Positions 1-64,000 of a DNA stretch of 64,000 nucleotides are shown here, piece after piece (position 1 is the first letter of the stretch; each line of letters begins with the position of its first letter). The notes under the pieces are model-generated. The model saw nothing but the letters and a program-made list of their open reading frames with translations, was not told the origin of the DNA and did not search any database. The translations under genes were made by a program, and so were the position numbers. The DNA is from Macrostomum hystrix. Taxonomy: Eukaryota; Animalia; Platyhelminthes. Location of the stretch: contig CATNEN010000038.1 in NCBI GenBank assembly GCA_950097015.1, positions 28,396,001 through 28,460,000 on the forward strand, in the 5' to 3' direction.

Positions 1-290
1 TCCTATGCAGGAGCTGCAATGACCGGTGTGTCTACATTGGAGAGACAGGAGTGGCTCTCAAGGTTCGATTACAAGCCCACCTAAGCGACATCAAACTGGC
101 CAAGGACACCCCCGGTCTCAAGGCATTTCCGCTCCTCAGGCCACAGCTCGCTGGATTTGCGTTTGATGGGTCTTTGGTACCTCAGCCCTGAATGCAGGCA
201 GGAGACTCAACGCAAGAGAAGAGACATGGAGCTCAAACTCATTAACCTCCTACAAACTCAGATCCCTGCAGGTCTCAACTCCATTGACAC
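1..290 (+). mobile_element. Penelope-like retroelement remnant, C-terminal GIY-YIG endonuclease (frameshifted)
   Basis: The frame from nt 3 reads LCRSCNDRCVYIGETGVALKVRLQAHLSDIK. After a +1 shift in the C-run near nt 110 it continues PVSRHFRSSGHS...ELKLINLLQTQIPAGLN. The YIGETG..L..R...H, HF...H and P.GLN motifs are typical of PLE GIY-YIG domains. Confidence 0.8.
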
Positions 291-1063
291 TAATCGAAGT
301 GCGTGCGTCCCTATAATCATTCCTACACGGACCACTCTGGGCGCATTGTACACAAAGTCCGTTCAGTTATGACTGACCATGCAGCGACGTGAACACGGTG
401 GTGTTTTCTACGCTCGTATGTCCATCCAAACTCCCTCCGCTAACGAATGCTCAATAACTCACCTCAACCCTTTGCAGGTCTCTAACCGCACGCGACAAAA
501 ATAAACTTATTTTAACGTGCCCATTGAACTTTTACTTGCATCTCATCAATAGTTTTAACCTCCTATGCTTATTTAAGCGCGCCTAAATACAATCTCAATA
601 AATCAATAAATCTATCTATCTATTAGTCCCAGCCTATACTCACCGCAGTCATCGAAGCAGGCAAACAGTCCGTGTTGAAATTCCATCACTTCTGGTTCGG
701 TCATTTGTAACGTTTCCCTGGGCTACTAAATATTTGGCTTAATATCACTGCTGGTATTTTCTAGACAGTTCTAACAGAGTTCATTTTTGTGTTTAATCTC
801 ATGCAAAATTTCGGCACCTTATAGCTCGTAGCAGCATAGAAAAGTATTTTTCTATGGACTAGATAAGTTATCAAAGTAAAACCAACTCAAATTTGAGCTA
901 GACTGAAAAATTGTACACGCTGACAAAATGCTATCATGAAAGCCCACAGCAGATATATGAGTAAGCTTCGACATGACTAGCTGCTTCTGGCAGGAAAAAA
1001 GCACAATTGTACAGAAGGATAAATATTACTCGCCTGCTTTACTAATGACCCCCAGTCTTAAAA

Positions 1064-1858
1064 ATGACCTCCGCTAACCTTAAAGTGACCTCCACTAACC
1101 TTAAAGTGACCTCCGCTAACCTTAAAGTGACCTCCGCTATCCTTAAAGTGATCTCCGCTAACCTTAAAGTGACCTCCGCTAACCTTAAAGTGACCTCCGC
1201 TAACCTTAAAGTGACCTCCGCTAACCTTAACGTGACCTCCGCTAACCTTAAAGTGACCTCCGCTAACCTTAAAGTGACCTCCGCTAACCTTAAAGTGACC
1301 TCCGCTAACCTTAAAGTAGCGGATCTCCGCTTACCTTAAAGTGATCTCCGCTAACCTTAAAGTGACCTCCGCTAACCTTAAAGTGACCTCCGCTAACCTT
1401 AAAGTGATCTCCGCTAACCTTAAAGTGACCTCCGCTAACCTTAAAGTGACCTCCGCTAACCTTAAAGTGATCTCCGCTAACCTTAAAGTGACCTCCGCTA
1501 ACCTTAAAGTGACCTACGCTAACTTAAAAATGACCTCTGCTAGTTTGAAATCGACCTCCGCGAGCTTAAAAGTGACCTCCGCTAACTTTAAAGTGACCTC
1601 CGCTAACGTTGAAATAGACCTCCGCTAACCTGAAAGTGACCTCCACTAGCTTGAAAGTGACCTCCACTAGCTTGAAAGTGACCTCCACTAGCTTGAAAGT
1701 GACCTCCACTAGCTTGAAAGTGACCTCCACTAGCTTGAAAGTGACCTCCACTAGCTTGAAAGTGACCTCCACTAGCTTGAAAGTGACCTCCACTAGCTTG
1801 AAAGTGACCTCCACTAGCTTGAAAGTGACCTCCGCTAACTTAAAAGTGACCTCTGCTA
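1064..1858. repeat. 21-bp minisatellite (GTGACCTCCGCTAACCTTAAA, variant GTGACCTCCACTAGCTTGAAA)
   Basis: Tandem array visible directly. It produces the spurious (TSANLKV)n ORFs. Confidence 0.95.
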
Positions 1859-2249
1859 AATATTGTCAAATTTTCTACTTTATGATGGTATAAGGAAAAA
1901 ATCACGTTCTTAAATTAGTAAAATATATGTTTTCTTGCACGATTACTAGTTGCGCTAGCATCAGAAAAATAGCGTATTTGATAATTTATCAGTAATTTAT
2001 TGCTGTTCAAACATAACAGCAAAGATTAAAAAACCAAAATTATTTTATCGGATACTATTATATGCTACTACTGACAGCTGAGTAGCATCAATGCGTGTGT
2101 GCAGCCCTTTTTACCAGGAAGGAATGTAAAAAATAACGACTGGTCAAATATCGAAAAGCTAAAAAAATATTATTAACTTCTTTGAACGAAAACAGGCAAT
2201 ATGAAAAAGGTGAAAAGTAAGAAAGCTTCACTTCACACTTATCAACGAA

Positions 2250-5200
2250 TTAATTTTCGCAAAGCTTAGCCAGTTCTTCAAATTCACCTTGAAAGTGCTT
2301 GTAGTTCTTCTGGCCGTCAGCCATTCTGAAATTTGGCAAAATTTTGTTTATTAATGCCAATTTATGACATTTAAAATTGAAGCAATAGATTCTGTGATTA
2401 AAATTCCTGATTTGCTCATTTTTAGTTTAGATAGCCATTTTTCATTCTAATTAGATAATGGTGAATTCTGGTGGGATAATTGAGAATTCTAATTGGCTAA
2501 TTGGCTAATAGAGAAGTCTAATTGGCTAATGGAAAATTCTAATTGGCTAATTGGTTAATGGAGAATTCTAATTGGCTACTGGAGAATTCTAATTGGCTAA
2601 TGGAGAATTCTAATTGGCTAATGGAGAATTCTAATTGGCTAATAGAGAATTCTAATTGGCTAATGGAGAATTCTAATTGGCTAATGGAGAATTCTAATTG
2701 GCTAATTGGTTAATGGAGAATTCTAATTGGCTAATGGATAATTCTAATTGGCTAATAGAGAATTCTAATTGGCTAATGGAGAATTCTAATTGGCTAATAG
2801 AGAATTCTAATTGGCTAATTGGTTAATGGAGAATTCTAATTGGCTAATGGAGAATTCTAATTTGATTTCGGAGATTTTACATTTGAAAATGGAAACTTCT
2901 TATTGGATATTAGTGAATTCTAAGTGGATAATGGAGAATTTACATTTGATAACGGAGAGTTCTAATTGTCTAATGGAGAATTCTAATTGGCTAATGGAGA
3001 ATTCTAATTGGATAATGGAATACTTCAATCTGATAATTAATAGTTCTATATGGATAATATAAAATTCAAATTTGATAGTGGGTAATATTGAGCAGTGAAT
3101 GCCATAAATTATTATTAAAAAAAAATTAGAATATTACTATTAGTCAACTCTTTATTCCTTTTGAATGACAAAATTTTTCATTTGTTTGTAGATAGTTTAG
3201 ATGGAAGTAATCTAAGTTGAATAAAGTTCGGGCACTCACTTGTCTTTTATGTGCCGCAGCTTCTCCTCTAGTTTTCGCTTCTCCTGTCTCAGCTTGTCCA
3301 ACTCGTCATCGTTCTCCCTGCGCAGCCTGTCCAGCTTGTCCTTCAGCTCGCGATTCTCCTCCTGTAGGCGGGCCTTCTCTTCGGCGTCGCGCCTGCGATC
3401 CTCCTTGGCCTTCTCCTCCTCCTCGCCGGCTCTGGCCAGCTCATCCCGCATCCGCTTGCTCTCCTCTCGCCGACGCTCGTTCTCGGCTTTCAATCGTTCG
3501 GCTTCGGCCTTGGCCTGGTCGCGCTCCTCTGACGCCGTCTTCAACTCTTCGCGGGTGTCTGCCAGCTTCTGCTGCAGGGTGGCCTGCTTCTGCTGCTGCT
3601 GCTGCTGCTGTTGCTTTTGCTCAACGGCAGCAGCAGCAGCGTACGGATCAGATCGGTCAGGAATGCGCTGAAATGGAAGTAGGTGAACAATACCAGGTGC
3701 TGTGGTAACTGGCGTACCATTTAGCGACAGTCGACCCAAACCGTGTAGGTGCGTACGTATGCACTGACTTTTCTACGTCGGGCATTGTACACTCTCATTG
3801 AGTATTGGAGGTTGGCGTAAATTATACAAACTGCCCCCCAAGCCTTCTCTCCGCCACACCTCGCCACGGAATCGAGCTCAGGGACCTTGGTACGAGAAGC
3901 AAAGGCGTTAGCGGCTCTGCCACTCACCCCGTAAAAATGACCCTTATAATGACCTCATGTGAGACAATGACCTTAATCGGGACCCTTCTCATGAAATTTA
4001 TCGAGTTCAATGACCCTGATTAAAAAAATGACCCTGCTGGACAAGCCTTCAAGCATTCTCTTCGGGGCTGACAATTAATGTGGCCTCGCCGCGGCAAAAG
4101 CGTTAATCATCCCGCTAGCAGTGTTCATCTAAGAAATACTTAACTCAGGCTTTCTTGAAGCCTCACCTGCATCTCAGATGCTCGCCTTGCATCCAGCCGC
4201 TTCTCAGAAGCTTCCACCGAGCCCTTCTCCAGGGCTACGTCGTTGCCTCCGACTCCGCCGGCGCCACCGTGGCCGCCGCCGCCAACTCCTACGTCTTCAG
4301 CGTCGTCCGCTAGACCACGACCCTTCCTATTGGCTCGCATCACCTGGTCACGAAGCACCTCCACCTTTGAGAATTGAGATCGAGTTGAGTAAAGAATGAC
4401 TAGGGTGAGAATCGGATAGGGTGAGAATCGGATAGGGTGAGAATCGGATAGGGTGAGAATCGGATGAGGGTGAGAATCGGATAGTTTAAATGTGCATAAT
4501 TCCAGGAAACAAGCAGGTGCGAACCTCGATTTCCAATACTCGATTTTTCCTCTTCTCATCCTCCAGCTCGAGCTCCAGAATTGCTTTCTCTTTTTTAACA
4601 GCGTTGGCAGACGAATAATAGGCCATGGTTGCCGTCGCCAGGTCATCGTCATCAGCGGCAGGGCCGTAGCCTCGCTGACTGGCTACCAGAGGTGGCTCCT
4701 CAGTTTCAGCAGCAGCAGCAGCAGCAGCCTGCAGTCGCTTCTGGACAGTCTTTGGATCTTTGCCGGCGACTAAGTCATCGATGGCCTTTTCAAGCTCTCG
4801 TCGTCGGGCCGACCAGCGGTCGCGCTCAGTGCGGTAGCGGTGCTGAAGCCTCTCAAGGTCTCTCTATGATTGGTCAGTTTTTTTCATTAGGTTGTAACTT
4901 TAGTGACTAGTAAATCCGTATTTTCCGGAAGGATCACTTTCAGCCAGTAACTTTCTGGAGTAAATTGTCTAAGGATTTCTGAGTTTAGGTTTCATAATTT
5001 TCTTATCTTGGGATTTTAGTATATTTGAATTAATTTTATTTAATGGGTTTTAGGATATTAAACTAAGCAACTCTAGGATTTAGAATTTTTAATAATTTTA
5101 TAATTTTAGAAACTCATGATTTTTCCATTTCAACATTTTATGAGTTCAGGATTTCAGGATTTTGGGATTTTAGGAAATTCAGGATTTCTGGATTTCAGAT

Positions 5201-7073
5201 TTTTTTCGTAGTTTGGAATTTTAGGATTCGGGATTTCCGGATCTCTGGATTTCAGGATCTCTGGATTTCAGGATCTCTGGATTTCAGGATCTCTGGATTT
5301 CAGGATCTCTGGATTTCAGGATCTCTGGATTTCAGGATCCATGGATTTCAGGATCTCTGGATTTCAGGCATTCAGGATTTCCGGATTTCGGGATTTAAGG
5401 ATTTCGCGATTTCAGGATTTTCGGGATTTTAGGATTTCAATATTTTGGGATTTTTGGGAATTCTGGATTTTTGGATTTTGGGAATTCTGGATTTTTGTAT
5501 TTTGGTTTTTCGGAGTTTGGGATTTTAGGATTCGGGATTTCAGGATTTCAGGATTTCGGGATTTTAGGATTTCGGGATTTTAGGATTTCGGGATTTCAGG
5601 ATTTCGGGATTTTAGGATTTCGGGATTTCAGGATTTCGGGATTTCAGGATTTTGGTTTTTCAGGATTCGCGATTTCAGGAATTAGCGATTTTAGGATTTC
5701 GGGAATTAAGGAATGCACCTGCGTGTCAAGGTCAGTCACCTTTAAAGCCGCCAGCTCGTTCATCAGCCGATCCACCTGCTGCTGTGTAGCCGGATCGCCG
5801 CCTTTGCCGCCGCCCGTCCGCGCCGCCGTTGCGGCCTCTTCGGCTTCGACCGCCCTGGCCAGCTGCTCCTCCTGCATGCGAATCCGCAGCTCCCGATTCT
5901 CCGATCTCAACGAGTCGAGCTCCTCGGCGTAGCTCGCCTCCGCACCGGCCTGCTTGTCGAGTCGGTCAGTGAGGTCGGCCAGTCGAGCCTGCAGGGCGGC
6001 GTTCTCGTAGGCCCAGGCGTCGCGCTCCTGGCGATATTTGAACTGTACCGTCTCCGCTTCGCCGCGCAGGGCGTAGATCTCTTCGAACAGTCGGTGAAGA
6101 TGCTGATCGGCCAATGGCGGTTGCTGCTGCGGTGGCTGCTGCTGCTCTGGCTCGACATAGTAGTACGGCTGTTGCAGCTGATGCGGCTGCTGAATAGGCG
6201 GTGACGATTGATACGGCTGGTTGGTAGATCTGTATGGCACCGACTGTCTCAGATGATGATGCTGCTGCTGCTGCTGTTGCTGATGAAGCGGCGGAGGCGG
6301 TGGCGGCAGTGCAAGCGGCTGCGACTTCGAAGCGACTTGCCTGTTTGGAAGCAATTAATTCGTGCTTGATCACGATATGAAATATTTGTTTTAAATAAGA
6401 AATAAAAGAATCGAAGAAATAAATGACATCTAATGCAGTTAGTAGGGCCGTGACTCGATCAAGTGTCTCGATTAACAGTAGAAAGACCAAGGGGGTATGT
6501 CAACTTAAGCCCGCGTACAGGGAAAAATAAGTTATTTGAAATATCTCTGTCGTCTTTCTATTGTTTATAAAAAAACTACTTCCCAACGACGGCGAATCGA
6601 ACTCCTGACCTCTCCTTCCGTTTTTAACTGTGCCTAAAGAGCAAATGTCGCTTTTCCAAGAAGCACGCACTAACCTACCTTCTATGGCCAAGCCTGTCCA
6701 GCTCGGCAGTTCGACCAGTCGCGACGGCTTCTCTGCTCTTGGCCGCATCGTGTTGACTCGGGCCAGCAGGCTGCGGCTGCTGAAGAGCAGCTTCGGCGCG
6801 CTGATTCCGCGTTTCTCTCTTGGCCGGCCATTTCACATTCAGCCGTTTGTCCTCCGGATGAATGGGGTGATTATCCGGGTAGTACTGCTGAGCTGTTGCC
6901 GACTTTGGCTTCCGCTGCTGCTGCTGCTGCTGCCGCCGCGTCGCAGCCGAGTTGGTTGGCATGTCCCAGAAGGTGTCAAATTCGTTGTCACCTTCGGCAA
7001 GAAACGATCCACCGTGCTGATGCTGCTGCTGCTGTTGCTGCTGCTCCTCCCGTTTGCCAAGCAGAAGAAACAT
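2250..7073 (-). CDS. Uncharacterised coiled-coil, polyQ-containing protein; 6 predicted coding exons
   Basis: Exons 7073-6679, 6340-5719, 4863-4525, 4364-4167, 3667-3240 and 2325-2250 join through GT-AG sites with consistent phases and end at TAA. The product is E/K/R-rich heptad sequence. The start codon at 7073 is uncertain and no family was recognised. Confidence 0.75.
2480..3010. repeat. 21-bp intronic minisatellite (GGAGAATTCTAATTGGCTAAT)
   Basis: Tandem array inside the last intron of the coiled-coil gene. Confidence 0.9.
3830..3929 (-). mobile_element. SINE family 1, tRNA-like head fragment
   Basis: The reverse strand reads GGGGTGAGTGGCAGAGCCGCTAACG...GGTCCCTGAGCTCGATTCC, matching the head of the fuller copy at 49205-49545. 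Confidence 0.7.
4400..4484. repeat. 16-bp intronic tandem repeat (TAGGGTGAGAATCGGA)
   Basis: About 5 visible copies. Confidence 0.9.
5140..5705. repeat. 8/16-bp intronic degenerate satellite (GGATTTCA/GGATCTCT/GGATTTCG)
   Basis: Tandem array visible directly. It gives the spurious FRISG ORFs. Confidence 0.9.
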
Positions 7074-7898
7074 GACTCGCTACTGACTCGGAGCTCAAAA
7101 TATTTTCTCCCTAACAATATCCCCTACTTAACTCGACGGAATGGCTAGAGAGAGAGAGAGGTGAGTGAGTGAGCTACTCAAGTGTTTAATCGAAAAGTGC
7201 TGCAGCTGCACCTTGCACTGTGTCCACTTTACTCGTTCCACTCCGTTTTTCCCTGACCCCTCCCCGACCATGTGAAGCGCTCAACAGACAGTTGTTGAAT
7301 ATGAGCTATGAGCAGATCTTAGCGGCACTTCATGCGTTTGGAGTCTTGTCCCTGGGGATCTGATATTGATCGGTGAAATTGCTCACAGGATCCTTGCATA
7401 GTTTCACTGTCCCTAAATGGGTCGATATCAAGGTATATTAGTAGTTTATTACTGAGCCGCGATTTACTATAACATTGTTTTTTGTATGGCTTAGTACGAA
7501 AGTTGTATTTCTTGTACTTCTTCTATATTTTCAGTTTGAATTTAGTGCTAATGTCCGCTGCAAGTATAATAGGACAATAAATATCATTCAAGTTTTGAGT
7601 CACACAGTCGCTTACTGCAGTTGAATGGGTTCTTAGACATTTTGTCTGCTAGAACTACTCTAAATAGACTATTTTTAAGCACGCTAGTCAAAAAATTAAC
7701 TTACCATCTGATAAGCATCTGATCTACTAGCTCGTAACAAGATGATAAAAAACTATCCAGAGTCAAACTCGCCTATATCTCACAAGCTGTGTTGTTTGCT
7801 CAGCTCACAAGCAGACCAAAATATAAAATATATCTGTTGCTTCAGATAATAATGCTCATTCACTAGTCAGAGTTAAAAGCTTTAGAAGTCTGGTAGCA

Positions 7899-8174
7899 AT
7901 GGGCTGCTGCTGTGCCAGTCTACCGAACCAAGTCCACAGCAGTCCGCTGCCTCAGATTGTTGTGACTCCAGCGACCTCCTCGAATTCAGCTACCGCCTTC
8001 TCGACGGCTGGGGCTGCCTGCGAGGCCAGCTCTAAAACCACCGCCGACTGCGAGAGTGTGGCAGAGTTCGTCGGCGGAAGAAGAAGAAGCAGCGGTAACA
8101 GTCTTCTGCTGCAGCACTTCCTGGTTGTTCAGAGGGCGCGGTATCGCATTCTTCTACCGGAGCCAGCTGACTAG
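7899..8174 (+). CDS. Putative 91-aa lipid-anchored microprotein with PxIxIT-like motif
   Basis: ATG in good context (GCAATGG), preceded by a possible acceptor AG. N-terminus MGCCC (myristoylation/palmitoylation type), PQIVVT motif, RRRSS site. GC-rich like the host exons. Confidence 0.5.
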   Translation: MGCCCASLPNQVHSSPLPQIVVTPATSSNSATAFSTAGAACEASSKTTADCESVAEFVGGRRRSSGNSLLLQHFLVVQRARYRILLPEPAD

Positions 8175-8184
8175 GCGGAGTTGA

Positions 8185-8425
8185 TTTGATGACACTAGAC
8201 CCGCAGCCAGTGAGGAGGCAATTCTGCCCATTTCGTTGACTCCTGAGAACACACACATACTGATACTGTACGCCGGCACACGCTCACACAGTCTCTCACA
8301 CTTTCTCGTTGTCAGGTAGTGTACACTCTCACTGTGCCTTGGAGGTTGGCCCTTAATGGCGTAAATTGCACGACAAGCCCCCAAGCCTTGTCTACGCGTC
8401 TACGCCCCAAATAAATGTGGCCTGC
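8185..8425 (-). mobile_element. SINE family 1 copy (body)
   Basis: Shares GACCCGCAGCCAGTGAGGAGGCAATTCTGCCCATTTCG and GGAGGTTGGCCC...AAATTGCACGACAAGCCCCCAAGCC blocks with the other copies. Confidence 0.8.
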
Positions 8426-8579
8426 CTTTGACCCCCATCATCAAAGTATACTTTAGATTTTTCTTTCATCACTTTCATTTCCAAGTTAATCGCCAAAAAA
8501 GCATTTCTATTTAACTCTGCTTTATTTCTTCATAATTATTATCGATATGCTTAAAATTAACTTTTTTATCAGTTCTATT

Positions 8580-8810
8580 AGGATGGCTGAGTGGTGAAGC
8601 GAACAAGCGGACCTGAGCTCGATTCTGCGAGGTTTGTCATGAAATTGAATTCGCCCTTGAAGGCCAACCTTAAATGCGTGTGTACTCTGCTTGACGATTA
8701 GAAAGTCAGGGCAGATGTACACACCTGTGTGAGCGTGCGCCTGTGTACGGTTTCTGTGTGTATGTGCTCAGGAGTGAGCGGTTGAATTGCCTCCTCGCTG
8801 GCTACAGCAT
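8580..8810 (+). mobile_element. SINE family 1 copy (degenerate)
   Basis: Contains GAAAGTCAGGGCAGATGTACACACCTGTGTGAGCG and GAATTGCCTCCTCGCTGGCT blocks. Confidence 0.75.
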
Positions 8811-9409
8811 TAACATTTATTTTCTTATTTGTTTGGGCAAATAAAATTATTAATGTTTTATACGAGCTACAAGCGTACTATGCTTCGCGTAACTAAAACG
8901 AGCATACTACTGCCACTTACCACTTGCTGAGTAGCTAAAATGGTATTTTCTATTAACTACCAGTTTTTTTCAGCCCACTGTATCTCACCCCTCTGTCTCA
9001 CCCCAGAATCAAGTCTAACCATGAATCAAAGTATCCCCACCTGAGTCTTCAATAAGCGCCTCGTGAAGAAAACTAAGCCCTTATTTTTGAATAATTAAAA
9101 CTGCAGAAAGATTAAGTTCACAAATGCAAATGTAGTTAGACTGGAAAACTGACTTGTCTTAAAGTCTGTAAATATTTACATGGAGTCGATTCGGCCAATT
9201 CCTATTGCTCCGCTAACAAGCTTCTATTCTCGAAGGATTATAACGCTCTTATTAGGTACTTAGATAGGTAGGCTATACCTGACAAAACGGGTGTATCATA
9301 ATCGGCTGTATTCAGGTATATTAAACCGTACAATAGGCGTGAAAAGATATCTAAGATGCTGATTTGAAAACAATTTTCAATAACTGTATTAATAATAATT
9401 AATAATTTC

Positions 9410-9690
9410 AAGACGGCTGCGGGCAATGGCACATCATTTTGTGTGTCAGCGAGGGTAGGCAGTCACAAGCTCACGCAGGTGTGTACATCTGCCCTAACTT
9501 TCTCATGGTCAGGGACAGGCAGTGTAAACTTTCACTGTGCCTTGGAGGTTGGCCCTCAAGGGCGGGAATTGCATGGCAAGCCACCAAGTCTTGTCCTCAA
9601 ACGAACGCGACCTCGCCGTGGAATCGAGTTCAGGGACCTTGGCGCGAGAGGCAAACGCGTTAGACCGCTCAGCCTTTCGCAACCCTCATA
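9410..9690 (-). mobile_element. SINE family 1 copy
   Basis: Contains the tRNA-like head (GGAATCGAGTTCAGGGACCTTGGCGCGAGAGGCAAACGCG on +) and body blocks. Confidence 0.75.
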
Positions 9691-10073
9691 AATATAATTG
9701 ATGCAATTTAGAATTTTCTATTCAAAATCTACAATAAATTTCCACTTCAAAACGAAACAAGCAAAATGAATTTCAAATTAGAGCAAGAAATTTATTTTAG
9801 AAAACCAAGCAAATAAAAAAGCGGAAATCAGTAATAAAAACATGATTGGTTTCTCATTAACAACCGGCGCTTGGCTGCTTGATCAATTAGGGTTGGTTAA
9901 AATGGCATTTAAAATTCTTCCCAATCAGAAATGACCGAGCTTCAAACCTTGAACCTGACTTCCGGACTTTGCAGCATTTAAGCAGGCAAGTCCCTTGCCA
10001 CCGAAAACTCAACACTTCTGCAACTTACTGCGAATTTTGAATAACCTGTGCAGTTCCGAGACTAACAAAAGCC

Positions 10074-10251
10074 ATGCTTAGAATTCTCACCGTTGCTGTC
10101 CTTCTGGTCTACGCTGCTCAGCTGACTGATGCGTTCGCCTGCTTCTGCGACGGACAAAATCGGTGTATTGGTTCCCATTTGGTGCCAGAAAGTCATCCGA
10201 GTCTCTGAGTGTCTAACAACAGTTACTGTTTGTCCTGCTAATTCTTTTTGA
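10074..10251 (+). pseudogene. Cysteine-rich secreted peptide copy A (frameshifted)
   Basis: Reads MLRILTVAVLLVYAAQLTDAFACFCDGQNRCIG, then stops at 10208. A +1 shift restores PIWCQKVIRVSECLTTVTVCPANSF* and six cysteines. Same upstream module as copies B-E. Not in the ORF track. Confidence 0.75.
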
Positions 10252-10563
10252 GGCGCTCGGTCAGCAAAACAAATATACACTGAGCGTTTGAAAGCCTGCA
10301 TCACTGCAGTGATCCGTGTTCAACATATCTTGTCAAAATAGTGGTAGCTTTTCCAGGTTAATATCCGATAAGTATCTGATTAGTCGGTTAGAGTGCACAC
10401 TAATGCCCGACAATGAAAACCTGCGTGAGTATGTGCTCAGGAGACAGCGGATGTAGGCAGAATCATACGAGGGTTGTGTCATAAATTCGCTGACAAACTT
10501 ACATAGCGTCTGTTTCTTTTGTACTTTGGGGGCAGAATTTTTTTATACAGACTAAGGCACCAT

Positions 10564-12675
10564 CACAGATACTATAATAACTAGATAGGTCACTCAACAC
10601 ATACTTGCAAGCTACTTTCAATTCAGTAGAAATATAGACATTTTTTGTATTTTTTGGTTTTATTTATAAAAGCAGAGGGTTGCTAATCGCTGTGGCTCGG
10701 GGTCATCAGCAAGTTTTTCATGCAACAGCTTGATCGTCTTTTGGCAGACACCTGCAGGGGATGAAAAGAACTGCCGAGTTCGTCTCTTCAGTGATGACTC
10801 GGATGGAAGTGGAAACTTCCACTTGTTGCGCAGCATTCGGTACGCAGTACGCTGGGCTCTTGTGGTGCAGCTGAATTGATTCAGAAATATACTTTTTTGC
10901 GATTGAATTCGTCCAAACTGCAAAACCCTTCGTCCACTAACGCTTTCTTAATGGGAGCTAAATTTAGATCATACCATAGACAACCGTGTTCACGCAAAAC
11001 GGTTCATCCAGTTTGTAAAACATTTCGTCTAAACCCTTCGTCCAAACAGCTAACAGTTAAACGGAGCGACTTTATTTGATATCACGAGATATTGAACAAA
11101 GCAAAAACAGTGTCTCTTGTTAGAATGTTAGTTCAAAATGTCTTCGTAGTCCAAACAGCGGCCGTAGTAACCCACAGTGTGATTGGTCCATTGCTGGCAC
11201 TTCTCCTGTGTAATCACGTGCAGTGCAGCTTCGACCTCTCTCTTCAAAATGTGCATCCGCCAGGCATGCAGAGTCAGGTTCGCAGCAGCAGCAGCTTGCC
11301 GATTAGAGAGCTCGTGCTGAATAGCGGGAACTGACATTGCCCTCTTCACTGATGCCTTCAGGGAAGACCCTGCGCGCTCAGTTGGGTTGAGATACGGAGA
11401 GTACGGTGGCAATTGATAGGTGCTGTGTTGCGGTGAAAGTCCAGGGACTTGAAGGTGAGCGCGGGCCCCATCAAAGATCGCCACCCACTCAGCCTCCACC
11501 AGGATATCCAGCTCTACTAAGAAGTCTGCAAATTTTGAGCTTGAAAATCTCCTTCCACCAGCGCATAGTGAACAAGTCCCCATTGCGGAGATATGGCCAA
11601 GCAGAGAGTCAGGTTTTGTCCGCGCTGGCCACATACCGTTCTCACCGCAGGCTGGCCTCGATATGCCCATCCTTGAGTTCTCGCCGTCCACAGGTTCAGC
11701 CCGAACTCATCGAGAAAAATCTGGTTCCTGTCGTGTCCTTCGTTCATCATCCACTGTGCGTACTCACATCTCGCCGTCTTCACAACTGGGTCGTTCCAAT
11801 CAAACGTAATCTGCCTAGCCAGCTTCAAAGTCACCAGCTGTTTGTCAAGTGCTCGACTTATGGTTGAGACATGAGGAAGTTGGCCTTCATTGCCAAGTTG
11901 CATCAGATGGTTCCGCATCATTTGTAATGTCGCGGACGGGTTTGCCTCGAGGAACTCGATGATTGACTCAATCTGCTGCTCTTGAAGTTGCTTCGGACGG
12001 CCACCTGCTGATGGAAGCTTCTCAATGCGCCCGGCTTGAACGTAGTTGTCGACAATCGTTTTGGCTGTCTTTCTCTTGATCCCAAGGATATCGGCCAGTT
12101 GTTTCCAATCGCGGCCTTCTTCAACAGCCAAGGGCCAAGGCTAATCGCCTGTGGTCTTCGTTTGACACTGGATCGTAGGGGCCTTGGTTCATCTTCGACT
12201 GTTTTGCCGGGTTCAGAATGGAAGATATGCGTTGCTGTAGCTGTAGTGGTAGCAAAAGCGAACTGTCAATTGGGTGTTAACTATGGATGGTAGGAACAGT
12301 ACACTCGGTCTCTAGTCTAGGGGACGAAATGTTTTACAAACTGGATGAACCGTTTTGCGTGAACACAGTTGTCTATGGTATGATCTAAATTTAGCTCCCA
12401 TTAAGAAAGCATTTGTGGATGAAAGGTTTTGCAGTTTGGACGAATTAAATCGCAAAAAGGTATATTTTCCTATTCAGAAATACCGGTAGGCGCAGTAGGC
12501 CTAGCTTCTGGCCATAGATACTATAATAGCCACACAAACCACACAAGCCAACCCACTGCCTTTCTTTCGTATAATATAGCTTCTGGATTCTTTACTTGCT
12601 ACTGAACTGAAAGTAGAAAAACGAAAAAGCAAGGACATTTGCGAAAGTGACCTATCTAGTTATTATGTATCTGTG
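10564..12675 (-). mobile_element. P-element/THAP9-like DNA transposon (internally deleted), nested in the mariner
   Basis: About 31-bp TIRs CACAGATAC(T)ATAATAACTAGATAGGTCACT and an exact 8-bp TSD GGCACCAT (10556-10563 and 12676-12683). The minus-strand fragment AYRMLRNKWKFPLPSESSLKRR...RLATLCF resembles the P-transposase N-terminal region. Confidence 0.85.
10892..12460 (-). mobile_element. Tc1/IS630-like transposon with about 137-bp TIRs, frameshifted transposase (12192-11128)
   Basis: Long inverted repeats at 10892-11028 and 12324-12460 flanked by TA. HTH region (LADILGIKRKT), FLDE, IFDGARAH and LPPYSPYLNPTE catalytic motifs. Two frameshifts. Confidence 0.9.
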
Positions 12676-13814
12676 GGCACCATCGATCTTATTGTCTATG
12701 GAAAATCTTCCCTCTGGCTTTTAAGACAAGGCAGAAATCGAGTGGGATTCAAACCACCCTTTTATCCAGTATGGAGAAAAGTGAAGCTGCCAAGCGCACT
12801 GTCATTTGGTCTTTGTGGAAGAAGCAGAAGAAGCAGGCTGATATTTACCGTGAGCTGCTGCAAATCTTTAGCGAGGATGCACCTTCGAAACAAACTGTGT
12901 CAAAGTGGATGCAGCGCTTTGAGGACGGCTGGGAAACAGTTGATGATGCTCCCCGCCCAGGTGCACCGCGGTCATCCACTTCCAGTGACAACATCCAGCG
13001 TGTGCAGCATGCCCTGGACGATGTTCGTGGAGCAACCCATAGGCAGTTAGAGGACTTGTTGTAGATACCAATGAAGAGCATTCATTGCATCATCTCCGAC
13101 CATCTGCATATGACACGAGTTGTTGCACGATGGGTCCCTAAACTGCTGACTCCTGTCCAACCGCAAGAGAGGGTCCAGATGTGCCGCCACCTACTCAACG
13201 CCTATCAAAACGAGCCCGACTTTCGTGGCCGCCTGGTGACTGGTGATGAAACGTGGTTTCACTTCTACAAACCAGAAACGAAACGGCAGAGCAGCGTCTG
13301 GAAGGCTACTCACGAACCCCCTCCGGTCAAGGCCAAGGCGGTGCAGTCAGCAGGTAAGCGCATGGCCAACTTGTGCTGCAGCAGGACAACGCCAGGCCGC
13401 ATACCTGCAATGCAACTATGGATGTCATCAGGAGACTAGGCTTCGAGTTGCTACCTCACCCTGCTTATTCTCCTGACCTGGCCCCCAGTGACTACTGGTT
13501 GTTCCCTAAAATGAAAGAGCCTCTTCGTGGCCATCGCTATGGAAGCCTTTCTGCACTCAGCACGGCCAGAGGAACGATTTATTTATAAAAATGTGAAGAA
13601 GGCAGTAACGCTATCCACGTCAGCTAATCACTTTTGCCGTTCTCACTCCATTGTGATCACGTCAGTGTAGTCATTTCTAGAAACTTCAATTCCAGAAACT
13701 CGGCAACTTTCGCTTGAAACTCAGGACAGTTCCATTTCGATTAGACCCATAGACTACCGAGCAACTTCTTCTTTCCGCAAGACCGGGATAAGCTTACTCA
13801 TCTGTGGTTGTCAG

Positions 13815-14253
13815 TGTTATGGCGATCGTGCAATTATTCCGGAAGTTTTCTAGAAACTTCCCTCGTTTGCTATAATGCGTGAGTTCATTTGTTTATTCCA
13901 GAATCTTCTCGACCCTTCTCTCGCATGCGCGCGAGCCATGTATGGTATCCTTCTGGAAAGTCCCCCACTCGCGCTCCCGCCTATCAATAGAAACTCCACG
14001 CGCAGTCATAACCAAATACTCCTTTGGGGTCCTCCCGCTACTATTGTTAGCCACGACCACTACAAATAAATAAACGCTTCAAACAAATCAGCTGCCGAGT
14101 GCTTTGCTATAGACGTGCATCCGTTTCAACTATAACTCTGCTACACGGAGCCTCTGCTGTGTTCGTTATTTGCAAGGATACTATACAGTCAGAACGACTG
14201 AGAACTCGTTTCTCGGCCAGAGCGCAGCCGTCCCGAGGCCATAGTCAACGACA
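13815..14253 (+). mobile_element. Solo LTR (Gypsy-type)
   Basis: TG...CA ends (TGTT...GACA), 4-bp TSD TCAG on both sides and an internal AATAAA near 14065. Confidence 0.6.
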
Positions 14254-15275
14254 TCAGGGGGTATTATGCATAAAATAACTGCAGTCTATTCATTTATCTA
14301 TGGCCAAAACCAGTTTCCAGTCGTTCTGGCAGCCACAGATAAAAATTATCCTTTAACCATAGATAATTATAATCTGGAAAAATGTCTGAACATATAATCT
14401 TTGCAATAAACAAAGTGTAATATTTGATTTTCAAATCCATTTTTATTAAAAATTAAGCACAATCGAAATGTTAGAGCTTCGAGCTCTGGGAAGACAAAGG
14501 AGACAAAGACAACAACTGGCGCAGCAACGACCACCTACTATTATAAGAAGAAAGATCGATTTTCTAAGCTCACAAATGAAGTTAAAAAATGGTGCGAATC
14601 GATGAAGTCTAGAACGCTACACGCTGGGCACTAATATCGGTTTGTGCGAAATGCGCAAATGGTAACTAACCCCGTGCGTATTACAGTATTATGCAACTAT
14701 GGGTTCATAGCCAGCCAATTTCCAGCACGTTCTCGGTGCGACAGTGTGACTTAAAATGGCGCGTTGCTAAGCCACTTCGTCCGTGTCGGGACACAACAGA
14801 TCTAAGACCAAATAACTCATATGTGACGCCTACACAATTTTCACCCTCATCAAATTCGTCAACAGGAAGTTAAAAACGAATTATCTTCAGGCGCAGCTAT
14901 GCAATGGCGTTGGGAATACTTATTATGCCTATTATCAGTATAACAATACTGGCACATTTAAGAACGACCTCCTAGCTATCTATAAATTTATGTCTTTATT
15001 TTTACTTTTTCATCTAAGCCGTCAACAGGAAGTTCGCAGTTCAATACTAGGTAGAAATGCCATGAGCTAATGTCCTTCATTGCAAGTCGCGTCAGCGGGA
15101 AAGCCTCGCTTAAAATAATGTCCATAAACGGCCGGGACCGCCACAGACGATGCTTCCGGTCTCTGCAGCATTTAAACAGTCCGGTCGATGGTCACCGAAA
15201 AGCCATTGACACTCCTGCGACTGCTGCGACTCTGCGAATCTTGAATAACCCGAGCGATCCGAGACAGCCAAAGCC

Positions 15276-15464
15276 ATGCTGAGAATTCTAGCCATCGCCG
15301 TCCTGCTGATCTGCCTCACTCAGCTGGCCGATGCCTTCGGCTGCTACTGCGACGGAAAAGATAAATGCGTTGGCAAACTGCCCAAACAGTTTCAGCATCA
15401 GTGCGAATTCTATTCTGGCTCTTGCCTTGGTCAGGCCGAGTACACCCTCTGTTCGAATTCGTAA
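15276..15464 (+). CDS. Small secreted cysteine-rich peptide copy B (62 aa; 20-aa signal plus 6-Cys mature peptide)
   Basis: Signal MLRILAIAVLLICLTQLADA, mature pattern C-x-C-x5-C-x11-C-x6-C-x8-C, Kozak-like GCCATG, AATAAA at about 15521, paralogues nearby. Confidence 0.85.
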   Translation: MLRILAIAVLLICLTQLADAFGCYCDGKDKCVGKLPKQFQHQCEFYSGSCLGQAEYTLCSNS

Positions 15465-15814
15465 GATTGTATTGGCGAAGTTGCAGATTCGTACAAGTGT
15501 ACGCATGCAGTTATGCGTGAAATAAATGACAAGCTGTGTGACCATCTTTAGTTACTGCGTTATTCACATCCCATAAAAATTAGCTTGAAACCATTGCTCT
15601 TACAGGGTAAGTTTAAAGCAAGTTATACTCGCGAGAGTGACAGAACTGATGGTCATAATTATATTTATGATAAGGGCTTCTGTATAACCTCCGGTTTTTT
15701 CAAATTCGTGATTTACATTGCAGATCCTAGCTTTACAAAATGATTCCTCCTCCTGTTTCGCTAGTTAAAAAAACATTTTTTTTATTTGAAATACTTTCAC
15801 GAAGTATTCGAGGC

Positions 15815-16075
15815 AGCACATTGAATTTGGGGCGCAGCCGCGGCGAGAAGGCTTGGGGGCTTGTCGTGCAATTTACGCCCTTGAGGGCCAACCTCCAAGG
15901 CACAGTGAGATTGTACACTGCCTGGCAATGAGAAAGTCAGGGCAGATGTACACGCCTGTGTGAGCGTGTGCCTGCGTACGGTATCTGTTTGTGTGTGCCC
16001 AGGAGTCAGCGTAATGGTCAGTATTGCCTCCTCGCTGGCTGCAGGTCTATAGTGTCACCAAATGATGTGCCAATG
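15815..16075 (+). mobile_element. SINE family 1 copy (body and 3' part)
   Basis: Closely matches the copy at 35120-35465. Confidence 0.8.
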
Positions 16076-16480
16076 CCCGGAGAACAGAACCTTCCTTTAT
16101 CAGTATAAGATTTATCAGTAAGCCAGAAACCCATGGACTGTATTACGTCGCACTCAAAGAATAATAATCTTTCAATAAAATCCCAAAACTTTTGTCGCGT
16201 CTTAGAGGCGAAATCAAAATGATAAGCGAGTGAGTACAGACGAAAGGGCTCTAAATACTTGCTTATTCGGTCTATAATGTCTTCATCCTTGAGCAACTGG
16301 TTCTAAGTTAGGAAAAATCTGTCAGTCCAGTGTAAGAAACTGTACATTAAGGCTTGTTTGAAAGTTAGAAGCGCAGTTTCAGTTGGTCGATAAGTGCGTT
16401 TATATTTAAATATGCGAGCATCTGCAGACAGGTAATCGAGATAGACGCTACTCGCCTGGGTTACTCAAATCGCCGGCCAT

Positions 16481-16669
16481 TTAGGGAGAATTGCAAGGAG
16501 AATATAGCGGCTGGGAATCGCACGAACTGGAATAGAAGTTGCACTGATTCAAAAAATAGCTCGGCAGTTTGCCGATGCATTTGCCGTTGCCGTCGCAGTA
16601 GCAGCCGAAGGCATCGGCCAGCTGCGTGAGGCAGATCAGCAGGACGGCGATGGCTAGAATTCTCAGCAT
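16481..16669 (-). CDS. Small secreted cysteine-rich peptide copy C (62 aa)
   Basis: Signal peptide identical to copy B. Mature FGCYCDGNGKCIGKLPSYFLNQCNFYSSSCDSQPLYSPCNSP has the same Cys spacing. Confidence 0.85.
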   Translation of the reverse strand: MLRILAIAVLLICLTQLADAFGCYCDGNGKCIGKLPSYFLNQCNFYSSSCDSQPLYSPCNSP

Positions 16670-17299
16670 GGCTTTGGCTGTCTCGGATCGCTCGGGTTAT
16701 TCAAGATTCGCAGAGTCGCAGCAGTCGCAGGAGTGTCAATGGCTTTTCGGTGACCATCGACCGGACTGTTTAAATGCTGCAGAGTCCGGAAGCATCGTCT
16801 ATGGCGGCGCCGTCTGTTTATGACTCTTTTTATGGCATCAAGCCCGGAGAAAATGAGAGCTTTAGCGGCACCGAAACGGCTGGCCGATAGCGGCGGTTTC
16901 TGAGAGATTTTATTAATATCCGAAGGCCTGAGCTCAAATGAGTAAGACTCCTCCTACGCCTCCATTATTCTAGATTTCCTGTTGACAAATTCATCGAAAC
17001 TTTTGATGTTTGAAAATCAACGGAGCCGAGATTAATTCCTGCTTTTGTTTCGCTTTTTCTTTGCAACCTTAAGTATTCACTTCAATCCGGACAATCGACC
17101 TCAGAAATCGCACTTGGCTGTGAAAGGCTGCAGATTAGCGGGCCAGATAATGGTGATAAAAGTTAATTAAACACATTGAAACTGGGCTCTGTTTTCCACG
17201 GTCAGAGCTACTGTAAAGTAGGAAATGCTTATTAGGCGTTTATAAGAATTGATTATCTTAGCAAAAGAGTCAAAAGAAATTAGTCTGGTCCGCGCGTTA

Positions 17300-18730
17300 G
17301 GGGTGTGATCAGTGCATTGGTGATGTAATCAGTGTGTGTCAGTGATGTAATCAGTGTTTGTCAGTGATGTGATCAGTGTGTTAGTGGTGTGATCAGTGTG
17401 TGTCGGCGATGTGATCAGTGTGTTAGTGGTGTGATCAGTGTGTGTCGGCGATGTGATCAGTGTGTTGGTTTTGTGATCAGTGTGTGCTGGTGATGTGATC
17501 AGTGTGTTAGTGGTGTGATCAGTGTGTGTCGGCGATGTGATCAGTGTGTTAGTGGTGTGATCAGTGTGTTAGTGGTGTGATCAGTGTGTGCTGGTGATGT
17601 GATCAGTGTGTTGGTTGTGTGATCAGTGTGTTTCGGCGATGTGATCAGTGTGTTAGTGGTGTGATCAGTGTGTGCTGGTGATGTGATCAGTGTGTTGGTT
17701 GTGTGATCAGTGTGTGCTGGTGATGTGATTAGTGTGTTGGTTGTGTGATCAGTGTGTTGGTTTTGTGATCAGTGCGTTTGTGATGTGATCAGTGCGTTTG
17801 TGATGTTATCAGTGTGTTGGTGTTGTGATCAGTGTGTTGGTGTTGTGATCAGTGTGTTGGTGTTGTGATCAGTGCGTTTGTGATGTGATCAGTGCGTTTG
17901 TGATGTTATCAGTGCGTTTGTGATGTGATCAGTGTGTTGGTGTTGTGATCAGTGTGTTGGTGTTGTGATCAGTGTGTTGGTGTTGTGATCAGTGCGTTTG
18001 TGATGTGATCAGTGCGTTTGTGATGTGATCAGTGTGTTGGTGTTGTGATCAGTGTGTTGGTGTTGTGATCAGTGTGTTGGTGTTGTGATCAGTGCGTTTG
18101 TGATGTGATCAGTGCGTTTGTGATGTTATCAGTGCGTTTGTGATGTGATCAGTGCGTTTGTGATGTGATCAGTGCGTTTGTGATGTTATCAGTGCGTTTG
18201 TGATGTGATCAGTGCGTTTGTGATGTTATCAGTGCGTTTGTGATGTGATCAGTGCGTTTGTGATGTTATCAGTGCGTTTGTGATGTGATCAGTGCGTTTG
18301 TGATGTTATCAGTGTGTTGGTGTTGTGATCAGTGCATTGGTTTTGTGATCAGTGTGTGCTGGTGATGTGATCAGTGTGTTGGTTGTGTGATTAGTGTATA
18401 CTGGTGATGTGATCAGTGTGTTGGTGTTGTGATCAGTGCGTTTGTGATGTGATCAGTGCGTTTGTGATGTTATCAGTGCGTTTGTGATGTGATCAGTGCG
18501 TTTGTGATTTGATCAGTGCGTTTGTGATGTTATCAGTGCGTTTGTGATGTGATCAGTGCGTTTGTGATGTTATCAGTGTGTTTGTGTTGTGATCAGTGTG
18601 TTGGTGTTGTGATCAGTGTGTTGGTGTTGTGATCAGTGTGTTGGTGTTGTGATCAGTGTGTTGGTGTTGTGATCAGTGTGTTGGTGTTGTGATCAGTGTG
18701 TTGGTGTTGTGATCAGTGCGTTGGCAGTGT
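17300..18730. repeat. 20-22-bp minisatellite (GTGATCAGTGTGTTGGTGTT / GTGATCAGTGCGTTTGTGAT)
   Basis: Tandem array visible directly. Confidence 0.95.
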
Positions 18731-19169
18731 GTTTGACGTGTTTTTCAGTAAATTTACACCGTTAATTGCTGAATTGAGCATACGTTATTTTCTATATTTT
18801 GTCACGACTAAGTGATGCGATTAAGCCAAGCACTGATCCATCATGGCATCCGCTAATTCATGTTAGAATTCTTATTAAAAATAAATAAAGAAATGTAATC
18901 AAAACAGACTGTTGATAGTAGCTCGAATCGCATTTTGCTGCATTTATACCAATACTCTTAGAAACGGTGGCTTCAGAAGTCGCCATCGCTCATATTTCCG
19001 CAAGAAACTCTGATTTTGATCGCTAAGAATCTAATGCGACTGACGAGTCCTTGACCTCCGAAGGTCGAGACGAGACCAATCAGGACACAATTTTCGTGTT
19101 GTCGACGCTGATACCCATGGCGGCATGGGCTTAAATGCGCTTTAGCTGGCAGAGAAACTTGCAGCTCGC

Positions 19170-19375
19170 ACTGGGGCGGTGCTCGGGGTGGTGTCCAGGG
19201 CGGTGCTCGGGGCGGTGTCCAGGGCGGTGCTCGGGGCGGTGTCCAGGGCGGTGCTCGGGGCGGTGTCCAGGGCGGTGCTCGGGGCGGTGTCCAGGGCGGT
19301 GCTCGGGGCGGTGTCCAGGGCGGTGCTCGGGGCGGTGTCCAGGGCGGTGCTCGGGGCGGTGTCCAGGGCGGTGCT
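19170..19375. repeat. 24-bp GC-rich minisatellite (GGGCGGTGCTCGGGGCGGTGTCCA)
   Basis: About 8 near-perfect copies. Confidence 0.95.
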
Positions 19376-19399
19376 ATTAATTACAGCTAGAACCCTGAT

Positions 19400-20075
19400 T
19401 CTCTTTACTGCTACACTGATGGCTCGAAGCATTCAGGGAACACCAGTTTCAGTGTCTGTATCTAGCACAATGGGCAGCTGATTGCGACGCATACCCAGTA
19501 CATTGGAGTCAACTTTAGTGTTTTCCAAAATGAGGTCCTGGCTATCAGCTCCTGCTCTGCAGAGTTACTCGCTACTGGCGTGTCCGGCAGGGATAATTAT
19601 CTTTCATCCTGACAGTCAGGCCACGCTGTATACCTTCAGAAGCCGTTGTATTCGTTCGGCTACAGTCCTAGAGTGTGTTTAGCACCTCAATATGGTGTCC
19701 TCGACGAACAAAGTCACCCTGAATTAAGTGCCTGGGCATGAGGGAATTCAGGGCAACGAACTGGCTGACGTCTTAGCGAAAGCCGGGGCCTCTGGATGCT
19801 TCAGGGGACCCGGGCCCCTGATTTCCGGGCCTAACTGCGTCCCTAACTCGCGCATTAAAACTTAGATTAAAACTTAGCATCACTGTAGCTCTTGGCGAAC
19901 TGCGATAACTGCACGCAATCTAGGATCGCTATTCCGCAGCCCTCTCGCCAACTCCGTAACCTCCTACTGCGGCACTCGCAAATGGACATCCCAGTGACTA
20001 CTCTGATCCTGTCAGGACACGGGTGCCTCACCAGGTACCGATTTCTGTAGGGAAATGCCACCAACGCCAGAATCT
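19400..20075 (+). mobile_element. Decayed non-LTR retrotransposon RNase H region (I/R1/Tad1-like group)
   Basis: CYTDGSK (about 19410), SVFQNEVLAI, DSQA, VPGHEGIQGNELADVLAK (about 19728-19785) and ILSGHG (about 20010), broken by stops and frameshifts. Confidence 0.8.
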
Positions 20076-21045
20076 TGGGTGGTGTTCGGAGCAGTATCTT
20101 GGGTGGTGTTCGGAGCAATATCTTTGGTGGTGTTCGGAGCAATATCTTTGGTGGTGTTCGGAGCAATATCTTTGGTGGTGTTCGGAGTAGTATTTTGGTG
20201 GGTGTTCGGAGCAGTATCTTTGGTGGTGTTCGGAGCAGTATCTTGGGTGGTGTTCCGAGCAGTATCTTTGGTGATGTTCGGAGCAATATCTTTGGTGGTG
20301 TTCGGAGCAGTATCTTTGGTGGTGTTCGGAGCAATATCTTTGGTGATGTTCGGAGCAATATCTTTGGTGGTGTTCGGAGCAGTATCTTTGGTGGTGTTCG
20401 GAGTAGTATTTTGGTGGGTGTTCGGAGCAGTATCTTTGGTGGTGTTCGGAGCAGTATCTTTGGTGGTGTTCGGAGCAGTATCTTGGGTGGTGTTCGGAGC
20501 AATATCTTTGGTGGTGTTCGGAGCAGTATCTTTGGTGGTGTTCGGAGTAGTATTTTGGTGGGTGTTCGGAGCAGTATCTTTGGTGGTGTTCGGAGCAGTA
20601 TCTTTGGTGGTGTTCGGAGCAGTATCTTGGGTGGTGTTCGGAGCAGTATCTTTGTTGGTGTTCGGAGCAGTATCTTTGTTGGTGTTCGGAGCAGTATCTT
20701 GGGTTGTGTTCGGAGCAGTATCTTTGGTGGTGTTCGGAGCAGTATCTTGGGTGGTGTTCGGAGCAGTATCTTGGGTGGTGTTCGGAGCAGTATCTTGGGT
20801 GGTGTTCGGAGCAGTATCTTTGTTGGTGTTCGGAGCAGTATCTTTGTTGGTGTTCGGAGCAGTATCTTGGGTTGTGTTCGGAGCAGTATCTTTGGTGGTG
20901 TTCGGAGCAGTATCTTTGGTGATGTTCGGAGCAATATCTTTGGTGGGTGTTCGGAGCAGTATCTTGGGTGGTGTTCGGAGCTGTATCTTGGGTGGTGTTC
21001 GGAGCAGTATCTTTGGTGGTGTTCGGAGCTGTATCTTGGGTGGAC
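20075..21045. repeat. 24-bp minisatellite (GGTGGTGTTCGGAGCAGTATCTTT)
   Basis: Tandem array. It creates several long repeat-only ORFs in multiple frames. Confidence 0.95.
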
Positions 21046-21936
21046 ATGGACATGTCAGCTACAGAGAAGTTTAACCATATCGCAATTAAGATTCTCTTAT
21101 TTCCTGAAAAGCTGAAAAGTTTATTTGTGCGATCGTAGAGGGGTGTCTCGTTCTCAACGTGTTAACACAGATTAAATATTTGTTCAACACACTGTCGAGA
21201 CTGAATTAATAATTTTGCAACGCCACCCAAAGCATGAAATCGATGAAAACTAGCTCAGAACTCTCGAGAAACTGAAAAAATTTGGAATAGAAGCCAATGC
21301 ATCAAAGATATGACAAGTTGAAGAAGTTGTTTGCAACAAAATCTCTGAGCAATAGAACCAAGCTGCAGTCAGTGAAAAATTTCAAAGCACAACAACAGCC
21401 GAATCTCAAATCCACAAAGCCTTCCTGGGGCAACATGCTTCCGCATGACCTCCAGGAACATAAAGCTCTAGGTCATAAAGCCTGGAGTTTATGAGGGCTT
21501 GCATGATAATCAGCGAGCTAAATTGAAGCATTCTCCTAGAGACAAGGGAAACTGGAGTATTTGCAATGCCAAAATATCTGCGCGCCTTATCTACCGGATG
21601 TCATCAAAGAGCTTTAGGCAAGATCCTGCAAATCTTTGGCTTCTCCTGGTAGGAATCTTAAGAATCGGAGGGATTTTTCTGCTAATAGAGACTACAGACT
21701 TGCCTTAACATTTGGCATTGACGGTGAGATGCAACTTTCCTATAATGCTGACGTCAGCCCTTCAAATCCACGGTGACGCCACAGAATCTATAATATCAAA
21801 CCATGAAACAAAATATGTATTTCTTAAATGCAGCCATAAGATCAGAATTTATGTATGCTTTTTGTTGAAGCTTCATTAGGTAAAGAATTGGAGTAGTAAC
21901 GACAGACAAAGAATGACTATAAAAAATATAATTCCA

Positions 21937-22095
21937 GGCGTTGAGATGGCAGAGCGGTCTAACGTGTAAGTGTACTTTATTAGTCTGCGTGTATGCTCAA
22001 ATTCACGATATCAGTCATTTTCTGACAGCCGAATGATCAGAACTGCCTCCTCGCTGGCTGCGGGTCTATTGTCACTAAATGATGTACCATTGCCT
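21937..22095 (+). mobile_element. SINE family 1 fragment
   Basis: TGGCAGAGCGG A-box-like head and GCCTCCTCGCTGGCTGCGGGTCTA 3' block. Confidence 0.6.
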
Positions 22096-22465
22096 ACAGT
22101 CCTCCTGATAACACAACGTGGCAGCTTTTCAAGCTTAAGTACTAACCTCGTAAAACACAGAAAATTTTTTCATTTTTCCGCAGCCCATTCGTCCAACAGG
22201 AAGTTAAGAAGTTTCGATACTTTCGATACGTCTATTGGTTCAGCGCAAGCTCGTAAAAGCAGTTCAAGAATCTCGCGCTGCCAATAAAGGAGAGCATCGA
22301 TAAAAATGAAAATGAGCCATCAACAGCTGGCCCACCCCAGCAGTGGCTTCCGGACTCTGCAGCATTTAAACAGTCCAGTCGATGCACGGACATCGAAAAT
22401 TCAACGACACTCCTGCGACCACAACGACTGCGAATCTTGAATAACCCGAGCGATCCGAGACAGCC

Positions 22466-22642
22466 ATGCTGAGAATTCTAGCCATCGCCGTCCTGCTGAT
22501 CTGCCTCACGCAGCTGGCCGATGCCTTCGGCTGCTTCTGCAATGGAAGAGATGAATGCATCGGCTTTTTTCAGAGAGGCTGTAGTGAATCATCGAAATCA
22601 TGCGAATCGCAAAGTATATTCACACCCTGCACTTCTGGATAA
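22466..22642 (+). CDS. Small secreted cysteine-rich peptide copy D (58 aa; below the ORF-track cut-off)
   Basis: MLRILAIAVLLICLTQLADA-FGCFCNGRDECIGFFQRGCSESSKSCESQSIFTPCTSG*. Pattern C-x-C-x5-C-x7-C-x6-C-x8-C. AATAAA at about 22752. Confidence 0.85.
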   Translation: MLRILAIAVLLICLTQLADAFGCFCNGRDECIGFFQRGCSESSKSCESQSIFTPCTSG

Positions 22643-23330
22643 TGCCCGGCTTTCTGAGCACAGCAACCAGAAGGTCTAGAAGAAACTAATCACTGAAGCA
22701 CATCGCTGGTTGCCTGACTTTCTTTGATGCCGGCAGATGTTTAACAATTGAAATAAATATTTACCACCTTTATGCGGTGTTTGCAAAGTCATATTGGTTT
22801 ACGATTGAACTTCGCCTTCAGGTGACAGGTGGAGATAAGATAACATGAGGATGGAATATATTATTATCTTATCTTGCAACTCGCAACATTCATAATTAGT
22901 TTTTGTAGAACGGCTGTGTGCGCTAGCAAAAAAGTTAGTGACACTAGACCCACAGCCAATGAGAATGTAATTCTGTCCATTTCGCTGATTCCTGAGACAC
23001 ACACAGATATTTACGCATACTGCGAGGACTAAATAGATGATAAGCCATAGCTTATTCCCTAACAAACTGTTAGTGATCTAGAGTGCGCGAAATGCTTGCT
23101 GTACGCGCTACTGAAAGTAGCTAAAGTGTGGATGCAAAATGATTCAAATTGAAATAGACGAAACAATTTGCATTAAAAAATAATGCAATTCGGTTCAACG
23201 TTTAACTCGGTTAAAGTTCAACTTTTAAGGGAATGGATTGGCGGGTTAAAGGTGTGGGGGAATTGGGTGGTGGGTGAAGGGTGGGAGGGAATGGGGTCGC
23301 GTTAAAGGGTGTGAAGGAATGGGTTGGCGG

Positions 23331-23390
23331 CAGGGACTTCTATATATAGCAATCTTGCTATATATAGATTGCTATATATAGAAGTCCCTG
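23331..23390. mobile_element. 60-bp hAT-type miniature inverted-repeat element
   Basis: Perfect 25-bp TIRs CAGGGACTTCTATATATAGCAATCT and an exact 8-bp TSD GTTGGCGG. Confidence 0.8.
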
Positions 23391-24109
23391 GTTGGCGGGT
23401 AAAGGGTGTGACGGAATGGGGTGGGGGGTTTTGCGGGTGAGAGAATCGGGTGGCGGGTTAAGGGGGTATAAAGCACTGGGGAGGCGGGTTAAGATGCCGG
23501 GTTTTGCGAGTGAGGGAATGGAGTAGCGGGTCTAATGGTGTGAGGGAATGCGTTTTGGGTTATGGGGCGGCCGGGTTATTTGGTGGGTTATTCGTGAGAG
23601 GGAATGGAGTGACATTTTTTGTGTGAGGGAATAGGTTCGTGTGTTTTTCGTGTGAGAGAATGGGGTGGCAGGTTTAGGGTGTGAGGGAATCGGGTCGTAG
23701 ATTTGCGTCATACGTTATGGGATGGCGGGTTGTGATCCGGAAAATCACAAATTTGCGTGTGAGGGAATGGGGTGGCGGGTTGTAATCCGGAACCCACCGC
23801 GCCCTTTTTGGCTTGTGGTTCAAAAAATGACCCAGTGGTTGTTCTGGTGTTTTTTCCGTTAAAAAAATCCGAACGAAAGCGGACGACGAACGTACCTGAC
23901 AGAGAACCCGGATCAGTTTCCGGAAATGTGCCAGAAATGTCATTTTAAGTAGTTTATGTTATCGTGTTATTTTAAGTAAGTTACTGCAACGCATATTTAT
24001 ATAAATAGCAGCATAAATGCATATCTGTTGTATAGAGAATAGCTGCCTCGTATTCCATATTCCAAACTTGCTGCCACTTCACAATGCATAAAAATATTGA
24101 AGATATCGA

Positions 24110-24497
24110 CGAGAGCATCAAAGTTTCATCATTAGCAAAGTACAAATGAGCACTCTCTGCACATTTGCTAGCCAGAAATTTGCTAGACAGACATTTGCTA
24201 GCCAGACATTTGCTAGCCGGACATTTGCTAGCCAGACATTTGCTAGACAGACATTTGCTACGAGAGCATCAAAGTTTCATCATTAGCAAAGTGCAAATGA
24301 GCACTCTCTGCACATTTGCTAGCCAGACATTTGCTAGACAGACATTTGCTAGCCGGACATTTGCTAGCCGGACATTTGCTAGCCAGACATTTGCTAGACA
24401 GACATTTGCTAGCCAGACATTTGCTAGCCAGACATTTGCTAGACAGACATTTGCTAGCCAGACATTTGCTAGACAGACATTTGCTAGCCAGACATTT
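24110..24497. repeat. 15-bp tandem repeat (ACATTTGCTAGCCAG) with a duplicated about 50-bp leader
   Basis: Visible array. The leader CGAGAGCATCAAAGTTTCATCATTAGC... occurs at about 24110 and about 24261. Confidence 0.9.
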
Positions 24498-25389
24498 AAA
24501 ATTTAAAATTAAAAAAAATTTTAAATTTAATTTAATTTTAAATTTAATTAAATTAAATTTATTAATTTTATAATTTGAAATTGCAGGGCCTAACTTCTGT
24601 TCTAACCTACAAATGCAATTGATTGGCTAATTCGAACAAAATAGTTGTTTCTTGCCTATGGCATTAATATTGTATTGAAGTCAAAAAATTAATTATATAT
24701 CTCCTTTTAGGTGTAGTTCTAGCCTAGGGCCTATTGCAATCTATTCTTTTTAACCCGGCTTGTGAACCCGGCTGCGAGAATTTGCGAGGCGCTGACTAAA
24801 TGCGAGTTGGAGTTAACTGGAGTGCAATGCTTTTGGACTCCGCCGCCTTGACTTGTCGCAGCAGTTTAGTCTCCATCTTCGACAAGTCATTCTGCTGTAC
24901 AGCATGGCTTAAAGGGAGCAGTGTCGGTCTTTGTCCGGTTCCCGCTCCGGTTGAGTCCGGTTGAGTGCGTACAAATCACCGGACGAGAAAGCGGACCAGT
25001 TTACGGGCAAACTTCGATCTCCGGATCCTGATCCGGATCTCCGTTTTTGGACAGACAAGCAACCGGAACAAAATTCGGATGAAAACCGGACTAAAATCAC
25101 TAACATTTGGCCACTTTATCCGGCTTCGGTCCAAAGAGTGGTCCGCTTTTATAGTTAAATAGTTAAAACCGGAAAAACCGGATAAAACCGGAATTCGTTC
25201 GAAGTTACTGATTCGCAATCATCTATGACATTATGTAGTCTTGCAAAGCTTGGAATTCGAGAATAATAAACTAGAAAAATTATAAGAGACGTCGGAATGG
25301 CACTGAAATTTATTCATTCCACCGTGGACAATAGGCAGCGTATGTATTTCAATGACAGAGCATTGCTCCGTAACTGACTGGGCCATCAA

Positions 25390-25548
25390 TCAGTTCGAAG
25401 TACTTGTGCAAGGAGAAAATAGCGGCATACCGAGGCAGGACTCAGTAGGGCCTTTGTCAAAGCAAGCGTTACGAAGCGGCTGCGCACAACCATCGGCCAG
25501 CAGTGTGAGGCTGATCAGTATGACGGCAATTGCTAGAATTCTCATCAT
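25390..25548 (-). CDS. Small secreted cysteine-rich peptide copy E (52 aa; 4-Cys variant)
   Basis: MMRILAIAVILISLTLLADG-CAQPLRNACFDKGPTESCLGMPLFSPCTSTSN*. The start is placed at GCCATG by homology to B-D. Shares the upstream module. AATAAA on the minus strand at about 25310. Confidence 0.75.
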   Translation of the reverse strand: MMRILAIAVILISLTLLADGCAQPLRNACFDKGPTESCLGMPLFSPCTSTSN

Positions 25549-26414
25549 GGCTTTGGCTGAATTGGATCTCAGATTTTGCAATTCAGAGTCGCAGAAGTCG
25601 TAGGATTCTCAATGAGCTTTCGGTGTCTAAGCACCTGCCTGCTTAAATGCTGCAAAGCCCGGAAGCCATGCCTGTTTATAGCTCTCTTTATGACTTCCTG
25701 GTTGAAGGCCTTGAAGCCGGGTCATTGCTAGTAGATTCCACTAAGCAATAGGCATTCAAGCCGAACTAGAACCAGCCCTAATTTGATTAACTAGCTCACC
25801 TCAAGGCTGGATGAGTTTGTGCTAGTGCCGGTTGTTAATTAGAAATCGATATCTTCCAATTAAACATGTTTATTGTTTTGAGTACGCTGAACGGTGCTTC
25901 GAGTAAATCACAAGTCTAGAAGAAAATGCTGAGATTTAATTAGATTTAAGTTTCAAATTATTACTTAAAACACACTGATTTTCTCACTTATTAAGAAGAG
26001 TATAATATATTAAGCTACGAAGATGCGGCGATGTTCGGTTTAGGAAACAATCAAACAAGTGAGGGACACGGAGTTAGAGACAGGGGAGTAAGATGCAAAA
26101 TTTGTCTAGCTTGTATAGACTGACTCGGCTAGAATGCCGCTTCAAATCTCATTTATGTGCAGAGTTACACTCACTAACACACTCTTGCGGTGGGGGCGAC
26201 ACAAAAAGAGCAGAATACAGTGGACTACACAGTTAATGCGCATTTGCTGTGTATATATGCATAGAGACAGACACAAACTAACAGGTCCTACTTGATCGGC
26301 TAGCGTACAAGCATTGGAATCCGCGCTCGCATTGGCCTCTATTAGTTTTGCGCAGCTCCCGACAAACAGCTTTAGGGAATTTCGAGAAGAAAAACAAGCG
26401 AGAAAGAACAGCTT

Positions 26415-29400
26415 TCATAGATCTTTGTCCTCCAGGTACTTATACTCGAAAGTGAACTCGCGGCGCTTCTGCGTCGCCTTCTCGTAGTCGTAGTAGACAT
26501 AGATGCCCTTCTCGAAGTCGTCTGTGATAGTCTTGGGCTCCTCGTGGCGCTGAAACCACATCAGGTATTTGGTGTGGAATCGCCAGGACATCTTTTTCAG
26601 GGTCTTGGCCGCCAGGTACTGAGCCTTTGTGCCCTCGAAGTAGTAGAAGATAAAGAATAAAGTGTGCACATCCAGGCGAGCGTAGAACTCTTCAGTGTCC
26701 ATGCCAGGCGGCGGCGACTGCGGATAATAGAACGGCACCTGGGTCGGGTTGTGTGTCGTGTGCTGTCTAAACCTTTCGGAGTCGGCCGCATGTGGCAGCT
26801 TCTTGAAGCCGTTCTCCAGCTTGCTTAAAGCCTCCTGGAGCCTGGGTGGCGTTTGGGAGCGCAGAGGCGCAGCGATGGACATTGGATCTAAGCGAATGGT
26901 CTGCAACTGCTGCTGCTGCACAGCTGCCGTTATATAAGACTGATGATAGCCAGCTACAGAGCCCATTGGTTGAATGCCCGCCTGTTGCGGCTGCTGCTGT
27001 TGTCGGGCAAGGATAGCCTGCGATGACAGCTGCTTCAGATCGGCCGGATGAGTCTGGTCAGTTGACTGGCCAAAGAAGCTGCTTGCGGTGGTCATTGACG
27101 CTGCTGCGGCCGCGGCGGCGGCGGCGGCGGCTGCAGCAGCTGCCTGCTGCTGCTGAAGTAGAAGATGCTGCTGCTGCACAGTGGTGGCGGCGGCCGCTGT
27201 GGCTGCCAGACTGCGAATGCCTCCAGTGCGCTGCTGCTGCTGCTGCTGCAGTAGTGGCTCAATTCCGCTAGCAGTTGCGTCACCGCTAGATAACAAAGAT
27301 GAGACCGATTGCTGCTGCTGCTGCAAAAGTCCCACCTGGCTCAGCCTAAGGAGAGACTGCAGACCGCTGGCACCGCTGGCGCCGCCCTGACTACTAGACT
27401 GGGAATTGCCACTACCACCTAAAATACGGAGCAATTTACATGTATTGCATGACATTTTTAGCACCCGACGACACGTTATTCCAAGGTAGCAGCGAAGTGC
27501 ACTCACCAAGATTAGAGAACACGTCCTGAGACTTTAGTTGGCCTCCTGATAGCATGGACGGAGATGCCACCTCGGACACGGAAGCTGTTGAACCCTCCCG
27601 ATCCGAGCCATCGTTGGTCGCCTGACTGCTGCCGCCTCCAACTGCCGCAACAACTGCCGCAGCCGCTGTGGCCAGCTGCTGCTGCTGCTGCGATTTCAAT
27701 GCTTGCGACATGGGCGCCGAGCTAGGCAGCATTTGCTGATGACCGGGTGCTGCCACAGTCGAGTTAGATACTACAGCACTAGACATGAGCGACTGCTGCT
27801 GCTGCTGACTAGGCGGGGCCAGAGGAGGCGCCGGTGGATGAGGAGTTGTGGTGGCGGGCTGGGTAAGCGCAGACGCCGGAGGCTGCGCCGATTCAGACAA
27901 GGCAGCAGCCCCTACCACGGCCGTAACGACAGTTCGGCTTGTATTCGAAGACGCGGCTACGGTTGCGGCTGTCAGTTGACTATCGGCGGCGGAAATTGTT
28001 GATGAAGCGACAGCAGCAGGTGGTGCCCCGGCAGGTGCGGCGCCTGCAGCCGCGGTTGATGCAGCGGCGGCGGCAGTGGCCATCGAATTAGACAAAGTGG
28101 ACTCGTCGAGTGAGTCGTGCGGCGATGTAGCCAGGATTGCTAAAGAGTTTTTCAGCAATGTATTATTGGTATCAGTCATTTGAAAGAATAATGAAGACAG
28201 AGAGACAAAGTGTCAAAACATTTGAAGTAAAGTCAAGTGCCACAAATAGCAGGAAAAGGATATTGAGCTAGAAAGATTATGAAAGACAAGACTTTAGAGA
28301 ATGTAGTAAAGTGCTAGTAGAGACTGAAATGTCAGAGAATATTGTAGGGTGTCAGGGCACATTGAGTTGTCAAAGGGTTGACAGCAGAATGCGACGGGAG
28401 AACGTAGGTCGTCAGGAGAAACGCTAGGATGTTAGGATAAATCCGAGCATGTTATTGAAAATTTTAGGGTGACCGTAGGATGTCAGGGAAGACTGTAGGA
28501 TGTCAGGGAAGACTGTAGGATGTCAGGGAAGACTGTAGGATGTCAGGGAAGACTGTAGGATGTCAGGGAAGACTGTAGGATGTCAGGGAAGACTGTAGGA
28601 TGTCAGGGAAGACTGTAGGATGTCAGGGAAGACTGTAGGATGTCAGGGAAGACTGTAGGATGTCAGGGAAGACTGTAGGATGTCAGGGAAGACTGTAGGA
28701 TGTCAGGGAAGACTGTAGGATGTCAGGGAAGACCCTAGGATGTCAGGGAAGACCCTAGGATGTCAGGGAAGACCCTAGGATGACAGGGAAGACCGTAGGA
28801 TGTCTGGGAAGACCCTGGGATGCCAGGGAAGACCCTAGGATGTTAGGTCAAATCCTATGGTGTCAGTGGAAATCATAGGGTGTCAGAGTTCAGGAGTTGG
28901 CAAAACAGCTCTCATTCATCGCATAATAATTTAGCCAAGGTGACTATTCCTAGAAGTTACGGCCGCCTTACCACCAATGTCTTCCAATTCGAGATCGTCA
29001 TAGATGTTCTCGTTGTAATTCTCCCAGAAGTCGGTGTCCTCATTGTGCGTAACATAGTATTCGACATCGTCTTTGATGTCCTTCACCTGAATAAGGCAGC
29101 AAACAAAATTTGCCGCTATTCATATTTGTACTTTTAGCTTTATTAAATTAAATGAAGTAAAACGCACTTTGTCAAGCTCCAAATTATCGTTGTCTAGCAT
29201 TCTCATAATTGCTTCTAGCCGGTGAATGTGGAATCTGTGCTTGCCGATGATTTCCTTCTTGCTGTCCATTTCTTCTTGCTTCTACACGAATGTCAAACAG
29301 ATTAATTATTGAAACGATAATTCTCCTAAGTTTTTAGTAACTTAAAACAACTTACATCACGATCTAGCTTCTTCTTTTTGCTATTGGCCACCATCAATTC

Positions 29401-32400
29401 AATGTCGTATTCCAGTTTCTCGATCTGCTTCTCTAATGTACTGATGTTCTCCTGTAGAAATTGCAGTAGAAATATTATTAAAAGATGACTTGTATACTAA
29501 GCATACTGCTATGAGTAGGTAAGATGGAAAATCTTTCTATATTAATTGCGAGCTCACTCGAACCCAGTCCATAATGTCTTCTTTTTCTTTTTGTAACGGA
29601 TCTTTCTTCTGCTCGGCGCCGAGTCCCTCTTTAGAGTAGGCTTTGGTCTTTGTCTCCTTTTCTATGATCTTGAATCTCTCCATGTCCTGTTAAAGTGAAA
29701 TTTAAGAAAATGTTGATATTTTCTATAACTTTGGTTCTGAATTTGGTACAGAATCTTTGCTAAATGTATCCCGAAGCAATCCCGGTACTCACACTCTCAA
29801 TACTTCGCCGAGCGTCGCCTAAATTCCGCTTGTCCTTGATCTCATTGGACGCCTGCCAGGTCTTGATCTGCTCTCGATATCGCTGCAACTTTTTAATCTC
29901 TCGCTTGAGCTCATTTTCGAATTTTTCTTTCTGAGCCTGGTTGACTGACTCGTTGAATTTGTCGAAAATGTCTTGAAATGCCTTTTGGCCCTCTGATATC
30001 TTCTTTAGTGTCTTCTCCACATCAGCTAGACAGTGTGGGAACAAATATGTATATTAATTCAGTTTCACACTAATTAATTTAGACGATTATCATAGCAAAT
30101 AGTATAGCACAATAAGAAAGAGTCAAGGATTCAAAGATATTAAATAAAATAACTAATTTGATAAGATTTTAAAGCATATACAAAACAAAAATTGATATAT
30201 TATTCCATACATGTATGATTATCTTCCGAAGGCTTTGCAGCTTTAAGCTGGTATGATTTGAAGGTGGTATGTGAAAAACTCTAAAACTATATCTAAAACC
30301 AACAACAAACTACAAATACTTTAAACTGTAATTACCTGAACATATAATTCAATAAAAAAATTCAACAAACTGTAATTTGATCTTGTTGCACTAAATATGC
30401 TATAAAAATATAATATTTAAAGTAGTTTAATATATTGAAAAACCATGTTCAGCATTTATTACCATATCTTTAGAGCTTAAGTGAAATATGGTTCTGATAA
30501 AATTGTATATTTAAACTAAGTTTTATACAAATATATTACTATTTATTATTGAGACATTTACAAAGCATTTCTTCACTAGAGTAACTAAAGTAAGATAACA
30601 GAGTTCTGTTGAAGCTATAGATATGTCTATGGGAACTTTAGTTCAAAAAACTGTATCAGCAATATTGTTCCCAAATATTAGGTTTTTCATTACTAAATTG
30701 CTTTGCGCTAATCACATGTGCATTGTGTAATAGTTTTTTCTCTGTCTTTAGACTATTTTGGGCATTAGAGATTAGCATTAGAGATAATAGAAACATTGTT
30801 TTTAACAAAGGCAGTTGATTTGATTGTATACAATAGCAATTCTTAATTCCTAGGTAAGGTTTTGGGGACTCATGCTTTAAGATTTTTATGCCATGTGCAC
30901 ATTAACTGTGGTATTGGGTTTCACCTAAAGCCTTATAGATAGTTATAAATATAGTTATAAATATATATGCTGTTAAATCAGGCAATGCAACTCAATCAAT
31001 GCTAGGATGTAAATTTGTGACAAAATGCTTTTTGAAGCTTTAAATCAATATTGCTAGTGACTTTAATAAGAATAATTGACTTTTGCAATAGGGAAATCTT
31101 TGCTTTAGAAACTAAGCTCTTTACCACAAAAATTGTTCTGTCTATTTTGATTACAATTGTAATTGCTATTACACAGCTATTTTTTACACAATAGCCAATT
31201 TAAATATTAAACAAATAATGGATTACTGCAAAATAGATAATATAAGAAATACATAAATCATAATAAAAATATCTATATTATATACATGATTTTCTATTCA
31301 GTACTATCTACTTATTAATAGCAATGTGATCAGAGTTTTATTGACAACTGGATAAGAACATAGTTAGATAATTACACTAACTTCTGAATCACTTTTAACA
31401 TTAAGTCTAGTAAAGAGTCTTATATAGGGTCCCAGGTCATTTCGGTGACAAGACATTTCGGTGACAGTCATTTCGGTGACAGAATTGGTCAGTTCGGTGA
31501 CAACTATTTTTGCACCTAAATATGCTGAGAAAACAGCCTTCCACGATCCAGTAGCTGCTTAAAGCCTACACTCGCCTTGTCAATCCAAAACTTGAAAAAA
31601 AGATTATTATACACATTAGGAACGAATAACTATTGAAACTATTGACTACTCATAAAATAATTTAATAATTTAACTCATTTAAAGTAAAACCCAGCCTTAT
31701 TCAGAGCGATGCAGCTTCTTATTAATACTTTTAGCATTATTTAATTAATACTTTATATGTGTGCATAGTTAAAATGGAAGGCCGTTTTTTAGCATATTTA
31801 GGTGCAAAAATAGTTGTCACCAATCTGACTAATTATGTCACTGAAATGACTTGAGTTGTCACCGAAATGACTGTCACCGAAATGTCTTGTCACCAAAATG
31901 ACCTGGGACCTTATATAGCCTACTTTAAATAGTGCAATAAAAATGTCACTAAAACAAGAAAATTGTATCAGATAAAAATGTTAAAGATGCGAATTAAATA
32001 AACCAATCATTTATTCCTTAATCTGAAATAGTTTCTAGACACTATTTTTAAAGCAATAAAATCAGCAACAAACAATAAAAAACAATTAACAAGTGATAAT
32101 GTTTAAACGTTTTAAATGTTTAAAAGTTTTATAATAACAATAGTCATTCTGTGCCATGCGCCAGACTAAGCATTTTGTTAACTGGATCGCATGTTTAAGA
32201 TAGGCTTATCCATTTTCTAAATTCGGCAGTCACATTGGCTACTGCCAAGTGACAAGTTTAAATAGCTAGCAATGCTACAGCTTAGAAGTCCAACATTAAA
32301 ACCATGCTCATAGAAATATCTAAAATAAGGGAACAGCTGCCCTGAGACTACGAGATCTTACTAGCATTCAACAATAGATATTTCATATTTTGTTTTATCC

Positions 32401-32636
32401 CTGCCGTCCCTTGTGTTTTTACTGCTCTTATTTTTAATACCTTTGCTTTCCCTTCCCAGCTCGATATTTGATTCCTACTAAACTTCGCTTTTTATGTTGC
32501 TTTTCGTTGTTCATTTAAATGTGTTGTTAAAAAAAATAAATAAAAAAAATCAGCACCCATAGATGGCGTGCGCGTTTTAATAATAATAATAATAATAATC
32601 ATACCACTTACCTAATAGCTTTCGATTAGCTGCCAT
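26415..32636 (-). CDS. CNOT3: CCR4-NOT transcription complex subunit 3 (Not3/5); 8 coding exons
   Basis: Exons 32636-32612, 30025-29793, 29686-29558, 29451-29356, 29281-29168, 29086-28972, 28139-27507 and 27418-26415 are phase-consistent. Not3 N-terminal domain ([33 protein letters not shown]) and C-terminal NOT box ([41 protein letters not shown]...[10 protein letters not shown]). Confidence 0.95.
28470..28845. repeat. 20-bp intronic minisatellite (GATGTCAGGGAAGACTGTAG)
   Basis: Tandem array in CNOT3 intron 6. Confidence 0.95.
31428..31910. mobile_element. Non-autonomous foldback/MITE DNA transposon in CNOT3 intron 1 (Mutator/Merlin-like ends)
   Basis: Long TIRs GGTCCCAGGTCATTTCGGTGACAAGACATTTCGGTGACA... 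built of subterminal repeats, with an 8-bp TSD TTATATAG. Confidence 0.85.
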
Positions 32637-35119
32637 ACTTCACTTCAATGAAAATGCAATGCGTCAAGAAGAAATACGGAACATTATTTCGAATCAGCAA
32701 ATAGAAGCCAGGTCCTTTTAACTTGATTGTTAGTTTCTTTTTTACGAAGTCTATTAAGTAATTTTAAACTTGTCCAATACTTTAGAATAACAAAGCATTA
32801 CTGACACTTCTGCATTTTTTAAACCCAGTATAAAAATAGTCTATAGAAAACTACAAAACAAAGGTTTGAAATTAGATTGTTTGTTGTCTTAGAGAATTTT
32901 GTGTTATTTCGTTAAAAGTTACTTATTGATTTGCAACTTTTTGACTTTCACTGGCAACAATAATATATAGAATTCAATTGAAGAACGATATGATTCATTT
33001 TTTGTTTTATATTATTGTTAAAAAAATTCGTTTCGAAAAGACCACTAGTCATATTTGCTATTTCGATGGTCATGGTACATAATTTTTTATGAGTTGAAAA
33101 ATATACGTAACTTAAATATTGCTTAGTATCAGCCTTTAACATATGCTTTTAATCCTACTGCTCACAGTTTGTAAGTTGAAAGTGTCGTTTTGCTTTCGAA
33201 AAAAATCAAACATTTACACTTTAAATTTTATGCTTTTTAAGCGTTCGTACTTAGGCTTTTAATTTAAAGGTTTTACTTCAGCTTTCATAGACTAATTTTG
33301 ATTTAAGCTACTATCTTAGCTATAACCTCGGCCCATAATTTTGACTTCGAAATACTTCGGCAGATAACATGTACGTATAATTGACAACTAGGAACTTTGA
33401 GGGGAGCGATGTTGAAGTTTCCCCCTAAGATTTTTCATACGAGTAGTACCACAAGTATAAACGTCAACAAGAAATGTAGAAAATGACTAAAGAATTTAGA
33501 CAATATGAATATTTAGCGTAGCATCAGCACTGATCAGTATCATTGGTTAAAAAAGTTTTTAATTACCGCGAGCCTCTTTTAGTACAAATATAAAAAGAGG
33601 CCGAAACGAGCAGAAATCAGTTAAAACTCGTTTCGAAAAGGTGCGCTGAAGGGCTGCTTCTCGTTTATATATTTGTTTGTTTCTTCGCTACATGTAATTT
33701 AAAGAAAAAAAACCTGCTTAGTTACAAAATGTAGCTTAGAACAAAATCGCTTTCTAAGCATGTGCGTAAAAAAACTAAATGGAGTTGTTTAACAGGGTTC
33801 AGAATTATACAGGCAAATTGTATCACCCAGTGTTTCAATGAAGCCCAGAAGCCTGGGCATCGATTAATACAGTGTTGTAGTTGTCTGACAAAGGAACAGT
33901 ACGTAGCACTGTTTAATAGCATAGCTAATGGAAAAAATACAATGGAACTTTTCGGGAGGAAAAAGGCGCGAGAAAACGGATCCCGCTTTTAAATAGCAAG
34001 CTAAGCGAAAAAACGTTTGGTACAAGATGTCCGCTATTGGAGTATTATATTTGAGAGATAACAAAGCATTAAATTATTTTTTAGACTATTTAGGACGCAA
34101 ATACTGCGGTAACGCACATTGGACACGAAACGTATAGTTGCTAGGGTTAATTCAAAACTATTACTAATAAGATTTAGAGAATACATGATTTGGTGCTCAT
34201 CAGCCTACTATGAGTAGAAATGTAGCTTATTAAAATCGAAAATCAACGAAAATTAAAATGAAAAAACATAAAATATAGCAAAGGTACACAAGAATTTGTA
34301 AATTTATTCATAGGAATGTTGAAAAACAGTTTTCAAAGCTATTTTTCACTGATAGGTGTTTAGATATAATAGGTCCCAAAAATAGTTTGCTACACAACTG
34401 TGGCAGTAGGAGGTATCATCGGATTGGCGATAAATGTGCATAAAAAACTAATTCTCATGTGGAATAAAATCAGATTAAAGGCCTAGTGAATTTGTACGCG
34501 AGTGGATTTATTATTTAGGGAAAAACCGGTCTTCCCTTACCAACAGCAGTTGAAATTTAAAGGTAAAATAAAGCGAAAAAATATAGTTATTGATCGCTTC
34601 ACAGCCTGTCACAATATGGTTCAATATAATTGAGGCTTAAGGTGTGGGCTAAGGCTTGCTAAAGCGTAGGCTAACTGTTACACAATGAAACTGGTAGACG
34701 GCTTTAAAAAATAGTAAAAACCTAATAAAAAGCGTTAACAAACTCATACTTACATGGCACGTGTGACACGGATAGGTGATGAAAAATATACCTACGCTCG
34801 TATTAGTTTAGCGCTAAGGCTAGATTTACTAATGAGTAGCATGTTTCAGTTTCTAAAATCATGTACAGGGAGTTTAAGTTGATTGACAGCAAAAGTTATA
34901 AAGGGCAAAACGCAACGCGACACAACATTGACACTCGATCTCAAATGATGAGATCAATCAAAGATTTGAACATCTGATTAAACTTAGATTTTTATTTACT
35001 TCTCTTCCGCTCGCATTTTTTGGGTATCGCACGAGGAATCGTACCAATGTTTTCAGCAGATTCTCTGTAGACTTAGTAAAAAAATGAAATTCACGATTCT
35101 ACAGTAAGTGTGGAAGGAT

Positions 35120-35465
35120 CGGGGTTGGTGGCCTCTCGCGCCAAGGCCCCTGAGCTCGATTCCATGGCGAGGCCACATTCATTTAGGGCGCAGCCGCGGA
35201 GAGAAGGCTTGGGGGCTTGTCGTGCAATTTACGCCCTAGAGGGCCAACCTCCAAGGCACAGTGAACTGTACACTGCCTGACGACGAGAAAGTCAGGGCAG
35301 ATGTACACACCTGTGTGAGCGTGTGTGCCTGCGTACAGTATCCGTGTGCGTGTGTGCTCAGGAGTCAGCGAAATGGGCAGAATTGCCTCCTCGCTGGCTG
35401 CGGGTCTAGTGTCCCCAAATGATGTGCCACTGCCCGCAGCCCTCCTGCAATTATTATCATTTATT
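35120..35465 (+). mobile_element. SINE family 1, near-complete copy
   Basis: B-box-like GAGCTCGATTCC, a conserved body, a 3' stem GGCTGCGGG...CCCGCAGCC and an (ATT)n tail. Confidence 0.85.
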
Positions 35466-35735
35466 ATCAAGTGTGGAAGGATGGAATTGAGCCAAGTCTA
35501 ATCGTACGAAATTAACTGGGCAGATTCCTGGTGGCATATTACACTTAACACAAGGGAATTGACGGAATTTAAAACAAACAATATTTAGGCAGATTCCGAT
35601 TGACATTTCGCCATCGGAAGCATCAAGCAACAACGACAGCAATGAAGCAATTTGACGATAAAGTCTGTGGATAAAGATTCTACTGGCAGTAGGGTGCAAA
35701 CAAATTGGACAGAGAAACTCTATCTAAATCTTCTA

Positions 35736-38700
35736 TTAATCCTCTTCGTAGTCTTCCGGCCGATCCAGCATCCGCTGGGCGCTGCTGGCCTTGCTCCGCT
35801 CGCTGTACTGAATAACATGGCTCTCATCGCCGCCAGTGAATCGGCGCACCTTGTCGTGGAAGCTTAAACGCTCTGCAACAACGCCATCGCCGCTAGCGCC
35901 CAGATTGTCGCCTCTATGCTTGTTTTGCCGCAGTACGGGATCTCGGTAGACCTGCGTTTTAATAGGAAGGTAAATGGCGGGAGTAACTATGACTCTGGAT
36001 TTTAGCTCGTCATCTTATTAGTCCCTGAAGGCTGCTACGCTCGGTGTCTCACTGGAAATGTACTTTCAATAGGTTATCTTATTAGTCCATGATGGCTGCT
36101 ACTCTTGACTTAGCTGCAGGGTGGTTCATGGACGCAGCGGGGAGGCGAGGATCGCCCATACCGCTAACCCCTGTAGGCCCGCAGACAGGCAATGGCGCGG
36201 GGCCGGTCAGGGTGGTCTGCCGGTCCGTCCTGCAGCGTTGTCTTCCGTAGGGAAGAACGTGCTCTCTTTGTTTCTGAGCGGCACTGTACTTTTATTAGGT
36301 AAATGGCGGGAGTAACTATGACTTCAAATTTTGGCTCGTCATCTTATTAGTCCTTGATGGCTGCTACGCTTTGTGTCTCAGTGGAACTGTACTTTTAATA
36401 GGTAAATGGAGGGGGTAACTATGACTTCAGCTCGTCATCTTATTAGTCCCTGACGGCAGTTACGCTTGGTGTCTAAGTAAAACTAGTATGGCGGGAGTAA
36501 CAATGAATTAAGCTACGACTCGTCATATAATTAGTCCTGTCCTGGCCTTATTTTGATTGAAAATGTAAAAGTGGCGTACCTCCTGGGCCCCGATAACTGT
36601 CGGCGTGTGAACAGAGCTAGCGGCGCCAACATCGAAGTAGCCGCTGGTTGGACGCGAAGAGCTAGTCGACTTAGGCTTCGGCTTAACTGGCGGTGGCTGT
36701 TGCGGTGCTGACAAGCCTGGGTAGCGGCTAACTCTAACAATGTCACTGTTGCCGTCGTTGCCATTGTCACGATCGGCATTGGAGCCGCTGTGCTGCAGGT
36801 TATTTTCGAAACTGACCGACTTTTTGGCTATTGTCGCCGGCGCGCCGACAGGTGCAGAGGCGCCTTTGGACTGAAAATTGATTTCCTAATAGATATACTC
36901 CTATGACTGTGAGAAAGACACCTGTTAGACTGATGAAAAGGCGATAAGCAGGGCAGAACAAACAGGGGAAGACAGTAGATGGCGACTCATAGACTTCTTG
37001 AGAGGAGGTGTTCAATGATTAGACACATTGTGAGAGGTAGAGGGAGGAGACAGTCTACCTATCTTCTTCAGTCTTCCTTAGATATCAAGGAGACAGTATT
37101 AAATAACAAAAGAAAAATGTAGAAAAAGTACAAAAATATAGAATGGTAGACAGGAGAGGTAGAGAGGTAGACAGGAGAGGTAGATGTGAGAGGTAGAGAG
37201 ATAGACAGGAGAGGTAGAGAAGTAGACAGGGCATGTAGAGAAGACAGGAGAGGCAGACAGGAGAGGCAGACAGGAGAGGTAGACAGGAGAGGTAGACAGA
37301 AGAGGTAGAGAGGTAGACATGATACGCAGACAGGAGAGGTAGACAGGTAGACAGGAGAGTTGGACAGGAGACGTAGACAGAAGAGGTAGAAGGTAGACAG
37401 GAGAGGTAGACAGGAGAGGTAGACGGGAGAGGTAGACGGGAGAGGTAGACAGGAGAGGTAGACGGGAGAGGTAGACGGGAGAGGTAGACAGGAGAGGTAG
37501 ACAGGAGAGGTAGACAGGAGAGGTAGACGGGAGAGGTAAACAGGAGAGGTAGACAGGAGAGGTAGACAGAAGAGGAGACAGGTGGGCAACAAGAGGAGAG
37601 ATATGGCAGGGAGGTGGATGGAAGGCGGTGAGACAACAGAACAGTTTAAGCCGCTTACCTGCAGAACCTCGCGCAGCCGGGCCTGTCTATCCAGCTCCTC
37701 CTGATCCTCTGACTGGCGCAGGCGCGACAGCTTCAACTGTTGCTCACGGGTCTGGGCCTCGAGCTCGCGGAACCGGCGCAACCGTTCTTCGTCCTTGCGT
37801 CGCCATTCCTCTTCCATCTGGCGGCGTTGCCGTTCTTCTTCTTCGGCTTCGGCTAGTAGGCGGCGACGCTCGGTTTCGGCTGCGGCTGCGGCGGCTTCGG
37901 CCTCTTCTAGACGACGACGCTCAGCAGCTTCCTGAATGTATATAGTTATAAAAAAACAATTTATAAATGTTTAATCTACTGCTAGTAGGTGGTTTAGAGT
38001 GAAACTAGAGAAAATAAACAAGCATCGCACCCTTTGCATTCTGTCGCGTTGCAGTTCCGCCTCTCTATCAGCCCGCTTGCGTCTCTGTTCTTCTTCCTGG
38101 TGCAAAAAATTGCGCGAATTCAAATTTCATAAGTCAATTGAATACAATAAATGCTTGCAGTGCGAGACTTTTATTAGATAATATACTCGCTACTTACTAC
38201 TTGTTTGAGTAGGCGATCTGCTTCCTCCTGTTTTCGACGACGCCCAGCTTCTTCCTAGAAGATTAAATAATTAAGTAACTTATCGTAACATAACTTCCAT
38301 TTCGGATCCCTCTGCCTACCATTCTAGACACCTGCTATTCCAGGTCCCAATATACCTGCCATTCTAGATCCCAATATACCTGCCATTCTAGATCCCAATA
38401 TACCTGCCATTCTAGATCCCAATATACCTGCCATTCTAGATCCCAATATACCTGCCATTCTAGATCCCAATATACCTGCCATTCTAGATCCCAATATACC
38501 TGCCATTCTAGATCCCAATATACCTGCCATTCTAGATCCCAATATACCTGCCATTCTAGATCCCAATATACCTGCCATTCTAGATCCCAATATACCTGCC
38601 ATTCTAGATCCCAATATACCTGCAATTCTAGATCCCAAATAACTGCTATTCTAGATCCCAAATAACTGCTATTCTAGATCCCCATTTCTAGATCCCAATA

Positions 38701-41700
38701 TACCTGCTATTCTAGATCCCAATATACCTGATATTCTAGATCCCCATTTCTAGATCCCAATATACCTGATATTCTAGATCCCAATATACCTGATATTCTA
38801 GATCCCCATATACCTGCCATTCAAGATCCCCATTTCTAGATCCCAATATACCTGATATTCTAGATCCCCATATACCTGCCATTCAAGATCCCCATTTCTA
38901 GATCCCAATATACCCTGATATTCTAGATCCCAATATACCTGATATTCTAGATCCCAAAATACCTGATATTCTAGATCCCAAAGCACCTGCCATTCTAGAA
39001 AAACATACTTACAGTTTGGTATCGTAATCCACCTAAAACTTAAACTCCCTGGCATTTCCAGATCCCGAATTGAAATAAAGAAAGAAAGAAATTTTACCTG
39101 CTGCTGCTGCTGTTGCTGCAGTTTTCGCTTCAGTTCGGCCTCCTCCTGCTGTCGCCTTTCCCTTTCTCTGACCCGCTGTCGCTCTTGCTCATCTTCGTCG
39201 TCGGATGAAGATGAGGATTCAGAATCAGTCGATGACTCCTCGTTATTGCCTGAGCTGTACCTGCCCAGGCCGCTGCGCCGCTGCTGATCTCTCAGCCACT
39301 CGTCGTGCTGGCGCATTCGTTCGGCCTGGCGAGCCTCTTCGCGCAGCTTCTCTAGCTGGCGCTCGCGCTCGTAGAGTTCAAGAGATTCGCGCTGACGGGC
39401 GGCAGCCTCGGCCGCGCGCTGCTGCCTCTCAGCCTCTTCTTGGGCCTCGCGTCTGGCGGCATTGCGCTCAACGGTTTCGCGAACCTCACGTAGACGCATT
39501 GCGCGCAGCTGCGATAATGATAAGGGGGAGTTCAGTGAATCAGCTGCAGGGAGATTTCGAGCTGAGATGAAGGGAGGAGTGAAGGCTGAAATGAAGGGAG
39601 AGACAGACTGAGGTGAAGGGAGAGACAGACTGAGGTGAATGGAGAGACAGACTGAGATGAAGGGAGGAGTGACGGCTGAGATGAAGGGATGAGTAAGGCT
39701 GAGATGAAGGGAGGAAAGAAGGCTGAGATATAGGGAGGAGTGAAGGCTGAGATTAAGGCTGAGATGAAGGGAGGAGTGAAGGCTGAGATGAAGGGAAGAG
39801 TGAAGGCTGAGATGAAGGGAGGAGTGAAGGCTGAGATGAAGGGAGGAGTGAAGGCTGAGATGAAGGGAAGAGTGAAGGCTGAGATGAAGGGAGGAGTGAA
39901 GGCTGAGATGAAGGGAGGAGTGAAGGCTGAGATGAAGGGAGGAGTGAAGGCTGAGATGAAGGGAGGAGTGAAGGCTGAGATGAAGGGAAGAGTGAAGGCT
40001 GAGATGAAGGGAGGAGTGAAGGCTGAGATGAAGGGAGGAGTGAAGGCTGAGATGAAGGGAGGAGTGAAGGCTGAGATGAAGGGAGGAGTGAAGGCTGAGA
40101 TGAAGGGAAGAGTGAAGGCTGAGATGAAGGGAGGAGTGAAGGCTGAGATGAAGGGAGGAGTGAAGGCTGAGATGAAGGGAGGAGTGAAGGCTGAGATGAA
40201 GGGAGGAGTGAAGGCTGAGATGAAGGGAAGAGTGAAGGCTGAGATGAAGGGAAGAGTGAAGGCTGAGATGAAGGGAGGAGTGAAGGCTGAGATGAAGGGA
40301 GGAGTGAAGGCTGAGATGAAGGGAGGAGTGAAGGCTGAGATGAAGGGAAGAGTGAAGGCTGAGATGAAGGGAGGAGTGAAGGCTGAGATGAAGGGAGGAG
40401 TGAAGGCTGAGATGAAGGGAGGAGTGAAGGCTGAGATGAAGGGAGAGCCAGACTGAGGTGAAGGGAGAGCCAGACTGAGGCGAAGGGAGAGACAGACTGA
40501 GGTGAAGGGAGAGCCAGACTGAGATGAAGGGAGAGACAGACTGAGGTGAAGGGAGAGCCAGAATGAGATAAAGGAAGAGACAGACTGAGATAAAGGAAGA
40601 GACAGACTCAGATGAAGGGAGAGACAGACTAAGGTGAATGGAGAGACAGACTGAGATGAAGGGAGAACTGAGCTGAGATGAAGGGAGAACTGGGCTGAGA
40701 TGAAGGGAGAACTGAGCTGAGATGAAGGGAGAACTAGGCTGATATAAAACTCACGGCGGCACTGTCCTCGCTAGACCGGTCATCCTCATAGCCCTGCTCC
40801 TCGGCTAGGACTCGCTCCTGGAATGGCACTTCGACACGCAGATATTCCAGCTTGAGCCGGTCGTCCTTGTCCAAGCTGCCGGTGCGCTGAAGCTCGTCTT
40901 CGAGTTCTCTCAATCGAACCCGCATTTCGTCTAAGCGACTCAACTGGCTAGGGGGTTGAGGCAGCGGCTGCTGCTGCTGCTGATAAGACAAAGGTTGCTG
41001 AGCAGGTTGTGGTGGAGGCGGAGGCGGCGGCTGCGGACTCGGAGTCCGTATGAGGCGAGCCGTAGCAGATAATTCAACAGCCGATGGCGCGTACCTGTTA
41101 TAATTATAAAAGAATCAATAATGAAAAAAGTTGACCTCTATAAAACGCGTTACTTTTTTGTAAAATCGTTACTTTTACTAAAAATGGCCTAGTTAGTTCT
41201 ATGTCGTTACCTATCTCTTTACACTCACTGTACATATATAGACCTCTTTTACTAGCTTTTATTAAAAAAATTGCATGCTTCACTTCTCCTATCGTTACTT
41301 TGTCAATTCAAATCGCTACTTTATTGCCACAAAAACTAGCGCTTCTTACTTTAAGTGGTTAATTTACTTATAAAACTCGGCTCTAAAAGTCGCTAATTTT
41401 TTGCTTAGTAAGGTCGCTACTTTTTGTCATAGTAAAGTCGTTACTTTTTGCCTAAGTAAATTCGCTACTCGCAACTTCATTTGTGAATACAATATCACAG
41501 CTACTATCTACCGTTGCTGTCCTAGGCCTTGATAATGCTGCCTCTGTTGCTGTGGTGGCAGCGACTGCGGCGGGGGCTGCTGGCCAAAGAACAGTGCCCG
41601 ATCTTCAATGGGCCTCGGCGGCGGTGGCAGGTTCATATAGGTGGCGCCGCTGGCACTGCTGGCGTCTGGACTGGACGGCGGCGAAGACTCCTGCAACACC

Positions 41701-44700
41701 TGGGCGGGCTTGGCAACAAACAAGCCGCTGGCAGCAGTTGGGCCAGTCGGATGCTGCGGTTGTTGCTTTTGCTGTTGCTGCTGCTGCTGCTGCTGTTGCT
41801 GCGGCGGCGGCTGACGCGTGGATCTCAGAGTTGCCGAAGTCGAAGTAGTCAACGAAGTCTGGCTGCCGGAGAGAGGCGAGTGATTCGGTCTATCGCTAGT
41901 GCTGCCTCTACGGCCCTGTTTAATAACAACGCGAGGCGCGTCCATTGGTGTGATAACGCGCGGAGGCTGGCGCTGCTGCGGCTGCTGCTGTTGCTGCTGT
42001 TTCTGCTGATCTTGGCGACGAAGACTTTCAACAGCGGCTCGGGCGGCCGCTTCGTCTTCATTGGTTGTTGAAGTTCGTCGGGTGTGTGGTACAATGGTGC
42101 GATTGGGGCCAACATCGTCCAGCATGTTGGATGTGGACTTGGCACGCTGAGGGCCGCCGCTTATGCTAGACTGCTGCTGCTGCTGCTGATATCGGCCGAT
42201 TTGATGCTGCTTATCAGGCCGCTGCATTGTCTGATAGTGCTGCGGCGGCTGCTGCTGCTGCTGCTGCAAATGTGGGGGAGGCGGCATACTGGATAGAGGC
42301 CGCTGAGTGGAGTGCCTTTGTTGTTGTTGCTGCTGCTGCTGATGTTGCTGTGGCGAAGGCTGCTGCTGATGCTGCTGATGCTGCTGTGGCGAAGGCTGCT
42401 GCTGATGCTGCTGATGCTGCTGTGGCGAAGTCTGCTGCTGATGCTGCTGATGCTGCTGTGGCGAAGGCTGCTGCTGATGCTGCTGATGCTGCTGTGGCGA
42501 AGGCTGCTGCTGAATTTGTTTAGGAGGCCTTGGTTGCCCTTGTGATTGATACTGGGAAACAGGCCTTTGTTGCTGCGGTTGTGGCTTTTGCTGCTGCTGC
42601 TGCTGTTGCGGCGGCTGTGGCGGCAGCGGCTGCTGCTGCTGTTGCTGAGGCAGCCGCGTCTGCTGCAGATGCTGAGACACAGGCCTCTGCTGTGGCGATG
42701 GCTGCTGCTGTTGCTGACGCTGCTGCACATTAGCAGGATGCTCCGGCACAGCTGGCGATCTGGGCGGACTTGGCTGGCGAAGAATTTCAGCCAATCCGTG
42801 AAACCGATCAGCCCGCTTAGCAACAGTCAGGCCGACTGATTGGCCAGTGCGCTGGTTGGGGTGGGAGAGCATGATGGGAGTAAGCATTATAAGATCTACC
42901 GACCTACAACTTAGATAACGAAGAACCTAAACTTGACTTAAACTTTTTGTTTAGTCGACAAAACCTGATAGAAAGTTAATGAAAATAATTTACTATGCCA
43001 TGAAAGATTAAAAAAATGTAATTTTTGTGAAACTTAAGATAAAATTAACAAACTGAGTTAATAATCAACGGAAGTTGTTATTTAAATACAGATAGTTAAT
43101 ATTTAATTAACGGAAGTTAATAATTAATTAACGTGAGTTACTATTTATTTTTCATCGAATCAACTTGTAAAGTAACTAAAAAGAGTGAATTATTGTAATA
43201 CAAAAAACTCACCTGCAACACTCCGGCAGCCTCTCGCTGGGACAGACCGATCAGTGATTGGCCATTAACAGCCAATAGTTGGTCGCCAATTTCAAGTCGG
43301 GCGTCTCTATCAGCTGCGCCGCCAGGTATGACAGCCTTGATATAGGTGCCAACCACACCTTGGTCTGGACCAACCAGAGCGGTAGCTGACACTATGCTCA
43401 AGCCTAGTGAGTTGTTGAACTTGGCCAATTGCAACTGTTGAACAGCAGGCTTTGGCATTTGTTGTTGCTGTTGCTGCTGCTGCTGCTGCACTTGTGACAT
43501 GCGCGCTGAGTCGCGGTGATCTTCAACCTTGAAGTGGTGAATCGGAACGATAAATACAAAACCAGTTAGTTAGGCCTTTTTAAAAAGAGTACTTTACACA
43601 GGCAGGCAATGGTACATAAAATAGTGACACAAGACCTGCAGTCAGCGACGTGACTCCTGAGCACACACGCACACAGATACTGTGCGCAGGCATACGCTCA
43701 CACAGGTGTGTACATCTGTCCTGACTTTCTCATCGTCAGGCAGTGTACACTTTCACTGTCAAGTATAGGTATTCCGGTACGTAGCACCAAGAGTATAGGG
43801 ATTTCGGTACGTAGCACCAAGAGTATAGGGATTTCGGTACGTAGCACCAAGAGTATAGGGATTTCGGTACGTAGCACCAAGAGTATAGGGATTTCGGTAC
43901 GTAGCACCAAGAGTATAGGGATTTCGGTACGTAGCACCAAGAGTATAGGGATTTCGGTACATAGCACCAAGAGTATAGGGATTTCGGTACATAGCACCAA
44001 GAGTATAGGGATTTCGGTACATAGCACCAAGAGTATAGGGATTTCGGTACGTAGCACCAAGAGTATAGGGATTTCGGTACATAGCACCAAGAGTATAGGG
44101 ATTTCGGTACGTAGCACCAAGAGTATAGGGATTTCGGTACATAGCACCAAGAGTATAGGGATTTCGGTACATAGCACCAAGAGTATAGGGATTTCGGTAC
44201 GTAGCACCAAGAGTATAGGGATTTCGGTACGTAGCACCAAGAGTATAGGGATTTCGGTACATAGCACCAAGAGTATAGGGATTTCGGTACGTAGCACCAA
44301 GAGTATAGGGATTTCGGTACATAGCACCAAGAGTATAGGGATTTCGGTACATAGCACCAAGAGTATAGGGATTTCGGTACATAGCACCAAGAGTATAGGG
44401 ATTTCCGTACATAGCACCAAGAGTATCTAGGGATTTCGGTACGTAGCACCAAGAGTATAGGGATTTCGGTACGTAGCACCAAGAGTATAGGGATTTCGGT
44501 ACGTAGCACCAAGAGTATAGGGATTTCGGTACATAGCACCAAGAGTATAGGGATTTCGGTACATAGGAATCCAGACAAACAACAGTAATGAATAATTCAT
44601 TCAATCTAAAAAGTCATTCATTCTACAAACCTGCTGCTGCTGACTGCCGCCGCCCACGTCTGGCATGAAGACAGTCCAGAGTCCATCAAGTCGTTGCTGA

Positions 44701-47700
44701 CCCGGATGAGGAACAAACAGGCAGAGGCCCTGGCGAGTCAGCGGGGCCAAGAACTCCTCCAGTCCGTTGGGCACGCCAAGGGGCGCATCGCAGGTATAGC
44801 CATCGTCTGGCAGCAGTAGCGGCAAATTCAGATCCAACTCCTCCAGCAGTTCAATAGCTAGGCCTTCCTCTTCGTGCATTGGATCAGCCGACTGTCTGGC
44901 AGCTTCAACCAGGCTGTCAATCCAGGTGCGCGGCAGGGCAGGCCTGAAGCCGGACAGGAGGGCGCCAGTCTGGGCGGAGTTCAGGCGCAGACAGTTGGCG
45001 GCCGTGTCAGACAAGGCGTTGAAGTCGGATTTGTCGCACAGTAGCAGATGGCAGGCCTGGACGCTTCTGTGAGAATAATTAAATTGCTTCTTTGGATACT
45101 TAGATACTCGGATTCTTAAGAACTATGGTTGGTATTCTTAGGATTTTGAATGGGATTCTTATGATTATGAATGGGATTCTTATGATTATGAATGTGATTC
45201 TGATGATTATGAATGTGATTATTAGGATTATGAATGGGATTATTAGGATTATGAATGGGATTCTCATGATTATGAATGGGATTCTTAGGATTATGAATGT
45301 GATTCTTATGATTATGAATGTGATTCTCATGATTATGAATGGGATTCTTATGATTATGAATGTGATTCTTATGATTATGAATGTGATTCTTATGATTACG
45401 AATGTGATTTTTAGGATTATGAATGTGATTCTTATGATTATGAATGTGATTCTTATGATTATGAATGTGATTATTAGGATTATGAATGGGATTATTAGGA
45501 TTATGAATGGGATTCTCATGATTATGAATGGGATTCTTATGATTATGAATGTGATTATTAGGATTATGAATGGGATTATTAGGATTATGAATGGGATTCT
45601 CATGATTATGAATGGGATTCTTAGGATTATGAATGTGATTCTTATGATTATGAATGTGATTCTCATGATTATGAATGGGATTCTTAGGATTATGAATGTG
45701 ATTCTTATGATTATGAATGTGATTCTCATGATTATGAATGGGATTCTTATGATTATGAATGTGATTCTTATGATTATGAATGTGATTCTTATGATTATGA
45801 ATGTGATTATTAGGATTATGAATGTGATTCTTATGATTATGAATGTGATTCTTATGATTATGAATGTGATTATTAGGATTATGAATGGGATTATTAGGAT
45901 TATGAATGGGATTCTCATGATTATGAATGGGATTCTCATGATTATGAATGGGATTCTTAGGATTATGAATGGGATTCTCATGATTATGAATGGGATTCTC
46001 ATGATTATGAATGGGATTCTTATGATTATGAATGGGATTCTTAGGATTATGAATGGGATTATTAGGATTATGAATGGGATTCTCATGATTATGAATGGGA
46101 TTCTTAGGATTATGAATGGGATTATTAGGATTATTAATTGGATTATTCCGACTATGGATGGGATTCTTATGATTATGAATGGGATTCTTATGATTATGAA
46201 TGGGATTCTTATGATTATGAATGGGATTCTTATGATTATGAATGTGATTCTTATGATTATGAATGGGATTCTTAGGATTATGAATGGGATTATTAGGATT
46301 ATGAATGGGATTCTCATGATTATGAATGGGATTCTTAGGATTATGAATGGGATTATTAGGATTATTAATTGGATTATTCCGACTATGAATGGGATTCTTA
46401 TGATTATGAATGGGATTATTTACATTATTAATTGGATTATTCCGACTATGGATGGGACTCTTTGGTTAAAGAAGTTTAAAGCATTAATGACTAAGAAGAA
46501 AATGACACCAAGACTCAATCAAAACGCGATATCTCACCTAGCTAAGTGGCATTCAGCAGCTAATTCCAGTCCCTGACGTTCGGCCCAGGCTTTGACTCGT
46601 TCAAGCCTGCGCAGTAGCAGATCGCCCCACCTGGCGGTCAGGTAGCCAGCTGGCTCATTGGCCGCCGGTTGCGGCGAAACCAACTGATTAAAGACGCTAG
46701 CGTTAAGAAAGTGAAACAGCTGCGAGAATAGCTGAATGGTTAGGGCGGCATTCACGCGACAGCGGCGAAGTACAACCATGGCGCCTGACAGGCAGCGAAG
46801 CAGCTGCAGCAGCGACGCCTGCTCGCAGCTCGGTGGATTCGACTGGTTTTGGAGGGCGTTTGAAACGATGTAGCTTTTAAGATTTATAGAGTCAACCATA
46901 GATCCCACTTTACTCAGGGATGAGGAATCTGGGATTTCAATCATAGATCCCACTTTACTTAGGGATGAGGAATCTGGGATTTCAAATCATAGATCCCACT
47001 TTACTTAGGGATGAGGAATCTGGGATTTCAATCATAGATCCCACTTTACTCAGGGATGAGGAATCTGGGATTTCAATCATAGATCCTAATTTACTCAGGG
47101 ATAAGGAATCTGGGATTTCAATCATAGATCCCACTTTACTCGGGGATGAGGAATCTGGGATTTCAATCATAGATCCCACTTTACTCAGGGATGAGGAATC
47201 TGGGATTTCAATCATAGATCCCACTTTACTCAGGGATGAGGAATCTGGGATTTCAAATCATAGATCCCACTTTACTTAGGGATGAGGAATCTGGGATTTC
47301 AAATCATAGATCCCACTTTACTTAGGGATGAGGAATCTGGGATTTCAAATCATAGATCCCACTTTACTCAGGGATGAGGAATCTGGGATTTCAATCATAG
47401 ATCCCACTTTACTCAGGGATGAGGAATCTGGGATTTCAATCATAGATCCCACTTTACTCGGGGATGAGGAATCTGGGATTTCAATCATAGATCCCACTTT
47501 ACTCAGGGATGAGGAATCTGGGATCTCAAATCATAGATCCCACTTTACTTAGGGATGAGGAATCTGGGATTTCAAATCATAGATCCCACTTTACTCAGGG
47601 ATGAGGAATCTGGGATTTCAATCATAGATCCCACTTTACTCAGGGATGAGGAATCTGGGATTTCAATCATAGATCCCACTTTACTCAGGGATGAGGAATC

Positions 47701-50700
47701 TAGGATTTCAATCATAGATCCCACTTTACTCAGGGATGAGGAATCTGGGAATTCAATCATAGATCCCACTTTACTCAGGGATGAGGAATCTGGGATTTCA
47801 ATCATAGATCCCACTTTACTCAGGGATGAGGAATCTAGGATTTCAATCATAGATCCCACTTTACTCAGGGATGAGGAATCTGGGATTTCAATCATAGATC
47901 CCACTTTACTCAGGGATGAGGAATCTGGGATTTCAATCATAGATCCTAATTTACTCAGGGATGAGGAATCTGGGATTTCAATCATAGATCCTAATTTACT
48001 CAGGGATGAGGAATCTGGGATTTCAATCATAGATCTACTTTACTCAGGGATGAGGAATCTGGGATTTCAATCATAGATCCCACTTTACTCAGGGATGAGG
48101 AATCTGGGATTTCAATCATAGATCTACTTTACTCAGGGATGAGGAATCTGGGATTTCAATCATAGATCCCACTTTACTCAGGGATGAGGAATCTGGGATT
48201 TCAATCATAGATCCTAATTTACTCAGGGATGAGGAATCTGGGATTTCAATCATAGATCCTAATTTACTCAGGGATGAGGAATCTGGGATTTCAATCATAG
48301 ATCCCACTTTAATTAGGGATGAGGAATCAGATACTATATTTTAATCCTAGATCCTGTTTGGTTTTATATGTTAAATCTCTTCAGATGTTATTCAGAAGTT
48401 TTTCTTGACTTTTTATACCAATTTTTTACTAGCATTTTTCCCTACTCACCTGCAGCTCAAGCGGCTCATCCTCCGGTCCGCCGTAGGGGACCAGATCGTC
48501 TTGAGACTCCGGCGCCAGCAAAGCAGGCGTGTCAGCCTGCAGCCGATCCTGGAGGTCAGCCAGCAGCATGTTAAATGCGGATTGTACAGCCGCGGCGATG
48601 ATATCGCAGGCGTGTTCAACTGTGCCAGGAGCCAAATCGGACAGTTGAGCGTCGCGTTTAACAAAGTGCAGATGCTCGCTAGCGTTGGCCAGCCAGAATA
48701 CCAGCGCCTGCGGTTCTGTCTGGCTGTCCGCCACGGCAGCGGAGAGGCTGTCGGCCACGCCCAGCAGGCAATTGTCTAGCCGACCCGGGCTGGTATCTGG
48801 AGCATTGTTTGTGTCGCGCAGGACGGCTCTCTCAGTCAGGTAGAGTGCGTATGCCGGTGCCAGGCGAAATCTCACAGACTGCGGCGAACAGCGGAATACA
48901 ACCTCTTCAATTAGGCGGGCATCGTGCTGCGGCTGGACTATGATGCCGCAGGGCAGGTCGTCCAAGGGACCGGTAGGCACCGCTGTGGATGATAAGATGA
49001 GATTAGTTAGCGGATAAAAAATAACCAGGTACAAGAGATGAATCTCGTGGGAATTTAGTGCATTATTTGAGTACATTATGCCTCGCTTCTCAGAATATTC
49101 CCTCGGGATCTAAAGTCTCAACTACTTAGTTAAAAGCTATCGATTCGAATAGTCAGCAAACAAATGCATATTAAGTACAATAACAGTCTGTTTTTTTATA
49201 ACCCATTATTAATGATAATATTAATTGCAAGAGGGCTGCGGGCCACGGCGCATCATTTCGTAACAGTAGACCGGCGAGGAGGCAATTCTGCCCATTTCGC
49301 TGACTCCTGAGCACACAGGCACACAGATACTGTACGCACGCACACACTCACACGGGTGTGTACATCTGCCCTGACTTTCTCATCGTCTGTGCCTTGTAGG
49401 TTGGCCCTCAAGGGCTTAAATTGCACGACAAGCCCCCAAGCCCTCTCCGAAGCTGCGCCCCAAATAAATGTGGCCTCGCCGTGAAATCGAACTTAGGGAC
49501 CTTGGTGCGAGAGGCAAACGCGTTAACCGCTCTGCCACGGACCCCCTAATTTTTTCAGCCTAGTGGACTGAGCTTCGGACATACAGTAGGTCAGGATTTC
49601 GAATCTCAGACGGGGGAAAATATGTGTTTTTTCGTAAGACGATTAACCACAACTCACAAGCCGCTGCAACATGCGGTGGTGGAGGTGGCTGCTGAGGCTG
49701 TAGCTGCTGCTGCTGCTGCTGCTGTAGCTGCTGCTGCTGTTGCTGCTGCTGTAGCTGCTGCTGCTGCTGCTGCATGTAGCGCCTCTCAGCCAGAGGATCA
49801 ATGAATCTAACCAGAAGATCGCGACCCAGCCGGACGCTGACGCCGCTCCGCAGAGCAGCCCAACTGCCCGGACTGACTCGCTGATTGTTAATCCAAACAG
49901 CGCAGGCCGGATTAGCTGGTGATAATCCCAGACTGGGCGGCTGCTCACCGGGACGCAGGTTAATCAGGCAGTGCACCGGCTGCACATCCGGGTGAGACAG
50001 CTGGACAAAGGTTCCGGAGCCGGCAACGACAGCGCTGGGACTGCTGCTGCCTAGTTGAATCGGAGCTGGTTGGTCGATGGGCAGGCGGACTAGACGGCCT
50101 GCGGGACAGTCGCTGCCGTCCGGATTCAACTCCACCAGGTAGGGCAGGTCCAGATTTTGTTGGGGATGCTGCTGCTGATGCTGCTGCTTCTGCTGCTGGT
50201 GCTGGACAAGAGAAGTTTGAGACACTGACGCTGACATTGAACGACCATTTAGTGGCTGGTGCGGAGGCTGCTGAGCTACTGGCGGCTGCGGCTGCGGCTG
50301 CTGCAGCTGTTTCTGCTGCTGCCTGTGCAGCTGGAACTGATGCAGGTGCTGCTGATACTGTTGACGCATGCCGGCTGGAACTGGGCGAACCTGCGAGTTG
50401 GAGCAGTGGGCGGAATAATTAGCATGTGTGCTTTTGCTATGCGCGTGTCATGGTGCACAACTGCGCTCTGCCAATTTTAGAACCAAGCGATTCAGTTCAT
50501 AGAGCTGGGAATCATTCATAAGCCGAATCATGTTCCTTACAGAATTTGTCAACAGTGTTGAAACATTATTTCTAATAGAAAAAGAACCAAGGTATTTGGT
50601 AGGCATGGGACTCGAACTAAGAGGTAGAGGATCTGGGAAGAATCGGAGGATTGGGACTCTAACAAGAGGATCTGGGAGGATTGGGACTCTAACAAGAGGA

Positions 50701-53700
50701 TCTGGGAGGATTGGGACTCGAACCAGAGGATCTGGGAGGATTGGGACTCTAACAAGAGGATCTGGGAGGATTGGGACTCGAACCAGAGGATCTGGGAGGA
50801 TTGGGACTCTAACAAGAGGATCTGGGAGGAGTGGGACTCGAACCAGAGGATCTGGGAGGATTGGGACTCGAACCAGAGGATCTGGGAGGATTGGGACTCG
50901 AACCAGAGGATCTGGGAGGATTGGGACTCTAACAAGAGGATCTGGGAGGAGTGGGACTCGAACCAGAGGATCTGGGAGGAGTGGGACTCGAACCAGAGGA
51001 TCTGGGAGGATTGGGACTCGAACCAGAGGATCTGGGAGGATTGGGACTCTAACAAGAGGATCTGGGAGGAGTGGGACTCTAACCAGAGGATCTGGGAGGA
51101 GTGGGACTCGAACCAGAGGATCTGGGAGGAGTGGGACTCGAACCAGAGGATCTGGGAGGATTGGGACTCGAACCAGAGGATCTGGGAGGATTGGGACTCT
51201 AACAAGAGGATCTGGGAGGATTGGGACTCGAACCAGAGGATCTGGGAGGAGTGGGACTCTAACAAGAGGATCTGGGAGGAGTGGGACTCGAACCAGAGGA
51301 TCTGGGAGGAGTGGGACTCGAACCAGAGGATCTGGGAGGATTGGGACTCGAACCAGAGGATCTGGGAGGATTGGGACTCTAACAAGAGGATCTGGGAGGA
51401 GTGGGACTCTAACCAGAGGATCTGGGAGGAGTGGGACTCGAACCAGAGGATCTGGGAGGAGTGGGACTCGAACCAGAGGATCTGGGAGGATTGGGACTCG
51501 AACCAGAGGATCTGGGAGGATTGGGACTCTAACAAGAGGATCTGGGAGGATTGGGACTCGAACCAGAGGATCTGGGAGGAGTGGAACTCTAACAAGAGGA
51601 TCTGGGAGGAGTGGGACTCGAACCAGAGGATCTGGGAGGAGTGGGACTCGAACCAGAGGATCTGGGAGGATTGGGACTCGAACCAGAGGATCTGGAAGAA
51701 TTCAGAGAATCGGTACTCGAATCACAGACTGCCTCGAGGGAGTATCAGTGAAATCTAGCACCTAACCTGAAACATGAACGTGCCCTTAGCTGGAGGCCGG
51801 TTAAACATGATGTCCAGCGGTCGCTCATCTGGGGGTAGCGGCTCCTCTAGCTGGTCTGGGCGGTAGGCCTGCCTGTCCTCTCTGGGTGGCAGCCAGATCT
51901 TCACAAGGCAATAGTCGCCGGGGTTGGCGCCAGGCATCATATTGTACTTGTCCAGCATCTCGGCAACAATGTCTGAGCAGGTGTCGTCAGTGGTTAGGAG
52001 CAGAGCTTTATAAGGAATGTCCGGCTTTAGCGCGTCGCCGTAGACTTTCAGCGTGGCGCTTTTGGAACCCGCAGCGCTGGCCTGTTTAATTTTTTTTGTT
52101 TTATTTGATAATTTGAGAACAATGAGTAACAAGCGACAATCATTAGCGTGGCTTTAATCATATCAGATACTATCTAGCAAGGAATACAGTGAGCGACATT
52201 GCCTGAAAAACGGCTCCGGGTATTCATAAAGTTTATGCATCACGTCTTAGTAATAATAATAATTGAAGATTACATCTGCCCTATTGGACCAGATGTGCAG
52301 CTGCAGCTATTGCGCGTCGCATTTGAAGGCTGCGTACGGCTGTTCAGTCCATGGACTGGGGGGACGCCACACCCACCTTCAATTATCCCAGCTGATGCTG
52401 GTACCCATTTAACAGCTGGGTGAACTGAACCAATGCAGTGTTAAGTGTCTTGCTAAATGACACAAATTGTTTCAGTGGAGTCGCGACTCGAACCCCCGAT
52501 CTTCAAGACGAGTCCGACACTCTAGCCCCTAGGCTGCAACCCCTCGTAAACCATGTATTGCTACTTTATGAAGGTGCGAGTAGAAACAGTATTAGTAAGT
52601 ACTGGTGTCATATTATTGTAGCATATACAGCTAGCTTAAAGTTGTTGCTCTAAATCAGAAATAGCTAGCAAATTAAGTTGTAACTGTGGCACAGCTGTCC
52701 AAAGGAGAATAATCTGAATTAGGATTTAGCAAGACACTTAATTCCCTACGCCCTTTGAGTGCCAAACTCCAAGGCACAGCGAGAGTGTACACTGCCTGAT
52801 AATGAGAAAGTCAGAGCAGATGTACACACACCAGTTTGTTGCTGTGCTCAGGAGTCAGCGAAATGGGCAGAATTGCCTCCTCACTGGCTGCGGGTCCACT
52901 ATCACCTACTTTTGTGCTACAATAACTAGAATTAAAAAAATTAAAACTTGAATTTAAAGTAGATTTAGCAATAATTAGTCGACAATCTGACCTGCTCAAT
53001 CTTCTCCAATTTCTGCTTGCGCCTACGCGCCATGACCAGCTCAGGATTGGAAATGGTCCTGGTGAAGGTTGAGTCCGGCAGTGCGGTGGCTTTTTTCTGG
53101 TCTGCTTCCATCTGTTCTTTCTTCTTCTTTTCGCGTTTAGAAAGTCGCTTCTTTTCTCGCTTAAAAGTGTCGCCGGAACCGCCAGTTAAACTGGCATTGT
53201 TGTTCATCTGACGCAATGGTTAGAACAATGGGAATGAGTAATCATCAGTTGTCATTTGACTGAATTGACTGGTTTAAATTCCAACCCAGTTTTTTTCATA
53301 GAAAATCAGATACTATCTAGCAAGGAATACAAAAGGTGGCATTGCTTTATTAAGCTCAGTGTATCCAAATGGTTATGCATCATTGTGTTTAAATTTCGCT
53401 GCTATTTAACCTTTTCAACTTTTCAGAATGCGGTTACGCCACACTTGTTTGATTATGGGCGCTGAAATGCATCAGTTGCATAATAGATTGACTGCTATCA
53501 AAATAATTAAACCGCGTGCCTCGGATAAGGGTCAAGGAATGACTTGACCCGAATTACTTTAACCTGAAAATTTTTTGTAATCAAAGCATAACCTCAAACT
53601 AAAAACGTAATCGCACACGACCATTATTTTAGAGGTCATCAACTTTCTTAAGCCTCAAATAAAAAACTTAAACGAAATCCCAACCTAAAATTTAGAAATA

Positions 53701-55176
53701 TAATTTCTACGAACTAGAACCTTCTCAAAACAAACCTTCATGAACTAGAACCTTCTCAAAACAAGCCTTCATGAACTAGAACCTTCTCAAAACAAACCTT
53801 CATGAACTAGAACCTTCTCAAAACAAACCTTCATGAACTAGAACCTTCTCAAAACAAACCTTCATGAACTAGAACCTTCTCAAAACAAGCCTTCATGAAC
53901 TAGAACCTTCTCAAAACAAGCCTTCATGAACTAGAACCTTCTCAAAACAAACCTTCATGAACTAGAACCTTCTCAAAACAAACCTTCATGAACTAGAACC
54001 TTCTCAAAACAAACCTTCATGAACTAGAACCTTCTCAAAACAAACCTTCATGAACTAGAACCTTCTCAAAACAAACCTTCATGAACTAGAACCTTCTCAA
54101 AACAAACCTTCATGAACTAGAACCTTCTCAAAACAAACCTTTATGAACTAGAACCTTCTCAAAACAAACCTTCATGAACTAGAACCTTCTCAAAACAAGC
54201 CTTCATGAACTAGAACCTTCTCAAAACAAGCCTTCATGAACTAGAACCTTCTCAAAACAAGCCTTCATGAACTAGAACCTTCTCAAAACAAACCTTCATG
54301 AACTAGAACCTTCTCAAAACAAACCTTTATGAACTAGAAGCTTCTCAAAACAAACCTTCATGAACTAGAACCTTCTCAAAACAGGCCTTCATGAACTAGA
54401 AGCTTCTCAAAACAAACCTTAATGAACTAGAACCTTCTCAAAACAAACCTTCATGAACTAGAACCTTCTCAAAACAAACCTTCATGAACTAGAACCTTCT
54501 CAAAACAAACCTTAATGAACTAGAAGCTTCTCAAACCTAACCTTCATGAACTAGAACCTTCTCAAAACAAGCCTTCATGAACTAGAACCTTCTCAAAACA
54601 AGCCTTCATGAACTAGAACCTTCTCAAAACAAACGTTAATGAACTAGAAGCTTCTCAAACCTAACCTTCATGAACTAAAGCCTTCTTCATTGTCTTTTTC
54701 TTGAGTATAGTTCATTTCAAAACATGCACTATGAAGATTAAAAATTACCGACTTGCCTCTCTTTGCCGATTAACCCTAGTCTCGTTTTTCAGTATAAACT
54801 TTCCGTCTCGATCGTCTTTGCCCCAGTTGAGCTGCACAAGCAGTGGCCGATCGTTCTCAGACAATCGCCTCTCATCGCCATTTGAGTGCACCTCGTAAAG
54901 GCCGTAGATGTCGCAGCCGAGCATCTTCAAGTCGGGATGAAATTTCTCAACTAGGGGACCAATGAGGTCGCGAGTTGTAGCCGTGCTGGACACGCGCAAG
55001 CATTTAGTCTGGTATTTCTGATCGTCGCCTTGAAAATAGAAGCGCATGGCGCCAAAGAATTCCAGATTCTGATTTGGGAAAGAGATTTCGAATAGGTCCA
55101 AACGATTCTCGTTCCATTCTCGAATACGATTGATGAGCTCAATGCGCTCAGTCTCAAGCTGTGAGGCCGACTGCAT
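35736..55176 (-). CDS. AFDN: Afadin / canoe / AF-6 (RA1-RA2-FHA-DIL-PDZ plus proline/coiled-coil tail); 16 predicted coding exons
   Basis: Exons 55176-54757, 53207-52992, 52081-51767, 50390-49658, 48982-48450, 46842-46538, 45066-44631, 43527-43213, 42851-41512, 41094-40755, 39508-39098, 38254-38201, 38096-38031, 37931-37659, 36870-36580 and 35951-35736. Diagnostic motifs: [98 protein letters not shown]...[31 protein letters not shown]. Confidence 0.95.
35968..36537 (+). repeat. Degenerate tandem repeat containing 28S rRNA-like blocks (afadin last intron)
   Basis: Four copies of (GG)TAAATGGCGGGAGTAACTATGACT...GCTCGTCATCTTATTAGTCC at about 35969, 36298, 36401 and 36489, plus a partial copy near 36070. 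Confidence 0.75.
37140..37620. repeat. 13-bp purine-rich intronic minisatellite (GACAGGAGAGGTA)
   Basis: Tandem array visible directly. Confidence 0.9.
38310..39000. repeat. 24-bp intronic minisatellite (TATACCTGCCATTCTAGATCCCAA)
   Basis: Tandem array visible directly. Confidence 0.95.
39560..40745. repeat. 24-bp intronic minisatellite (GAAGGCTGAGATGAAGGGAGGAGT)
   Basis: Tandem array visible directly. Confidence 0.95.
43600..43760 (-). mobile_element. SINE family 1 fragment abutting a 30-bp minisatellite
   Basis: CACACAGGTGTGTACATCTGTCCTGACTTTCTCATCGTCAGGCAGTGTACAC block. Confidence 0.7.
43763..44570. repeat. 30-bp intronic minisatellite (GTATAGGGATTTCGGTAC[G/A]TAGCACCAAGA)
   Basis: Near-perfect tandem array. 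Confidence 0.95.
45110..46460. repeat. 21-bp intronic minisatellite (TTATGATTATGAATGGGATTC)
   Basis: Tandem array. Source of the (MIMNGIL)n ORFs. Confidence 0.95.
46897..48330. repeat. 45/46-bp intronic minisatellite (CATAGATCCCACTTTACTCAGGGATGAGGAATCTGGGATTTCAAT)
   Basis: Tandem array visible directly. Confidence 0.95.
49205..49545 (-). mobile_element. tRNA-derived SINE family 1, most complete copy
   Basis: The minus strand begins GGGGTCCGTGGCAGAGCGGTTAACGCG (A box) ...AGTTCGATTTC (B box), followed by the body shared with about 10 other copies and an AT-rich tail. Confidence 0.85.
50620..51700. repeat. 30-bp intronic minisatellite (GAGGATCTGGGAGGATTGGGACTCGAACCA)
   Basis: Tandem array visible directly. 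Confidence 0.95.
52245..52546 (-). mobile_element. tRNA-derived SINE family 2 with a CORE/Meta-like central domain
   Basis: Minus strand has a tRNA-like head with GGTTCGAGTC B box, then TGTGTCATTTAGCAAGACACTTAAC...CACCCAGCTGTTAAATGGGTACC and an (ATT)n tail. The domain name is from recall, not a search. Confidence 0.7.
52745..52905 (+). mobile_element. SINE family 1 fragment
   Basis: CCAAGGCACAG...GAGAAAGTCAG...GCAGAATTGCCTCCTCACTGGCTGCGGG blocks. Confidence 0.7.
53710..54680. repeat. 31-bp intronic minisatellite (GAACTAGAACCTTCTCAAAACAAACCTTCAT)
   Basis: Tandem array visible directly. Confidence 0.95.
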
Positions 55177-56076
55177 TGCAGGTGGCTATGAACTGGGCCG
55201 GGCTGCAATTTGTAGCATTTTTTCTATATTTTCTAATTGCTATAATGTGTATCTAAAATTAACTAGTTTATCTTGCATCTGTATAATAATAGAACTTTTT
55301 TACCAACCATTTACTTTCTTCAGGAACATAATTATGGGTGAAAGTTTCAGCATATTTAACTATTCTAAAATGTACAAACCTGAAAGCTGCAGAAAACTTT
55401 GTGGCTATATTTTTAAGCATAATATTCTCGCATTATGTGCAATGTGCAACTAATGTGCAATATCAAACAAATCTTAAGCAAAGTTTTAATTTGCAATACT
55501 CTTATTAATTTAATGTGCAATTTTACATTTTAATTGCTTTCTGGCTAATATTCATATATGAATACCCTATAAATTATATGATCACAAAAGGGATAATTTG
55601 AAAGAAAAGAAGTTTGCTTATATTGGAAAAATATTTTTGTGGTAGCCAGTTCTTCATATACTTACTTTCTTTCTATTCTTTTCTAAAAAAACTACAGTAG
55701 AATAAATACAATAGCTAACTTTTGTTAAAACAATGTTCCTTATCATTTCTTTTATAATAACTATATACCCAGGTATATATGCTCTAGAGCTCTAGGTATA
55801 TATATTTTCAGAAATTGAGATTTAGCTCAAGACAAGATTCTAAATAAGGAAAACCTGAAGTTGAGGAATTTCAACATGAGACAAGATAATAAGAAATATA
55901 CCTTTGTATCTTGAAACATGAATAGTAAGTTAAACACTATTAAATTATTATTATTACAAGAATCAAGATATTAATTGCTATCATTAAATTTTGCTAATTT
56001 ATTTTTGTTCCATAAGTCAGAGTTTGTAACATTTGTAGCAGCACTAATAAGTCAATGACTAACAGTAACAAGTAAG

Positions 56077-56633
56077 CCATAGTCAGGATGATGTACATTA
56101 TGCCGTAAATTTCTGGCGTACAAATAACAATTTAATTTTTTTTGGCATACAATTGGCCTAAAAAATGCCGCCGGACGCCGTGGCATATATATGCCAAGCA
56201 GTGTATGCCAACTCCAACCTTCATGCCAAAGTTAATATTAACAATTGTTGGCATAATGCCATAACCTCAGAATCTTATTATAAAATCATAAAAACCGTAA
56301 AACTCGTAAGATGAAATGAAAGTTCATAACGATTTGTGATTTATAAAAAGTAAAAATTGTATGCAAACTATTCATGTAATTTTCTAAAAAAACTTAAACA
56401 AAAAATATGATGTTATCTAGTGCATTGTATTTGGTGAGTGAAACGGGTTAAGTAGAGGTGTTTATAAAGTAGGCAAAAATGTGTAACACGCAAAAAGGTC
56501 ATTTATTGTCACAAAGCCTAGAAAACGTGGCGTAAGTTCCTAGAACCTTGGCGTATGTTTCAGTATGAAGTGGCATAGATTTTTTAAGGGACTTTTTATT
56601 CCGGCATATACCATGACATGATCCTGACTATGG
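56077..56633. mobile_element. Non-autonomous DNA transposon (MITE) with 8-bp TSD (P/hAT-type)
   Basis: TIR CCATAGTCAGGAT...ATCCTGACTATGG and TSD CAAGTAAG at 56069-56076 and 56634-56641. Confidence 0.8.
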
Positions 56634-58284
56634 CAAGTAAGAAAGGTTTTTGACAGTAAAAAGTGACTTAGGTTAAGTGGCCTTAGATCATTTTTACAAC
56701 TTATATTTTTTTATTACAAGCATGCAAATTGTTTTTTAATATCTACACATAGCATGCTTTAGACTATAGATATTGAAAGCATTGAAAATAAAATAATTCA
56801 GTTTAAACATACACATGTGCATTAGAGAAATAATATTATATAATATTATTCATAATTTATAAACTTATAGTTACACTGTTACCTACACTGAGCAACAGCA
56901 ACAGTTGAACTCAAAATGACACCCCTAGCGAGAGGTGAAGTTTGCTCTTACTTGTACAAATAATGCAAATTACTCAATACATAGGAAAAATTGTAAATAG
57001 GCCTAGGGGCAAATGGTTGGTCATTATTGATGCTAGCTTTAGATTATACTAATAAATGATTACTAGAGGTTTTATATTTAACTTGATTGTTTAGTGTTTG
57101 CAACTCTATATGAGTAAAATTATTGCCCCCCAACCAAGGGTAGCTTTAGAAGTTTAGTAGCATAAAATTTGTTAAATTAAAATTGCTGGGTATAAAAGTA
57201 AACTTTCAATATAATCATGTCCAAGCTGCGATTAGACTGTTGCATTGAGATTTTATTGAGCATGGGTATGAAAAAATTTCACTCTCAATGGAGAAAACTT
57301 TTTACAGAGTTCAAGAGTTGCCAGTTGGATTTAATTTGGGGGAGTTGACAGTTCAGGGAGGGAGACGGAGTCTACAATGGGTAAACTTTCCAAATTTGCT
57401 ACTGGGGCGTATATTAAGAGCTTTTAAGCAATGGGTCAACATTTAGATTTGCGGGAGGAAGTTATATTTGGGTAGTTTGCCAAATGCCCATAAAGGATAT
57501 TTTGCTATTATTTGACTCATAGCTAGTGTTCTGGCTATATTAGTAGCTAAAAAAATACTCGGCATACTGAGTTAGCAATATACTTAAAATAAATTATGCG
57601 TCTCAAAGGGCTGGAAACTTGCTCGTCACAAACTTAAATGCTGCGACTGGCACAGTATATGTCTCGGTGCGGACGATATAAAATTACATTTTCATGTGTA
57701 ATTAGCTATATCCTCAAAGCGTTTGTAACTAAAAATTAATCAGAAGCTTTTCTTCTAAAATTAAAAGCGACGTGTCATTATTCTTTAGGATTTATCGTTT
57801 GCAAGTAGTTAGTAGTGGTAATAATAACAAGCAGACTATTATTCATTAAACAATTAGTAAAAACAAGTTAAGCAACGCCCAATTTCTTCTTCCGCAAGGC
57901 AATTAAAACATCGTAATTGTAGTATTTCTAAAACTTTATTGGATTTATGCCTTATATATTTAATTTGTGCATGAAATTGGCATTAAATAATTATTGATTA
58001 GTTTAATATATATATTATTTAAAATATATATGTCACTAACTATTTTGCTAACTATTGTCACTAACTATGTGCGTGTCTTCCGGCAAAAACAAATAACTTT
58101 TTTGCCATTACAATAGTTAACTTTATCGACTTTAATGCAAATAAAGTCATTTCGGGTAAAAATGACTCCGTCAATATTAAGTGAATTTTTCCACAACAAG
58201 TGATTACTACATAATGTATATGTAATGAACAGCTATGTGGCTGATTCGTTCTAATTACCTTCGACAGTGGCACGTGCGTAGATA

Positions 58285-59409
58285 TACAACAACAACAACA
58301 ACAAAGTACGACAACCCGAGGCGGAAACCAAAGGGGCTGTCGTCAAAAGGCACGCGCAAGAGCAGAGTGGTGCAGAATTGTCAGTCCGCGGGGGTCGGAG
58401 ATTCTAGCGTCAGTCAGTAGCAGGTCAGGATAGCGTAGCGCCCTCGCCTGACCACGCCGCCGGGGCCCCCGCAGGGAAAGCAGCAGCGCGTCCTGCAGTG
58501 GCTCAGGGCAGCGCTGCTCCGCACGGATGACGTGGCCAGTCAGCTGCAGGCGCCAGATGCCCAGCAGCTGCAGACTTGGCTGGCAGAGCTGGGCCCGGCG
58601 ATAGAGCACATCGTTGCTGTGTTGGTGACGGCAGTCGGGGAATAGTGGACGCCGAAGGCGGCTCGCAGGAGTCCGGCATGGGCGGCATCGAGTTGCCATT
58701 CTTGCGTGCCATTCAGAGTCCACGTTTGAGCGTTGTAGAGAAGGACGGTCTCTATGACGGCTTGTAACAACCGCCCTCTCAGCCGATCCGGCAGCGTGGG
58801 GCACTGCAGGACAGTCCGCAGGGTGCGAAAGGCTGCCCAGGCAAGCGCCCTGCGTCGCGCCATGTCGTCCAGGGTGTCGGGCACTTGACCGCCAAGATAA
58901 ATGAAGGCTCGCAGCGCGGCAGCAGTACCGCTTGCCCATTTACGTTGTGGCAGAAGATCTCGCCGTTGAGGTCATTCGGGACGGTCAGCACCATTGTTTT
59001 CTTGGTGTTAACAGACAGCCCGACTACTGCCGCTGTCGCAGTCAGCTTGTCCAGCAGATGCTGAGCACCTTCGATTGAGCTGGACAGCAGCGGCAGGTCG
59101 TCCGCGTACGCCAGGACAGAGTCGTCTTTCGGGGTGTCGGCTGCTTGTCCTGCGACAGAGCAGAAAGCCGTTAGCGTCGTCAGGAAGGCCGGTGCGCAGC
59201 ACCCAGTCCAGGACCAGGACGAACAGAAAGGGAGCGAGGGTGTCGCGCTGCAGCACACCGGAGGTCGTGTCGAAGATATCGGACAGACCGTCCGGCTTCA
59301 CCACTGCCGCCCTGGTCTCCTGGTACAGGGCCATCACAGCCGTTACCAGCTGGTCAGGCACATGGTACGCGCGCAGGATCTTCGGGATGACCCGTCTCGA
59401 CATCGAGTC
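58285..59409 (-). mobile_element. RTE-like non-LTR retrotransposon, 3' half of the reverse transcriptase, frameshifted
   Basis: Motifs DSMSR..IPKILRAY, GVLQRDTLAPFLF.LVLDW, LAYADDL, GLSVNTKKT and VLLYNAQTW, with a (TTG)n 3' tail at about 58287-58304. Confidence 0.85.
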
Positions 59410-60103
59410 TATAAGACTTAGAAATCTGAAGGGAATTTAAGAGTTCGTCAGCGGGAAGCGAAAGCAAAAAATAGCAACAGCAGAAAGTGCGAGCAACCGA
59501 AAGGAGAATGATTAGACAAAATCCGCCCCCCAGAGATTAACTATTCATTTCAGCGCAGGCCCGGTTCGGCATGACAGCAGCTGTGCCGACGTGGAGCTGG
59601 CTGAGACCGGATCCGCAGAGGCGCCGACGTGGAGCTGCCGGAGACCGGATCCGCAGCTGTGCTGACGTGGAATGGCCCGAGACCGGAACGCAGCTGCGCT
59701 GACGTGGAGCTCCCGGAATCAACCCGGCCTACCCCGACCTGCAGCTGCCTGCATCGACCCAGCCCAGTCTGAAATTGGAGCCGCCCGGACCCGATCGGGA
59801 ACGAGATCTGGAGGAGGCCGGAACCGCACAAGAAGACTGGATCGATGAAGGGAAAGGGGATAATGAACAGTAGGAAAGAGGTCTCAGTAGAATTGGGAAC
59901 GCATCCTAACTCAACTAAGGTATTTTCAGGACTTTTCCCCACCTCCCATAGAAAATGGGTTGGCGTGCCTGCTAACCAACTAGTTTAATGACAACAACTG
60001 TACTAGACTCGAGGCTGCGACCTCACTCACCCCAAATTCTCATGCGTACTGTTGCTATGGTATTTTCTTCCCCTCGGATCGAGGGTTTTAAAGACATTAT
60101 ATA
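59410..60103 (+). mobile_element. Putative 5' LTR of the gag-env element, followed by a PBS-like TGGTGCGGAGCGCG at 60107
   Basis: Begins exactly where the RTE RT is cut off, has short inverted ends TATAA...TTATA and internal about 38-bp ACGTGG repeats (59577-59716), and is followed by a TGG-starting PBS-like motif. The second LTR would be outside the window. Confidence 0.4.
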
Positions 60104-61589
60104 TATTGGTGCGGAGCGCGGAAAAAGATTCGCCGCTCCAGTTAGTTAGAGACTCACTTTGAGCTCCGTTTAGAAAATCATTGTGTTTGCGTTCTTTCTT
60201 AAGTAGAATCAGTGATAACGATCTAGAGATATCACCACTGCCAGCCGGTATACTGAGTATCGATAGTCGTTAGGAGTTATAGCCTTCAAGACTTTTAGAC
60301 TGCAATAAACCGCTAGACAAAGTATAGGAAAACTACGAGTGAAGAAGAAGAGGAACACCAAACTTGAAGCGCTATACGTGGTTCCCAGACCTACGAGTCA
60401 TCTAGTAAGCAGTCTACAATTTTCAACCTGACGACATCGACCAGTAATGGCTGAGTAATTTCCGACGGTGGAGGAAGGAACGCGGAAGGCCAGGATGAGT
60501 GCTGTCATACAATTGTTTCTCTACTAAGTATATTACATCGTGTCGTAAGAGGACATGTGCGTTTTTTATTGGAAAATTTAACAAAAAAATTGACAAAACT
60601 ATTAAAAATGAACAAAAAAAGTAGAGTAGATTTGTACAAAGCTATACGGTATGATTTTCCTTAGTAGAGAAATATTTAGCGGCTGGTGAAACAAGTCACC
60701 AAGGCCGCGCATCAATAGCGAGGGGCTACCAGGAAGTTGTTTAAATAGGACTATAGTCGAACTATTATAAAAGGTGTACTCATTTAAAGAATTCAGGCAG
60801 CGCTGACCAGCATTACCACATATTAAAGCTTAGGCTCTAAAAAGGAGCTTTCGCAGGAGCCGGCCGACTCATCACAGGTAAAGGACCTGTCAAATGATAT
60901 GCAGCATTAAAAGTACACCGTATAGGGCTTTTCATTATTATAGCGCGCTTCAATAGGCTCAGTAGGATAGTAGACCTTCTGAGGGGAGTTCATACTCTTG
61001 GCACTAAGGACTGCGCGGACACAGAGGGGGGAAGAACTCACTTAGGCTCTGTACACTGCGTCTATCTGACTCCGCTCTCCAGCAAACGCGACAGCCCGCC
61101 CATAGCGCTGTTGATCTACTACAAGGCGTGTTAGGGTAAGTATTTGTGCCCCAACCTAGGTAGCCAGTCCAGGAGACAACCTCGAGGCATTTCTGAATAA
61201 AATTGAAATGCATAGCCCAACTAGCCAATAAGGCAGAAAGCGGAAAACGCTTAATCATTAAAAGTGCATGTATATAAAAGGCTGCAACCATATTACTTAA
61301 CGATTACTTAATGACTTTGCGACATGCGAGACAAAATGCACTCACTCATTTGTATAAAGCAGGAAAATTTACATATTGACAGCACCACCTGGCCGGAAAC
61401 GTATCCGATACCTCTACCCCTTTTCTCATATTTGAATTTCACTTAAACCTTTTGTGAGATCTCAAGATAAATCAGAGCACACACTGACAAGATATTTTGC
61501 TGAAGTCAAGCTGATTAAATACGCATCACTTACATTCATATCATTTGCGGCCAACTCCGCAAAGAACCAATAGACCGGAATATCAGTAT

Positions 61590-64000
61590 ATGAATAACGG
61601 AGATCTAAACCAAGACATTCAAACAGGTACTAACAGAACTCCAGAACCCGGAGACGCCGATCAGCAACAACTGCCACACGACCAGTTAGATCAGCCAGAA
61701 GACCACAACGACGAGTGGGAAAACAACAACGAGCATTCATCAGACTCGGAAAACGAGGACAACGCAATGGAAGATCTCCAGAACCAAGTCCGGGAACTAC
61801 AGCAGCGTCTCGCCATGGCACACGGCAGGGACCTACCAGCCATTGTCCAGGCTCTAAAACTGTCGGCAGGAGACTACGAAATGGGACAGCCATTTGTCAA
61901 ATGGCTGACTGAGTTCGAACTACAAACAGCGACATATGGCCTAACCGACGAAGAGAAGTGTCGATTACTACCACTCATGCTGCGCCCTAACGCCCGTAAT
62001 CAATACACGGGACTCCCACAAGCTGTCCGAGAAGACTACGGACAGGTGAGAACACAACTCCGAGAGCTGTATGACACCAGAGCGATGGACCGACCCACGG
62101 CAGTACTCCAACTCTCCATGAGGAGGATGCACCCAGGAGAGGATGTTAACAAGTTCATCGCCGACATCACACAACTAGTCGAGAACTCAGTGTTCCAAGA
62201 ACCAGCGCCGGAGGGTGAGAATGAGAACGACAGAGGCGCAAGAATCAACCGCAACAAACGCATAGTCCAAGACCACATCATGCTGCACGTACAACAGAAT
62301 GCCACACCGGCATTGCGACTATATCTAGCCAGAGGACGTTACCAGACAGTACCGGAGATGGTGCGTGAAGCACTTCAATGGCAAGCACTGCGAGAGCTGG
62401 AACACGACTCCAACGACGTACACAAACTGACAGCCATGGTAGCCCAGATGGAGACCACGATCAGGCAAGCGGGTAAGCACTTCCAGGAGCGAGGCCAACA
62501 GCCACAGAAGGAAGATGCAACTAAGTACCCAGATGGCAATCCGAGGCCAACCTGCCAGATCTGCGACAAGATAGGCCACACAGCCAACAGGTGCTACCAA
62601 AGGAACCAGAACACCGGTAACCGGAATATCGGTAAGAGTACCGGGGGCCAAGTGCAGTCACGGGGCAGACAAGATCGAAGTAACGTTAAATGCAACAAAT
62701 GCGGAAAGAGAGGCCACTTTGCAAAAGAGTGCAGAGACCAGCGATATTGCAAGAACTGCAATATGCAGAACCATTGGACATCGGAATGCGGCAGACCACG
62801 CCAGGGTGATCAAGGACGGCATCCGCAGCAATGGCAGCAGCCAAAGCGGATCGCCGAAGTCACGGTCCAGGACCCCAGTCCGCAGCCAGCCCAACTGGCG
62901 AGTGAGTCTAGCCAGACAGCACACATCTTGGCAGTCAGCACGTGGGAAGCGACAACGCCGACAAGGACAAGAAGCGACGTCATACAAGCAAGACGACAGA
63001 ACAGGAAGAACAAGACGGCGACAATCGCCCTAGTTCAGACCGCTCCACAGCTCGAAGGACGAAAGCGAGAGCAGAGGGCTAGAAAGGCTAGTGATGGCTG
63101 GAAGGCACCAGCCGGACCGATATGCGCACTCCTGCTAAAAATACTACTCCTCGCATTGCTCTGTACCACGGCGGAGACGATAAACCCAAGACACCAGAAC
63201 TGGGTGGACACACCGATGTACTGCCCGGAGCCCTCCAGGCCACAGATCTTCAAGCTGCCACCGGACATCGAGTGCAAGATGCCTAGCAGCATACAGCAGC
63301 ACCGACAGCCGATCAACCTGGCAATCTTTAGACCAAACCAGGTCACTCACCGATCAACACTCAAGATCTGTTACCGAGAAACGTATGTCTTCACCAGCGT
63401 AGCATTAAAAACGATTGCCGCTAAAGTGGTAAGACCAGAAATGACTGTTACGGTCCAGAAACATCTAGTTTCAGAGGAAGATTGTGAGTCCTGGGAGGAA
63501 GGTTACCGAACTCCAGATGGCATCCTTGAAGAAGATGGGAAAGCCCCGAACAAAGCTGAACGTTTCACTACTCACATCTGGACAACAGAGGAATTCGACC
63601 CAACGGCTAGTACCCAAACTAGATATACGAAATCCGCGTCCACGCTGATAACGAAAATTCCGTTCTTCGTGGAGAATAAGAAAATGTCATCGCTGTATAT
63701 CCCACTAGGACATTGCAATTACACCATAGGAAAATGTCTTCACGAGTCCACTCTACAGGCCGAGAAGGATGCGCCGCTGGAGAGACAAGTACCCAATAAA
63801 TTATGGGAAGCTCTGAGATACTACGACACACAATTCAAGGTCGCTGGAGAACGCCAGTACAGATATGCCTGGACACCCAGCGCCGCAATTGACTGCCCGT
63901 ACCAGGAAGACAGGCGAATTGAAGGAACCATACACACAGGATGGTTCATGTCCAAGGACGCTACCTACGCTTTGACTTTTAAACACCCACCACACTCAAT
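61590..64000 (+). CDS. gag-env: Retrotransposon Gag fused in frame to an envelope-like glycoprotein (ORF open to window end, at least 803 aa)
   Basis: Hand translation from ATG 61590 finds no stop before 64000. Capsid-like region (FVKWLTEFE...DYGQVRTQLRELY, RMHPGEDVNKFI), three CX2CX4HX4C knuckles (62553-62789), a basic stretch, a hydrophobic signal ICALLLKILLLALLCTTAET (63120-63179), then a Cys-rich ectodomain-like region with an N-Y-T sequon (63717). Confidence 0.85.
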   Translation, partial: MNNGDLNQDIQTGTNRTPEPGDADQQQLPHDQLDQPEDHNDEWENNNEHSSDSENEDNAMEDLQNQVRELQQRLAMAHGRDLPAIVQALKLSAGDYEMGQPFVKWLTEFELQTATYGLTDEEKCRLLPLMLRPNARNQYTGLPQAVREDYGQVRTQLRELYDTRAMDRPTAVLQLSMRRMHPGEDVNKFIADITQLVENSVFQEPAPEGENENDRGARINRNKRIVQDHIMLHVQQNATPALRLYLARGRYQTVPEMVREALQWQALRELEHDSNDVHKLTAMVAQMETTIRQAGKHFQERGQQPQKEDATKYPDGNPRPTCQICDKIGHTANRCYQRNQNTGNRNIGKSTGGQVQSRGRQDRSNVKCNKCGKRGHFAKECRDQRYCKNCNMQNHWTSECGRPRQGDQGRHPQQWQQPKRIAEVTVQDPSPQPAQLASESSQTAHILAVSTWEATTPTRTRSDVIQARRQNRKNKTATIALVQTAPQLEGRKREQRARKASDGWKAPAGPICALLLKILLLALLCTTAETINPRHQNWVDTPMYCPEPSRPQIFKLPPDIECKMPSSIQQHRQPINLAIFRPNQVTHRSTLKICYRETYVFTSVALKTIAAKVVRPEMTVTVQKHLVSEEDCESWEEGYRTPDGILEEDGKAPNKAERFTTHIWTTEEFDPTASTQTRYTKSASTLITKIPFFVENKKMSSLYIPLGHCNYTIGKCLHESTLQAEKDAPLERQVPNKLWEALRYYDTQFKVAGERQYRYAWTPSAAIDCPYQEDRRIEGTIHTGWFMSKDATYALTFKHPPHS

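Follow-up and report, generated by a model that had tools for sequence, protein, structure and literature searches.

The errantiviruses of Nematoda, Bryozoa and Platyhelminthes have been described, in the statements on envelope type and gene order of a recent survey and likewise in its bioRxiv version, as carrying only an ENV of the HSV/gB type and as following the order GAG-ENV-POL (Chary and Hayashi, eLife 2026, PMC13524379). The tables of this survey contain 36 nematode, 10 bryozoan and 9 flatworm elements, and in those rows that give LTR coordinates the outer LTR-to-LTR span is ~9.8–12.9 kb. In the Macrostomum lignano genome the same survey predicted 93 POL and 51 ENV ORFs arranged as ENV-POL (PMC13524379). 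A flipped ENV/POL order is also cited there for non-canonical endogenous retroviruses (Sacco et al. 2022, J Gen Virol, doi 10.1099/jgv.0.001739), which have nematode hosts and are likened to our locus by this cited gene order alone. The planarian Burro elements were reported as the first with an in-frame env between gag and pol, and this env shows matches to mononegavirus fusion glycoproteins (Arkhipova and Yushenova, Genome Biol Evol 2019, PMC6431247).

To these systems we compare a locus at the end of a window of 64,000 nucleotides from the flatworm Macrostomum hystrix, which is the whole stretch of DNA that was analyzed. It is very probably the 5' half of an LTR retroelement that occurs repeatedly, in which Gag continues in frame into a likely class III fusogen and pol is to be expected beyond position 64000 as in the GAG-ENV-POL layout. 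ORF calling and motif scan revealed a Gag-Env ORF of 803 aa on the forward strand (61590..64000), which is open at the window edge. No stop interrupts the underlying frame between 61515 and the last position of the window (828 codons); its first ATG is located at 61590 and Met60 at 61767 is an alternative start. The first-pass annotation of this DNA had claimed a single stop-free ORF of at least 803 codons, and this could be confirmed. Its length is far above chance: when the bases were shuffled 2000 times, the longest open forward frame had a mean of 121 and a maximum of 252 codons. The non-canonical nematode endogenous retroviruses are said to carry gag-env-pro-pol as one continuous ORF as well.

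The N-terminal part of the protein has the features of Gag. A capsid-like helical region (~aa 80–300; 61827..62489, forward strand) was recognised by ESM Atlas feature matches, and it is followed on the same strand by a nucleocapsid with three CCHC zinc knuckles (62553..62789) identified by Pfam, PDB sequence search and motif scan. The knuckles are located at aa 322–335, 368–381 and 387–400 and are those quoted in the first-pass annotation, and the PDB sequence matches of Gag are retroviral nucleocapsids. Using aa 75–410 as query, the ESM Atlas gave values of 0.92–0.94 to zf-CCHC, Ty3_capsid, Retrotrans_gag and PNMA clusters; 9 of the best 10 matches agree on the family, and Arc-like as well as PNMA clusters are among the neighbours. 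Pfam recognised the zinc knuckle and nothing else in the Gag-Env protein, leaving the capsid region blank. A single-sequence AlphaFold2 prediction of the capsid resulted in a weak model (mean pLDDT 54.3), with which Foldseek found no match at E 0.001 and VIA-align gave a best Z of 6.9 to unrelated helical bundles. The Ty3/Gypsy-like capsid proposed earlier is supported by the knuckles together with the Atlas values, with Pfam blank for this region, and the protein thereby has the capsid and CCHC nucleocapsid that membership in the errantiviruses demands.

Between Gag and the envelope part, the motif scan shows a linker of 109 residues with a basic end, no Met and no protease motif (62790..63116, forward strand). 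Its end contains 13 K+R in aa 461–510 with RKREQRARK at aa 491–499, and it is followed by a signal-peptide-like segment identified by hydropathy (aa 510–528; 63117..63173, forward strand), which is the sole strongly hydrophobic segment and reaches 2.94 in a Kyte-Doolittle 15-mer. This corresponds to the linker of about 110 residues ending in RKREQRARK, followed by a hydrophobic segment, that had been noticed before. Judged by eye, the predicted cleavage site is located after Ala528. RKREQRARK itself was considered as a furin site and rejected, because it does not fit R-x-[KR]-R and would be located on the cytosolic side. Met is absent from aa 392 to 543 and the AG acceptors of the linker are weak, which speaks neither for nor against an Env that is initiated on its own or made by splicing.

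The remaining residues up to the window edge probably form the N-terminal part of a class III fusion glycoprotein ectodomain (HSV gB-type, Monjiviricetes-like; 63174..64000, forward strand), as judged from Atlas matches and motifs. The best Atlas match of aa 530–803 is a eukaryotic cluster with PF24664 Monjiviricetes_fusion (0.90, 145/256 features), which is borderline, and the family is agreed on by only 4 of the best 10 matches; gp64 and rhabdovirus G clusters, and also unrelated viral glycoproteins, follow in the lower rows. The ectodomain contains seven cysteines (545, 562, 594, 632, 709, 716 and 769), and its motif and cysteine pattern is by eye nearest to the 17 Nematoda_c2 ENV rows of the errantivirus survey and less like its six Schmidtea C1a rows (PMC13524379). 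In all 17 of these Nematoda_c2 rows we found, by eye, the block [ILV][FYH]xxN-x10-C, which is present here with the same x10 spacing at aa 579–594 and whose IFRPN is identical in one of them. The same holds for CxxxxGxC (17/17 by eye, supplementary file 3 of PMC13524379; here aa 709–716). A third block, W-x7-C-x-Y, is located at aa 761–771 and a fourth, S-x4-Y-A-L-T-F, at aa 786–797. Across all six frames of the window the full pattern of four blocks is present a single time, at the Gag-Env ORF. In 100000 shuffles of the domain the single blocks occurred 1866, 415, 7057 and 28 times and all four in order 0 times, a result whose significance is overstated because the test was post hoc: two residue classes of the fourth block (F for W, Y), and also the gap that admits an insertion of ~33 residues, had been widened knowing the Gag-Env sequence. 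In comparison to the nematode rows, ~33 extra residues are present between the CxxxxGxC and W-x-C blocks (63744–63860), and the Platyhelminthes ENV alignment of PMC13524379 has a 39-column gap apparently at the place where this insertion falls.

Alignment-based searches of the envelope gave no relatives. A word-indexed protein search with the envelope region against proteins of 441–1406 aa (468 candidates) found none at E 0.001, nor did aa 75–803 against longer (5093) and shorter (3774) proteins at the same threshold; neither Pfam nor a PDB sequence search matched the ectodomain, and no related loci were found among viral and metagenome contigs. Single-sequence AlphaFold2 of the ectodomain reached a mean pLDDT of 29.2. 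With these searches blank and the fold prediction poor, the class III assignment is likely and not proven. Atlas, hydropathy and the shared ordered motifs support the earlier proposal that Gag is continued in the same frame by an internal signal segment and then by a glycoprotein of class III-like type.

In order to define the element around this ORF we compared the region with public runs. The Gag-Env stretch is present in 20 of them from 7 studies and 3 organisms; the best-matching run may be the source sample, and none of the runs listed is an RNA run, so they have no bearing on expression. The element sits in the broken RT fragment of a non-LTR retrotransposon on the reverse strand (58343..59409; RVT_1, E 2.1e-06, below the curated cut-off). 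The RT frame reaches 59409, and contigs of the runs X9 and X15 exit the window at this position with the RT frame going on (by eye), which makes the LTR element a clean insertion starting at 59410. At bin 59407 the summed contig depth, which is no copy number, steps up from 2–47 to 211–754 in run X1 and from 0–8 to 16–42 in run X5. Moreover, an identical stretch of 9 purine-rich letters stands just before 59410 in both X5 and X15, resembling the polypurine tract in front of a 3' LTR. From the depth step and these letters we assign a putative 5' LTR (59410..60106, forward strand), the left edge of which is shown by them and the right edge inferred from the primer-binding site, resulting in an inferred length of ~697 nt. 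Its ends look like TATA...TATA and not like TG...CA, with TATAAG at the beginning (59410–59422) and ATTATATATA at the end (60092–60106).

Within the LTR, a repeat search revealed four tandem copies of 37–38 nt (59577..59727, forward strand), of which one unit is skipped in X9 and X15, the copy number varying between runs. A heat-shock-element pattern, for which we looked after PMC12801592, was not found in the LTR, and Rfam gave one chance-level match. The LTR is followed by a primer-binding-site-like stretch with a TGG start (60107..60124, forward strand), assigned by position and LTR-element convention, and by an untranslated leader of ~1.5 kb (60125..61589, forward strand) with no ORF of at least 120 aa before 61515. 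A low-depth X1 contig skips 443 nt of this leader (60326–60770). Another X1 contig leads from 63449, inside the envelope, over 12 other letters to the LTR start at 59410, which may reflect either an LTR nested at this place or a copy with an internal deletion.

No enzymatic part of the element was detected in the window. The motif scan found none of D[ST]G, YxDD and GPY/F within the 803-aa protein, no protease-like D[ST]G[AS] context occurs in the six frames of 59410–64000, and the remaining five frames of 62700–63300 are interrupted by 2 to 8 stops apiece. This agrees with what had been claimed before, namely that no protease or RT motif lies between Gag and the signal segment and that there is no room for pol in another frame. 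The title ‘Pol-less’ given to the element at that time does not count as an observation, since the ORF runs off the window at 64000. As the distance from the LTR start to the window end is 4591 nt, compared to the published spans of ~9.8–12.9 kb, an absent pol is what the known layout predicts (PMC13524379).

The alternative with the best standing, which we nevertheless regard as improbable, would be a spreading non-autonomous family without pol, in which two LTRs enclose only a polyprotein of capsid and class III fusogen and the enzymes come from a helper. It is in line with the lack of pol within the window, with the PPT-like stretch before the LTR start in two runs, according to which a 3' LTR exists, be it near or far, and with the X1 contig from 63449 to the LTR start, if this represents an internally deleted copy. 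Against it, the window stops ~275 residues into the ectodomain, at a point where also the known GAG-ENV-POL elements still await the rest of env and pol. The published survey required pol and pol-less forms could therefore not show in it, which weakens this argument from precedent and does not remove it (PMC13524379). If pol indeed proved absent from all copies, the element would be a helper-dependent, structural-only enveloped retroelement and of real interest.

It is much less probable that the direct joining of Gag and envelope results from a private in-frame deletion, or from an assembly collapse, of an ordinary gag-pol-env element. Among the pieces listed, the whole junction is spanned only by X15 record 14, which would leave room for such an event; this contig comes, however, from another organism, covers 62738–63772 with 24/1035 letters differing and 0 gaps, and reaches from the knuckles across the signal segment and on into the ectodomain. 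Further records cover parts of the region: X1 record 7 and X5 record 20 are identical over 62318–63068, and X5 record 21 (~85% alike) and X9 records 27 and 28 (to 63017) contain most of the linker with 0 gaps. The listed records of four runs (X1, X5, X9 and X15) thus continue gap-free from the knuckles to at least 63017, and none of the 14 joints listed is located inside 62790–63120. As the comparison over 58000–64000 lists 32/385 pieces and 24/114 loose ends, and one joint is named outside the list of 14, other forms of the junction may exist. What has been published for GAG-ENV-POL elements is an envelope of this same type (PMC13524379), which also speaks against this explanation. Since the junction is bridged gap-free in the contig of another organism, it is a trait of the family, and a private deletion, which the first-pass annotation had asked to be checked in other copies, is largely refuted. 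Several diverged variants of the LTR element are present per run, with a summed contig depth far above that of the flank.

The third option raised earlier, a domesticated host gene of capsid and fusogen kept by selection for RNA transfer, may appeal by its long intact ORF amid broken elements and by the Arc-like and PNMA clusters among the Atlas neighbours, but it is the least probable of all and unsupported, as the ORF sits in a cleanly inserted, repeated LTR element that retains LTR start, PBS-like site and leader, that interrupts a broken RT gene whose uninterrupted form exists in X9 and X15, and that shows the variants and depth just mentioned, and is thus no single fixed locus without mobile-element ends as in Arc/PNMA-like domesticated Gag.

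A gag-env-pol ordered lineage, which the first-pass annotation had offered as one of three options, is the one we judge likely, and the envelope motifs are shared with published GAG-ENV-POL errantiviruses. As in those, Env comes right after Gag, and a putative LTR, a PBS-like site and several copies are present (PMC13524379). Gag and Env share one frame here, whereas the statements cited above give the order; and pol follows env there, whereas here the window ends inside env. Platyhelminthes_Rhabditophora_Mlig_errantivirus_2, the one element listed for Macrostomum (M. lignano) in the same survey, has an HSV-type ENV, 16 copies and ~10.6 kb between the outer LTR ends. With an LTR of 863 nt and another PBS it differs from the element described here (~697 nt, right LTR edge inferred), which likely belongs to another family, as set apart by LTR length and PBS and not by protein. 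The Burro elements share the Gag knuckles (two or three CCHC) and the in-frame env, but in their ORFs of ~4,900–5,100 aa Gag and Env are separated by SUMO-like, BCL2-like, MATH and further domains, in contrast to the 109-residue linker here (PMC6431247). Our element does not belong to these giant elements, which are marked by extra host-like domains in an ORF of ~5,000 aa. The novelty that had been presumed for the arrangement does not hold, as the layout is already in print (PMC13524379), including an in-frame env in Burro since 2019 (PMC6431247). The element is probably a new family within the already published GAG-ENV-POL group and as such a modest addition to it. Its compactness, with 109 residues from Gag to the envelope signal, makes it a simple case for studying how a polyprotein crosses the ER and how capsid and envelope are released from each other.

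For such a GAG-ENV-POL element we propose that RNA would be made from the 5' LTR and that translation would begin at gag. Capsid and nucleocapsid would remain cytosolic together with the basic end of the linker, and aa 510–528 could serve as the internal signal by which the envelope ectodomain enters the ER. There a cut by signal peptidase near Ala528 would leave the ectodomain luminal. A later membrane anchor, located past 64000, would bring the chain back to the cytosolic side or be the last part of the ORF, and protease, RT, RNase H and integrase would be encoded downstream of this anchor. The flavivirus C-prM region would be a topological analogue of this arrangement of Gag, signal and envelope. 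Gag might stay tethered to the membrane by the signal stub until the protease of the element or a host intramembrane protease frees it, and this tethering could couple capsid assembly to the envelope-bearing membrane. The resulting enveloped particles may then carry the element from cell to cell.

Besides this element the window contains an IS630/Tc1-like transposase on the reverse strand (11128–12140), which is split over two frames and shows HTH and DDE_3 matches below the curated cut-offs. The earlier claim that every other transposon ORF of the window is broken is correct for the two elements that we checked, this transposase and the RT (58782–59297), and extends to those two. A host gene similar to CNOT3 with long Q- and A-rich tracts is located on the reverse strand at 26415–28212 (NOT2_3_5_C, E 6.2e-33), and several other Q-rich exons are found elsewhere in the window, a style that may be typical of macrostomid flatworms. 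Most of the large ORFs of the window are long simple arrays, with a 31-nt tandem repeat of ~1 kb at 53708–54686 being one of many.
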